64,000 nt of DNA from contig NC_086097.1 in assembly GCF_963921235.1 (NCBI RefSeq), forward strand, positions 121,522,001-121,586,000. The letters are read 5' to 3'. The translations under genes were made by a program, and so were the position numbers. Source of the DNA: Mobula hypostoma. Its lineage: Eukaryota. Position 1 is the stretch's first letter. Each line of letters starts with the position of its first letter. Under the pieces are notes generated by a model. The model was not told the DNA's origin. It saw only the letters and a list, made by a program, of their open reading frames with translations, and made no database searches. Below are positions 1-64,000 of this stretch, in pieces.

Positions 1-79
1 AGAGTGAAGACTTTCCAGGCGCAGATCCATGGTCTCGCAAGGCTAACGGATGCCTTTATTTAATATTTATATATATTTG

Positions 80-150
80 AGATAATTCTCCTCTTGTTTG
101 TATTTATGTTCCTTTTAAATCAATAAAAAGATTAATAAAGAAAAAGAGAG
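80..150 (+). mobile_element. Probable 3' end of an L1-type LINE
   Basis: AATAAAAAGATT plus an A-rich tail; the same terminal motif is on the minus strand of the L1 at about 60510-60530. Confidence 0.4.
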
Positions 151-222
151 AGAAGATGTCTTCAACTGCAATTTACTGAAATTGTACAACTCCACTCCAT
201 GTTAGCCATCTTATGATTGTCC

Positions 223-445
223 AAACAACAGGAATTCTGCAGATGCTGGAAATTCAAGCAACACACATAAAAGTTGCTGGTGAACGCAGCAGGCCAGGCA
301 GCGTCTCTAGGAAGAGGTGCAGTTGACGTTTCAGGCCGAGACCCTTCGTCAGGAGGGTCCTGACGAAGGGTCTCGGCCTGAAACGTCGACTGCACCTCTT
401 CCTAGAGATGCTGCCTGGCCTGCTGCGTTCACCAGCAACTTTTAT
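223..445. mobile_element. Head-to-head inverted pair of PLE terminal sequences (88-bp arms)
   Basis: 267-354 is the reverse complement of 358-445 with 2 mismatches. The sequence closely matches the 3' end of the GIY-YIG-bearing PLE at 44890-44985. Confidence 0.85.
356..391 (+). ncRNA. Minimal type I hammerhead ribozyme motif (PLE-type)
   Basis: GGUC-CUGACGA-AGG(GUCUCGG)CCU-GAA-ACGU-C-GACU. Conserved core, helix I GGUC/GACU, palindromic ACGU in place of helix III, predicted cleavage after C387. Confidence 0.7.
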
Positions 446-1220
446 AATGTTTTATGATTGTCCATTTTATTTCATACCGTTCGAACAATTATAGTAGAAG
501 TGTGATCAATCGAGTTATGATGTTCTTCTAAATGTTCTTTTAAGGTTTATCCCTTAATGGAGAACATTTCTGTGTGACGTTGCTCAATGTGGGGAGGCTG
601 ATACACAGGCAGTCACCACATGTTCCTTGACAGATCGGGGTCGGGGTCCAGTGGCATGGAATGCAAGATGACAGGGAATGTAACAACTACAGTTTGTTTC
701 AAAGTTATTCTGTGTCTACCTTTGTACACTTTGCTTTTCTTTCCTTCTTATTTAGTGAAATATAGCTTAGATACTCCTTGATAGAAAGATTTATATCCCA
801 AGACTTTTTACTGAAGTGCAATGAATTGATAGCTTGGTATTTCATGGCTTATATCCTTGCAGTATAATACCATGTGTCAGCAGGGAAGATAGTTTAAGTG
901 ACTCTTCTAGCGTTCATCTTCACAAGTATGAAATTAATTAGTTTGAATTCTGGGAGCAAAATAGAATGTATGAACATGCAACTTACTTTGGTTTCTTTGA
1001 GAAAGGACATTTTCAGTCTACAATGGTACAAAGTAATTCAGATCATTGCAACATACTAATGACAAGTGCAAACTTTTGAATTGTTTTCTTTCAGCTACTC
1101 CACTGCTATTTTTGACAGGTCATTATATTTGAAAATGTATCACTATTAGATGCCTTTTTAATATTGAAAATTATGCATTGTAACTAGTTTTATCCATGAA
1201 TCAATATTTAGACTCTTAAT

Positions 1221-2915
1221 CATAAGATCATAAGACCATAGGACATAGGAGCAAAATTAGGCCATTCAGCCCATTGCGTCTGTTCCGCCATTCCATCATG
1301 GCTGATTCCAGATCCCACTCAACTCCATACACCTGCCTTCTCGCCATGTCCTTTGATGCCCTGACCAATCAGGAAATAACCAACTTCCTCCTTAAATATA
1401 CCCATGGATTTGGCCTCTACTGCCGTCTGTAGTATAGCAGTCCACAAATTCACTGCTCTCTGGCTTAAAAAAAAAATCCTCCTTACCTCTTCACCAATTT
1501 GCACATTGCACATTCAGATGGAGATGTAATGTAAAGATTTTTACTCCTTGTATATGTGAAGGATGTAAGAAATAAAGTCAATTCAATTCAATTCAAAAAG
1601 GTCTCCCCTCAATTTTGAGGCTGTTCCCTTTAGCTCTGGAAACCCCACCATAGAAAGCATCCTCTCCACGTCCACCCTATCTGGTCCTTTCAACATTTGG
1701 AAGGTTTCAATGAGATCCCACCGCATTCTTCTAAATTCCAGTCAGTACAGGCTCAAAGCTGCCAAATGCTCCTCATATGTTAACCCCTTCATTCCCAGAA
1801 TTATCCTTGTTAGCCAAAGACAACAAATCCTTTTAGAGATATGGGGCCCACAACTGTTGACAATACTCCAAGTGCGGCCTGACTAGTGACTGATAAAGGC
1901 TCAGATTATCTTCTTGCTGTTATATTCTATTCCCCTTGAAATAAATAGCAACATTGCATTTGCCTTCTTTACCACTGACTCAACCTCTAAATTAACCTTC
2001 TGGGTGTCTTGCACGAGGACTTCCAAGTCCCTCTGCACCTCTGATGTTTGAACCTTCTCTGCATTTAGATAATAGTCTGCACTATTGTTTCTTCTAGCAA
2101 AATGCATTATCGTACATTTCCCAACACTGTATTCCATCTGCCACTTTTTTGCCCATTCTTCCAATTTATCTAAGTCCTGCTGCAATCGCATTGCTTCCTC
2201 AGCACTACCTACCCCTCCGCCTATCTTTGTATCCTCCACAAACATTGCCACAATTCCATTATCCACGTCATTGACAAACAATGTGAAAAGTAGTGGTGCC
2301 AATACTGACCCCTGAGGAATACCACTAGTCCCTGGCAGCCAACCAGAAAAGGCCTCCCCTTTTATTCCCACTCGCTGCCTCCTGCCTGTCAGCCATTCCT
2401 TTGTCCATGCCAGAATCTTTCTTGTAATGCTGTAGGATTTTATTTTGTTAAGCAGCCTCCTGTGTGGCATCTTATCAAATGCCTTCTGAAAATCCAGATA
2501 ACTGACAATCACTGCCTCTCCCCTGTCCACCCTATTTGTTACTTCCTTGAAGAAATCTAACAGATTTGTCAGGCAAGATTTCCCTTTACAGAAACCATGC
2601 TGACTTTGACTTGGTTTCATTATCATTAGTCTCCAAGTTACCTGAATCCTCATCCTTAATAATAGACTCCATCAGTTTCCCAACCACTGAGGTTCGGCTA
2701 ACTGGCCTATGACTTCCTTTCTTTTGCCTCCCTTCCTTGAAGAGTGGAGTGGCATTTGCAATCTTCCAGTTCTCTGAGACCACACCAGAATCAAGTAATA
2801 CTTGAAAGATCATGACCGATATATCCATATCTCTTCTGAAACCTCTTTCAGGACTCTGGGATGTAGTCCATCTGGTTCAGGTGACTTATCCACCTTAAGA
2901 TCTTTGAGTTTGCCT
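1221..2915 (-). mobile_element. CR1 LINE, 5'-truncated and degenerate (RT plus 3' end)
   Basis: ORFs 1901..2653 (QHGF..KSCLTNL, YLDFQKAFDK, GIPQGSVL) and 2586..2828; tandem-repeat tail at about 1221-1245. Confidence 0.9.
1491..1596 (+). mobile_element. Short LINE 3'-tail fragment (Rex1-like) inserted into the CR1
   Basis: AATAAA followed by (CAATT)n; interrupts otherwise continuous CR1 sequence. Confidence 0.5.
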
Positions 2916-3463
2916 TCTCTTGTAATTGCAGTAAAGCTGTGATAATTTTCTTAATGCCTATTGACATCAGTCCATATCAACTCTCGTTTTGTATCATTAA
3001 TTGAAAATTCAAGATTGTTTTTTCATTCTTTAGTACACGAGTATAAAAGGGAACAAAAAGTCTGTCATTGTACTTGTGAAGCTTTGACTGACTGAAATCC
3101 ACAACTAGAAACTTTGAAATACTTTCTAAAAATTTAAAGCTAGGACTGTTATTGGGAACTAGGGCAACTGCTGAGCCTTTGCACACCGCCATCTTAGAGT
3201 CCAACCTCCATCTCCTGCTTAATGCAATAAATATCCGCTGGCAACTCTTAAATGTAGTTATGATACTCCATGATTTGCATTTGGTTAACTACTTCATATA
3301 AAGTGAATTGTATTAGATTGCAAATATTTCATGATTATAATTTTACTTCAATGTGGTTTGCCAGAACAACCAACCATGTAAAAAATAAGTTAAAGCTGAA
3401 TTACGCAATACAACATTATTGATAATGATCAATATTTTTTATTGATATTTCTTCTCCTTTCAG

Positions 3464-3560
3464 TATCCTTAGTTTTGCAGAAAGACAAAGATACAATTTC
3501 TGAGGTGGCAGCCTTGCTGACTCTGCTTCTTTTTGATGAAGTAGCCAGAATGGATACTTG
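3464..3560 (+). CDS. RTTN: Rotatin internal coding exon 1 of 9 in window: (V)SLVLQKDKDTISEVAALLTLLLFDEVARMDT(W)
   Basis: Pyrimidine tract plus CAG acceptor (ttcttctcctttcag) and GTAAGA donor. Starts in phase 1; terminal TG joins G5113 to give TGG. Resembles human rotatin VSLIFHED...LLLFDEVSRMDMW (from memory). Confidence 0.9.
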
Positions 3561-3672
3561 GTAAGACTGCAGTTTGTCAGCTTAACAGCTGAAATTATTG
3601 AAGTGTTTAAAATGTAAAAGTCTAGTAAGTCTGTAGTGTAGCTCATTGTCTTGGTACACCAAATTGTGTTTA

Positions 3673-3958
3673 AGATTAGTTTTATTTGTCACATGTACAT
3701 TGAAACAATAGGAAAAATATGTCATTTGCATCAAATCAAGTTAGCTGAGCAGCCTGCAAGTGTCAGTGTACTTCAGTCGCCAACATAGCATGACCACAAC
3801 TTATCCTGACCTGTAAGTCTTTAGAATGTGGGAGGAAACCAGAGTACCCAGAGGAAACGTGGAGAACGTAGAACCTCTTTGCTGACGGCAGCGGGAATTG
3901 AACCCTGATCTTACAACTGGCGCTGAATAGTGTTACGTTAATCACTATGCTATAGTAC
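3673..3958 (-). mobile_element. tRNA-derived V-domain SINE
   Basis: Minus strand shows A-box/B-box-like head (GGTTCAATTCC) and the core gtttcctctgggtactctggtttcctcccaca, repeated elsewhere in the window. Confidence 0.65.
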
Positions 3959-5112
3959 CAATTTTATCAAAATATGTGATCACTACAGCTGGAGAAATTA
4001 ATGTATATGATGGCTCAATATGCCTCTGATGTGCCATCAACAGCAGTGTGATGACATTGTAAGCCCTGGCATATAGCACAGTATTAATTTTTTTATCTGG
4101 AGTTTTAATGCCAACTTTGATATAATCGATGACCTGACTTCAAGTGACCAATTGTTGCAGAATTCCATATTTCTGTTGCTGCCATTGAAGACGGGGTTTA
4201 TCTTTTATGTTTTCTTGTATGCTTTCCCAAATCTGCAATTACCTGTGTTCTCAGCAAATCCCCCTTCCCCAGCTTGATTGTCTCCCAGGCATCCCTGGGT
4301 TGCCAACCAACTACTCCAACTTAATCTCTTCCTCAACCTGTTCTCCAACCTTGGCTGGATCCTGCTAAATCACAAACCATTCCAATGTCTCTCTAAAGAT
4401 ACATCCTTTTCTTCTCCTTAACCTTAATCCTTACTTCATCCACTATAATATTCCACAACCTAACTGACTTTCCTGCACAAAATTTTCTTGATATTTGAGG
4501 TAAACCTTAGGCAATGTTTAAAATTTAAGACAATATATTTATGAATTATTGTATGTGATTACTTAGCATAAGCTGATGCCTGTTTGCAGGATTTCCATTA
4601 AACAGTACTAGACTTTGTAAATAACGCGGCCCAGTAATACTAAAAGCACGTCTTCATTTGAGCTATCTGATTTATTTTCATATATTGGTGTAAAAATATC
4701 CAAAGAAAAATAATTATTTTCACTTTAATTAATTTATAATTAAAACAGGATGGAAACTCATCTCTTGAGCATCAAGGTGATCTGATTGAAACCTATCAAA
4801 TGCTGTTTCATTTTGTTTAAAGCTGACTTTTACAACGATAATTAAAACTCCCTGACCTAAATAGAGTGTTCAGTTATCATGCTGTTCTTATGAGGTAATG
4901 TAGGTATATGTTATATGTCTGTATATGATAGTTTTAGACTGACGCGAAATTGATGGTCAACATAATGGGTATCTGTGGATGATGCAGGTCACCATGTTTG
5001 CAGTCTGAAGCTCTTGGTGATTAATCAGAAGCAGAATCCTGCATTTGTTTCTGTGTTGTTGATGTGTCTCCTGGTATTGATTACTTTGTTCACAAGGCCA
5101 TTTTCTTAACAG

Positions 5113-5169
5113 GTCTGATAGTGCTGCCACTCCAACTCCATTCAGCTTGCCTGTGGTTGTAACTCAGAG
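5113..5169 (+). CDS. RTTN: Rotatin exon 2 of 9 (57 nt): SDSAATPTPFSLPVVVTQ(R)
   Basis: ttttcttaacag acceptor, GTAAGC donor. Phase 2/2 fits both neighbours; FSLPV matches rotatin FSLPVSVFRR. Confidence 0.88.
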
Positions 5170-5384
5170 GTAAGCCTTTTTGAAAAGCACATCTTAATGT
5201 TATTTCTTTATCTAAATTAAAATATCAGCACACATTTCCATCCATCTTGATTTGGTGTGGCAGTATGTATATGGGCACAGATTGCCCGTTGCTTTAAAAA
5301 AAAGCAATATATCAGAAACTTAATCATGACAATAAAATTAAAATCTATTAAAAATAAAATTAAGATCTATTTATCCTGGAAATA

Positions 5385-5635
5385 AGACCATAAGATGTAA
5401 GAACAGAATTAGGCCATTCAACCCATCGAGTCTGCTCCACTATTTCATCACGGCCAATTTATTATCCCTCTCAACCCCACTCGCCTGCCTTTTCCCTCTA
5501 ACAGTTGACACCCTTTCTCATCAAGAGCATATCAACCTCTGCTTTAAATTTACTTAATTACTTGGCATCCACAGATGTCTGCGGCAATGAATTTCTCAGA
5601 TTCATCACCCTCTGGCCAAAAAAATTCCTCCTCAC
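5385..5635 (-). mobile_element. CR1 3'-end fragment
   Basis: Similar to 1221-1490 (tail plus ggccattcaacccatcgagtctgctcc). Confidence 0.75.
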
Positions 5636-5740
5636 AGGAATAGACACTTCACTCACTTCCACACCTCAAAATCCAGCTGAAAGCATAAAGTACAATTTTT
5701 GTTTATAACATTTTATGGGAATTTTGACATGAAACAAGTA

Positions 5741-6298
5741 CACTTAGTGGCCACTTTATTAGATACCCATTGTATGTAATAAAGTGGCCACTGCGTGTAT
5801 GTTTGTGGTGTTCTGCTGCCGTAGCCCATCCACTTCAAGGTTCGAAGTGTTGTGCGTTCAGAGATGTTCTTCTGTACACTACTGTTGTGATGCGTGTTTA
5901 CTTGAGTCTGTGTCGCCTTCCTGTCAGCTTGAACCAGTTTGGCCATTCTCCTCTGACCATGATGCATTTTCGCCACAGAACTGCTGTGCACTGTATTTAT
6001 TTTGTTTCTCACACTAATCTCTATAAATTCTAGAAATTGCTGTGTGTGAAAATTCCAGGAGATCAGCAGTTTTTGAGATGCTTAAACTACTCTGTCTGGC
6101 ACCAACAATCATTCCACGGTCACAGTCACTTAGATCACATTTCTTCCTCATTCTGATGTTTGGTCTGAACAACAACTGAACCTCTTGACCATGTCTGCAT
6201 GCTTTTATGCATTCAGTTGCTGCCAGATGATTTTCTGATTAGATATTTCCATTAGCTAGCTGTTGTACAGGTGTACCTAATAAAGCAGGCACTGAGTG
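5741..6298 (-). mobile_element. Non-autonomous Tc1-like element (N-terminal HTH remnant)
   Basis: TA flanks at 5739-5740 and 6299-6300; TIRs CACTTAGTGGCCACTTTATTAG / CTAATAAAGCAGGCACTGAGTG. ORF 5713..6012 includes GQRRMAKLVQADRKAT...SERTTLRTLKWMGY. Confidence 0.85.
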
Positions 6299-6828
6299 TA
6301 TACCTTATTTATTTAAAACTACCATATAATTTCTGTTTTATCTTTTGAAGACTTCAGTAATTATAATTTTATAATGTGCAAATGACTATGCCAGTCATTT
6401 CTGAATTATTCAGTATGTAATGGAGGTGCAAACCTACATAATTTGATTCAGAATTATTTATCATATGTACATCCTCACATCATCTCACCGACCTAACCAC
6501 AGACAGTACTCCAACTCTAGGAAGTTATAAACCAATGAAACTTATGCTTTTATTATTTAAGTATTTGAAAACATAATTAATCACCCCTTCCCCATAAGCT
6601 CAGTTTCCCAATGCAGTTCCTACAGTTAGCATGGTGACTTGTTAAGACACTCCTTATGTCTGAGGTCTTGTTTTGTTGGATCTAGCACTACAGCATAGCT
6701 ACAATTTTAATTGGCTGGAAACCCCCATATAGGATGCTTTAATTGTAGTAAATATTATTTTGTTCGTTAGCTTTTATGTGGTTTCTTCTCTCACTCATTG
6801 CTTTGATTTGTTTTATTAACTCAAAAAG

Positions 6829-7023
6829 GTACAATTTGATGGTCAAAGTGGCAGTTCATCATGCTGTGAGCCCCTACTGTATTGTTGTTCTATCCAGTTC
6901 GGACCCCATGACCTTGACACCTGTACTGGATACGTTGAAACTAGCCTGGAATCTTGCATGGAATAATGGAATTGAGCAGACCTTGGATCAGGAAGGAGGT
7001 CAAAGAACTGATACTTCATCAGA
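6829..7023 (+). CDS. RTTN: Rotatin exon 3 of 9: YNLMVKVAVHHAVSPYCIVVLSSSDPMTLTPVLDTLKLAWNLAWNNGIEQTLDQEGGQRTDTSS(E)
   Basis: Inside ORF 6776..7027. AG at 6827-6828, GTAAGT donor at 7024. HHAVSPY and AWNLxW motifs of rotatin; phase 2/2. Confidence 0.92.
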
Positions 7024-7561
7024 GTAAGTGTCTGTTTTATATATATATATATATGAATAACACACACAAATTACTGGAGGAACTCAGCAGGCAACCCTTC
7101 ATCAGTACATTTTATGTTTTTTTTGCATTTTCATTGACTGTACAGTATGAATTCTGGTCTCCAAGCCCGCAAAATGTCACAAAGTGGTTAAAAGCATTGG
7201 TGAACAATATTAATAGTTTTATGATGAAGATAATGTAAGAGAACTTTGATGGAATTTTCAGTTATTCCCTGCAATTCTTTGGTAAAAATGTTCTCATGTT
7301 TGGGTATTATGTCAACATTTACTACCTATCTGTGTTTTCATGATCTGCATTTCACCTTGAGCCAAGAGCACTTTTGATGTTTTATAGTGGGTATGGAGTC
7401 ACATTTAAGCCAGATTCAGTAAGGAAAGTGGTTTTCCTCTCAAAAAGACATCATTGAATCATGTATGTTTTTATGAACACATAGTAATTTTTTTGTACAT
7501 CAGTGTTTGCTTTTATTCTAGTTTATTCAGAATATAAATTCTCCAGGCTGACTTTGGAACT

Positions 7562-7820
7562 TGAGACACAAGACTGCAAATAATGGAATCTGGAGCAACA
7601 CAGAAACTGCTGAAGGAGCTCAATATATATGGAGGAAAATGGGCAGTCAATATTTTTGGGTCAAGACCCTTCATCTGGACTGCAAAGTGGTCAAATATTA
7701 TGGTCCTGACTTAGTCCCTTTTAAAGGTCTCAGCCTGAAACGTTGACTGGTTATTCCTCTCCATAGATGCTGCCTGACCTCCTGAGTTCTGGTTTTCCAG
7801 CCTCTGCAGAATCTCTTGTG
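7562..7820. mobile_element. Decayed head-to-head PLE terminal pair
   Basis: Minus copy at about 7562-7682 and plus copy at about 7724-7820; both resemble 223-445. Confidence 0.6.
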
Positions 7821-7844
7821 TATGTGATATAATGGTTTGACTGA

Positions 7845-8170
7845 TGATATTAAAACTATGGATGTTTCCTATAGTGGGAAAGTTTAGGACCAGAGGGCAC
7901 GGCCTTAGAATAGAAGGACATCCCTATAGAATAGAGATGAGGAGGAATTTCTTTGGCAAGAAGGTGGTGAATCTATTGAATTCATTGCCACAGACAGCTG
8001 TCACTATTTATTATTATTTAAAGTGGAGGTTGTTAAGTTCTTGAGTAGTAAGGGTGTCAAAGTTGATAGGGAGAAGGCAGGAAAATGGGGTTGAGAGGGA
8101 AAATAAATCAACCATGATGAAATGGTAGAGCAGACTCGATGGGTCACACAGCCTAATTTTGCTCCTGTGT
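7845..8170 (+). mobile_element. CR1 3'-end fragment (sense)
   Basis: ORF 7844..8044: MFPIVGKFRTRGHGLRIEG...RRNFF..VVNLLNSLPQ. Confidence 0.8.
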
Positions 8171-8270
8171 CAATTGGTATTTATCTGAACTATATTGAAT
8201 TTCATGGTGCATTTAAATGTACTCCTATTGATTTAAATGACATATTAATTTGTTGTTTTTTTGAATGTAG

Positions 8271-8510
8271 GTTTCCAGAAGACATGAGGCTGTCTCCTGT
8301 TGACAAAATAGTGCTTAAAACAAGTCACATTACCAGTGGTCTGCAGGATTCTCTTCTTTCCATCACCAATGCTGTCTCTCACAGTGCCGTCTATTCTGCT
8401 CTTGCCAGGATGAGATTGTATTTATTGAATGACAAACTAGCATTAAAACAAGGATCTGGCAGCTGTATATCTATATTACACAACCTTCAGTGGCATACAG
8501 TATTGGGCAG
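8271..8510 (+). CDS. RTTN: Rotatin exon 4 of 9: FPEDMRLSPVDKIVLKTSHITSGLQDSLLSITNAVSHSAVYSALARMRLYLLNDKLALKQGSGSCISILHNLQWHTVLG(R)
   Basis: Inside ORF 8122..8535. tgtag acceptor, GTTTGT donor. SGLQD, YLLND and WHT motifs match rotatin; phase 2/2. Confidence 0.92.
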
Positions 8511-9580
8511 GTTTGTACAATTGCTGAAAATGTAACTCTTGAGTATCTGCCATATATAACTATTATTTTTTCATATCCATTTATGATTCATGTAGGTTTT
8601 ATTTAAAAACTCTAGCCACCATTTTTCTCTAAATGATTTCCATGATTTTCAAGGTAGTATCAGAAATGCAATTAAAGTGGATTCCAGTTAATTGTCCAGC
8701 TGCTTATTTGGGACAACTCTGAAAGAAAAAAAAATCTAATCAAGAAAATACCCAGGGTTCTCTTTGTTTATTTGGGATACTGCTGCTTAATTGGGGCAGG
8801 ACACTGTTACAGAACAGTTTCTAACTGGCACCAGTCATATGAATGGTTTTTAAATAGGGTAAGTGCGAAGAATTTGAAGATCTCAACAATGATCTTAAAT
8901 GGTACAATGGAAATGAAGATTTAGAGGATGCAGTTGTCAACAGGACTGTATGAAAGTAGTCTATTATTTGCACTAGGTGTCTGTGCTGATTTTGTTCGTT
9001 TATGGTCAAAGGAACATGATGTGGATGATATCCTCCATCGATAAGTATTAGAAACTAATACACAGTTTTATAGTACTGCAGTAATATTGGTAGTGTTCTA
9101 TTTTTTTAATCCCTTTTTAACTATTTCCATGAAGCATTGGCTGATTGGGACAGCCACTTAATTGGGACAAAATGTACGCATCCCAATGTGTCCTAATTAA
9201 TCAGAATCCACTGTATTTGATCTAGAACATTGGACATTACAGCACAGTACAGAATAATAGGTCTGTAATTTTCTTTTTGCTGCCTCCCTCCTTCCTTAAA
9301 CTTTTAATGCACTTTCAAGGAACTTCATATTCTTCCTAAAGGTGTTCGGAATTGGACACAGCACTCCAGTTGTAGCATAAAAAGTATTTTGAATACTTTG
9401 AATAAATTCTCCACTTTTGAACTTTATGCCTCAGTTTATGAATGCACGATCTCATATGCATTACTATCCACCCTCTCAACCTAAGCTTCCACTTTCAAGG
9501 ATTAATAAATGTACATAACCAAGTCCTTCTATTTGCACCCTTTTTAGAATCAGGACTATGATGATGGTTTACGATGGACA

Positions 9581-9960
9581 AGTCCTGATGAAGGGTCTTG
9601 GCCGAAATATCATTCTTTATTCCTTTCCATGGACGCTGCCTGATCTGCTAAGTTCCTCCAGCATTTTGTGTGTGTTACCTTAAATTCAATCTTTTTTTAT
9701 CTGTCCGTTCAGCCAGCCTGTCTATGTCTCCTTGCAGTAATTGAAAAAGCAACAGAGTTGCTGATTCTGGTAATCTGAAACCAAAACAGTAAATAATGAT
9801 GAATATTATTTTTCCTTTTAAAAACGCAAACACGGAATCTGCAGATGCTGGAATTTCAAGCAATGCACATAAAAATTGCTGGTGAACGCAGCAAGCCAGG
9901 CAACATCTCTTGGAAGAGGTACAGTTGATATTTTGGGCTGAGACCCTTCGTCAGGACTAT
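9581..9960. mobile_element. Two short PLE terminal copies (+ about 9581-9675; - about 9825-9960)
   Basis: agtcctgatgaagggtcttggccgaaatatc on +; atagtcctgacgaagggtctcagcccaaaatatc on -. Confidence 0.7.
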
Positions 9961-10489
9961 TTTCTGCACTTCTGAAAATGTTCCATATGCCTTTGTGTCA
10001 TTAACCAGCGTGTCAAGTGGGATGTTACCAAACTCCTGACAACCAATACATACCTTCATTAACTTTCTCTTACGCCTCATTAATAAATTAAATCCAGCGA
10101 GTCTAACACAATTTGCATTTAAAAAACCCACAATGACTCACTTTTATCAGCTTCAACTACTTCAAATGCTTATTAATATGTTTTCCTGATTATTTCCTGA
10201 CCTCAGTACTGATCTGAATCTACATCTTATGGACTCACTTTCTCTACAAGCCATATTCTCAATATTATTTATTTATTTATTTATTTATTTGCATTTGCAC
10301 AGTTAGTCATCTTTTCCACATTGTTTGCCAGTCATTTTATGTAGTTTTTCGTTGATTTTTTTTTCCATTCTGTCTGCAAAAAAATGGATCTCAGGGTAGT
10401 ATATGGTGTCAGATATGTATTTTGATAACTTACTTTGAACTTTGAAGTTAAATTGACCATCCTTAATTATCCCTTCCCACCTATGTTTG

Positions 10490-10910
10490 TGACACTTCTC
10501 ACGCTCTGGATTTTTTCAATGATTTTAAGTTCCCTGGCCCCCACCGCCTTATTTTCACCGTGGATGTCCAGTCCCTATATACCTCCATCCTCCATCAGGA
10601 AGGTCTCAAAGCTCTCCACTTCTTTTCAGATTCCAGACCTAACCAGTTCCCCTGTACCACCACTCTCCTCCGTCTAGCGGAATTAGTCCTTACTCTCAAT
10701 AATTTCTCCTTTGGCTCCTCCCACTTCCTCCAAACTAAAGGTGTAGCCATGGGCACCTGTATGGGTCCCAGCTATGCCTGCCTTTTTGTTGGCTTTGTGG
10801 AACAGTCCATGTTCCAAGCCTATACTGGTATCCGTCCCCCACTTTTCCTTCGGCAAGGACTCTCCCACCCCACCGATGACCCCTTCTCCCGTCTTCAACC
10901 CTCCTCCTCT
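10490..10910 (+). mobile_element. PLE reverse transcriptase fragment
   Basis: ORF 10560..10949: DVQSLYTSI...LVLTLNNFSF...QTKGVAMG...PSYACLFVG, typical PLE RT motifs. Confidence 0.85.
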
Positions 10911-11705
10911 TCAAATTCCCTAATTAGCCTAACTCCTTGTATTATCTAGTTACAATACACATTTGTGTTATACACCATTCTTTCCCTTAGTACTTAATTT
11001 TCCTTTTCACTTCTCTATATACTTTCCCCTTATGTTGTTCTTAAATATTTTATCTTTTGCCCTTAACCTATGACCTCACCAAACCTCAGTGGAAGAAGAC
11101 TGGAATATCTACTTATTCAAGGTCAGATATTTTTCCGTTAATAGTTTTACCTTCCAGTAGTATTTGGATCCATTTTACCTTAAACAGTTTTTTTTTGTCA
11201 TTCCACTGTAGTTAGCCCTCTTCCATTTTAGGTCCATTTAAAACTTAACTTGCATATCTCCGTTTTCTACATAATGAGTCGCGATCACTGTTCTTCAAGT
11301 GTTGTCACTGTTCCCTTCATGCTGCCTTCTGCTGTCTGCTCCTCACTCACGCACACACTTTACTCATTACCCAAATATTGTCGATCAATATCAGAGTAAT
11401 TCGTAATGCTACAGGTCATGCATGCATCTGGAAGTTTTGGTAGGGTTGTTGTTTTCAGTGAAATGCATAACTAAGGGACCATGGATTACATTGACAGCTT
11501 AAAAAAAAACTCTGAAGGATTGGAATTCCCATTTTTTTAAATGATTTAAGCTTGAGGTTTATTTTCGCCTCTTAATTTTCTTAGGACTAAAGCTGCCATT
11601 TCAAAAATAATGAAAGATCACATGTATTGAAAATTAAACTCTTGCTTTGTTCCATTAGCTGCCTTGGTTTGAAATGTCATACAATTATCATTAATTATGT
11701 TCCAG

Positions 11706-11850
11706 GTTTTTACAAGTTCTTCCAGCCTGTGCTGAAGATGAGAAGCTTTTGGCTGATGTTGTTGTTTTCCTAACCAAAACCTTGATAGCTCAAAGAGATG
11801 CTCCAAATGCCAAATATCTAAGCTCACTCCTGGATCTCCTGGTTAGACAG
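11706..11850 (+). CDS. RTTN: Rotatin exon 5 of 9: FLQVLPACAEDEKLLADVVVFLTKTLIAQRDAPNAKYLSSLLDLLVRQ
   Basis: ttccag acceptor, GTACAG donor; hand translation matches rotatin RFLQVLPACTEDEKLL. Phase 2/0. Not in the ORF track. Confidence 0.92.
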
Positions 11851-12112
11851 GTACAGTAGCAAAATCTAATTAATACTTACAGTATAAAAATACATTAATA
11901 CTCATGAATGTATGATCAATTAAAAAATAGAGGATAACATCTGAATTTAGGAAGGAATAAATAAAAACTATAAATTGTTTACAATAGTCTTCGGTTGTAA
12001 ACAAAGTGGCCCAGTTTTACTCACTGGGACTTTCTAAAGATTCAACAGCAAACTTTATCAGTGAAATAATTTCAGTTTCTTTAAAAAAGAGAGGTTATTG
12101 TGCACTGATTAT

Positions 12113-12615
12113 AGACACAAACAATTCTGCTTATGCTGGAAATCCAGACTAAGACATAAGGAACTCAGCAGGTCAGGCAGCATGTAGGGAGAGGAATAGA
12201 AGGTCAACAACTCAGGCCAAGACCCTTTATCAGGATTGGCTTGACTAAGGGTCAAACGCCTGAAACGTTGAAAGTTTATTCTTCTCTATAGATGCTGCTT
12301 GACCTTCTTAGATCCTCCAGTACTTTGTGTTGCAAAAATTAGGAGCAGGCAGCAGGTTCCCATTGACTATTATTTGTTGCCTCTTAATTTCCTTAGGTCA
12401 AAATGTTGGGCAAAAGTTAACATTGGGTTCCTATAAGTTCTTCTTTCTCACTGACCAAGTGCTGGTTTTAGCTTAATTAGCTGCAAACAAGAGACAATCT
12501 GCAGATGCTGGAAATCCAAGCAAGACACACAAAATGCTGGAGAAACTCAGCAGGCCAGACAGCATCTTTGGAAAAGAGGATAGTTGATGTTTCAGGCCAA
12601 CGCCCTTCAGCAGAG
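12113..12615. mobile_element. Decayed PLE terminal copies: head-to-head pair at about 12113-12335 and a minus copy at about 12487-12615
   Basis: Share ctgcagatgctggaaatc...aactcagcaggtcaggcagcat...gacccttcatcagga with 223-445. Confidence 0.65.
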
Positions 12616-12865
12616 TCTTGATTAGCTTGTCCCTGTTGTAACCTTTCAGATTTGCTGTAACAACAGCTCAGTATACATTTGAATGATTATGTACAGAAAT
12701 TCTTGAAAAGGTCTGAGCAAACTCTTTGTCTCCCACTTTTAACAAGTTTACAATCCTTTAGTTAGTGTTGTTCCACTTTTGGTTTATCCTAGTGTTTTGT
12801 TTTTATAAATTCTCTGCCACTTGGGTTCAGGCTGATTTTTGTTTTCATATGACATGTCGTACTTT

Positions 12866-13430
12866 GTCGACCCCCTCTGCTCCATTCGCCAAAGACGTAA
12901 CTTCCCAATGACCAAACAGTTTAATTCCCCTTCCTGTTCCAACTGTTGGTCCATGGCTTCCTCTTGTGCCACAAAAAGCCCACCCTCAGGATAGAGGAGC
13001 AACACCTTATTACGTCTGAGTAGTCTCTTATCTAATGGTATGAATATTGATTTCTCCTTCCGTCATATAAAAAAATAAATAAATTCCCTTCCCCTCTCTT
13101 CTTCTTCTATTCCCCATCCTGGCTGCTTGCCTCTTCTCACCTGTCTGCCACCTCTCCCTGGTGCCCCTGCTTCCCTTTTCCTCATTTCCTATCAGACTTC
13201 TTTCTCTCCAGTCTTTTAGCTTTCCCACTTATCACCTTCTAGCTAGCCTCCTTGCGCTCCCCAAACTTCTTTATTCTGGCATCTTCCCCCTTCCTTTCCA
13301 GTCGTGAAGAAGGGTCTCAGTCCAAAATGTTGACCTATGTTCACTTCCATGATGCAGCCTGACCTGCTGATTTCCTCCAGCATTTTGTGTTTTGTTTTAT
13401 ATTTCTAGCATTTACAGAATCTTTGATGTT
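12866..13430 (+). mobile_element. PLE 3' fragment (endonuclease C-terminus plus terminal repeat)
   Basis: Collinear with 44390-44985 (ggaggagcaacacctt...ggtatgaatattgatttctc, pyrimidine-rich tract, decayed hammerhead at about 13300-13335). Confidence 0.75.
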
Positions 13431-13715
13431 TTTGATTTATTATCTTTATTTTCTGTACCTTGCATTTCATTCCATTCTCTGCCTTAAAATAATTAAGATT
13501 TTAAGAGCCTTTGATATTTTTAATCAACATTCTTCCTAAGCTAAGGTAATATTTAACAATCTTTTGTCTTGTAAATAGCTTGAATGCCTTGACACTCGAT
13601 CATCTTGTCTTTCAAAAAGCAAACTTTGTTTATTATCAGTTTTACACAACATTACTTTATCTTCTGTTTAACACTATATTAAGTTCATAATCTTACAATT
13701 CTTGAAATTAAAGTT

Positions 13716-13995
13716 GGCATGGTAGCGCAGTGGTTAGCATAATCAATTTACAATGCCAGCGATCATTGATAAGGGGTTGATTCCTGGCAGTGTCTGTAAG
13801 CAGTGTGTACGTCCTCCCTGTGACCGCATGGATTTCCTCCTACATTTCAAAGATCTACAGATAGTGTTAGTGAGCTGTGGGCACTAGAATTGTGGCAACA
13901 CTTGCGGCTGCCTCCCAGCACAATCCATGCTAATTTGATTTGTCGCAAACGATACATTTCAATGTATGTTTTGATGTACGTGACAAATAAAGCTG
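13716..13995 (+). mobile_element. V-domain SINE
   Basis: A-box-like TGGTAGCGCAGTGG, B-box-like GGTTGATTCC, shared core, tail ending AATAAA. Confidence 0.65.
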
Positions 13996-15663
13996 ATCTT
14001 TTAATATTTTTCTTTTCTTAAATGTCTTTTAGGTGCACTTTCCTAAGCAGTGTGCATGACAGTCATCTGCTTTGCAGCCATTTCATTACACTGTAATTAC
14101 AGATATTTATGATGTTGAATTTTTAGCTTAATATCAGTCAGTAATGATCTGTATAACACACCCTATAATCACAAACTAACCAGTCATATCCTCTCCTATC
14201 GAAGCATATTATTTTAATACAACAATAGCCTTTATTTCACAAAGGAACATAGAAGTACAGAGAAGGTGCAGAAAAAATTTGCAAGGTTAGTATGAGATTG
14301 CATACCATGTTATTATCAGTAATTCTGAACTATTTTGAGCTCCTCCTATAGAAGTGAGAAAGCTGAGACCTTTTGAAATTATCAAAGGGCAGGTAGAAAG
14401 CAGATAGCAAAGAAATTAGAAAGAATAACATGTTTTTTTCAGCACAATGCAAATGAAAAATAAATGTGTCTGCCTGAAGTGGAATATGTCTTCCAAGTCA
14501 CATAGTATATTCCAGTAATTCTTTCAGAACCTTAAATAGTTCAAATGTGTGTTTTTGCCAATGGAAAGTTTTCCGCAGTGGATTTAGACCTAACTGTGTT
14601 TGTTCTTGTGCAGTGCAAGTTTAGGGTATTGTCCGTACAAATGAACTGTATAAACATGATGGTGTTCATCCTCTAATATTTTTGTTTAAAAATGATGGTG
14701 GGAGTTCAAACTGCTGAGCACCCTGCAGGCTGATAACTCATACTGAAAATTATTTCTATTGACCACAGAAATATCTACTGAATTACATTGCGATTGGGTA
14801 CTAGTTAATATGGAGTGTTTCGCTGTCATCATGTTGGACTTTATTGAGATGGGAGTATCAGTCCCAGAAACAGAGTAAAACTCTCAAACTCCATGAGATG
14901 AGTTGTATAAGTACTCCCATTCAATGGACAATCCTCACTAAATTTGCTAATACACACAATCTCACCTTTGGTTCTCCAGAGAAGCAATGGCTGTGGAAAC
15001 TTAAGTTTTCAAAAGTAGTGGTCAATGAAAGCTGGTCATTCTGCAACCAGTCGGTGCCATGTTTGTTCTTCAGTAGAGCTCAAAGTAACTGGTTCACTCA
15101 ACTTCCCAATCTCAGGGTTATTTTAGGCCACCCCAAATTACCTTTCTTCTACCTTCAGAGTATCTTGTTCACAGCAGCACTGATAATCTACCCTACAGGG
15201 TAGGGACTTCTGTATTAGTGAAGGTGATGAGTACTGAACAATCTGTAAATAATGCAATTTTGCAGGCTTCAGCAGAGATAAATTGCACTCATGAAGTATC
15301 TTAGGTTCTAGTTCAGAATCTGTGAATTTAAAGGGCCTGTATTTCCTCAGTGTCCGTTGTGCTCAATCTTAAGACACGATTTGTACTACGTATCCAGGAA
15401 ACTCATACAGTCTGAGTGATTTCACTTTGCCAATTGTCTTCTGGGGACAGAACTATCCTAGATTTTGTGACGTAATATCTGCCTCCTTCCCTCCTGGCTG
15501 CTGTCCATGTTTCCGCAACACAGCTTTATCCTAATTAATCCTATGGATAAGATTTCTTTGAAGTGAAAGCCAGAAATGGATCATATAACTTTGCATCTGC
15601 AGTATAATAATGTTGTAAGTGGTGATGGAATGAACTTTATGTGCTTTTGGCTGGGAAAATTTC

Positions 15664-15850
15664 TTCACCTTATTATCTTTGCCCGTCACCTCCTAGTGCT
15701 CCTCCCCCTTCCCTTTTTTCCATGGTCTTCTACCCTCTGCTATCAGATTCCCTCTCTCCAGCCCTTTATCTCTCTCATCTATCAACTTCCCAGTTCTTTA
15801 CTTCACCTCTACCCCTCTCCCAGTTTCACATATCACCCACTACCTTGTAC
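15664..15850 (+). mobile_element. PLE terminal-repeat pyrimidine-rich fragment
   Basis: Similar to 13100-13300 and to the reverse complement of 18850-19050. Confidence 0.55.
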
Positions 15851-16372
15851 TTTGTCCCGTAATCTACATATCAAGAATTGTTCGGGATCATGAAAGCCTC
15901 CTCTCATCTATGTAAGATGCTGGAGATTTTCAGCATGTCAGATAGCAGCTCTAAAGTAAGGAATGTTGAAAGGTCATCAATTGGAAGTGGTGTTATCTCC
16001 GTTTCTCTCTCCACAGTGCTGACTTATCTGAAGTACACTTCTGGAACTTTCAGTTTGTTTCAAATTTCTCTCTGGAGTCTGGCCTCTATTACTTTTAGCA
16101 GTATGAACATGATAAATTCATAAATCAGTTGAAATGCAGTCTACCTACTTCATTCATTAACCTTCTGTTGTTTCTAAAAATCTTTACCTCTAATCAATCT
16201 CAGAAAATCTCAGTTTTGCATTTGCTATGTTAATGTTCCCTTCTATGCATGAATTTTTGGGAGGATTTTTTTTTACTTGAAGGTGTTTTAAAATCAGATT
16301 TTTACCCTGCTTGTGCTCGTTCAGAATCAGCATAGTTTAATATTCATTCTTGATGGTGACTGTAAAAGATTG

Positions 16373-16760
16373 AGAACATAAAGACGTAGGATCTGAATAA
16401 AGCCACTAGGCCCCTTGATTGACTTTGCTGTTCCATCATGGCTGATTTATTACCTTTCTCATCCCCATTCTCCTACCTTCTCCCCGTAACCTTTGATGCT
16501 CTTACCAATCAAGAGCTTATCAAATTCTGCTTTAAATACACCTATTGACTTGGCATCCGCAGCCATCTGTGGCAAAGAATTCCACAGATTCACCACCGCT
16601 AGTGCTAAAGCAATTCATCCTCATCTCTTTCTAAAGAGATGTTCTTCTATTTTGAGGCTGTGCCCTCTGGTCCTAAACTCCCCCGCTAAAGGGAACATTC
16701 TCTCCATGTCCACTCTGTCTAGGCCTTTCATTACTTGATAGATTTCAATGAGATTATATT
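16373..16760 (-). mobile_element. CR1 3'-end fragment
   Basis: Similar to other CR1 3' ends (gaattccacagattcacc, ttgaggctgtgccctctggtcct). Confidence 0.75.
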
Positions 16761-16904
16761 TCATTGCTGTTAACAAGCAAAGTTCTTCAGTGAAGTTTTA
16801 TTGAAAAATAATTGCCCTCAAGCAGTAAATAATTTTGCTCTGCACAGATGCTGCCTCAGCTGCCAAGCAGTCAGAAAATTTGTTTTAATTTTTAATTTAA
16901 TCTT

Positions 16905-17190
16905 TTTAAGATTGAGATACAGCACGGAATAGGCTGTTCTAGCCCTTCGAGGCATGCAGCCCAGCAATCCCCAGATTTAATTCTAGTCTAATCATGGGAC
17001 AATTTATCATGACCAATTAACCTACCAACTGGTACATCTATGGACTGGGGGAAGAAACCGAAGCACTTGGGGAAACCCACACATTTATAGGTAGAACGTA
17101 CAAATTCCTTACAGGCAGTGGCAGGAGATGAGCCCGGGTTGCTTGCACTGTAAAGCGTTATGCTAATCGCTGTACTACCATGTCACCCTC
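16905..17190 (-). mobile_element. V-domain SINE
   Basis: Reverse complement of the SINE type at 17960-18245. Confidence 0.6.
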
Positions 17191-17959
17191 ACTGGCAGTA
17201 TTTTGTGTCCTTATTCCAAGTGATCAGAGCAGACTTATAGAAAACTCTGGAAATTAATTTTCTTAAGCACATCACCCCTACTGGGGCATATGCAGCAGAC
17301 AGTAGCCCGCTAGAGTCCTCTGTCCTCGGCCAAAGGTTGATCAGCCCTGTGGCTTCCACTTTCACCATGGGACTTCATACGTCATCGAGGCGAAGAGCCT
17401 TCCTTCCCTGGGGGTGAAGCCTTTGGAGCTTCTGTTGGCATTTCTGTAGCTCTGGGTTTTCATGGGATGGGGTTGCTCTTTCCGTGCCCAACCCTCCGGC
17501 TTTCGCAGCCTGGCTTGGAATTGTCCGTGGTGGAGTTTTGGAAGTTAATTAGTGTTGAAAGTTGCTGGCATCACCAAAGTACTTTACACCTGATGTTAGG
17601 ACGTTATTAATGCCAGATGTACAGTTATAATGCAGTATGTTTCATTTTAAGCTCGTTTTTTTCTGTTTCCATTTCTCATTAAGTATGAATTCTGTGCATG
17701 TTTGGAATAGCAAGAGTTGCCAAGAAAATTAGAATCAGGTTTATTACCACTAACATATATCATGGTTTGTTTTGTGGCAGCAGTACATAATAAAATACCA
17801 TAAACACATAGTGTAAATAGAGAATAAAATATTGATCTCATACATACTTCTCTCAGATGATGGTGAGTTTGTGAAATTAAATATTCATGTATTCTCTGAA
17901 GGATGAATTGAATAATGAATCATATTCTGTTTGAAAGAACAAATAGGAATGAACCAGAG

Positions 17960-18245
17960 GGCACCATGTTAGCTGGCGTTTAGCATGATGCTATTACAGC
18001 TCTCGGCATCGAAGTTCAGAATTTAATTCTGACTCTAAGGAGTTTGTATGTTCTTTCCGTGAATGTGTGGGTTTCCTCCAGATGCTCCGGTTACCTCCCA
18101 CAGTCCAAAGATGCACTGGTTAGTAGGTTAATTGGTCAGTCTAAATTGTCCTTTGATTAGTCTAGTGTTAAATAGATTGGTTTCTGGGTGGTGCAACTCG
18201 CTGGGCCAGGATAACCTATCCTGTGCTGTATCTATTAAGTAAATT
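17960..18245 (+). mobile_element. V-domain SINE
   Basis: Core ggagtttgtatgttctttccgtgaatgtgtgggtttcctccagatgctccggttacctcccacagtccaaaga; LINE-like tail gtgctgtatct. Confidence 0.7.
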
Positions 18246-18504
18246 GGAAAAAAGTTATTTTGTTTTTTATGTGCGGGGCAAAAAAATGTCATGTCAGTGG
18301 ATCAGAAATGCAAATGTAGAAAACTCCCTCCTGGTCTTTGAAGGTTTTATGATTCTGCTACCAAGCTCTGTAATTGAATTATTAATATTATGACAGAGCT
18401 GATATGAATAGACATCGATAATCGTCATCCGTATTATCAGGTTAAAAGTTTAAAGAAATTTGACACTTGACTCACTCTTTGTTGGTATTTTGTTGATGTG
18501 ATAG

Positions 18505-18659
18505 GAAAGCAGTTCACTTCTGAATTTACTGGTGCAGACCGAATCACCAGCTCAAGGTGAAATGGATGAAGTTGATACTCTTGTAAGACTGAAGCTACAG
18601 AAGGAGTTGACAAGATTCTTCAATGCAATATTACGATCCCTCACTTCTGTTACAGACAG
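18505..18659 (+). CDS. RTTN: Rotatin exon 6 of 9: ESSSLLNLLVQTESPAQGEMDEVDTLVRLKLQKELTRFFNAILRSLTSVTD(R)
   Basis: atag acceptor, GTAAAG donor; matches rotatin LLDLLVLTES...LQKEL...VTDR. Phase 0/2. Not in the ORF track. Confidence 0.9.
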
Positions 18660-18749
18660 GTAAAGACGACTGAGCTTGATATTTTTGTTCCTTAGCAATT
18701 TAACCCACTGTGCTGAAGAATTTAGCAAGTCAGAGATCATCTTTTGACG

Positions 18750-20275
18750 AATAAACAGTTAATGTTTTTGGCCAAGACCCTCATCAGGATGGGAAGGATA
18801 GGGGAAGAGGCCAGATTAAGAATGTGGAGGTTAGGGAAGGAGTATAAGCTGACAGTTGGTAAGTGAGACCAGGTGAGGAGGAAGGTGGTTGGGTGGGTGT
18901 GGGATTGGGGATGAAGTGAGAAGCTGGAAGATGAAAGGGGGAAATGGTAAAGGGCTGAAGAAGGAGGAGTCTGATAGGAGAGGAGAGTGAACCATGGGAG
19001 AAAGGGAAGATGGAGGGGTATCAGAGGGAGGTGATGGTCAGGTGAGGAAAAGAGAAAGGGAGCCAGAATCAGGGATGGAAAAAGAGAGGAGGAGGGAGAC
19101 AAATCACTGGAAGTTTAAAAAATCAGTGTTCATGCCATTGGGTCGGAGGCTACCCAGACGGAATCTGAGATGTTACAACCTGAGTGTGCCCTCCTTGTAG
19201 CAGTAGTGGAAATTATGTACCACCATACTGGAATGGGGTCATATTTAAATGGGTGGCCACCAGGAAAACCCACCTTTTTGTGGTAGAAGGAGCAAAAGAT
19301 CCTCTCCAAGCAGAGCACATAACCCTGATAGACTGTCAGTTAAGTGTTGCCTCACCTGGAAGAATTATTTTGGGGCCCTGAATGGTGGTGACTAAGAAGG
19401 TGTAAGGGCAACTATAACACTTGCCTTGTCTGTAGAGATAGGTGCTAGGAGCGAGATCAATGAGGATAAGGGAGAAGGCAGTAACAAAGAAGAGGATCCC
19501 TTTCCACCACCATCGACAATGTCCTCACTTACATCTGCATTTCCTGCACATCTGCCCTCACCCTATCCTCCCACAGCAATAACAGGGATACAGTTTGCTT
19601 TGTCCTTACCTACTACTCCACACTCAGTGGGGAGGGACAAATAGACAAGTGAGTTGCATAAAGAGCAATCACTGTGGAAATTGGAAAGTCGGGGGGGAGA
19701 CAAAGATGTGCTTTAGTGGTAGGATCCTGTTGTAGATGGCAGAAGATACAGAAAATGATGTGCTGAATATGGAGACTCTTGAGGTGGTACAGTAAGTAAG
19801 GACAGAGGAACTCTATCCCTCCAATAGCATTGGAGAGATACGGTGAGGGCAGATGTGTGGGAAATGGAAGAGATATGGGTGAGAGCTGCATCAGTGGAAG
19901 AGGAAGGGAAACCCTGTTCGTTGAAAAAGGTGATGAAAGCCTGATCCTGAGAACAGATGCAGCAGAAATAGGGAAACTGAGAAAAGGGTATAGCATTTTT
20001 ACAAGTGACAGGGTGAGGAGAAGTATAGTCAAGGTCGCTGTGAGAGTCGGTAGGCTTGTGAAAAGTATCGGTAGTTAGTGTATCTCTAGAGAGAGGTGTT
20101 GAGATGGACAAGTAAATTTGAAGGCGTGGTGGAAGCTGGAGGCAAAATTGATGAAGTTAACGAGTTCAGCATGGGTGCAGAAAGCAGCACCAGTGCAGCC
20201 GTCAGGGGATGGACTGTTCCATGTAGCCTGTGAAAAGGCAGACGAAGCTGGGGCCCATGTGAGTGCCAATGGCTC
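18750..20275 (-). mobile_element. Degenerate PLE (RT, linker, endonuclease remnants, terminus) with an internal inverted segment
   Basis: ORFs 20075..20269 and 19713..20111 (KPTDSHSDLDYTSPHPVTCKNAIPFSQF); terminus with decayed hammerhead at about 18750-18790. Confidence 0.8.
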
Positions 20276-20679
20276 CTCCTACTTTCTCCAAACTTAAGGT
20301 TTGGAGAAAACGAGAAAATCCAAAATGCAAGTTACTGAAGGTTTTAACACTGTTTTAAATTTTGGTTCATGAATTTTCTGAATAAAAGCTGACAGTTCCC
20401 CCTAATTTGAGCTTTGGGCTGTTGTATTCTGTTATTGGCCGTTTTGTGGTATCCAATGTTAGAAAGTAAACTAATCTGTGTTCTGTATCTGCTGCAGTCA
20501 CAATAAAGCACATCTGTTTAAGGAAGAGCTGTGGATAAATACAAGTCCAAGATAATTTTCCTTCCATTTTAATTAAGTTGATTTAAATGTATTTTGTTGC
20601 AACCTGCTGCTTTTAAGTCTTAAAGTGAATAAGTCTTGTGAACAGAGCATACAGTTCTTTAACATTTTAAGAGCTGGCA

Positions 20680-21430
20680 TTGTTAGTGAAGTCCCCTCAC
20701 CAGGCTCGTGTGGAAACTTGGATCGTTGCCGGCCCTGCTAACAGCCACAGGACTCAGCAGTGAGAAGGCCACCTTTCATTAACAATAGGTGTCTAGAGTT
20801 GGTATGATTTGGGGTACAACCAAGCAGGAATGCCCTGATGTTCTGATTAAAGAAACTTTGATTTGAGCGAATGCTGTGTAAATACTGCCTTTACATGATT
20901 GTTGGTCAGCAAGAAATAACAAATTGTACATGGCATAAAATTATAAAGAAAGTATATTTACAAATTTCAGCTTTATCAAATAGTTCGTAAGAAAAAGAAA
21001 AGGAAAAAATAAATAAAAGCACCCATTACAGTTAACCTAGTTCAAATATGCAGATAAAATTGGAGCTCATACTGGTGTTGTTTTTAACTCACACGCTGGA
21101 CCCTTGGCCTGCATGAAAGCACACACTGCGTCCCAAACGTCGCTCAAAATCTATCTCGAAGAAGCGGGTACTCTCTCAGGAGTATTGGCCCTTTGCCTTG
21201 GAGCCATTCTTCTGAACAAAGCACCTTGTGCAACAGGGACGCTGCTTCCCACGGCACCCTCAGCTGTCTTCCTTCCTGTCCTCTCTGCAGCTCCTGCCAA
21301 AATAAACTTGTGAACCAGACTGTCTGTCACAAATCTCTCTCCGCCTCGCTGTCTCGAACTTTCTCCCATTTCCACCATCCTGATTGGCTGACACAACATT
21401 TCTTACTTGAATATCATAGCCCCGTGTATT
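20680..21430. mobile_element. Unclassified element, possibly a truncated solo LTR
   Basis: Begins TGTTAG; compositionally distinct from its flanks; CCAAT box on the minus strand near 21382. No matching terminus or TSD seen. Confidence 0.25.
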
Positions 21431-21431
21431 G

Positions 21432-21800
21432 TTTAAAATTATGAGAGGCATAGATAAGATGGATGCCAACAGTCTTTTTTGTTATCCCCCAGGTTAGAAG
21501 AGTCCAAAAATAGGGAGCAAAGGTTTAGGGTGAGAAGGAAAGTTTTTGAAAGGACGGAGGCACAACTTTTTCACGCGAGGGTGGTGAGAGTAAGGAAAGA
21601 GCTGCCAGAGGGAGTTTTTGAGGCAGGTGTAAGAGCATCATATAAAATGCATGTGGGTAGGTACATGGAATGATGGGGCTTGGGGGGATATGGCCCTAAT
21701 GCAGGAAATTGGGACTAGTTGGGTGGGCAGCACATCTGGCATGGATTCATTGGGCTGACAGGCCTGTATCTGTGCTGTATTGCTTTGTGACTCCGTGACT
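21432..21800 (+). mobile_element. CR1 3'-end fragment (sense)
   Basis: ORF 21479..21673 resembles the CR1 C-terminus; tail gtgctgtattgctttgtgactccgtgactct. Confidence 0.7.
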
Positions 21801-22172
21801 CTTAACTATCCCCAACTGTAACTTACAGTATCCAACCCTATGAATTCATTCTGCCATGTAAGCCCTCTTCTTTGGCTGCGTTTGTTCATCTACCAGGGCT
21901 TCCCTTCTGGAATTTCCTTCATAAATCACTCATTCTTTTAGAGCCCTTCTTCCCCCTCTCTTGAAAAGGGTATCTTGTTGACAAGCTTTTGCCCTCCCAT
22001 ATCTTTTGTTTGGATCAGCAACTTTTCCATTTTTGCATGTCAAGCTATGAATTAGGAAAGTAATTCATAGAAAGTAGAATTAGGAAATTAAACATGATGA
22101 ATAAACTCTGATTGAGCTTCCAGCCGCATACAGGTATTGATTATATCCTCATCAGGGATGATGCTTGGGCAT

Positions 22173-22913
22173 TCTTTTTCTTCTTCTCCGTCTTGTTTTA
22201 CGGCAGTTGGCATCCAGCTTAATGGTGCATTACCGCCATCTTCTGCTCCGGAGTGTGCAATAGACTTGCATTCTAAATCCTTTCACCCAATCAATCTCTC
22301 TCAATCTCAATCTCAATCTCAATCTCAATCTCAATCTCTCTCTCTCTCTCTCTCTCTCACTCACTCTCACTCTCTCACTCTCTCTCTCTCTCACTCTCTC
22401 ACTCTCTCACTCTCTCACTCTCTCACTCTCTCACTCTCTCACTCTCTCACTCTCTCTCTCACTCTCACACACCCTAACCTACACTTTATCCTCCCATCTT
22501 TGGCCACCCTAGTACCCTATTTCTGATTATCCATCATATCCTATATAAAAAAAACCCTGGACCCCTTAAGAAAGCTAAAAATACCCTGACCTGTGCTCTC
22601 CTCACCCATGCCCAGCAACCCTTTTAATATGAATTCCTGCACCCTCAATTCCTTCAAGTTAATTCTCATCATCTCTCTCGGTATCCCATACTTCCTGCAA
22701 CTCAGAACTACATGTTCTACTGACTCCTCTTCCTGACATTCCTCACACAATCCTGTCTGGTCTTTCCCTATCATTTACAATGTTTTGTTTAATGCACAGT
22801 CCCCCAGCCCTAACCTAGTCCACACAGTTTCCTCTCTTCTCTATCCACTACCTACCCTAGTACCTGCAATACTCTTTTGTATTTGTATAAATGCCTCTCT
22901 TTCCCCTCCCTGT
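22173..22913 (-). mobile_element. I/Nimb-clade LINE 3' fragment
   Basis: ORF 22541..22774 has CEEC..EESVEHVVLSC zinc knuckle, preceded by RLGxCALN. 3' end ggcggtaatgcacc...tggatgccaactgccgtaaaac...gaagaagaaaaa. 14-bp TSD tgatgcttggg(c/t)at at 22159-22172/22914-22927. Confidence 0.75.
22291..22470. repeat. Compound microsatellite (TCTCAA)n-(TC)n-(TCTCTCAC)n
   Basis: Read directly; lies within the 3' UTR of the I-type LINE. Confidence 0.95.
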
Positions 22914-23096
22914 TGATGCTTGGGTATGTCTAATCTGATGGTATTTATACCCTTCTGATTGGTTAGTCCTCATCCAATCAGGTTTCTGCTCTCCCACCTT
23001 GTGTACAATCGAAGTGAGTTCTTACTTAGAGCGAGACCTTTGTCTTTGTTAAAATTCTTTTCCTCTACTTTTTAACAAAGACAAAGGTCTAGCTCT

Positions 23097-26000
23097 CATC
23101 ATCATCAGGTGCCGTGCCCAGTTTGAGCTTTGACTGCCATGGCCCACACACTCCTGTTTCGGGTCAAGTGGATCAATTCATTGGTATTCATTTCCAGTTC
23201 TCTGGCTGCTGTCTCCATCATCATTTGTCTTTGTCTTCCGCTTGCTTTCTTCCCTTCAATCTTTCCCATAGTTACTGTGCATTCTAACTCCTCTCTCCTA
23301 ATCACATGTCCATAGAAACCATAGAAAGTACAGCACAGAAACAGGCCTTTTGGCCCTTCTTGGCTGTGCCGAACCATTTTCTGCCTAGTCCCTCTGACCT
23401 GCACACGGACCATATCCCTCCATACACCTCCCATCCATGTATCTGTCCAATTTATTCTTAAATGTTAAAAAAGAACCCGCATTTACCACCTCATCTGGCA
23501 GCTCATTCCATACTCCCACCACTCTCTGTGTGAAGAAGCCCCCCCAATGTTCCCTTTAAACTTTTCCCCCCTCACCCTTAACCCATGTCCTCTGGTTTTT
23601 TTCTCCCCTTGCCTCAGTGGAAAAAGCCTACTTGTATTCACTCTATCTATACCCATCATAATTTTATATACCTCTATCAAATCTCCCCTCATTCTCCTAC
23701 ACTCCAGGGAATAAATTCCTAACCTATTCAACCTTTCTCTGTGACTGAGTTTCTCAAGTCCCGACAACATCCTTGTAAACCTTCTCTGCACTCTTTCAAC
23801 CTTATTTATATCCTTCCTGTAATTTGGTGACCAAAACTGAACACAATACTCCAGATTTGGCCTCAGCAATACCTTATACGACCTCATCATAACATTCCAG
23901 CTCTTATACTCAATACTTCGATTAATAAAGGCCAATGTACCAAAAGCTCTCTTTACGACCCCATCTACCTGTGACGCCACTTTTAGGGAATTTTGTATCT
24001 GTATTCCCAGATCCCTCTGTTCCATTGCACTCCTCAGTGCCTTACCATTAACCCTGTATGTTCTACCTTGGTTTGTCCTTCCAACGTGCAATACCTCACA
24101 CTTGTCTGTATTAAACTCCACCTGCCATTTTTCAGCCTATTTTTCCAGCTGGTCCAAGTCCCTCTGCAGGTTCTGAAAACCTTCCTCACTGTCTACTACA
24201 CCTCCAATCTTTGTATCATCAGCAAATTTGCTGATCCAATCTACCACATTATCATCCAGATCATTGATATAGATGACAAATAACAATGGACCCAGCACTG
24301 ATCCCTGTGTCACAGGCCTCCACTCGGAGAAGCAATTCTCTGTGGCTTCTTCCATTGAGCCAATGTCTGATCCAATTTACCACCTCTCCATGTATACCTA
24401 GCGACTGAATTTTCCTAACTAATCTCCCATGCGGGACCTTGTCAAAGGCCTTACTGAAGTCCATGTAGACAATATCCACTGCCTTCCCTTCATCCACTTT
24501 CCTGGTAACCTCCTCGAAAAACTCCAATGAAGTTACTTTGTCTTTTCATGACCTCGTACATTATTTCTCTTTTTGTGTTTGCTCTGTTCATGACATCCTT
24601 GTTAGATATTCGTTTCATCTGTGATATTCTTTGCATCCTCCTCAAAAACCACATCTCTGCTGCTACAATTCATTTCCTCATGTTACTAGATATTGTCCAA
24701 CATTCTGAGCTATATAACATAACTGGATAAACGTAACATTTCAGTACTCTGAGGCGGGTTGTAGTTTAGTATTGGTCAGTATACTCTTCATTCTCGTAAA
24801 GGTGTCTTTTGCCATCCCTATTCTTCTTTTGATGTCCATGTCGCACCTGCTGACTGATGTCACCCAGCTTCCTAAGTAGCAAAAGTTCTGTACTTGTTTT
24901 ATGTCTTCCCTGTTTATTCTCAGCCTGCAGATAGGATTCTCCTTCTTTTTGGATATCACCATATATTCTGTCTTTTTGCAATTGATAGATAGACCCATTT
25001 TTGCACTTTCTTCAACAATTATACCAATTAAGTTTTGTAGTTCTTCCTCCGTACTTGCAATTAACACAGTGTCATCTGCATATCTGAAATTATTGTTGTT
25101 TTCACTGCCAATTTTAATTCCCAAGATGTCTCTTAATTTTTGTAATATTGTTTCACTGTACACATTAAATAAATCAGGGGAGAGAACACACACTTGTCTA
25201 ACGCCTTTCTTGATTTTCGTAAACTGACTCACTTCTCCATCTATTTTTACAGTGGCGGTTTGTACCCATTACAGATTTCTGATTAGGCAGAGGTCTTTTG
25301 AATCTAGATCTAGAGTTTTCTGTAATATTTCAAATAACTTATTGTGCTTCACTTTATCAAGTGCTTTTGTATAGTCGATAAAACAAACAAACAAACAAAT
25401 CTTTTTGCACCTGAATAGCTCGTTCTGATGGTATCCTTAACATCAATATTGCGTTTCTTGTACCTTTGTCTTTCACAAAACCACATTGTTCTTTGTCTAT
25501 TTCAGCTTGTATCTTACTTTTAGCTCTTGTCATCAAAATTCTTAGAAGTAACTTGGTGCCATGACTCATTAAACTTATGGTCCTATGTAATTCACATTCT
25601 ATTGCTCCAGGTTCCTTAGGAAGAATGATAATTACTGATTTTTTTCACCTCTTCTGGTATTATTCCAGTCTCATCAATGTCATTGATTAAATCAGTAAGT
25701 TTTTCAATTCATAATCTTCAAGGGCGACAATTTGTCAGGACCGAATTCATCAGGACCTGCTGCCTTTCCTTTCTTCATCTTATTTATTGCACTACGAACT
25801 TCAGATTTTAAAATACTTGGACCTTCAATGTTTTTCTTAATTTCTGATTTTTCACCTCGATCGTCTTCAAACAATTCCTGAATATACTCAGTCCATCTGT
25901 TCGTATTCTCATCTTTTTCCGTGGTAATGTTACCGTCCTTTGCTTTCAAACATCCATCTGAAGAACAGAAGAGCTTTTTGCCATTGATATTCTTGATTTG

Positions 26001-26724
26001 TTGATGTAACCTTTTTGGATCACTAATAGGGATTCTTTTTATTTGCTCACATTCCTGGTTTAACTATTCTTCTTTGGCTTTTTGACATAATCTTGTAACT
26101 TTTTAATCTAAGGACTTAAAATCTAATGGAAGAAAGCAAAGCCTATAGAATTTCTTCTGTTATCCATTTATTCTTTGAGCTTCTTTTCTTTTTTAGGAGT
26201 CACTGACTTTGCTGATTCTTCCGAAGCATCCTTTAGAGAGTTAAATTTAATTTCTACGTGCTTGCTATCATCTTCAACAGATTCTATTTCTAGACTTTGA
26301 AATCTATTCCTTACTTCAATTGTAAATTTTTGTGTTCAGTTTTCTTCTTTAATTAATTGCAAGTAGTTAAGGGATTGTTCAGGTTTTTGCTTCTTTAGTT
26401 TTTCAAGTTTTACTTTTACATGACATACTACTGGGTAATGGTCACTATTACAGTCTGCACCTGGATATGTTTTGCACTGAGTCACTGAGTTTCTAAATCT
26501 TTGGTTTATCGTAATAAAGTCAATTTGATTTCTACTGTTATCACCTGGACTTCTCCAGGTCCACAAGTGTCTTGGATGGTTTTTAAAGTAGGTATTCATA
26601 ATGACCTGATTATTCATCTTGCACGATTCTGCCCATTTTTCACCTCTTTCATTTCTTTCCCTGAGTCCAAATTTTCCTATGGTATTTTCATCAGCACCTT
26701 GTCCCATGACAATAACAATATCAA
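23097..26724 (-). mobile_element. RTE-clade LINE, 5'-truncated, interrupted by a CR1
   Basis: APE (GKFGL.ERNERGE, RNQIDFI, GADCNSDH) and RT (KGVRQ.CVLSPDLFN, RYADDTVLIA). (TGA)n tail at 23097-23107. 7-bp TSD tagctct at 23090-23096/26725-26731. Confidence 0.9.
23313..24526 (-). mobile_element. CR1 LINE 3' fragment nested in the RTE
   Basis: ORFs 23483..24121, 24137..24355 ([11 protein letters not shown]) and 24261..24527 (YMDFSKAFDKVPH). tcca at both junctions; the RTE frame QSNFIGHVIRRE rejoins across it. Confidence 0.9.
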
Positions 26725-26854
26725 TAGCTCTAAGGACTGGAATTTGATTGTAAACAAGGTAGGAGAGCAGAAAGCTGATTGGATGAGGAACTAAACAATC
26801 GGGGAATGGACTATGGGGGTATAAATACCACCAGGCTGGACATGCCCAGGCATC

Positions 26855-26897
26855 ATCCCTGATGAAGGTGGCAGAGTTTGTTACTGAAATGTCTTTT
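26855..26897 (+). ncRNA. Decayed hammerhead-like motif of the second PLE family
   Basis: CUGAUGA-A-[GGUGGCAG/UUGUUACU stem]-GAA-AUGU-C; helix I no longer pairs. Confidence 0.45.
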
Positions 26898-27678
26898 GTA
26901 ATCGATACCTGTACCCGACTGGAAGCCTGAGAAGGGTTTATTCATCATATATGGCGGGAAAGCAACTAGATCCTATTTCAAATTAAACCTCCTCCACTAT
27001 TATGGCTGTATTGTAATGATGATTCCACATTCTAGCCCACTCCTGCTTTCTTCTCATTTCTTCTGATGAATCTGACACTGCCTTAAAAATATATCAACAT
27101 TCTGCTTCCACTGCCCTTTGAGGAAGACTCTTAGACATTCTATGTTTGCAATCTACGATCTTGTTCACACATCTGTGAAGCTGCAGTAACAACTTGCATT
27201 AATGAGGGTGGTTCTCAACAATAAGTGCAAATTATGGGAAGATGCCAACCAAGCATCTCAGTTTTTCAAGAAAGCTTAACGGCATTGTCATTGTTGATAA
27301 TATTATTTTGTCTAAAAATTTGCATAACTCTTACAAGTGGAAGTGGTGGATGCTGGTTTGATTTCAACATTTAAGACAGGTTTGAATAGGTACTGTAAGT
27401 GGATAGGAGGGATATGGAGGGCTACGTCTGGGTGCATGTCAAGGGGACTAGGTAGAATAATAGTTCAGCACAAACTAGATGGTCTGAAGGGCCTCTTCTA
27501 TGCTGTAGTATTCTATGATGCGAAGCAATATTTCTGCTGGTAGAAAGTGATTGTACCAAAAATATCATTTGAAACTCATTCATTGGCATGCTGAAAGTAG
27601 TGACTTTACTCTTTTTAAGCTTGTTTCACTAAAAATGTTTAAGTAATTAAAGTTAATTCTTTCTGTGTTTCATTTAAG

Positions 27679-27898
27679 GAAGTGCCTGTTTTTGGCTGGT
27701 CCTTTCAGAACCCAGCTGTCAGTCAAACTCTTGCAGTGCTTGCGGATTACAGATGCTCCAAATTTCTATGGGCTTCCTTCATTAGAGCGGGCACTACATG
27801 GAATGGTCCACGTCCTGGCTCTTCCTGGATGGAGTCTGCACTCAGCCACTGTGGAATCCTATTCACTTTGTACTAAATATCTGACTGGCCTTCTGGAG
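27679..27898 (+). CDS. RTTN: Rotatin exon 7 of 9: [73 protein letters not shown]
   Basis: Inside ORF 27665..27946. tttaag acceptor, GTATGC donor. [19 protein letters not shown] motif; phase 2/0. Confidence 0.95.
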
Positions 27899-28067
27899 GT
27901 ATGCATTCAAATACTTGGCATAATCTGTGAAATGATTAAATTTTAAATGAGATTTAGACTTGGAGCAGGTACACATAGCGCTTTAGGAAAAAACTAAAAG
28001 ATATAACATTTCAACAACCAGTTATAAAAAAAAACGATCTCTATAGACACTGGAACTATTCTGTAGG

Positions 28068-28575
28068 TTAGAATACTATAACTGGAATACTGTGTTCAGT
28101 TCTGGTTGCTTCATTATATTGTAGGAGTGATCTGGAAGCCAAAGGGAGGATGTGGAGGATGCTGCCTGGATCAGAGAGCATGTTTTTTAACGATAGATTG
28201 AGCAAGCTGGGGCTTTCTCTTTGGAGAGAAGGACAATGAGAGGTGAACTGATCGAGGTGTATAAGATGAGCAGAGGTATTGATCAAGTGGATGGCTAGAG
28301 ACTTTTCCCCAAGGGCTATCACAGAACATAGAGCGTAAAAATCTACAGCATATTACAGGGCCTTTGGCTCACACTGTTATGCAAACCATGTAACCTACTC
28401 TAGAAACTGCCTAGAATTTCTCTACCGCATAGCCCTCTAGTTTTCTAAGCTCCATCTAGCTATCTAAGAGTATCTTAGACCCTATTTAAGGTGTTTGAAG
28501 GAAAGAATATTGGGGTTGTCAGAGGTAACCAGAGAGTATGGTCGGTGTGTGGAACACTCTACCAGGGGTGGTGGA
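28068..28575 (+). mobile_element. Sense CR1 fragment interrupted by an antisense CR1 tail (about 28322-28485)
   Basis: ctggaatactgtgttcagttctgg...gagaggtgaactgatcgaggtgtataagat; resumes at tttaaggtg...gtgtggaacactctaccagggg. Confidence 0.65.
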
Positions 28576-30936
28576 CTTGGACTTGGTTCTGAGAATTGAC
28601 CCAGGGTAAGTGGAACAAGCATCAGTCGGCAATGTCAAGAAAACATTAATCATTGGTTTAAGGTAGTTTAGAAGAGATTTGCAAAAGGATTGCAAAAGGT
28701 CAGATTTGAATGGAATGAGGACATACAGTGTATACCTTTAGCAAATTAGATATTAATCTTGGCAGGCAAAACTAATAAGATAATAAGAGATCTTTAATAT
28801 GGAGATATTTCAGCCAGTGTGTAAATATGTACATTCCCATGAATTTTCTCCTTCATTTCACATTCTTACAGATGCTATAGAACATAGAACAATACAGCAC
28901 AGTACAGCAAAGCACAGGCCCTTTGGCCCATAACATTTTCCAAATCCTTTAACCTACTCCAAGATCAACCTAACCCTTCCCTTCTACATAGCCCTCCGTT
29001 TTTCTGTCATCCAGGTTCTTACTAAGAGTTTCTTAAATGTCCCCAATGTGCCTGCCTCTAACACCATCCCTAGCAGGGTGTTCAAAGCACCAACCACTCT
29101 GTAAAACAAAATTTAACTCTAACATCACCCTCTACTTTTTTCCAACCATCTTAATATAATACCCCTTCTTATTAGCCATGTCTGCTCCGGGAAAAAGTTT
29201 CTGGACACTTACTCTATGCCTCTTGTACACTTCAGTCAATTCACCTCTCATCCTCTTCCACTTCAAAGAGAAAAATCCTACCTTGTTCAGCCTCTCCTAA
29301 TAAGATGTGCTTTCTAATCCAGACAGCATCCTGGAAAATCTCCTCTGCATCTTCTCTAATATTCCCTCATCCTTTCTATAATGAAGCAACCAGAACTATA
29401 ATATTCCAAGCGTGGTCTAACCAGGGTTTTATAGAGCTGCCACATTACCATGTGGCTCTTGAAACTTTTCTGCTGAGTCTGAAACAATCACATTTACCTC
29501 AGTCAACCAAAGGCTGTGCTGTTGCATTGCAGGCAAATCTCGTTATCAATGTTGGTTTTCATCAAGAGAAGATGTTCTGAAAATGGTTCAGAAAACATGT
29601 GATATAGAGAGTGCAAGTTGACAGTGTGCTGTGACTGAGTGCAAGGAAGTTGTGATGAACCTTCATAAATCACTCGGTTCGGTCACAACTGAAATATTGT
29701 GTACAGTTATGGACTTTACACTTTGGAGAAGATGTGAAGATTTGGAGAGGGTGCAGAAGAAATTTATTTCAGGAATGAGATACTTCGGCTATGTAGATAT
29801 CCTGGAGAAACTCTGGCTACTTTCCTTGAAATAGAGGAGGTTGCAAGGAGATAAGGCCATAAGGCATAGGAGCAGAATTAGGCCATATGGCCCATTGAGT
29901 CTGCTCCGCCATTTCATCATGCCTGATCCATTTTTCCTCTCAGTCCCAGTTTCCTGCCACCCCCCATTCTGTATCCCTTTATGCCCAGAACAATCAAGAA
30001 TCTATCAGCCTCTTGTCTTAAATAGATGTAAGGACTTGGCCTCCACAGCTGCCTGTGGCAACAGATTTCACAGATTCACCATTCTCTGGCCAAAGAAAGA
30101 CTTCCTCATCTCCATTCTAAAAGAACACCACTTTATTTTGAGGCTGTGTCCTCTGGTCTTAGACTCTCCCACCATAGAAAACATCTTCACATCCCCTTTA
30201 TCAAGGCCTTCCACTATTCGATAAGTTTCAATTAGGTCACCCCTCATTCTTCTGAATTCCAGTGAATACAGGCCCAGAGCCATCAAATGCTCTTCAGAGG
30301 ATAAGCTGTTCAATTCTGGAATCAGTTTTTGTGAGACTGCTTTGAACCCTCTTCTGTTTCAGCACATCCTTTCTATGATAAGGGGCACAAATATGCTCAC
30401 AATACTCCAAGTGAGGCCTCTCCAGTGCTTTATCAAGTTTCAACATTACATCCTTGCTTTTATATTTAATATGAATGTTAACATCACAAACTCAATCTGC
30501 AAATTAACCTTCACAAGGACTTCGAAGTCCATGTGCGCCTGTTTTTTTTTGTATTTTCTTTCCATTTAGAAAACAGTCAGCTCTTTCATTTCTTCTACCA
30601 AAATGCATGACCTTACACTCCCTGACTCTATATTCCATCTGCCACTTCTTTGCACATTCTCCTAATCTGTCTGTCCTTCTGTAGCCTACTTCTGCAAAAC
30701 TTCCTGCTCCTCCACCTTTCTTTGTATCCACAAACTTTGCAACAAAGCTATCAAATCCGTCATCCAAATCATTGATATATAATGTAAAAAGAGTGGTCTC
30801 AATTCAGATCTCTGTGGCCACCAAACAAAACTCTCTTTATTCCTACCCTTTGCCTCCTGCCAATCAACCACTGCTTTATTCATGCTAGAATATTTCCTTT
30901 AATACCATGGACTCATAACTTCTTAAGCAGCCTCAC

Positions 30937-33900
30937 AGAAACATAGAAACATAGAAAATAGGTGCAGGAGTAGGCCATTCGGCCCTTCGAGCCTGCATCG
31001 CCATTTATTATGATCATGGCTGATCATCCAACTCAGAACCCTGCACCAGCCTTCCCTCCATACCCCCTGATCCCTGGAGCCACAAGGGCCATATCTAACT
31101 CCCTCTTAAAATTAGCCAATGAACTGGCCTCAACTTGTTTCCTGTGGCAGAGAATTCCACAGATTCAGCACTCTGTGTGAAGAAGTTTTTCCTAATCTCG
31201 GTTCTAAAAGGCTTCCCCTTTATCCTCAAACTGTGACCCCTCGTTCTGAACTTCCCCAACATCAGGAACAATCTTCCTGCATCTAGCCTATCCAATCCCT
31301 TTAGGATTTTATACGTTTCAATCAGATCTCCCCTCAATCTTCTAAATTCCAACGAGTACAAGCCCAGTTCATCCAGTCTTTCTTCATATGAAAGTCCTGC
31401 CATCCCAGGAATCAATCTGGTGAATCTTCTTTGTACTCCCTCTATGGCAAGGATGTCTTTCCTCAGATTAGGGGACCAAAACTGCACACAATACTCCAGG
31501 TGTGGTCTCACCAAGGCCTTGTACAACTGCAGTAGTACCTCCCTGCTCCTGTACTCGAATCCTCTCGCTATAAATGCCAGCATACCATTCGCCTTTTTCA
31601 CCGCCTGCTGTACCTGCATGCAAACTTTCAATGACTGGTGTATAATGACACCCAGGTCTCGTTGCACCTCCCCTTTTCCTAATCAGCCACCATTCAGATA
31701 ATAATCTGTTTTCCTATTTTTGCCACCAAAGTGGATAACTTCACATTCATCCACATTAAATTGCATCTGCCATGAATTTGCCCACTCACCCAACCTATCC
31801 AAGTCACTCTGCATCCTCTTAGCATCCTCCTCACAGCTAACACTGCCACCCAGCTTCGTGTCATCCGCAAACTTGGAGATGCTGCATTTAATTCCCTCAT
31901 CCAAGTCATTAATATATATTGTAAACAACTGGGGTCCCAGCACTGAGCCTTGCGGTACCCCACTAGTCACTGCCTGCCATTCTGAAAAGATCCCGTTTAT
32001 TCCCACTCTTTGCTTCCTGTCTGCTAACCAATTCTCTATCCACATCAATACCTTACCCCCAATACCGTGTGCTTTAAGTTTGCACACTAATCTCCTGTGT
32101 GGGACCTTGTCAAAAGCCTTTTGAAAATCCAAATATACCACATCCACTGGTTCTCCCCTATCCACTCTACTAGTTACATCCTCAAAAAATTCTATGAGAT
32201 TCGTCAGACATAATTTTCCTTTCACAAATCCTTGCTGACTTTGTCGGATGATTTCACCGCTTTCCAAGTGTGTTGTTATCACATCTTTGATAACTGACTC
32301 CAGCAGTTTCCCCACCACCGACGTTAGGCTAACCGGTCTATAATTCCCCGGTTTCTCTCTCCCTCCTTTTTTAAAAAGTGGGGTTACATTAGCCACCCTC
32401 CAATCCTCAGGAACTAGTCCAGAATCTAAAGAGTTTTGAAAAATTATCACTAATGCATCCACTATTTCTTGGGCTACTTCCTTAAGCACTCTGGGATGCA
32501 GACCATCTGGCCCTGGGGATTTATCTGCCTTTAATCCCTTCAACTTACCTAACACCACTTCCCTACTAACATGTATTTTGCTCAGTTCCTCCATCTCACT
32601 GGACCCTCTGTCCCCTACTATTTCTGGAAGATTATTTATGTCCTCCTTAGTGAAGACAGAACCAAAGTAATTATTCAATTGGTCTGCCATGTCCTTGCTC
32701 CCCATAATCAATTCACCTCTTTCTGTCTGCAGGGGACCTGCATTTGTCTTTACCAGTCTTTTCCTTTTTACATATCTATAAAAGCTTTTACAGTCAGTTT
32801 TTATGTTCCCTGTCAGTTTTCTCTCATAATCTTTTTTCCCCTTCCTAATTAAGCCCTTTGTCCTCCTCTGCTGAACTGGAATTGATACTACCCCTAATTT
32901 CTCTTGTCAGCCACGGGTGCACTACCTTCCTTGATTTATTCTTTTGCCAAACTGGGATGAACAATTGTTGTAGTTCATCCATGCAATCTTTAAATGCTTG
33001 CCATTGCATATTGACCGTCAATCCTTTAAGTGTCATTTGCCAATCTATCTTAGCTAATTCACATCTCATACCTTCCAAGTTACCCCTCTTTAAGTTCAGA
33101 ACCTTTGTTTCTGAATTAACTATGTCACTCTCCATCTTAATGAAGAATTCCACCATATTATGGTCACTCTTACCCAAGGGGCCTCTCACGACAAGATTGC
33201 TAATTAACCCTTCCTCATTGCTCAAAACCCAGTCCAGAATAGCCTGCTCTCTCGTTGGTTCCTCGACATGTTGGTTCAAAAAACCATCCCGCATACATTC
33301 CAAGAAATCCTCTTCCTCAGCACCTTTACCAATCTGGTTCACCCAATCTACATGTAGATTGAAGTCACCCATTATAACTGCTGTTCCTTTATTGCACACA
33401 TTTCTAATTTCTTGTTTAATACCATCTTCGACCTTACTACTACTGTTAGATGGCCTGTACACAACTCCCACCAGCATTTTCTGCCCCTTAGTGTTATGCA
33501 GCTCTACCCATATCGATTCCACATCTTCCCAGCTTATGTCCTTCCTTTCTATTGCATTAATCTCCTCTTTAACCAGCAACGCCACCCCACCTCCTTTCCT
33601 TTCATGTCGATCCCTCCTGAATATTGAACATCCCTGAACGTTGAGCTCCCATCCTTGGTCACCCTGGAGCCGTGTCTCGATGATCCCAACTATATCATAA
33701 TCATTAATAACAATCTGCACTTTCAATTCATCCACCTTGTTACGAATGCTCCTTGCATTGACACACAAAGCCTTCAGGCACTCTTTTACAACTCTCTTAG
33801 CCCTTATACAATTATGTTGAAAAGTGGCCCTTTTTGATGCTTGCCCTGGATTTGTCGGCCTGCCACTTTTACTTTTCTCCTTAGTACTTTTTGCTTCTAC

Positions 33901-34080
33901 CCTCACTTTACACCCCTCTGTCTCTCTGCCCTCGTTCCCATCCCCCTGTTATGAACTAACCTCCTCTCGCCTAGCCTATTTAATTTGATTCCCACCCCCC
34001 AACCATTCTAGTTTAAAGTCACCTCAGTAGCTCTCGCTAATCTCCCTGCCAGGATATTGGTCCCCCTAGGATTCAAGTGT
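30937..34080 (-). mobile_element. Younger CR1 LINE: near-complete ORF2 (APE+RT) and end of ORF1, 5'-truncated
   Basis: ORFs 32845..33906 (NARSIRNK, MGDFN, LGKSDH), 31683..32711 (FADDTKLGG) and 31095..31667; (TTTCTATG)n tail at 30937-30957. Confidence 0.95.
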
Positions 34081-34102
34081 TGCACTTTGTCAAAGGCCTT
34101 CT

Positions 34103-34334
34103 GAGGGTCCAAATACACAACGTTAACCGAGTCTCCTTTGTGTGTCCACCTTTTTATTTCTTCAAATAATTCCAACACATTTGTCAGGCAAGATTTTCCC
34201 TTGAAGAAACCATGCTGAGAGGGTCCAAATACACAACATTAACTGAGTCTCCTTTGTGTATCCATCTTTTTATTTCTTCAAATAATTCCAACACATTTGT
34301 CAGGCAAGATTTTCCCTTGAAGAAACCATGCTGA
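34103..34334. repeat. Tandem duplication, 2 x 116 bp
   Basis: 34103-34218 versus 34219-34334, 4 transition differences. Confidence 0.95.
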
Positions 34335-35844
34335 CTACGGACTACTTTATCATGTGCTCCAAGAATTCTGAAACCACATCCTTAGCAATTGACTCCAACA
34401 TCTTCCCAAGCACTGAGGTCAAACTAACTGGCCTATAGTTTCCTTTCTTCTGCCTCACTCCCTTCTTGAAGAGTGGAGTGACATTTGCAATTTTCCAGTA
34501 TTCCAGAATCATTCCAGAATCTAGTGTTTTTTTGAAAGATCTTTACTAGTACTTTCACAATCTCTTCAGTTACCTCTTTCAGGATCCTGGGGTGTACATC
34601 ATCTGGTCCAGGTGACTTATCTACCTTCAGACCTTTCAGTTTCCCAAGAATCTTCTCCCTAGTAATGGCAACTTCACACATTTCTGCCCACTGACATTTT
34701 TGAACTTTTGGCATATTGCTAGTGTCTTCCACAGTGAAGATTAATGCTGAATACTTATTAAGTTTTGTAGTTTCCTTGTCCCCCATTACTTCCTCTCCAG
34801 TATCGTTTTCTAGCTGTCCAATATCCATTCTCACCGCTCTCTCTTACACTTCAAGTATCTGAAGAAAAGTTTGGCTTCCACTTTAATATTATTGGCTAGC
34901 TTACTTTTGTATTCCTCTTTACCTTCTAAATGACTCTTTAGTTACCTTCTGTTGATTTTTAAAAGCTTCCCAATCCTCTAACTTCCCACTAATTTTTGCT
35001 CTATTATATACCCTTTCTTTGACTTTCATGTTGGCTTTGTCTTCTCTTGTTAGCCACATTTGTGTCATCTTACCTTTAGAATACTTATTCCTCTTTGGGA
35101 TGTATGTATCCTATGCCTTCTGAATTGTTTCCAGAAATTCCAGCCATTACTGCTCTGCTGGCATCCCTGCCTGTGTCCTTTTCCAGTCAATTTTGGCCAA
35201 TTCCCTTTTCATGTCTCTGCATTTCCCTTTACTCTACTGTAATACTGATACATCTGACTTTCGCTGCTACTTGTCAACTTTCTGGGTGAATTCAAAAATA
35301 TTATGATCACTTGGCCCTTAGGGTTCCTTTACCTTAAGCTTTCTAATTAATTCCAGTTCATTGCACAACACCCAATCCGGAATAGCTGGTTCCCTTAGTG
35401 GGTTCAACCATGAGTTGGTCCAAAAAGCCATCTCGTAGGCATTCTAGAAATTTCCGCTGTGGGGATCCAGCACCAACCTGATTTTTGCCAATCTACCTGA
35501 GATCTGGAAGTATTTAAATTTAGAAAGGATTGAGATGGAGCAGATAGAAATGGACCCAGTGGTAGAAGAATGAAGAGCTAATTGACATAGAGTTTAGATG
35601 ATTAGCAATAAAAACAGATGTAACATGAGGAAAATCATTTTTATTCTTCCAGCATGTGTTTTAGTTCTGGAATATCCTACCAGCAGTAGTGATGGAGATG
35701 GGTTCAGCTGCAGCATTCAGAAAGGAGCTGGATAAGTATCTGAAAGGAAAAACTTGCAAGACAATAGGGAGTAAGTAGGCAGGTGAGACAGGCCAGATGT
35801 TTTTGCATGTAGTTCATATGACTCTGGCGGGCTACAAATCACCG

Positions 35845-36100
35845 ATTGGAGTTCAATTCCTGCCACTGCCTGTAAGGGATTTTTATATGTTTTTTCGGGA
35901 CCACGTGGGTTTCCACCAAGTACACAGTTTCTTCCCACATTCGAACAACATATGGTTAGGGTTAGTGCGTTATGGATGTACTATGTTGGTGCTGGAAGTT
36001 TGACGACATTTGTGGGCTGCTCCAGCAGAATCCACGGACTGTGGTCGTTGCCACAAAATATCCCATTTCACGTATATTTTGATGTGTGTTGGATAAATAG
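35845..36100 (+). mobile_element. V-domain SINE
   Basis: gagttcaattcc B-box-like site plus shared core and tail. Confidence 0.6.
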
Positions 36101-36660
36101 AGGTAATTTTATGTTCAATCGGTGACTTACCTGAGTACAGGATACAGTTTTAAATAAGTTAATATATTCAAAATACTATTATACCTCTGAGAAAAATTCA
36201 GCCTTCCAGTTTTTTTTCATTAACTAAGCTAAATTGCTGTTCTCTTCATCCTTACTCCCTTTGATCTATCATCAAAGGAAAAATAATAAAGAATTAATGC
36301 GAAGTAAGTTGCAACAAAGAGATTGGTAAAATGACGTCAGAGAATAGAAATGATCATAATCATTTTATTGAATTGCAAAACTGAGAATAAAATTTTGAAA
36401 ATTCAATGATAGATTGATTCTTGACATATTTGAAATATGTGGAAATTAAACGAAGAAAATACCCTCTGTACCTTCACCGAAGTGCTGATAATTTCAGTAT
36501 TAGTCCTTTTCTTCAAAAATAATTGGCCCATTTCTGTCAATATTGATTGAGCAAGACCTATGTCTGAACCTGCAAAGAATCATGAGGTAAATGTTTTCAC
36601 CACTGCACTACCAAGATGTTTCATTTCATGTGAACTTTTTGACTTATACCCATCTATCAG

Positions 36661-36789
36661 GTCATTTCATCCTTTTATGTGGAATGGGGAGGAAATGCAG
36701 TATCTTTCATGGGGAAAGGAGTCACAAAGAATGCAGTTATCTGCTTGCTCCAGCTGTCCTATGAGATGAAAACGCAAGCCAAGGATAAG
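36661..36789 (+). CDS. RTTN: Rotatin exon 8 of 9: [43 protein letters not shown]
   Basis: atcag acceptor, GTAGGA donor. [18 protein letters not shown] motif; phase 0/0. Confidence 0.95.
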
Positions 36790-37056
36790 GTAGGATCATC
36801 AGTAGGATGCTTGCACGTTGTTTTCCTTTTGAGAAAGTATGTTTTCCTGATGCTTGCTTGCCACTTTATGATTGGATGTCATTTCATAGAATATCCAGAG
36901 TTCACTAATCCCTATGTAAGTAATAAGTTGTAAATTTCAACTGAATTTAGATGAAGTATTTGTAAGTAAGCAAAATTTTGAAGAGAAATCATAGTTTAGC
37001 ATGCGTGTCTTAATAAATCATAAATAGTACAAACTCATTTCAAGATGAATTTATCC

Positions 37057-37549
37057 TGAGGCCACTTTATTAGGTATCTCCTAATTAGGGGAATGTTTAT
37101 TCTCTTCTACTGCTGTAGCCCATCCACTTCAAGGTTTAAACTGTTGTGTGTTCAGGGATGCTGTTGTATGTTACTATTGCCCTCCTGTCAGCTTGAACCA
37201 GCCGGCCTTTCTTTGACCTCTCTCATTAACGAGACATTTTCGCCCACAGAACTGCCATTGTTTTTTTTTGTTTTTTCACGCCATTCTCTGTAAATTCTAG
37301 AGACTGTTGTGCATGAAAATCCCAGATGATCAGCAGTTTTTGAGATAGTCAAACCACCAACAATCATTCCATGGTTATAGTCACTTGGATCATATTTCTT
37401 CCCCTTTCTGATGTTCTGAATAGTAACTGAACCTCCTGACCATGTTTGCACGCTTTTATGCATTTAGTTGCTGCCACGTGATTGGCTGATTATATATTTA
37501 CATTAATGAGCAAGTGTACAAGTGCACCTAATAAAGTGGCTACTGAGTG
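37057..37549 (-). mobile_element. Non-autonomous Tc1-like element, same family as 5741-6298
   Basis: TIR CTAATAAAGTGGCTACTGAGTG followed by TA; ORF 37188..37463 (GKKYDPSDYNHGMIVG..TADHLGFSCTTVSRIYREW). Confidence 0.8.
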
Positions 37550-37789
37550 TAGATTTCAGCTTAGTTTAAATTAAACCTTTATATGCAAGCAAATATTTAA
37601 AAAAGAATCATAATTTAGTGTACATGGCTTATCAAATCATACATTATAGTAAGTTCATTTCAATATAAATTTAGATTGTATAGTGATATGGTAACTTATT
37701 AGAACTTATCCTCACCAATGAGACAAGATTTTCTAAAACAGTAAATGCATTCAGTTAACTATTAGTTCCACATGATGTATATTATAATA

Positions 37790-38262
37790 GAGTCATAGAA
37801 CATTACAGCTCAGAAACAGGCCATTCAGTCCATCCGGTCTGCACTGAACTATTATTCTGCTTAGTCCCATTGACCTGCACCTGGTCCTTAACCCTCCACC
37901 CCCCTCCCATCCATGTACCAATCCAAATTTCTCTTAAATGTTGAAATTGAACCTGTGTTCAGCACTTCCGCTGGCAGCTCATCCCACACTCTCACCACCC
38001 TCTGAGTGAAGAAGCTTCCCCTCTTTCACCTTTCACCCTTAATGAATGACTTCTAGTTCTAGTTTCAGCAGCCTCACTGGGAAACATCTGCTTGCATTTA
38101 CTCTATCTATACCATCCATAATTTTGTATACCTCTTCCAAATCCGCTCCTCCCCCCCCCATTCTCCTATACTTCAGGAATAAAGGCGGAACCTATTCAAC
38201 CTTTCCCTATAACTCAGGTCAAGTCCTGACAATGTCCTTGTTTTCTGCACTCTTTCAACCTT
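37790..38262 (-). mobile_element. CR1 3'-end fragment
   Basis: ORF 38173..38358 (KVERVQK...LSYRERLNR); similar to 23313-23800. Confidence 0.75.
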
Positions 38263-39809
38263 TCGATAGTAAATCTTTAATAGTGAAGGAAATTGTGCTA
38301 TGTGATTAACTGTACATTTACAACTCTGTAATAAACAGTAATATATTAACAAAAGCATATTGCCCTAAAACTCTGATTTTTATAGCTCAACAGTTAAGTT
38401 TGAATCTAGGTACATAATATTTTGGTTAAGGTAAGTTTTAGAATTAACAGAATAAGATCACGGGAGACTCAGTTTTAGGAAATGGTGTAGGTGGACCATT
38501 ATTAAGATCATTTACTGAGCTAAATACACAACATTTAAATTTTCGGACACTTTAAAGCCTCTTATAAAACAGAAACAGTATGAATGTAGTTTGACTAAAA
38601 GTGGAAAGAGAAAGTAGTGATGTGTGTAACTGAATCAGAATCAGTTTTATTCTTACTCATATATGTCTAAAAATTTGTTGCTTTGCAACAGCAGTACAGT
38701 GGAATACTGAAATAAAATTACTATCAGCTACAGTTTAAAAAATTAAAATCATTAAGTAGTGCAAAAAGTGAGGTAGTGTTTATGGGTTCATTGTCTGTCC
38801 AGAAATCTGATGGCAGATGGGAAGAAGCTGTTAGTAAGACATTAAGAGTGTATCAGCAAGCTCCTGTACCTCCTCCCTGATGGTAGCAATGAGAAAGGGC
38901 AAGTCCTGGATGCATCTTTACACAGGCAGAAATTGCTAAGCCCAGATGAAATACTTTCCTGGGTACTTAAAGAAGCAAGGGAAGAAATTCCAGAGGTCCT
39001 GTTCTTGCTCCTGAAATGCCGCCAGAGCTTTGGAGGACTGCTAATGCACTGATATTCTGAAAGAGGAAAGAAATATATCAGGTAACTTTGGGAATGAAAA
39101 AGTTATCAAAATCCTTTCTAGGGTACAATATTTACCTTCAGCTAGAGGGAGACAGATTAATCAGAGACTCTCAGCTTAAATTGGACTGCATCCGACTCCA
39201 AGGAAATACTCAGCAGGAGTACAGAAACAGACGGAATCCTGGACTCAGCTGTTTATTTATGTAACAGTTTTTTCCCCCAAGCCATCGGACTACCAACCTA
39301 CTGCCCTCTGCTGTGCCTATGGTCTTGTTTATTATTTATTGTAATGCCTGCACTCTTCTGTGTACTTTATGCAGTCCTGGGTAGGTCTGTAGTCTAGTGT
39401 AGTTTTTGTATTGTTTCATGTAGCACCATGGTCCTGAAAAATGCTGTCTTGTTTTTACTGTGTACTGTACCAGCAGTTATGGTCAAAATGACAATAAAAA
39501 GTGACTTGACTTGAACTCAGTGTTATTACAGAAAGGTCATGTCTGGCCAATGATTTAACCTTTTGGGGAAGTTCATTTGATATAGTACATATGAATGTAA
39601 AGGAGATTTTATACAAAGTCTCTAAAGGTAGAATGGTTAAGAAAATAAAACCCATGGGAGAGTGAGAGAATGGCATATCAAGTCCAAAGAATAAAGGTCA
39701 GCTTTCTGTGTGGAAGTCTGTTCTAAATAGGGCTTGGTACTCAATTCATGGCTTAACAAGTTTTAATAATTCCTTTATTGTGTTCCTAACATTTAAGTTA
39801 TACCACATA

Positions 39810-40098
39810 GTGCAACAGTTAGTATGATGTTATTACAGTTCAGGGCATTCTGGTGTTTGAAGTTCAAATGTGGTGCCGTCCTGTAAGGATTCTGTATGAC
39901 CTCCCTGTGAATTGTGCAGGTTTTCCTGGGTGCTGTGGTTTCCTCCGACAGTCTGAAGGTGTGCCGGGTAGGTTAATTCGGCATTGTAAATTTTTAATAT
40001 TTTTAATTCGGTTAATTGTAATTGTTAATTGTAAGTTAGGTTAATTAGGTTTGTTGAGGGTGAGGGTTGCTGGGGCGATGTAGTATTCAGGACTGGAA
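39810..40098 (+). mobile_element. V-domain SINE split by the full-length CR1 (tail resumes at 45255-45297)
   Basis: Shared SINE core; aggactggaa|gggtctgctctgtgttttatc...aaataaa rejoins, with gaa at both junctions. Confidence 0.65.
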
Positions 40099-43000
40099 AC
40101 AGAGAAAATAGGTGCAGGAGTAGGCCATTCGGCCCTTCGAGCCTGCACCGCCATTCAGTATGATCATGGCTGATCATCCAACTCAGAACCCTGTACCAGC
40201 CTTCCCTCCATACCCCCTGATCCCTTCAGCCACAAGGGCCATATCTAACTCCCTCTTAAATATAGCCAATGAACTGGCCTCAACTGTTTCCTGTGGCAGA
40301 GAATTCCACAGATTCAGCACTCTCTGTGTGAAGAAGTTTTTCCTAATCTCGGTCCAAAAAGGCTTCGCCTTTATCCTCAGACTGTGACCCCTCGTTCTGA
40401 ACTTCCCCAACATCAGGAACAATCTTCCTGCATCTAGCCTGTCCAATCCCTTGAGGATTTTATACGTTTCAATCAGATCCCCCCTCAATCTTCTAAATTC
40501 CAGCGAGTATAAGCCTAGTTCATCCAGTCTTTTATCATATGTAAGTGGTGCCATCCCAGGAATCAATCTGGTGAACCTTCTTTGTACTCCCTCTATGGCA
40601 AGGATGTCTTTCCTCAGATTAGGGGACCAAAACTGCACACAGTACTCCAGGTGTGGTCTCACCAAGGCTTTGTACAACTGCAGTAGTACCTCCCTGCTCC
40701 TGTACTTGAATCCTCTTGCTATAAATGCTAGCATACCATTCGCCTTTTTCACCACCTGCTGTACCTGCATGCCCACTTTCAATGACTGGTGTATAATGAC
40801 ACCCAGGTCTCGTTGCACCTCCCCTTTTCCTAATCAGCCACCATTCAGATAATAATCTGTTTTCCTGTTTTTGCCACCAAAGTGGATAACTTCACATTTA
40901 TCCACATTAAATTGCATCTGCCATGAACTTGCCCACTCACCTAACCTATCCAAGTCACCCTGCATCCTCTTAGCATCCTCCTCACAGCTAACACTGCCGC
41001 CCAGCTTCGTGTCATCTGCAAACTTGGAGATGCTGCATTTAATTCCCTCATCCAAGTCATTAATATATATTGTAAACATCTGGGGTCCCAGCACTGAGCC
41101 TTGCGGTACCCCACTAGTCACTGCCTGCCATTCTGAAAAGGTCCCGTTTATTCCCACTCTTTGCTTCCTGTCTGCCAACCAATTCTCTATCCACATCAAT
41201 ACCTTACTCCCAATACCCTGTGCTTTAAGTTTGCACACTAATCTCCTGTGCGGGACCTTGTCAAAAGCCTTTTGAAAATCTAAATATACCACATCCACTG
41301 GTTCTCCCCTATCCACTCTACTAGTTACATCCTCAAAAAATTCTATGAGATTCGTCAGACATGATTTTCCTTTCACAAATCCATGCTGACTTTGTCTGAT
41401 GATTTCACCGCTTTCCAAATGTGCTGTTATCACGTCTTTGATAACTGACTCTAGCAGTTTCTCCACCACCGATGTTAGGCTAACCGGTCTTTAATTCCCT
41501 GGTTTCTCTGTCCCTCCTTTTTTAAAAAGTGGGGTTACATTAGCCACCCTCCAATCCTCAGGAACTAGTCCAGAATCTAAAGAGTTTTAAAAAATTATCA
41601 CTAATGCATCCACTATTTCTTGGGCTACTTCCTTAAGCACTCTGGGATGCAGACCATCTGGCCCTGGGGATTTATCTGCCTTTAATCCCTTCAAATTACC
41701 TAACACCACTTCCCTACTAATATGTATTTCCCTCAGTTCCTCCATCTCTCTGGACCCTCTGTCCCCTACTATTTCCGGAAGATTATTTATGTTCTCCTTA
41801 GTGAAGACAGAACCAAAGTAATTATTCAATTGGTCTGCCATGTCCTTGCTCCCCATAATCAATTCACCTGTTTCTGTCTGTAGGGGACCTACATTTGTCT
41901 TAAGCAATCTTTTTCTTTTCACATATCTAGAAAAGCTTTTACAGTCAGTTTTTATGTTCCCTGTCAGTTTTCTCTCATAATCTTTTTTCCCTTTCCTAAT
42001 TAAGCCCTTTGTCCTCCTCTGCTGAACTCTGAATTTCTCCCAGTCCTCAGGTGAGCCACTTTTTCTGGCTAATTTGTATGCTTCTTCTTTGGAATTGATA
42101 CTATCCCTAATTTCCCTTGTCAGCCACGGGTGCACTACCTTCCTTGATTTATTCTTTTGCCAAACTGGGATGAACAATTGTTGTAGTTCATCCATGCGAT
42201 CTTTAAATGCTTGCCATTGCATATCCACTCTGTCAACCCTTTAAGTGTCATTTGCCAGTCTATCTTAGCTAATTCACGTCTCATACCTTCAAAGTTACCC
42301 TTCTTTAAGTTCAGAACCTTTGTTTCTGAATTAACTATGTCACTCTCCATCTTAATGAAGAATTCCACCATATTATGGTCACTCTTACCCAAGGGGCCTC
42401 TCACGACAAGATTGCTAATTAACCCTTCCTCATTGCTCAATACCCAGTCTAGAATAGCCTGTTCTCTAGTTGGTTCCTCGACATGTTGATTCAAAAAAAC
42501 CATCCCGCATACATTCCAAGAAATCCTCTTCCTCAGCACCCTTACCAATTTGGTTCACCCAATCTACATGTAGATTGAAGTCACCCATTATAACTGCTGT
42601 TCTTTTATTGCACACATTTCTAATTTCCTGTTTAATGCCATCCTCAACCTCATTACTACTGTTAGGTGGCCTGTACACAACTCCCACCAGCGTTTTCTGC
42701 CCCTTAGTGTTATGCAGCTCTACCCATATCGATTCCACATCCTCCCGGCTTATGTCCTTCCTTTCTATTGCGTTAATCTCCTCTCTAACCTGCAACACCA
42801 CCCCACCTCCTTTTCTTTCATGTCTATCCCTCCTGAATATTGAATATCCCTGAATGTTGAGCTCCCATCCTTGGTCACCCTGGAGCCATGTCTCTGTGAT
42901 CCCAACTATATCATATTCATTAATAACAATCTGCACTTTTAATTCATCCACCTTGTTACGAATGCTCCTTGCATTGACACACAAAGCCTTCAGGCGCTCT

Positions 43001-44204
43001 TTTACAACTCTCTTAGCCCTTATACAATTATGTTGAAAAGTGGCCTTTTTTGATGCTTGCCCTGGATTTCTCGGCCTGCCACTTCTACTTTTCACTTACT
43101 ACTTTTTGCTTCTACCCTCATTGTACACCCCTCTGTCTCTCTGCACTGGTTCCCATCCCCCTGTTGTGAACTAACCTCCTCTCGCCTAGCCTCTTTAATT
43201 TGATTCCCACCCCACAACCATTCTAGTTTAAAGTCACCTCAGTAGCCCTTGCTAATCTCCCTGCCAGGATATTGGTCCCCCTAGGATTCAAGTGTAACCC
43301 GTCCTTTTTGTACAGGTCACGCCTGTGCCAAAAGAGGTCCCAATGATCCAAAAACTTGCATCCCTGCCCCCTGCTCCAATCCCTCAGCCATCCATTTATC
43401 CTCCACCTCATTGCATTCCTACTCTCATTGTCGCGTGGCACAGGCAGTAATCCTGAGATTACTACCTTTGCGGTCCTTTTTCTCAACTCCCTTCCTAGCT
43501 CCCTATATTTCCCTTCCAGGACCTCTTCCCTTTTCCTACCTATGTCATTGGTACCTATATGTACCATGACCTCCGGCTCCTCACGCTCCCACTTCAGGAT
43601 ATCTTGGACACAATCAGAAATATCCCGGACCCTGGCACCAGGGAGGCAAACTACCATCTGGGTCTCTGGACTGCGTCCACAGAATTGCCTATCTGACCCC
43701 CTTACTATCGAGTCCCCTATTACATCTGCCCTCCTCTTCCGTTCCCTACCCTTCTGAGCTACAGGGCCGGACTCTGTGCCGGAGGCACGGGCACTGTCGC
43801 TTCCCCCAGGTAAGCTGTCCCCCCCCCCCCAACACTACTCAAATAGGAGTACCTATTGTCAAGGGGCACAGCCACTGGGATACTCTCTATTACCTGACTC
43901 TTCCCCTTCCCCCTCCTAGCCGTGACCCACTGGTCTGCCTCCCGTGGCCCCGGTGTGACCACCTGCCTGTAACTCCTATCTATCAACTCCTCACTCTCCC
44001 TGACCAGATGAAGGTCATCGAGCTGCAGCTCCAGTTCCCTAACGGGGTCCCTTAGGAGCTGCATCTCAGCGCAGCTGGCGCAGATGTGGACATTCGGGAG
44101 GCTTGGAGACTCCCACATCCGGCACCGAGAACAACAAACTGCCCTCACACTCAAACTGGCCCTCTCCTCAAATAACAACAAAAAAAAAAGAATGAATACC
44201 AAAC

Positions 44205-44985
44205 GCTACACATGCCCTTACACTTCCTCCCTTACCACCATTCAGGGCCCCAAACAGTCCTTCCAGGTGAGGCATCACTTCACCTGTGAGTCGACTGGGG
44301 TGATATACTGCGTCCGGTGCTCCCGATGTGGCCTTTTATATATTGGTGAGACGCGACGCAGACTGGGAGACCGCTTTGCTGAACATCTACGCTCTGTCCG
44401 CCAGAGAAAGCAGGATCTCCCAGTGGCCACACATTTTAATTCCACATCCCATTCCCATTCTGACATGTCTATCCACGGCCTCCTCTACTGTAAAGATGAA
44501 GCCACACTCAGGTTGGAGGAACAACACCTTATATTCCGTATGGGTGGCCTCCAACCTGATGGCATGAACATTGACTTCTCTAACTTCCGCTAGGCCCCAC
44601 CTCCCCCTCGTACCCCATCTGTTACTCTTTTTTATGCACACATTCTTTCTCTCACTCTCCTTTTTCTCCCTCTGTCCCTCTGAATATACCTCTTGCCCAT
44701 CCTCTGGGTCACTCCCCCCCCCCCGTCTTTCTTCCCGGACCTCCTGTCCCATGATCCTCTCGTATCCCCTTCTGCCTATCACCTGTCCAGCTCTCGGCTC
44801 CATCCCTCCCCCTCCTGTCTTCTCCTATCATTTTGCATCTCCCCCTCCCCCTCCAGCTTTCAAATCCCTTACTCACTCTTCCTTCAGTTAGTCCTGACGA
44901 AGGGTCTCGGCCTGAAACGTCGACTGCGCCTCTTCCTATAGATGCTGCCTGGCCTGCTGCGTTCACCAGCAACTTTGATGTATGT
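44205..44985 (+). mobile_element. Young 5'-truncated PLE (GIY-YIG endonuclease plus terminal repeat) inserted in the CR1 5' region
   Basis: VIYCVRCSRCGLLYIGETRRRLGDRFAEH...EQHLIF..GMN; perfect 8-bp TSD taccaaac at 44197-44204/44986-44993. Confidence 0.93.
44889..44926 (+). ncRNA. Minimal type I hammerhead ribozyme motif (PLE-type), intact
   Basis: UAGUC-CUGACGA-AGG(GUCUCGG)CCU-GAA-ACGU-C-GACUG. Helix I UAGUC/GACUG, predicted cleavage after C44921. Confidence 0.78.
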
Positions 44986-45839
44986 TACCAAACCTTCCTC
45001 GCCTTGCCCTTTTCCGCCTAAGCCCGGTGAGCTGAAGCCCTTAAGCCTTCACTCTGCTCCCAGCTCACTCCGCAGCCCACAAACTATGCTGCCGGCTGTA
45101 TGAGGCTCTGTTCCTTTTAAATCTTCCGCGCTTCACTGCCCGACGTCACACACCTGCGCAGTCCTGCCTCTCTGAACGCCGATGGAAAAAAAAATGAAAA
45201 ATTCAAAAATGTTTTCCTCCGCACTCCCGCTCCGCTTCTCAGACTTCCTTCTTCGAAGGGTCTGCTCTGTGTTTTATCGCTAGGTCAGTAAAATAAACTA
45301 AACAAATAGTATGGTAGTTTCAGCATCATGCACGCCTTGCTTGGTGTTTGACTTTCCTGTTGCATATTCTGCCGCCTTTGTGCATGTGTGCACATTGCAT
45401 GCGTGGCAGTACACGTTTGTAAATTTCAATGTGCATTCTGCATGTGACAAGGCAGTGTCACATTCCTCAGTTTTATTCTGCATTTTAAACACGTTGTGTC
45501 TGCCATTAAATTGAGTTTCCAGTCAAAGAGTTAGGAAGAAAAAAAATCATGGTATGTTGGGATTTGATTCTATGCCTTCCTTAATTGAAACAGAGTTACG
45601 ATAAGGAACACAAAAGCAATGAGGAATTTTGCAGACGGAGTTTCAGTGGTAAATGCTTTTAGGTATATTAATGTAAAATACCAGGTAAAGAAGCTGAGAT
45701 CATTCAGGAAAAACTTAGTGACAGTAGTTGATTTAGCTGCAAAATTTAGAAAATTGAAATATTATCTGAAGAATGTGAGGACATTTAATACTGTGATGAT
45801 AAGGACGTTTGGAAAAAGTGCTGGAGAACACTTCGCTTT

Positions 45840-46135
45840 CTCAGTGGCACAGCTACTAGAGCTGCTGCCTCAGCTCCAGGGACCCAGCTCAATCCTGACT
45901 TCTACGGTCAAGTTCTACCCACAACTGTGTGGGTTTCTTCTGGGTGCCATGGTTTCCTCCCACATCCCTGCAACGTACAGGCACTTTAAATTGTCCCTTG
46001 TGCAAGGGTAAGTGATTGAATCTGGGGTAAATGGATGGGAAAGTGAGAATAATAAAACAGACTTGTATAGGAAAAGAATGCACACATGGAGCGAGGCAGT
46101 GTATTTCCATGCAGTATGTCTGTTTATAGACATGA
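45840..46135 (+). mobile_element. Decayed V-domain SINE
   Basis: gagctgctgcctcagctccagggacccagctcaatcctgac head plus gtgggtttcttctgggtgccatggtttcctcccacatcc core. Confidence 0.55.
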
Positions 46136-46210
46136 CCACATTCCTGTGATGCTGGCTGAATAAGAAGTAGGCAGAATAATGAAGAGTGCAGATGATGGTA
46201 GAATGGTATA

Positions 46211-47752
46211 CAGTGCCTTGTAGAAGTATTCAGCTCCCACAACTACTTTCACTTTTTTATTGTATCATTTTCTAAATTTAAAATACACTGAAGTAGGAAT
46301 TCTTTGAGCTAATCTACAAAACATTGTGCATCATGTCAAATCAAAAGAAAAATTCCAAAACTTGCCAACAATTTACAAAAAATTTAAAAACCAAAACTGT
46401 GAGGCTAAAGAAGTATTCATCCCCTTTGTAATTACTACACTAACTTTCTTCAGATGCAATAATTTACCTTGCCAAATCACCTAATTTGTTAATTTGCTGA
46501 TGTAGGAAATTGGAGGATCACTTGTTTGCAATGAATTCATAAGAATAAATACTCCCTCTCTCTGCAAGGTCCATCAGTATGGTAGATTTTCAACGGACCA
46601 AACCAAAATGAAGACAAAAGAGTATTCAAGCAAAGTCAGGGAAATGATAATACAAAACCGAATCTGGGGAAGGATACAGATCATCTCAAAGCACTCATCA
46701 TACCTCAGAGCTCAGTGTAGTCCATTGTGAGAAAGTATGAAACCACAGCCACACTGCCCAGGTCAGCCTGCCCCTCTAAACTTAGTTGCCAAAGAAGAAA
46801 GACACTTGTAAGAAAGGCTACTGTGACAGCTCTGAGTGAGCTGCAGAAGTCAGTAGGTGCAACTGGAGATGAAGTTCATGACTCCACAATCTCTAGGGCC
46901 TTGTACAAAAAGGGTATTGATGGCAGAGTGTCAAGGAAGAAGCCCTGGCTTTAAAGAAAAAAGCATATCCCTGCCCATAAAGACTTTGCGAAGTGACACT
47001 TAGAAGGTGCTGTAAAGATGTGGAAGAAGGTCTTGCACTCAGAATAAGCGGTACATGTAGCATAAATGTAATACTGTGCATCAGCCAGGTAACACTATCC
47101 CTACAGTCCCTATGGTGGAGGTAGCATCATGCTATGGGGATGCTTTTCAGCAGTAGGTACTGGAAATCTGGTCAGGATTAATGGGAAGATGAAGGCAGCT
47201 AAATACGGAGAGATCCTGGACAAAAAACTGCTTGTCTCTGCTAGAAATCTTAAACTGGGGAGGGAGTTCGTCATTCTGCAGGACAATAACCCAAAACACA
47301 CTGCCAGAACAATCATGAGGTGGCTTCAAATGAAGAAAATTGATATTCTTTATTGGCTCAGTAAGAGTCCTGACCTTAACCTGATCAAACATCTCTACCA
47401 AGACATCAAGGTTGCTGTCCACTGCTGACTCCTAACCTGGCACAACTTGAGCTATTTTTCAGAGGAATGGGCAATGCTTGCTCCATCACTTTGTGAAAAG
47501 CTAATAGAGACATTGTGTTAATAGAGAGTTGGTTCATCTAAGTACTGAGCAAAGGAGGATGAATACTTGTAAAATGCTGACATTTCAGTTTTTCATGCTT
47601 CACTATTTTCCCTGATTATTGGGCTCTATTTTGAAATAAGGAACATGGCATTCATAAATAAAAATTCTCAGTTAAATTGATCAAAATCCTTGGTTGTAAT
47701 ATTCATTTATGTAAATAAAGGGTTGGGGGCTAAATACTTTCATAAGGCACTG
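46211..47752 (+). mobile_element. Tc1-family DNA transposon (IR/DR type), transposase pseudogene
   Basis: TA flanks at 46209-46210 and 47753-47754; TIR CAGTGCCTT..AAGTATT; inner repeats at about 46409-46428 and 47550-47569. Transposase remnants SRKKPWL, GGGSIMLWGCFS, QDNNPKH, SPDLNLIK. Confidence 0.92.
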
Positions 47753-47811
47753 TATGTAGGAACATAGAGCTCTAAGAAAAGAAATGTCCACAATTAACAA
47801 AAGACTCTGAT

Positions 47812-48262
47812 AAACAGACTAAATGCTGAGGAACTCAGTGGGTCATGCAGCATCTTCAGAGAGGAATAAACAGTCAATGTTTCAGGCTGAGATCCTTCAC
47901 CAGGACTGGAAAGGATTGAGGAAGAAGCCAGAATAAGATGGTGGGGGAGGGGAAGCAGTAAAAGCTGGCTAGCGATAGCTGAGACCTGTTGAGGGGGAAG
48001 GTGGGTGGCTGAGGTCAAGGGGTTGAATTGAGAAGCTGGGAGATTATAAGTGGAAGAGGTAAAGGGGCTGAAGAAGAAGAAATTTGATAAGAGAGGACAG
48101 TGGGCCATGGAAGAAAGGGAAGGAGGAACGCCAGAGGGATGTGATAGGCAGATGAGGCTAAGAGAAGGGGTTAGAGGGGAGCCAGAGTTGTGAATAGAAA
48201 AAGAGAAGGGGGAGGTGGAGAAATCACCAAAATTTAGAGATATTGATCTTTATGCCATCAGA
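47812..48262 (-). mobile_element. PLE terminal-repeat fragment
   Basis: Similar to 18750-19140; decayed hammerhead cagtcctggtgaaggatctcagcctgaaacattgactg on the minus strand. Confidence 0.7.
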
Positions 48263-48563
48263 TTAGCAAAGACTAATGAGGTGATTTGCAGATAGGTTAT
48301 TAAAATTTAGGAGGTTAATTTGGATGTCAAAAATGAAGAATCATGATTGCCAGCAGGTTCCAATTTTATACTGAAGCACCAAGATTTTGAATAATTCAGA
48401 TAGATAATATGATATGCAATAAATATAAGAGACAAATAGGGAAATGAAGAACGTATTTCAGAAGATAAGTAACCTGGTTGTTACCTGTACAGGAAACAAT
48501 ATCCTGTATTTGGGGGAAAAAAAAGCAGTGCTACTTTTTTTTAAAAAAAGTGCATGGAAATTG

Positions 48564-49135
48564 CAGTCATTGGCCATTTTATTAGGTACACCTCTACACC
48601 TGCTCGTTAAAGCAAATATTTGCTCAGCCAATCATGTGTTAGCACCTCAGTGCATAAAAGCATGCAGACATGGTCCAGAAGTTCAGTTGTTGTTCACACT
48701 GATCATCAGAATGGGGAATAAATGTGATCTAAGTGACTTTGACTTTGAAATGATTGATGGTGCCAGACAAGGTGGTTTGAGTATCTGAGAAACTGCTGAA
48801 TTCGTGGGATTTTCACAGACAACAGTTTTCGAGTTTGCAGAGCATGGTATGGAAAAACAAAAAAACAAAAAATCCATTGAGCTGCTGTTCTGTAGGCGAA
48901 AGCACCTTACTGATGAGAGATGTCAGAGGAGAATGGCCAGACTGGTTCAAGTTACCAGGAAGGTGACAGTAACTCAAATAATCACACAGTGGTGTGCAGA
49001 AGATCATACCATATCTGAATGCACAGCACATCAAACCTTGAAGTGGGTGGGCTACAGTAGCAGAAGTCTATGAACATACACTCAATGGCCACTTCATTAG
49101 GTATAGAAGGTTCCTGATAAAATGGCCACTGAATG
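48564..49135 (+). mobile_element. Non-autonomous Tc1-like element, third copy of the 5741-6298 family
   Basis: TIR-like ends; MGNKCDLSDFDFEMIDGARQGGLSI and QRRMARLVQVTRKVTVTQI remnants. Confidence 0.8.
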
Positions 49136-51434
49136 TATATCTAGTTATAAAATTCAACAAGGCACTTTCTGTTATGACCCCAATGGGATTTTCACATTAG
49201 CAATACACATTGTACCATAGAGAGAAGTAGCCTGGAAAAGGGCCCTGTAGCCCATCGGCCCTCTGCTATCAACCATGCATTTTACATTAATGCTCAATTA
49301 ATCCCATGTTTAGTCTCCACAATCTCATCAATTCCCCCCTCCCCAACATTCTGCCACTCACCTACATGCAATGGACATTTTAAAAGGTCATTCATTTTAG
49401 CAACCCATATATCCTTGCGATATAGGTGAATAAACTGGAGTACCTGTGAGAAATTCACATGGTTGCAGGGAGAATGTGCAAAAATAATGCAGATATACCA
49501 GTTTGGTCCTGATCTGGGAGGTATCTGGTGCTGTATGAAATAGCTTCTCGTATCATGCTGCATTAAGAGCTTTGTAGGGAGACTTAGACAGTGTTGTCCG
49601 GGAATGCCTATTTTGGGAGGATAGGGTGATAATTCCACTGCTCTAGCTAAGGAGACGAGGTAAATTAAGGACTCCCAGAGACCTTAGCAACCATGTCTCT
49701 CACTTACCTACAAGTAAACATCTGTTCAATTGCTTTCCTGACTTTCATCTGCTGCCCAATACCCACCTGCTTTATGCCTCGACCCCTCCCTTGCCCTTTA
49801 CCCCAATCCCCCTTGCCCCACCCTTCTCTAATCCTGCCCCATACCCCTTCTGCCCTCTCCACCAGTCCTCTTCTCCCCCCTTCAGTTCAACAATGTTTCC
49901 CCTCCTTTGATTATTGCCATATCTGACCATAAGAAGGATCTCAGTCACATGGCGTTGAATTCCTGAATGCAACCAAATTTAAGAAGGATGCTTCACATAC
50001 TCATTTGGTAGAATTTCAGAATTTTGTCAAAAATGCTATCTACAATGAGTAATTCATCCCCTGACTTTTAGTCTGTTGTGTTCTGAAGATCACAACCCTG
50101 TACTTCTAGATGGATAGAGTTTGCACTGTAATTCAGGGAGCAGTATTTCGGCCACAGAGAAAAGAGAGATAGGTACTTTATTGATCTCAAAGGAAATTAC
50201 AGTGTCACAGTAGCATTACAAGTACACAGATATCAATATTAGAAGAGAAGTAGAAAGAATAAAAATATGTTACCACGAACAGGAGGTGGTTGAGGAGAAT
50301 AATTCCACTTTGTGCAGAAAGTGGAGAGACCCTTCCGTAGTTACAACAGCTGCCTTTCTCAACAGTGGTCACATTTATTTTATCTCTGAGGTCCAATGTC
50401 CATTGGCATATTGAACACTTGAAACTCAATTCTTTTTCTCTCTCCACAGAGAATTGCTTGATGTTCTAGCTATTTCATGGAATGGTACAGCACACTGCAG
50501 GTTCTTTTGCCCAAGATGATTGCTTACATTTTCAGTTTCTATTCCTTTTCCATAAACGTCAGATGAAATTGCAAAAACCCAAATAAAAAAAACTAAAAAT
50601 GCTGGGATCGCTGATAAGGTCAGCCAAGAGTCAGACCGAGTTCCTGTGATTCAGACTTAACAATTGCTTGCTCTCACTAATCCCTGATTCATTGAAAAGG
50701 GCTAGAAATAATTACTAAAACTTGGTTATAAAATGGATTTTAACAATTCTTAATATGGTGTGAAAGACTTTCGGACAATAAGATGATGCATACTGCTGGG
50801 TAACATAGACTTATACAGCACAGAAACAACCCCTTCTACTTACAATATCCATCCTGACCAGCAAATATCCATCTGCAATCTTCTCACATACAGCACTTGT
50901 TTCTTAGATTTCTATTGTTTGGCTATTTAAGTGCTCATCCAAACAATGATTAAGTATTATGGGAGTACTCATAGCCCCTACCTTAATGATGCATGGTCTT
51001 GGCTTGACCTATTAACGATACCTTCCCCCCCCACCACCCCCACAGATGACACTCAATCTACGGAGTTCTTCCAGCAGTTTGTGTTTCTGCTGTAGATTCC
51101 AGTATCTGCCGTTCCAGAGATGGGAGGATTCAGATTCACTTTCATGTTTATTTCATGTTAACACAGAGTGAAATGTTTCTGTTAACAACCAACACACCTA
51201 AAACTATGCTAGGGGCAGCCCGCAAGTGTCGCCACACATCACAAACAATAAAACAACAGCAAAACAAGTCCTTTTCTCCCTCCACACCCCTCCCATCTGC
51301 CCATACACACAGATAGTCAATTTCCAGTCATCTAATCAACCTTTGGGCTTCAATCTTCGATATCGACACTGAACTACAGCAAGCGGTGTAGTTTGCCACG
51401 CTGAGATATTGAGTAAATTTGGTAAGTTTAAAAG

Positions 51435-52140
51435 AATAAGACCATAAGACATAGGAGCAGAGTCAGGCTGTTCCATGATTCAATCATGGCTAAAGTATTA
51501 TTCCCCTAGACCCATTTCTTCTGCCTTCTCCATGTAATCTTTGATGCCCTTACTGATTAAGAACTTATCAACCTCCACTTCAAATCTACCCAGTGACTTG
51601 GCCTCCACAGCTTTTCATGGCAAAGAATTCAACAGATTCACCACCCCCTATTTAAAGAAATTCCTCCTCAAATGGTTCCGTTTATTATCAGAGAATATAT
51701 GCAATTTATAACCTGAAATACATAGGCTTCACAGACATCCATGAAAAACAAAACCCCAAAAGAATGAACAACAGAAAAACGTTAGAACACCAAAGCCCCC
51801 TCTTCCCTCCCCTGTGCAAGCAGCATCAACGCATCAACCTCCCCAATCCATTTCAGCAAAAAAAGCGTCAGCGTCCACCACCCAACAAGCAAATAGCAAA
51901 GCACCCAAGCAAAGACCATGATCTGAAGTCTGCAAATCTATTAGTTACCTAACAGTTTGGCATGCCACAGTTTCTCTCTTTCTCTCTCTCCATCTCTCTA
52001 TCTCGATCTGGAGAGAGATGTCACACACTCCTTATCTCTGTTGTAAAGGGTCATCCATCGTTGTATTCTGAGACTGTACCATCTCGTCCTAGACTAACCC
52101 ACTATAGGAAACATTTTCTTCACAATCACTCTATCTAGTG
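51435..52140 (-). mobile_element. CR1 3'-end fragment interrupted by an unclassified insert (about 51671-52028)
   Basis: CR1 tail and gaattcaacagattcaccacc; resumes at cttatctctgttgtaaaggg. Confidence 0.6.
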
Positions 52141-52516
52141 CTGGTGAAAGAAAACCAGAATAATCCAATGTCATTGCACAAGATGGGAGCAGTGATTGGT
52201 GAATGGCAAGGTCGACATTAGAATTGCAGTTAAGACAATTAAAATACCACACACATCTCCAATCCATTGCCTGGGCGGGGTCATTGTTATTTTATGGTTA
52301 TTGCTTTAAGTCCATGTAAGGGATTTCAGTGCATATAGATCAGGTTCATACTGTGAAAGATAGCGCCATTAATTGATGAGTCTTTGTGTGCAGCTGCAAA
52401 GGAAATCATCAAATATTCCTGTCTAGGATTACAACAGCTGAAATCCACAGTTGCAGCCATAGGTACTTGAGAAAGCAGCAATGTTTTAGGATGTTTAAGA
52501 AAATCTTACCAATATT

Positions 52517-53206
52517 CAATAGACAATAGATGCAGGAGTAGACCATTCGGCCCTTCGAGCCAGCACCGCCATTCACTGTGATCATGGCTGATCATCCACA
52601 ATCAGTTTCCAGTTCCTGCCTTATCCCCATAACCTTAGATTCCGCTATCTTTAAGAACTCTATCCATCTCTTTCTTGAGAGCATCCAGAGACTTGGCCTC
52701 CACAGCCTTCTGGGGCAGAACATTCCATATATCCACCACTCCCTGGGTGAAAAAGTTTTTCCTCAACTCCGTTCTAAATGGCCTACCCCTTATTCTTAAA
52801 CTGTGGCTTCTGGTTCTGGACTCAACCATCAGCGGGAACATGTTTCCTGCCTCCAGCGTGTCCAATCCCTTAATAATTTTACATGTTTCAGTAAGATCCC
52901 CTCTCAGCATTCTAAATTCTAGACTATACAAGCCCAGTCGCTCTAATCTTTCGATATATGACAGTCCCGCCATTCCGGGAATTAAGCTTGTGAACCTACA
53001 CTGCACTCCCTCAATAGCAAGAATGTCCTTCCTCAAATCTGGAGACCAAAACTGCACATAGTACTCCAGGTGTGGTCTCACCAGGGCCCTGTACAGCTGC
53101 AGAAGGACCTCTTTGCTCTTATACTCAATTCCCCTTGTTATGAAGGCCAGCATGCCATTAGCTTTCTTCACTGCCTGCTGTACTTGCATGCTTGCTTTCA
53201 GTGACT
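52517..53206 (-). mobile_element. CR1 LINE 3' fragment
   Basis: ORF 52635..53189 (LYRALVRPHLEY.VQFWSP...RTRSHSL). Confidence 0.9.
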
Positions 53207-53249
53207 TTCAAAATCAACAAATGTCAAATGGCAGCCTTTGGTTGCGAAT

Positions 53250-55700
53250 GCCATTTTCCTTTAAGAAAATGGAAACACGGCTGCTGCCCCAGTCTACAGG
53301 TATGACTGAAATGCAGAAGACTGAGACTTCCACTCTCAACTATCCTGCCAGCGAATGTGCGGTCCCTGGGAAATAAAATTGAAGCCCTCAGAGCAAGATT
53401 GCTGTACCAAAGGGACGTTAGGAACTTCTGTGTGCTTTGCTTTTCGGAAAGATGAGCTCACACTGACAATTTCAGATGCAGCACTGCTGAAGTCTCAGAA
53501 TTTCACCATTCTCCGCATAGACAGGACAACTGAGTCTTTTAAAGGCAGAGGGGATGGAGTATGCCTAAACTTAGTGGTTCTGTCTCAGCCCTGCTCACCT
53601 GACCTGGAACATCTAGCGGTCGAATATCATCCATTTTATCTGCCAAGGGAGTTTTTGACTGTCATCCTAGTAGCGGTGTACATTCCATCTCAGGACAACA
53701 TTGGGCAGGTACTGGAGGAGTTGAGCAACGTAATCAGCAGGCACGAAACAACACACCCTGATGTCTCCCCATTCACTGCGGGAGATTTGAACCAGCCCAG
53801 CTTGAAGAAGTCTCTGAACGACTACCGCTAATGTATCACCTGTGGAACCAGAGGACCCAATACACTTGACCACTGTGATATCATCAGCGCGAATGCTTAC
53901 CATACCATCCCACACCCTCACTTTGGAAAGTCCGATCATCTGATTGCTCTTCTACTCCCCGTGTATAGGCAGAGACTAAAGATCACAGCATCAGTGATGA
54001 GGGCCAAGAAGGTATGGTCAAGGGAGGCAGACGTATGCTTACAGGACTGCTTTGAGTTGGTAGCTTGGACAGTATTCAGGGTTTCATCTTCAAGTCGGAA
54101 TGAGTACACCACAGTTGTCACCAACTTCTTCAAGACTTGTGTGGATGAGTGTGTATCTTCAAGAACATAGCAGGCATATCCAAACCAAAAGCCGTAGATG
54201 AACCATGAGATTCGTAGTTTACTGTGGACTGGATCTGTGGCATTCAAGACCGGTGATCCAGAACTATACAAGAAGTCCAAGTATAACCTTTAGGAGGCTA
54301 GTTTAAGTGCGAAGAAACAATTCCAGTTGAGGTTAGAGACTGAATCAGATACACATTAGCTTGGCAGGTTTTGCAGGCCATTATTTCCTACAAAACATAA
54401 CATCATGAATGGCTGTGGTGCTTCACTCTTGGATGAGCTCAACGCGTTTTATGTAAGCTTTGAAACAGAGAATAAAACCACACCTGTGCGAATCTCTGCA
54501 GCGTCTGGTGACTCTGTGATCTCTGTTTCAGAAACCGGTGTCAGAAAACTTGCAAGGCATCACGCCCTGATGGTGTACCTGCGAGGGTTCTGAAAACCTG
54601 TGTGAACCAGTTCAAGAACATCTTCAATCTCCTACTGCTGCAGTCGGAGGTTACACTTGCTTTAAAAAGGTGATGATTATACAAGTGCCGAAGAAGAACA
54701 GCATGAACTGCCTCAGAGACTCGTCCAGTGACACTTATATCAATTGTGATGAAATACTTTGAGAAGTTGGTCATGACTAGAATCAACTCCTTCCTAAGCA
54801 ACGACCTGGACCCACTGCAATTTGTCTATCATTACAATAGGTCTACAGCAGATGCAATCTTACTGGCTCTCCACTTGCTTTGGATCTTTCTAGACAATAG
54901 TATTGCCTACGTTAGGCTTTCTGTTTATTGACTACAGCTAGTGTTTAACACAATCATACCTAGTTCTAATCTACAAGCTCCAAAACCTGGTCCTGAGTAC
55001 CTTCCTCTGCAATGGGATGCTTGACTTCCACACTGAGCCCACACTGTGTGTGGAGATTGAAAATAACACCTCCTCCTCGCTAACACTCGACACACGTTAA
55101 GGATGCATGCTTAGCCCACTACTCTACTTTCTCTGCACCCACAATCCTGTGGCTAGGCACAGCTCAAATGCTGGCTATGAATTTGCTGTTGACACAAATA
55201 CTTTTCGCAGAATTTCACATGGTGATGATAAGGCATGAAGTAGCAAGATAGATCAGCTGATTGAGTGGTGTAGCAGCAACAATCTTGCACGCAATGTCAG
55301 TAAGACCCAAGAATTGATTGCAGACTTGATGAGGAAGGGGAAGTTGAGGGAACACTCACTAGTCCTCATTGAGGGATCAGAAGTGAGAAGGGTGAGCAGT
55401 TTCAAGTTCCTGGGTGTCAACATCTCTTAGGACCTATCCTGGGCCCAACATATTGATGCAGTTACAAAGGCATGACAGGACTATGAGCAGAATTGGTTAT
55501 GTCACCGAAGATATTTGCAAATATACCGTGGAGAGCATTCTAACTGGTTGCATCACCTTCTGGTATAGAGGGGCCACTGAACAGGATCAGAAAAAGCTGC
55601 AGTAAATAGTAAACTCAGTCAGCTCCATCATGGGCACTAGCCTCCGCAGCATCCAGGACACCTTCGAAAAGCGATGCCTCAGAAAGGCAGCATCCGGAAT
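53250..55700 (+). mobile_element. Rex1/Babar-clade LINE, heavily degenerate (APE+RT)
   Basis: PDLEHLAV..HPFYLPREF..VAVYIP, AGDLNQ, HFGKSDH, LQDCFE, LDPLQFVYHYNRSTADAI. Confidence 0.85.
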
Positions 55701-55789
55701 GCATGACCTGGAATATGTGGTGAGTCCTTGATGGTTGCTGCTTTCTTGTGGCCGTGCTCCTTGTAAATGTGCTCATTGATAGGCAGACT

Positions 55790-56157
55790 GTGTACCTGAA
55801 TGAGTACTGAAGATCTGTGCTAATTACTTAGCTGGATTGTTTACTGATATGTTGAAAGTCTTGTTTCAGCAGTCTGACGTACCCACATGCTTCAAGCAGG
55901 CTTCAATTATACCAGTGCCTAAGAAGACCGTGTTAACTTGCCTCAGTGATGATCGTCCAGTAGCACTATGATGATGTGCTTTGAGAACCATGTCAACTCC
56001 TGCCTGAGGAGCGACTTGGATCAGCTCTAATTTGTCTATCATCACAACGCATCAACAGCAGGGGCCATTTCATTGACTGTTCACTCAGCTGTGGAACATC
56101 TGGGCAATGAAGATGTATACATCAGGATGCTCTGTGATTACAGCTCAGCATTCAACG
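55790..56157 (+). mobile_element. Rex1-like RT fragment
   Basis: Similar to 54570-54950; ...YIRMLCDYSSAFN. Confidence 0.65.
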
Positions 56158-57790
56158 TAGCTCCTGGTCAAATTGTGTCAACTTTTGCACTGAATCTTTG
56201 TGTTGCTGAGATGGTAGGAGAGTTGAGTTGGTGGATAGTGGAGGAATTCAGGTGAGGGTCACAATTTCTGCTGGGAGTTTACCAAGGCTATCACTTCTAC
56301 TTATCACTGCCAGCAATATCTAAGTTTTCCTGTTTAAAGTAGCAATTCTTAGCCTACTTGCCACAGAAGACTACATTTGCAAGACTCCATGAACTAAAAG
56401 GCTACGGCACACGACTTGGAATGCTACAGCATATTAAACAAAATAACTTCCCATCTGTCTCAATGTCACTAAATGTACCTTTCCAGTGAATTTGTACACT
56501 TCTGCCTTTTGCAGCAAAACTGTAATTTTTCTGAAATGCAACAAAGTTATTTTTCAGTTTAACTATAATTTGATCCATTTTTCTACCTCTAACAGTTAGT
56601 TACACAATTCCATTATCACAATCTGTGGGAGATAGCTTTCACCTTTGTTAGGCAGGATATCATGCAGAACACAACTAAGTGCTGATGGAGAAGGAATTGA
56701 TGGAGCTTTGGATTCATTTCTCATTTTTTAAAAATGACAGGTTATCCTTATTCATTTTTGATAAATATATAATTTTCATTAATAGAATGGACGCCATGCT
56801 ATTTTGCATTACAATAGTGACCAGGGTTCAAAATGTAAATCTTCATATTTTATATTTCAACAATTACTAATTAATAATCAATTATTAAGGAAACATAATG
56901 CTACTGCTCATCCCTGGGGTATTATGGGACAACATTTGTGTTATTTATGTTGGATTTCTCTCTAAATGTGGGAACTTGATACAAAATCAGATGAACTGTC
57001 TCAGGAGTTGCAGTATTTTGACATTTTTTTTGTGCATAGTGGATGATTCAATAGATTTTCCAGATAACATTACAGCATGTTACAAGCGTTTTGAGCCAGA
57101 ATGTAGTGCCGACTTTTTAACCAGCTCTAAGAACAGTCTAACCATTCCCTCTTACATAGGCCTCCATTTCTCTATCATCTATGTGCCAATAAAAGAGTTT
57201 CTTAAATGCCGCTAATGTAACTGCCTCTACTGCCACCTATGGCAGAGCATTCCACCCACCTACCACTATAAAAATCGTACCTCTGACATTCCCCCTATAC
57301 TTCCTCCAATCACCTTAAAATTATGTTGATCCATATCTCTTTATCATCTTGTACACCTCTATCAGATCACCTGTCATCCTCCTTCACTCCAAGGAGATTG
57401 CTCAACCTACCATCCTAAGGCAACCCATCCTCATCATTCATGTGAGCCAAGCTGCTAGGTGTACTATCAAGGCCAGTCCCAGCTAATTTGGTTGCTAGGT
57501 TAACAGGTCATTCTTGAGACACCTGTACCTTGCGAGGGTTAGAGATTATCACCTTTGGTTTTCTTTTTAGCCCTGCGAAGTACTGTTCTGCAGAATGGAC
57601 ATTGAACATAGAAACTCAGAATTCATACTAAGGTTGGGGCCAAAGAGTTTTGGGATTTCTGAGTTCATTTAGGAGAAGTATAGCTTTAATGATGGGTGTA
57701 GCAAAATCTGGAATTGTTTATATATTTCCTATATGATGAGAAACTTTGTGAAAAAGCAACCAGAAACTAAAGGAATTACAATTCTTCATT

Positions 57791-58836
57791 TATTAGATTA
57801 GATTAGATTCAACTTTATTGTCATTGTGCCAAGTACAGATACAAAGCCAATGAAATGCAGTTAGCATCTGACCAGAAATGCAAAGAATAGTGTTATTTAC
57901 AAAATAACTGCGAATAAAAAGTAAGTGCTATAGCACACAAATATAAAAGTACTGAGACAGTACAATATGGGTGCAATACTGCTTAGCGCTGTGATGTGAG
58001 GTTCAGCAGGGTCACAGTCTCAGGGAAGAAGCTCTTCCTGTGCCTGCTGGTGCATTAGCGGAGGCTCCTGTAGTGCCTACCGGATGGGAGGAGAGTAAAA
58101 AATCCATGGTTCGGATGAGATGCATCCTTGATAATGCTTTTCACCCTGCCCAGGCAGCGTTTAAGTTAGATGTTCCCAATGGTGGGCAACTGGGTGCTGA
58201 TCCTGCTGGGCAGTTTTCACCACACGCTGGAGTGCTTTGTGGTCCGATACAGGACAATTGCCATACCACACTGAGATGCAGTTGGTGAGTATGCTCTCAA
58301 TGGTACAGCGGTAAAAGTCCGTCAGTATCCTGGAATAGAGGTGAGCTTTCTTCATGCTCCACAGGAAATAAAGGTGCTGTTGCGCCTTTTTGATCAGGAT
58401 GGAGGAGTTCAGGGACCAGGTGAGATCCTCGGAAATGTGGACACCAAGGAATTTTTAAGCTTGATACATGCTTCATTACAGCTCCATTGATGTAGATGGG
58501 GACGTGAGTGTGGCTCCTAGCATGCCTGAAGTCCACAATGGTCTCCTTGGTCTTCTGGGTGTTAAGGGCCAGGTTGTTGTTGGCACACCATACGGCCAAG
58601 TGCTGGACCTCGTCCCTATAGGCCGTCTCAGCATCCCCTCTGATCAGGCCAACCACCGTGGTGTCATCTGTGAACTTGACTATGGAGTTGGAACCATGTA
58701 CAGGAGCGCAGTCATAGGTGAAAAGGGAGTACAGAAAAGGGCTCAACACACAGCCTTGAGGCACGCTGGTGTTCAGGGTGAGCGTGGAGGAGGAGAGGTT
58801 GTCTAATTTAACTGATTTGGGTCTGTTAGGCAGAAA
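57791..58836 (-). mobile_element. Rex1/Babar-clade LINE 3' fragment
   Basis: ORF 58297..58764 (PQGCVLSPFLYSLFTYDC, KFTDDTTVVGLI, WCANNNLALNTQKTKE); AATAAA plus (AATCT)n tail. Confidence 0.88.
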
Positions 58837-58946
58837 GTGTTTCCTTTATGTGTTTTCTTTAGATTAATCAACAACATAGTTCACAGTTGCCTTTGTCTAA
58901 GGCTAAGCCATGGTAAGTAGATGTATGAGCATCCATCAATTTGTTT

Positions 58947-59165
58947 GGGTAGCATGGTAGCATAATGCTATTACATCCCCAGCGACCCCAGGTTCAATTC
59001 TGCTACTGTCTGTAAGAAGTTTGTACGTACTCCCTGTGACCGTGTGTGTTTCGTCGGGGTGTTCCGGTTTCCTCCTACATTCAAGAGACTACAGATTAGT
59101 AAATTAATTAGGCATATGGTAGCTGGGACAGAAGGTGCAGTTACCACACTGTGCCTTTAAATAAG
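58947..59165 (+). mobile_element. V-domain SINE
   Basis: ggttcaattc head plus gtttgtacgtactccctgtgaccgtgtgtgtttcgtcggggtgttccggtttcctcc core. Confidence 0.65.
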
Positions 59166-59351
59166 CTAAAACAAAAAATAATTCTGAGAATAACCAGTAT
59201 GGATTGGAAGCATCTGTGAAATAGTATGCAAGTACTTTTGTTTAGAAAATACACATGCATGTCTTTGTTTAATTTATAATCTACATATAATTCTAACCAT
59301 ACCATTGTAGTAAGGGAGTTTTTTTCAGCTTTTATTTTATATCTGTTTTAG

Positions 59352-59462
59352 GATTGGATATCCATGTGGTCTTTGGTCTATGAACGTAACAATGAGGATC
59401 ATGTAGCTCCACGATTGGACCTAGCCTGGCTAATTCCTCTGTGGGTTGACCGAGACCCTGAG
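59352..59462 (+). CDS. RTTN: Rotatin exon 9 of 9: DWISMWSLVYERNNEDHVAPRLDLAWLIPLWVDRDPE
   Basis: tgttttag acceptor, GTGTGT donor. LAWLIPLWVDRDPE motif; phase 0/0. Follows a 22,562-bp intron. Confidence 0.93.
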
Positions 59463-59847
59463 GTGTGTAAACTTTCTTGTACATGTCTATGTCTATCAAT
59501 TTCCTTTACTGTCTTATGGACTTCAATCAAGTAATGCCTGAACTCTCTACATTTTCAGAATAGATTTTTTTTCTTTGATCTCTTCTTGTGATCTAATCCT
59601 TTAAGTCCATGTATCATTCTGTTATATCAGTGCTGCAGTCCTTTTAAGATCAACCTTTTCTTTCTAAGGTAAGATACTTGCAGCATTCCTGGTGTGGCCT
59701 AACAAGGGCTTTGTACAGTAGTACAAAACATGACTTCTGTTTCTCTAGATATCAAGGCAGCATTTTTATCCTGACTATGGGTTTTTAATAGACTCCAGAG
59801 TTTCTTTAGAACAACGCTATTTGTGGCTTTTATTATTGCATCAGTAT

Positions 59848-60286
59848 CTAGTATGAAGGGGCCACAGCAAAGGATCAGAAAAAGCTGCAGCAGGTTGTAA
59901 ATTCAGCCAGCTCCTTCATGGGCACTAGCCTCCCCAACGTTGAGGGTATCTTCAAAAGGCAATGGCTCAAAAAAGGCAGCATCTATCATTAAGGATCTCC
60001 CACACTCGGACTTCTCATTACTGCCATCAAGGAGGAGGTACAGGAGCCCAAAGATACACACTCGGCATTTTAGAACAGCTTCTTCTTCCCCCACACCTCC
60101 CACCCCCATCATATTTCTGAAAAGTTGATGAAACCATGAACACTACCTCACTGTTTTTGCTCTCTTTGCATTACTTACTTAATCTTACTGTAATTGATGG
60201 TATATTTCATGCATTGCACTGTACTGCTGTTGCAAAACAATAAACTTCACGGCATGTATCAGTGGTAATAAACCTGATTCTGATTA
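59848..60286 (+). mobile_element. Rex1-like 3' fragment
   Basis: Similar to 55560-55695; ends aataaacctgattctgatt. Confidence 0.7.
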
Positions 60287-60508
60287 TTTAGAAGGTAGCA
60301 TGTTCTTTTATTTTAAAGTCGGAGTGGATGGCATCTCCTTTTCTTCCAAGGCCATTGTTTTGCCCATTCACACAAACTTTTAGAATCTCCCTTTCAACTG
60401 AATTATTCTATTCACACGCTCACCACCTTTCTTTGTGTCTTAGGGCAACTTGAATATATGACTTTCATTCCCATCAATTAAGTCATTTATAAGTAGAGCT
60501 ACAGTTCT

Positions 60509-62067
60509 TTCTTTTTCAATCTTTTTATTAATTTCAAAATATAGAGACAAAGCATAGCAATAATACAGATAGTAGGAGATATATTGTTACACTTAAAAAA
60601 AAGTAATTGTAAAATCAAATAGTGTAAATTAACAAAGCTCCCAATCATGTAGAACAACGGATAATACAAAGCAAAAAAAAACTGGGAAAAAAATCATGAA
60701 AAAGAAAAAAAACTAAGCAAAAAAGAAACAAACCTCATCCCCAAAGAAAAACAAAATTAATCAACTAAACTAAAAGACTTGGGCAAAACTAACAACTTAA
60801 AAATGGAAAAGAAGAAAACCTTAGGGTCGACGACTCCATTCCCCTCCAACAACAATACGGAGAGATAAAACAAGTTTGGAAATGATCAAATTACATCAGA
60901 TGAAAATGCTGAATGAATGGCCGCCAAGTTTTTTCAAACTTAATGGAAGGGTCATAAACTGCACTTCTAATTTTCTCCAAATTCAAACACACCATAGTTT
61001 GTGAAAACCAATGAAATACATTAGGAGGGTTAATTTCTTTCCAATTCAACAAAATGGACCTTCTAGCCATTAAAGTAAGAAATGCAATCATCCTTCGTGA
61101 TGAAGAGGTTAAATTATTTAAGTCTATCATTGGTAGTCCAAAGATAGCAGTAATTGGATGAGGTTGTAAGTCTATATTTAGGATCGTTGAAATAATATCA
61201 AAAATATCTTTTCAATATTTCTCCAACAAGGGACATGACCAAAACACGTGGGTTAAAGAAGCTATCTCGGAATGGCATGTGTCACATATTGAATTAATAT
61301 AAGAGTAATAACGAGATAGTTTATCTTTGGACATGTGAGCCCTGTGCACTACTTTAAACTGTATCAGCCTATGCTTAGCACATACAGAGGATGAATTCAC
61401 CAACTGAAGAATTTTTTCCCATTTTTCAGTCGGTATATTAATCTCAAGTTCTCTTTCCCAGTCAGCTTTAATTTTATTAGAAGCATCAGGACATAGATTC
61501 ATAATTATATTATATATAATTGCTACTACACTTTTCTGAGAGAGATTTAAATCTAAGATTTTTTCCAAAGTGTCCATTGGATATGGGTGTGGAAAATTAG
61601 GGGAGACAGAAATTAAAAAGTTTCTAATCTGTAGATATCTAAAAAAGTGAGATCTGGGTAAGTTATATTTATTAGAGAGTTGATCAAAAGACATAAAACA
61701 ATTATCCAAAAATAAATCGCGAAAAGATATTATACCTTTGGTTTTCCAATCAAAGTAAGCTTGATCCATTGTGGAAGGTTGAAAAAGAAAATTTAATATA
61801 ATGGGACTTACTAGAATAAATTGATTAAACCCAAAAAATCTTCGGAATTGAAACCATATACGTAAAGTATGCTTAGCTATTGGGTTGTTCATTTGTTTAT
61901 ATGATTTAAAAGAAATAAAAAGAAGTAAAGTTCTTAAAACCGAACCCAAGGAAAACCCTTGTAATGAATTAGATTCAAGATTTACCCAATGAGGGTTTAA
62001 AGATGCGTCCAAATCTTGTAACCAAAATTTTAAATATCGAATATTAATTGCCCAGTAGTAGAGTTCT
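60509..62067 (-). mobile_element. L1-clade LINE 3' fragment (ORF2 C-terminus plus 3' UTR)
   Basis: ORF 61212..62012 (HFFRYLQIRNF, QFKVVHRAH, CDTC....LTHVFWSCP) and 60891..61130; AATAAA plus A-rich tail; candidate TSD gc(t/g)acagttct at 60498-60508/62068-62078. Confidence 0.88.
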
Positions 62068-62767
62068 GCGACAGTTCTATTGAAGATCTTTAAAGTTGCC
62101 AGCTGTCATGATATAACAGTACAAGTATCTGCCCATTATCTCCCTTTCTCTATTTCTGGCTGCCTCCTATCCAGGTCAAAAAATTATCTTCTATTGTAGA
62201 GAACAGATTTGTTTTTCTAATAAACCAGAACAATTTATGAACTTTATTTCTCCTCTTGCATAGAGAGAGAGGTGACAATATTTGTTTCTTTCCTGCTGAA
62301 GAAAGTCATTTGCCATAAGTGTTCATTTGTGATGTTACTGAAATACAATATATTTGTTAGTTCCAGATTTGCTGTTAAGTCAGAGGATTCTGGGTGCAGT
62401 TACCAGGCTAGAAGCCTGGTCACAAAATCCAAGGTCACAACTTTCTAGTGGCATACTAATAGAATGCTTTAGAAAAACTCGTTTGTTCTTCCAGCGAGAC
62501 ACAAGTTAATTCAGGCCCCATTCAGATTGAAACAAGAGGAATTATATTGATGAATGTGGAAATGGTGGAGAAAAATCACTGTTTTGTTAGCCTTTGCAGA
62601 GAAGAACAGCAGAAGGAAGTGAGGGAGTGTGGGTGAGAAGTATTAGACATCTGGTGGGTACATTGAGTGACAGAGATCAGAGCGTGGCAGTCTGAGTAAT
62701 AGGGGGAAATCAAGAAGTGTCAGTGAGTGTAAGGTGAGGGAGAATCAGAGAGTGTGTAAGTGATAAC

Positions 62768-63095
62768 CACAAGAGATTCTGAAGATGCTAAAATATGGAG
62801 AGAGAGAGACACACACACACACAGACACAAAGTGCTGAAGGAACTGAGCAAGTCAGGCAACATCTACAAAGAGGAATAAACAGTCAACTTTTTGGTATTG
62901 TTGAAGGGTCTCAGCCCAAAACGTCAACTGTTTATTCCCTCCACCCACCACCTTATTCTGGCTTCTGTAGCCCTTCCCCTCCTCTCCAGTCCTGACGAAG
63001 GGTCTGTCCATAATGTCAACTGTTTATTCCTCTCCACAGATTGTGGTTGACACACTGAGTTCCTCCAACATTTGGTGTGTGTGTGTGTTGCTCTG
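62768..63095. mobile_element. Cluster of decayed PLE termini (one minus copy, two tandem plus copies)
   Basis: gaagggtctcagcccaaaacgtcaactg at about 62903 and cagtcctgacgaagggtctgtccataatgtcaactg at about 62987. Confidence 0.65.
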
Positions 63096-63481
63096 GGAGT
63101 TATCCCCACTATATTGATCTGTATTTTAAAATAGTACTAACAATTAGTTATCTGGTTGCTATCTTATTCCTAGTTATGGGAGTTTGCTCTGTAGAGATTT
63201 CTCTCTGCTTCCTGCATGATATCAGTTTCAACATTTTACCTTGCAGGTGGTGAAGAACTCTTAACTTAAAGCATAGAACATGGAACAGGCCCCTTGGCCA
63301 GTGATGTCTGTGGTCACCATGATACGAATTTAAACTGCACGTGGTCTCTATCCCTCTATTGCCTGCCTGTTCATTTCTCTGTCTAAATGCTTACTGTCAT
63401 AATGCATTCCGTCACTTCTGGCAATTAATTTCATGCATCTGTCACTCTCTGCTTTTAAAAAATGTTTGCTTCACAAATCTG

Positions 63482-63950
63482 ATAAGAACATACTAAATAG
63501 AAGCAGGAGTCAGCCATCTGGCCCTTCAAGCCTGCTCTGCCATACAATAAGATCATGGCTGGTCTGACCATGTACTCAGCTCTGCTTTGCTACCTTTCTC
63601 CCATGACCCTTAATTTGCCTATTATGCAAAATATATCTAACCATATCTTAAATATATTTAATGAGGTCATTTCCACAGGCAGAAAATTCCATAGATTCAC
63701 CAGTCTTTGGGAAAAGCAGTTTTTTCTCAGCTCCGTCCTATATCTATTCCTCTGAATCTTCAGGCTCTGTCCCCTAGTTCTAGTCTCACTAACCAATGGA
63801 AACAACTTTCCTACCTCTATCCCATCAGCACGAGTGGGCTTGTCTACCTTTAGACCCACTAGTTTGTCCATCACTACCTCTTTAGTGACAATAATTGGAT
63901 CAAGGTTCTCACCTGCCATCACTTTCATAACATCTCTTTGGCATGTTAGA
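63482..63950 (-). mobile_element. CR1 fragment with a large internal deletion
   Basis: ORF 63590..63928 joins LVGLKVDK (pre-RT) directly to LFPLVSETRTRG (C-terminus). Confidence 0.75.
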
Positions 63951-64000
63951 TGTGTTCTGCACCCTGACTTTTTAAAATTTCCCCTTTCACTTTATAGCTA

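Follow-up and report, generated by a model that had tools for sequence, protein, structure and literature searches.

A minimal hammerhead motif in a young, abundant Penelope-like family of Mobula hypostoma, probably serving the element's own copying

Penelope-like elements (PLEs) carry minimal hammerhead ribozymes (min-HHRs) of type I with a helix I of 4-5 bp, one additional nucleotide that separates position 9 from 10.1, a palindrome at 15.2-16.2 and no helix III, and the portion of the founding survey used here describes them as mostly single dispersed copies with some close inverted pairs (PMC4209133). In the same portion, single minimal motifs were inactive as monomers and dimers cleaved weakly, copies were highly variable, the 10.1-11.1 pair was G-C, and copy numbers of about 4,000 in coelacanth and 9,000 in Xenopus were called remarkable. 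For the Anolis Poseidon element PAc, the excerpted account reports a motif that cleaved only with the element's protein, an uncut RNA template, two internal reverse transcriptase (RT) start sites past the ribozyme that bound a 30-40-nt tail, and an ORF that starts inside stem II (PMC11167929). Neptune and Nematis elements have a single ORF with an RT, a CX2-5CxxC linker that is their mark and, at the C-terminus, a GIY-YIG endonuclease with two internal cysteines, and their copies include partial tandems, an inverted 5' arm, a tail and a variable target duplication, according to the passages drawn on (PMC8557442, PMC3846280). Two further groups are relevant, again from partial accounts: the amniote intronic hammerheads of RECK and C10orf118, which are conserved across species and self-cleave in vitro (PMC3088659), and non-LTR retrozymes, short non-coding tandem arrays whose type I hammerheads derive from PLEs and which occur in vertebrates, one chondrichthyan among those sampled (10.64898/2026.07.22.740005). 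For regeneration of the PLE pseudo-LTR, the part of the literature used here sees no evident mechanism (PMC2377424).

We analysed a 64-kb window of the Mobula hypostoma genome (the whole stretch of 64,000 nucleotides, contig NC_086097.1, positions 121,522,001 to 121,586,000 of the forward strand) and confirmed that positions 44889-44926 form a complete, intact hammerhead motif of the kind already known from PLEs. Its parts are these:

44889..44926, + strand: minimal type I hammerhead motif (sequence reading, pattern scan and folding)
44889-93 and 44922-26, + strand: helix I, UAGUC/GACUG (read from the sequence)
44894-900, + strand: C3-A9 core box, CUGACGA (read from the sequence)
44901, + strand: extra A between core box and helix II (read from the sequence)
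44902-05 and 44910-13, + strand: helix II of 4 bp, GGGU/GCCU, with loop CUCG (read from the sequence)
44914-16, + strand: G12-A14, followed at 44917, + strand, by A15.1 (GAAA box)
44917-20, + strand: ACGU palindrome, followed at 44921, + strand, by C17 (GUC triplet)
44921/44922, + strand: predicted cut site, from the geometry of the motif

Each core nucleotide named in a preliminary description of this DNA (CUGACGA, GAA, A15.1 and the GUC triplet) is present, as is the helix I that it gave, and its reading of the site as a minimal PLE hammerhead with a palindromic helix III is borne out by the core boxes, the extra A44901 and the ACGU at 44917-20. The boxes CUGANGA, GAAA and UH stand in the right order, the palindrome at 15.2-16.2 comes without a monomeric helix III, an extra nucleotide separates 9 from 10.1, and helices I and II are predicted to be foldable in the isolated 38-mer with a pair probability of about 0.9. 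The description had offered two registers for helix II; the one with the extra A, GGGU/GCCU, stands (pair probability about 0.95) and the other falls away (0.02). Helix II is short compared with the surveyed motifs and closes with a G10.1-U11.1 wobble, as in most young copies of the family, where G-C is usual; G10.1-C11.1 is described as highly conserved, yet lies outside what the min-HHR descriptor requires. The pattern has three matches in the 64-kb window against 0.01 expected by chance, and the folding energy of the 38-base motif is unremarkable (z -1.24, not significant). An Rfam search of 40-50 kb with E up to 5 matched no hammerhead family, and the exact core pattern had no match in viral_contigs. 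Cleavage by this motif is predicted to require a second copy or the element's protein.

The motif lies near the 3' end of a truncated PLE copy, which is nested in the 5' region of a minus-strand LINE:

44205..44985, + strand: 5'-truncated Penelope-like element copy of 781 bp (alignment to family copies)
44205..44593, + strand: C-terminal end of the ORF, with the remaining Cys linker, the GIY-YIG endonuclease domain and the stop codon (frame and Pfam)
44594..44888, + strand: pyrimidine-rich 3'UTR, or upstream part of the pseudo-LTR
44927..44985, + strand: remainder of the copy past the ribozyme, up to the short 3' end-point (+63/64)
44982-84, + strand: candidate start codon of the next unit's ORF
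44197..44204, + strand: left target-site duplication, 8 bp
44986..44993, + strand: right target-site duplication
40183..45250, - strand: host LINE with RT, APE endonuclease and SGNH esterase frames (frames and domain matches)

A GIY-YIG ORF about 300 nt upstream, a perfect target-site duplication and a young age had all been proposed for this element, and all hold. The frame ends at 44593, 296 nt before the motif, and the fragment in the window matches Pfam PF01541 at 24.3 bits, above the cut-off of 22.6. The duplicated TACCAAAC stands at 44197-204 and 44986-993 and occurs only once in 11 of 11 other fetched copies of the host LINE, three of these empty sites carrying a 1-2-base variant of it. 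Identity to other copies of the family is 99%, the nearest fetched relative being 99.1% identical. The 8-bp duplication is shorter than the family mode of 13-15, and the optional 38-nt tail is missing. The host LINE is near-complete but split over several frames; its SGNH esterase frame is ORF1-like, and we take the element to be CR1-like by its architecture. Other copies of it are 92-93% identical in the 5' region, and some have a short tandem repeat at the 5' end.

Several other repeats lie in the window. Older decayed relatives of the PLE end (69-83% identity) are found at 47824-48264 on the minus strand and also at 7723, 9829, 12123, 12242, 12485 and 13300. Terminal inverted repeats at 46208-46239 and 47724-47755 surround broken frames that resemble a Tc1-type transposase (46208-47755). 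A hairpin at 49074-49140 matches Rfam mir-9256 at 49 bits (gathering threshold 80), and the region beside it matches 37084-37558 in inverted orientation; the hairpin is probably the end of a DNA transposon and not a microRNA.

Genome-wide, as the preliminary description had proposed to count, the exact 31-base core has 50,271 matches, with none in the reversed control, which sets this family apart from the coelacanth and Xenopus counts. In 800 kb of evenly spaced stretches we found 11 exact cores against 11.6 expected, with 107 remnants of all ages. The copies are mostly single and dispersed, with some close inverted pairs, as in the survey; they are near-identical, in contrast to the variable copies described there, with 98-100% identity across the 3' part at the best 30 loci and the C7/U11.1 form in 81 of 100 listed cores. 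Full units measure 3510-3516 bp (about 3510 bp), and in full-length elements the motif sits in both flanking repeats, at that same distance; seamless arrays reach 2.2-2.3 units. One locus, L274, has a 1043-codon open frame with an RT, a CX4CX2C linker and, C-terminally, a GIY-YIG (whole-protein Pfam matches of E 6e-5 for RT and E 0.001 for GIY-YIG, both below the curated cut-off). As in endonuclease-positive PLEs, the GIY-YIG of the family has two internal cysteines, GVIYCVRCSRCGLLYIG. The linker between RT and endonuclease reads CKRNKCYTC, and the linker pattern is common to 99 of 102 homologues with a YIG motif; a Neptune-type label rests on this linker, as the 120 listed homologue matches include no named reference proteins.

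Family copies show the partial tandems, inverted 5' arm, optional 30-40-nt tail and variable target duplication seen in Neptune and Nematis, and direct repeats of 8-20 nt flank 64 of 100 copies. The family differs from those elements in its ORF of about 1040 codons, in a proline-rich repeat that precedes the RT and in showing no sign of (TA)n targeting at the insertion site of the copy at 44205-44985. As in PAc, two probable internal RT start sites past the ribozyme bound the tail, the RNA template is uncut (or rejoined) and the ORF starts near the ribozyme; the start here apparently lies about 60 nt past the cut, in an ORF with a Cys linker of Neptune type, and not inside stem II. The flagged copy is likewise distinct from a retrozyme: a dispersed, ORF-bearing truncation with a single motif, an ORF fragment and a target duplication. 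The suggestion that the family may be uncharacterised in this lineage agrees with our literature searches, which listed no paper on it in cartilaginous fish. The motif type, the insertion architecture and the internal RT start are already published, and the footprints at the level of the family are the part worth testing. On the reverse strand of another locus, L034, the final 700 bases of the oriented sequence hold an uninterrupted 225-codon frame beside a cluster of PLE copies; it resembles, we assume, a carbonyl reductase and is possibly a processed gene copy.

Folding predictions change when neighbouring sequence is included, because of an alternative structure that exists only if upstream sequence is transcribed:

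44875..44905, + strand: predicted alternative hairpin, with upstream 3'UTR bases paired with core CUGA and GAAGGGU, loop 44888-44893 (folding prediction)

Once 60-300 nt of the natural upstream sequence are included, the probabilities of the helices are predicted to be 0.03 or less, and the 5' core box to pair upstream with a probability of 0.73-0.88 (about 0.87). Sequestration of the core as strong as this arose in 3 of 300 trials when the 60 nt were shuffled and in 0 of 300 when the last 25 nt were. With no upstream sequence and downstream sequence added, the helix probability declines from about 0.9 to 0.5 (64 nt) and 0.1 (130 nt). In older subfamilies the hairpin was testable in one of 63 copies, where it was no better than in shuffles.

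The ends of the copies carry information on the templates from which they were made. We counted positions from the first base after the cut and used 100 consecutive copies that were picked by a motif at +29..+54 and lie within 3.45 Mb on a single contig, a sample in which the two arms of one insertion are not independent. The 3' ends gather at +63..+71 and at +99..+103, on either side of the tail, and fixed 3' ends past the cut site imply that the templates of motif-bearing copies were uncut, or rejoined, at the ribozyme. The 5' ends pile up about tenfold at the ribozyme's 5' edge (16 of 100 at -35..-30, or 4.1% per base against a background of 0.42%, P 3e-11) and are otherwise random, with no significant excess at the cut itself (5 at -4..+4 against 3.3 expected, P 0.24); in this count lenient realignment shifted 17 ends upstream, and 5 extended beyond the fetched sequence. 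The cluster at -35..-30 is also visible by eye in the evenly spaced sample. Its place in the window is as follows:

44887..44892, + strand: equivalent of the family's 5'-end pile-up (-35 to -30), a candidate element RNA start; the flagged copy reads through it

Counts across the genome fall over the same region, from 50,271 cores to 41,475 after a 4-base extension and, over five further bases, from an estimated 33,600 (derived from the 81 of 100 listed cores of plain form) to 26,933; matches number 25,575 for a 25-mer at -65..-41 and 85,845 for a downstream 26-mer. Such a pile-up is not described in the part of the PAc account used here (PMC11167929), and literature searches, made mostly at the level of listings and with Repbase and Dfam outside their scope, found no paper on it. 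Among 30 copies that bear an ORF start, none begins within 5 nt of the cut, 2 begin at -32 and -30, 5 downstream and 23 further upstream; 23 of the 30 long copies thus pass far beyond the 5' edge, so not all templates start at the motif.

Two other readings of the ends were tried and rejected. A raw genome-wide pattern count put 239 starts at the cut and 73 at +3, which could be taken as a footprint of cleavage. Among 30 cut-site matches inspected, however, inverted junctions accounted for 24 (a single microhomology hot spot supplied 11 of these), internal mutations for 5 and a flank-joined start for 1, whereas 15 control matches comprised 7 inverted junctions, 3 internal mutations and 5 flank-joined starts. 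The inverted cut-site junctions mostly have 1-3 bases of microhomology, judged by eye, and the raw excess is confounded by it, although room is left for a minor cut fraction among templates. Splicing at the AG before helix I was discarded as the cause of the pile-up, as copies ending there have no shared upstream exon, in a comparison with a 14-nt seed through which a very short exon could slip. At 44869-44891 a branch-point-like sequence, a pyrimidine tract and an AG do precede helix I, as at the end of the D. virilis Penelope intron, and we saw no spliced copies.

Repeats within one insertion resemble each other more than those of different insertions. In a set of 25 insertions (of 33 fetched, 32 could be mapped, and 7 of these were set aside because of mis-mapping or missing upstream overlap), the divergence between 5' and 3' repeats is 0.65% when both belong to one insertion and 0.98% when they come from different ones, and 28 of 78 minor alleles of the 5' repeat, 8 of them private, are shared with the insertion's own 3' end, against 6% with other insertions. 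This sharing implies that the repeat is recopied from the same lineage.

The flagged motif belongs to the end repeat of a young, truncated PLE; we consider it likely that it serves the element's own copying, and it is predicted to be shut in the RTTN pre-mRNA. The cycle might run as follows. The endonuclease would nick the target and the RT would start internally at +64 or +101, as it does in vitro for the anole PLE. Many element RNAs would begin at the first bases of the motif, where the RT would run off. The short cDNA could then integrate directly, giving copies of 100-135 bp; it could instead join an inverted arm, or jump by homology to the 3' repeat of the RNA, giving long copies such as 44205-44985 and seamless tandems. 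Such a template jump would supply a mechanism for regeneration of the pseudo-LTR. The motif itself is predicted to fold only at the 5' end of an RNA. An initiator-like YYAGTCC, likened here to the initiator consensus, is kept at the motif edge in old and young copies. Whether element RNA starts at the motif, or the edge instead reflects structural stalling or longer leaders, we regard as about evenly balanced.

The best-surviving alternative is that the 5'-edge pile-up records stalling or snap-back of the RT or nascent cDNA at structure on long read-through transcripts, which we rate as possible though rather unlikely. The structure would be the helix I complementarity or the upstream hairpin, whose predicted loop falls exactly at -34..-29 and coincides with the peak; many of the ends are inverted junctions with short microhomology, and most long copies pass the edge. 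The D. virilis Penelope start, moreover, precedes an intron, and the 3' end of that intron falls at helix I, in the sections consulted (PMC4209133, PMC8557442). Stalling fits less well with the ends themselves. Several copies end at -33..-31 directly against a target duplication with no inverted arm, as seen by eye, and two full-length copies start at -32 and -30. RT stops are expected at the 3' bases of stems, yet only 3 ends lie at -19..-5 and none are piled at +5, where those bases fall.

Less favoured is the circle model of Cervera and de la Pena, in which paired ribozymes release unit-length RNA from a tandem transcript, the RNA is ligated and the RT runs round it. We think this unlikely, although it has attractions: the ribozyme would look uncut in DNA copies, seamless arrays of 2.2-2.3 units occur in three of the three arrays examined, private alleles are common to 5' and 3' repeats, and the three 3' ends of one array differ by just 0.1-0.3%. 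A circle, however, has no end at -35..-30, the site of the pile-up; linear ends at the cut are without a clean excess; and in two of three arrays the 3'UTR of the last unit is of another family haplotype than the two upstream units, unlike the product of one circular template. These two arrays are L271 with L032 (contig C40) and L272 with L273 (contig C12). In the C40 array the upstream units appear to be chimeras that switch between -300 and -189, and this chimeric upstream repeat points to longer-leader RNAs or later conversion.

The fullest version of the copying cycle would be a position-dependent switch within an LTR-like round of replication. RNA would start from the first base of the ribozyme, a strong-stop cDNA of 100-135 nt would jump to the 3' repeat and regenerate the pseudo-LTR in each round, only the 5' core would be free to fold, an intramolecular dimer would cut the 3' copy alone, and the read-through intronic copies, tens of thousands in number, would be held off by the hairpin. 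Taken whole, this scheme is a long shot, and we put it no higher than the circle model.

It may also be asked whether catalysis matters to the family at all. The motif is kept relative to its flanks: of its 38 positions, 3 have another majority base in older copies than in the young family, each a pairing-neutral change, whereas the sequence directly downstream differs at 10 of 26 and 10 of 34 positions (older set of 63 copies below 86% identity, from 114 matches that reach the motif, a requirement that favours the motif somewhat). At 11.1, C is the majority base in older copies. In divergent relatives (contigs from four runs and four organisms), the similarity breaks off at both ends of helix I. 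Across 80 distant homologue loci with homologous ORFs in metagenomes, the descriptor finds 15 motifs, and none in reversed sequence. After four near-duplicates were dropped, the eleven distant motifs and the window motif were aligned; both sides have changed at 9 of 11 pairs, a statistic that is partly circular because the descriptor demands pairing, and G-U at 10.1-11.1 occurs in 3 of the 12 motifs. Palindromes among the distant homologues are ACGU, AGCU, AUAU and ACCGGU. On one metagenome contig (L292:946-992, minus strand), a hammerhead with a U3-A8 core variant stands beside a homologous PLE. The excess conservation that had been named as a check is seen, in a motif kept against its flanks and in paired helix changes among distant homologues.

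Taken together, these patterns suggest that the fold and chemistry of the hammerhead are under selection. That a promoter or protein-binding role is the main thing preserving the motif, or that it simply hitchhikes, with catalysis irrelevant to the family, seems improbable to us. Catalytic mutants left in vitro insertion unaffected in the portion of the anole account used (PMC11167929), Naiad PLEs thrive without a hammerhead in the excerpt of their description (PMC8557442), and the family has no clean cut-site footprint. Against this, the core letters are kept, both helices change pairwise in distant homologues, one of which carries the U3-A8 variant, and the palindromes vary.

Finally, we considered what the motif might do to its host gene. 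The insertion had been placed in an intron of RTTN in sense orientation, which the + strand exon matches on either side confirm:

3478-3567, + strand: RTTN exon (protein match, E 4e-8)
5114..5170, + strand: closest RTTN exon match on the upstream side (weak, E 0.25, with a GT donor at its end)
59352..59465, + strand: closest RTTN exon match on the downstream side (E 1e-13, 74% to whale-shark rotatin)

The N-terminal domain of RTTN maps 93 kb upstream on the + strand, with shark rotatins as best matches (79-80%), and exon matches run on downstream to residue 1760 of the 1783 of the reference protein. This reference rotatin may miss exons, and the 54-kb gap between exon matches may hold more than one intron. 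The 256-kb gene contains 7 intact sense motifs and 2 antisense, and 28 against 26 when all remnants are counted; sense copies show no sign of depletion or purging in RTTN, in small numbers. A copy in a gene of this size is expected because the genome holds about 50,000. Like the RECK and C10orf118 hammerheads the motif lies within a vertebrate intron, but those are conserved across species, whereas this is a member of a recent, 99%-identical repeat of 50,000 copies, with a 99.1% sister copy, 50,271 exact cores and no helix III, and it does not resemble a host-functional intronic hammerhead.

Predicted to be folded shut in the pre-mRNA, the motif at 44889-44926 is likely not to cut RTTN RNA. 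The idea in the preliminary description that it could do so, by self-cleaving alone or paired and cutting the pre-mRNA enough to matter, can be set aside as very improbable: the core is intact and in sense, six further intact sense copies lie in the gene and 8-9 bp could let abundant element RNAs act in trans, but the core is predicted to be sequestered by upstream bases, the interval from the exon match ending at 5170 to the one starting at 59352 holds no second intact sense motif (the closest being 44.5 kb away), the 10.1-11.1 pair is G-U where G-C is conserved in the survey portion used (PMC4209133) and present in 9 of 12 aligned motifs, minimal motifs were inactive as monomers in that same portion, and sense copies are not depleted. 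Two other insertions in the gene deserve mention. Further down RTTN, locus L381 (G000:C1:121671400-121677400) holds a full-length sense element and an inverted arm, with two sense motifs 3510 bp apart, and is a better candidate than the flagged copy for dimer cleavage of the pre-mRNA. In the window, 211-464 is a head-to-head mini insertion of the same family between 13-bp direct repeats (211-223 and 452-464). Its minus arm, which has the full tail, and its plus arm both begin at the 5' edge of the motif (-30, -31); the plus arm adds a second sense core to RTTN and lacks the upstream hairpin.

A single motif of this kind is ordinary, and its location in RTTN is what chance would give. The family is a different matter: it offers about 50,000 intact, near-identical cores, some five times the highest count of the founding survey, together with full-length copies whose ORF is open, and so brings statistical power to two questions that the papers call open, the role of the PLE hammerhead and the regeneration of the pseudo-LTR. 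Its footprints favour uncut templates with an end at the 5' edge of the ribozyme. Should the upstream hairpin prove real, the apparent harmlessness of sense copies in introns would be explained; and if the position-dependent switch is true, it would answer both how the pseudo-LTR is regenerated and how a vertebrate tolerates 50,000 ribozymes.
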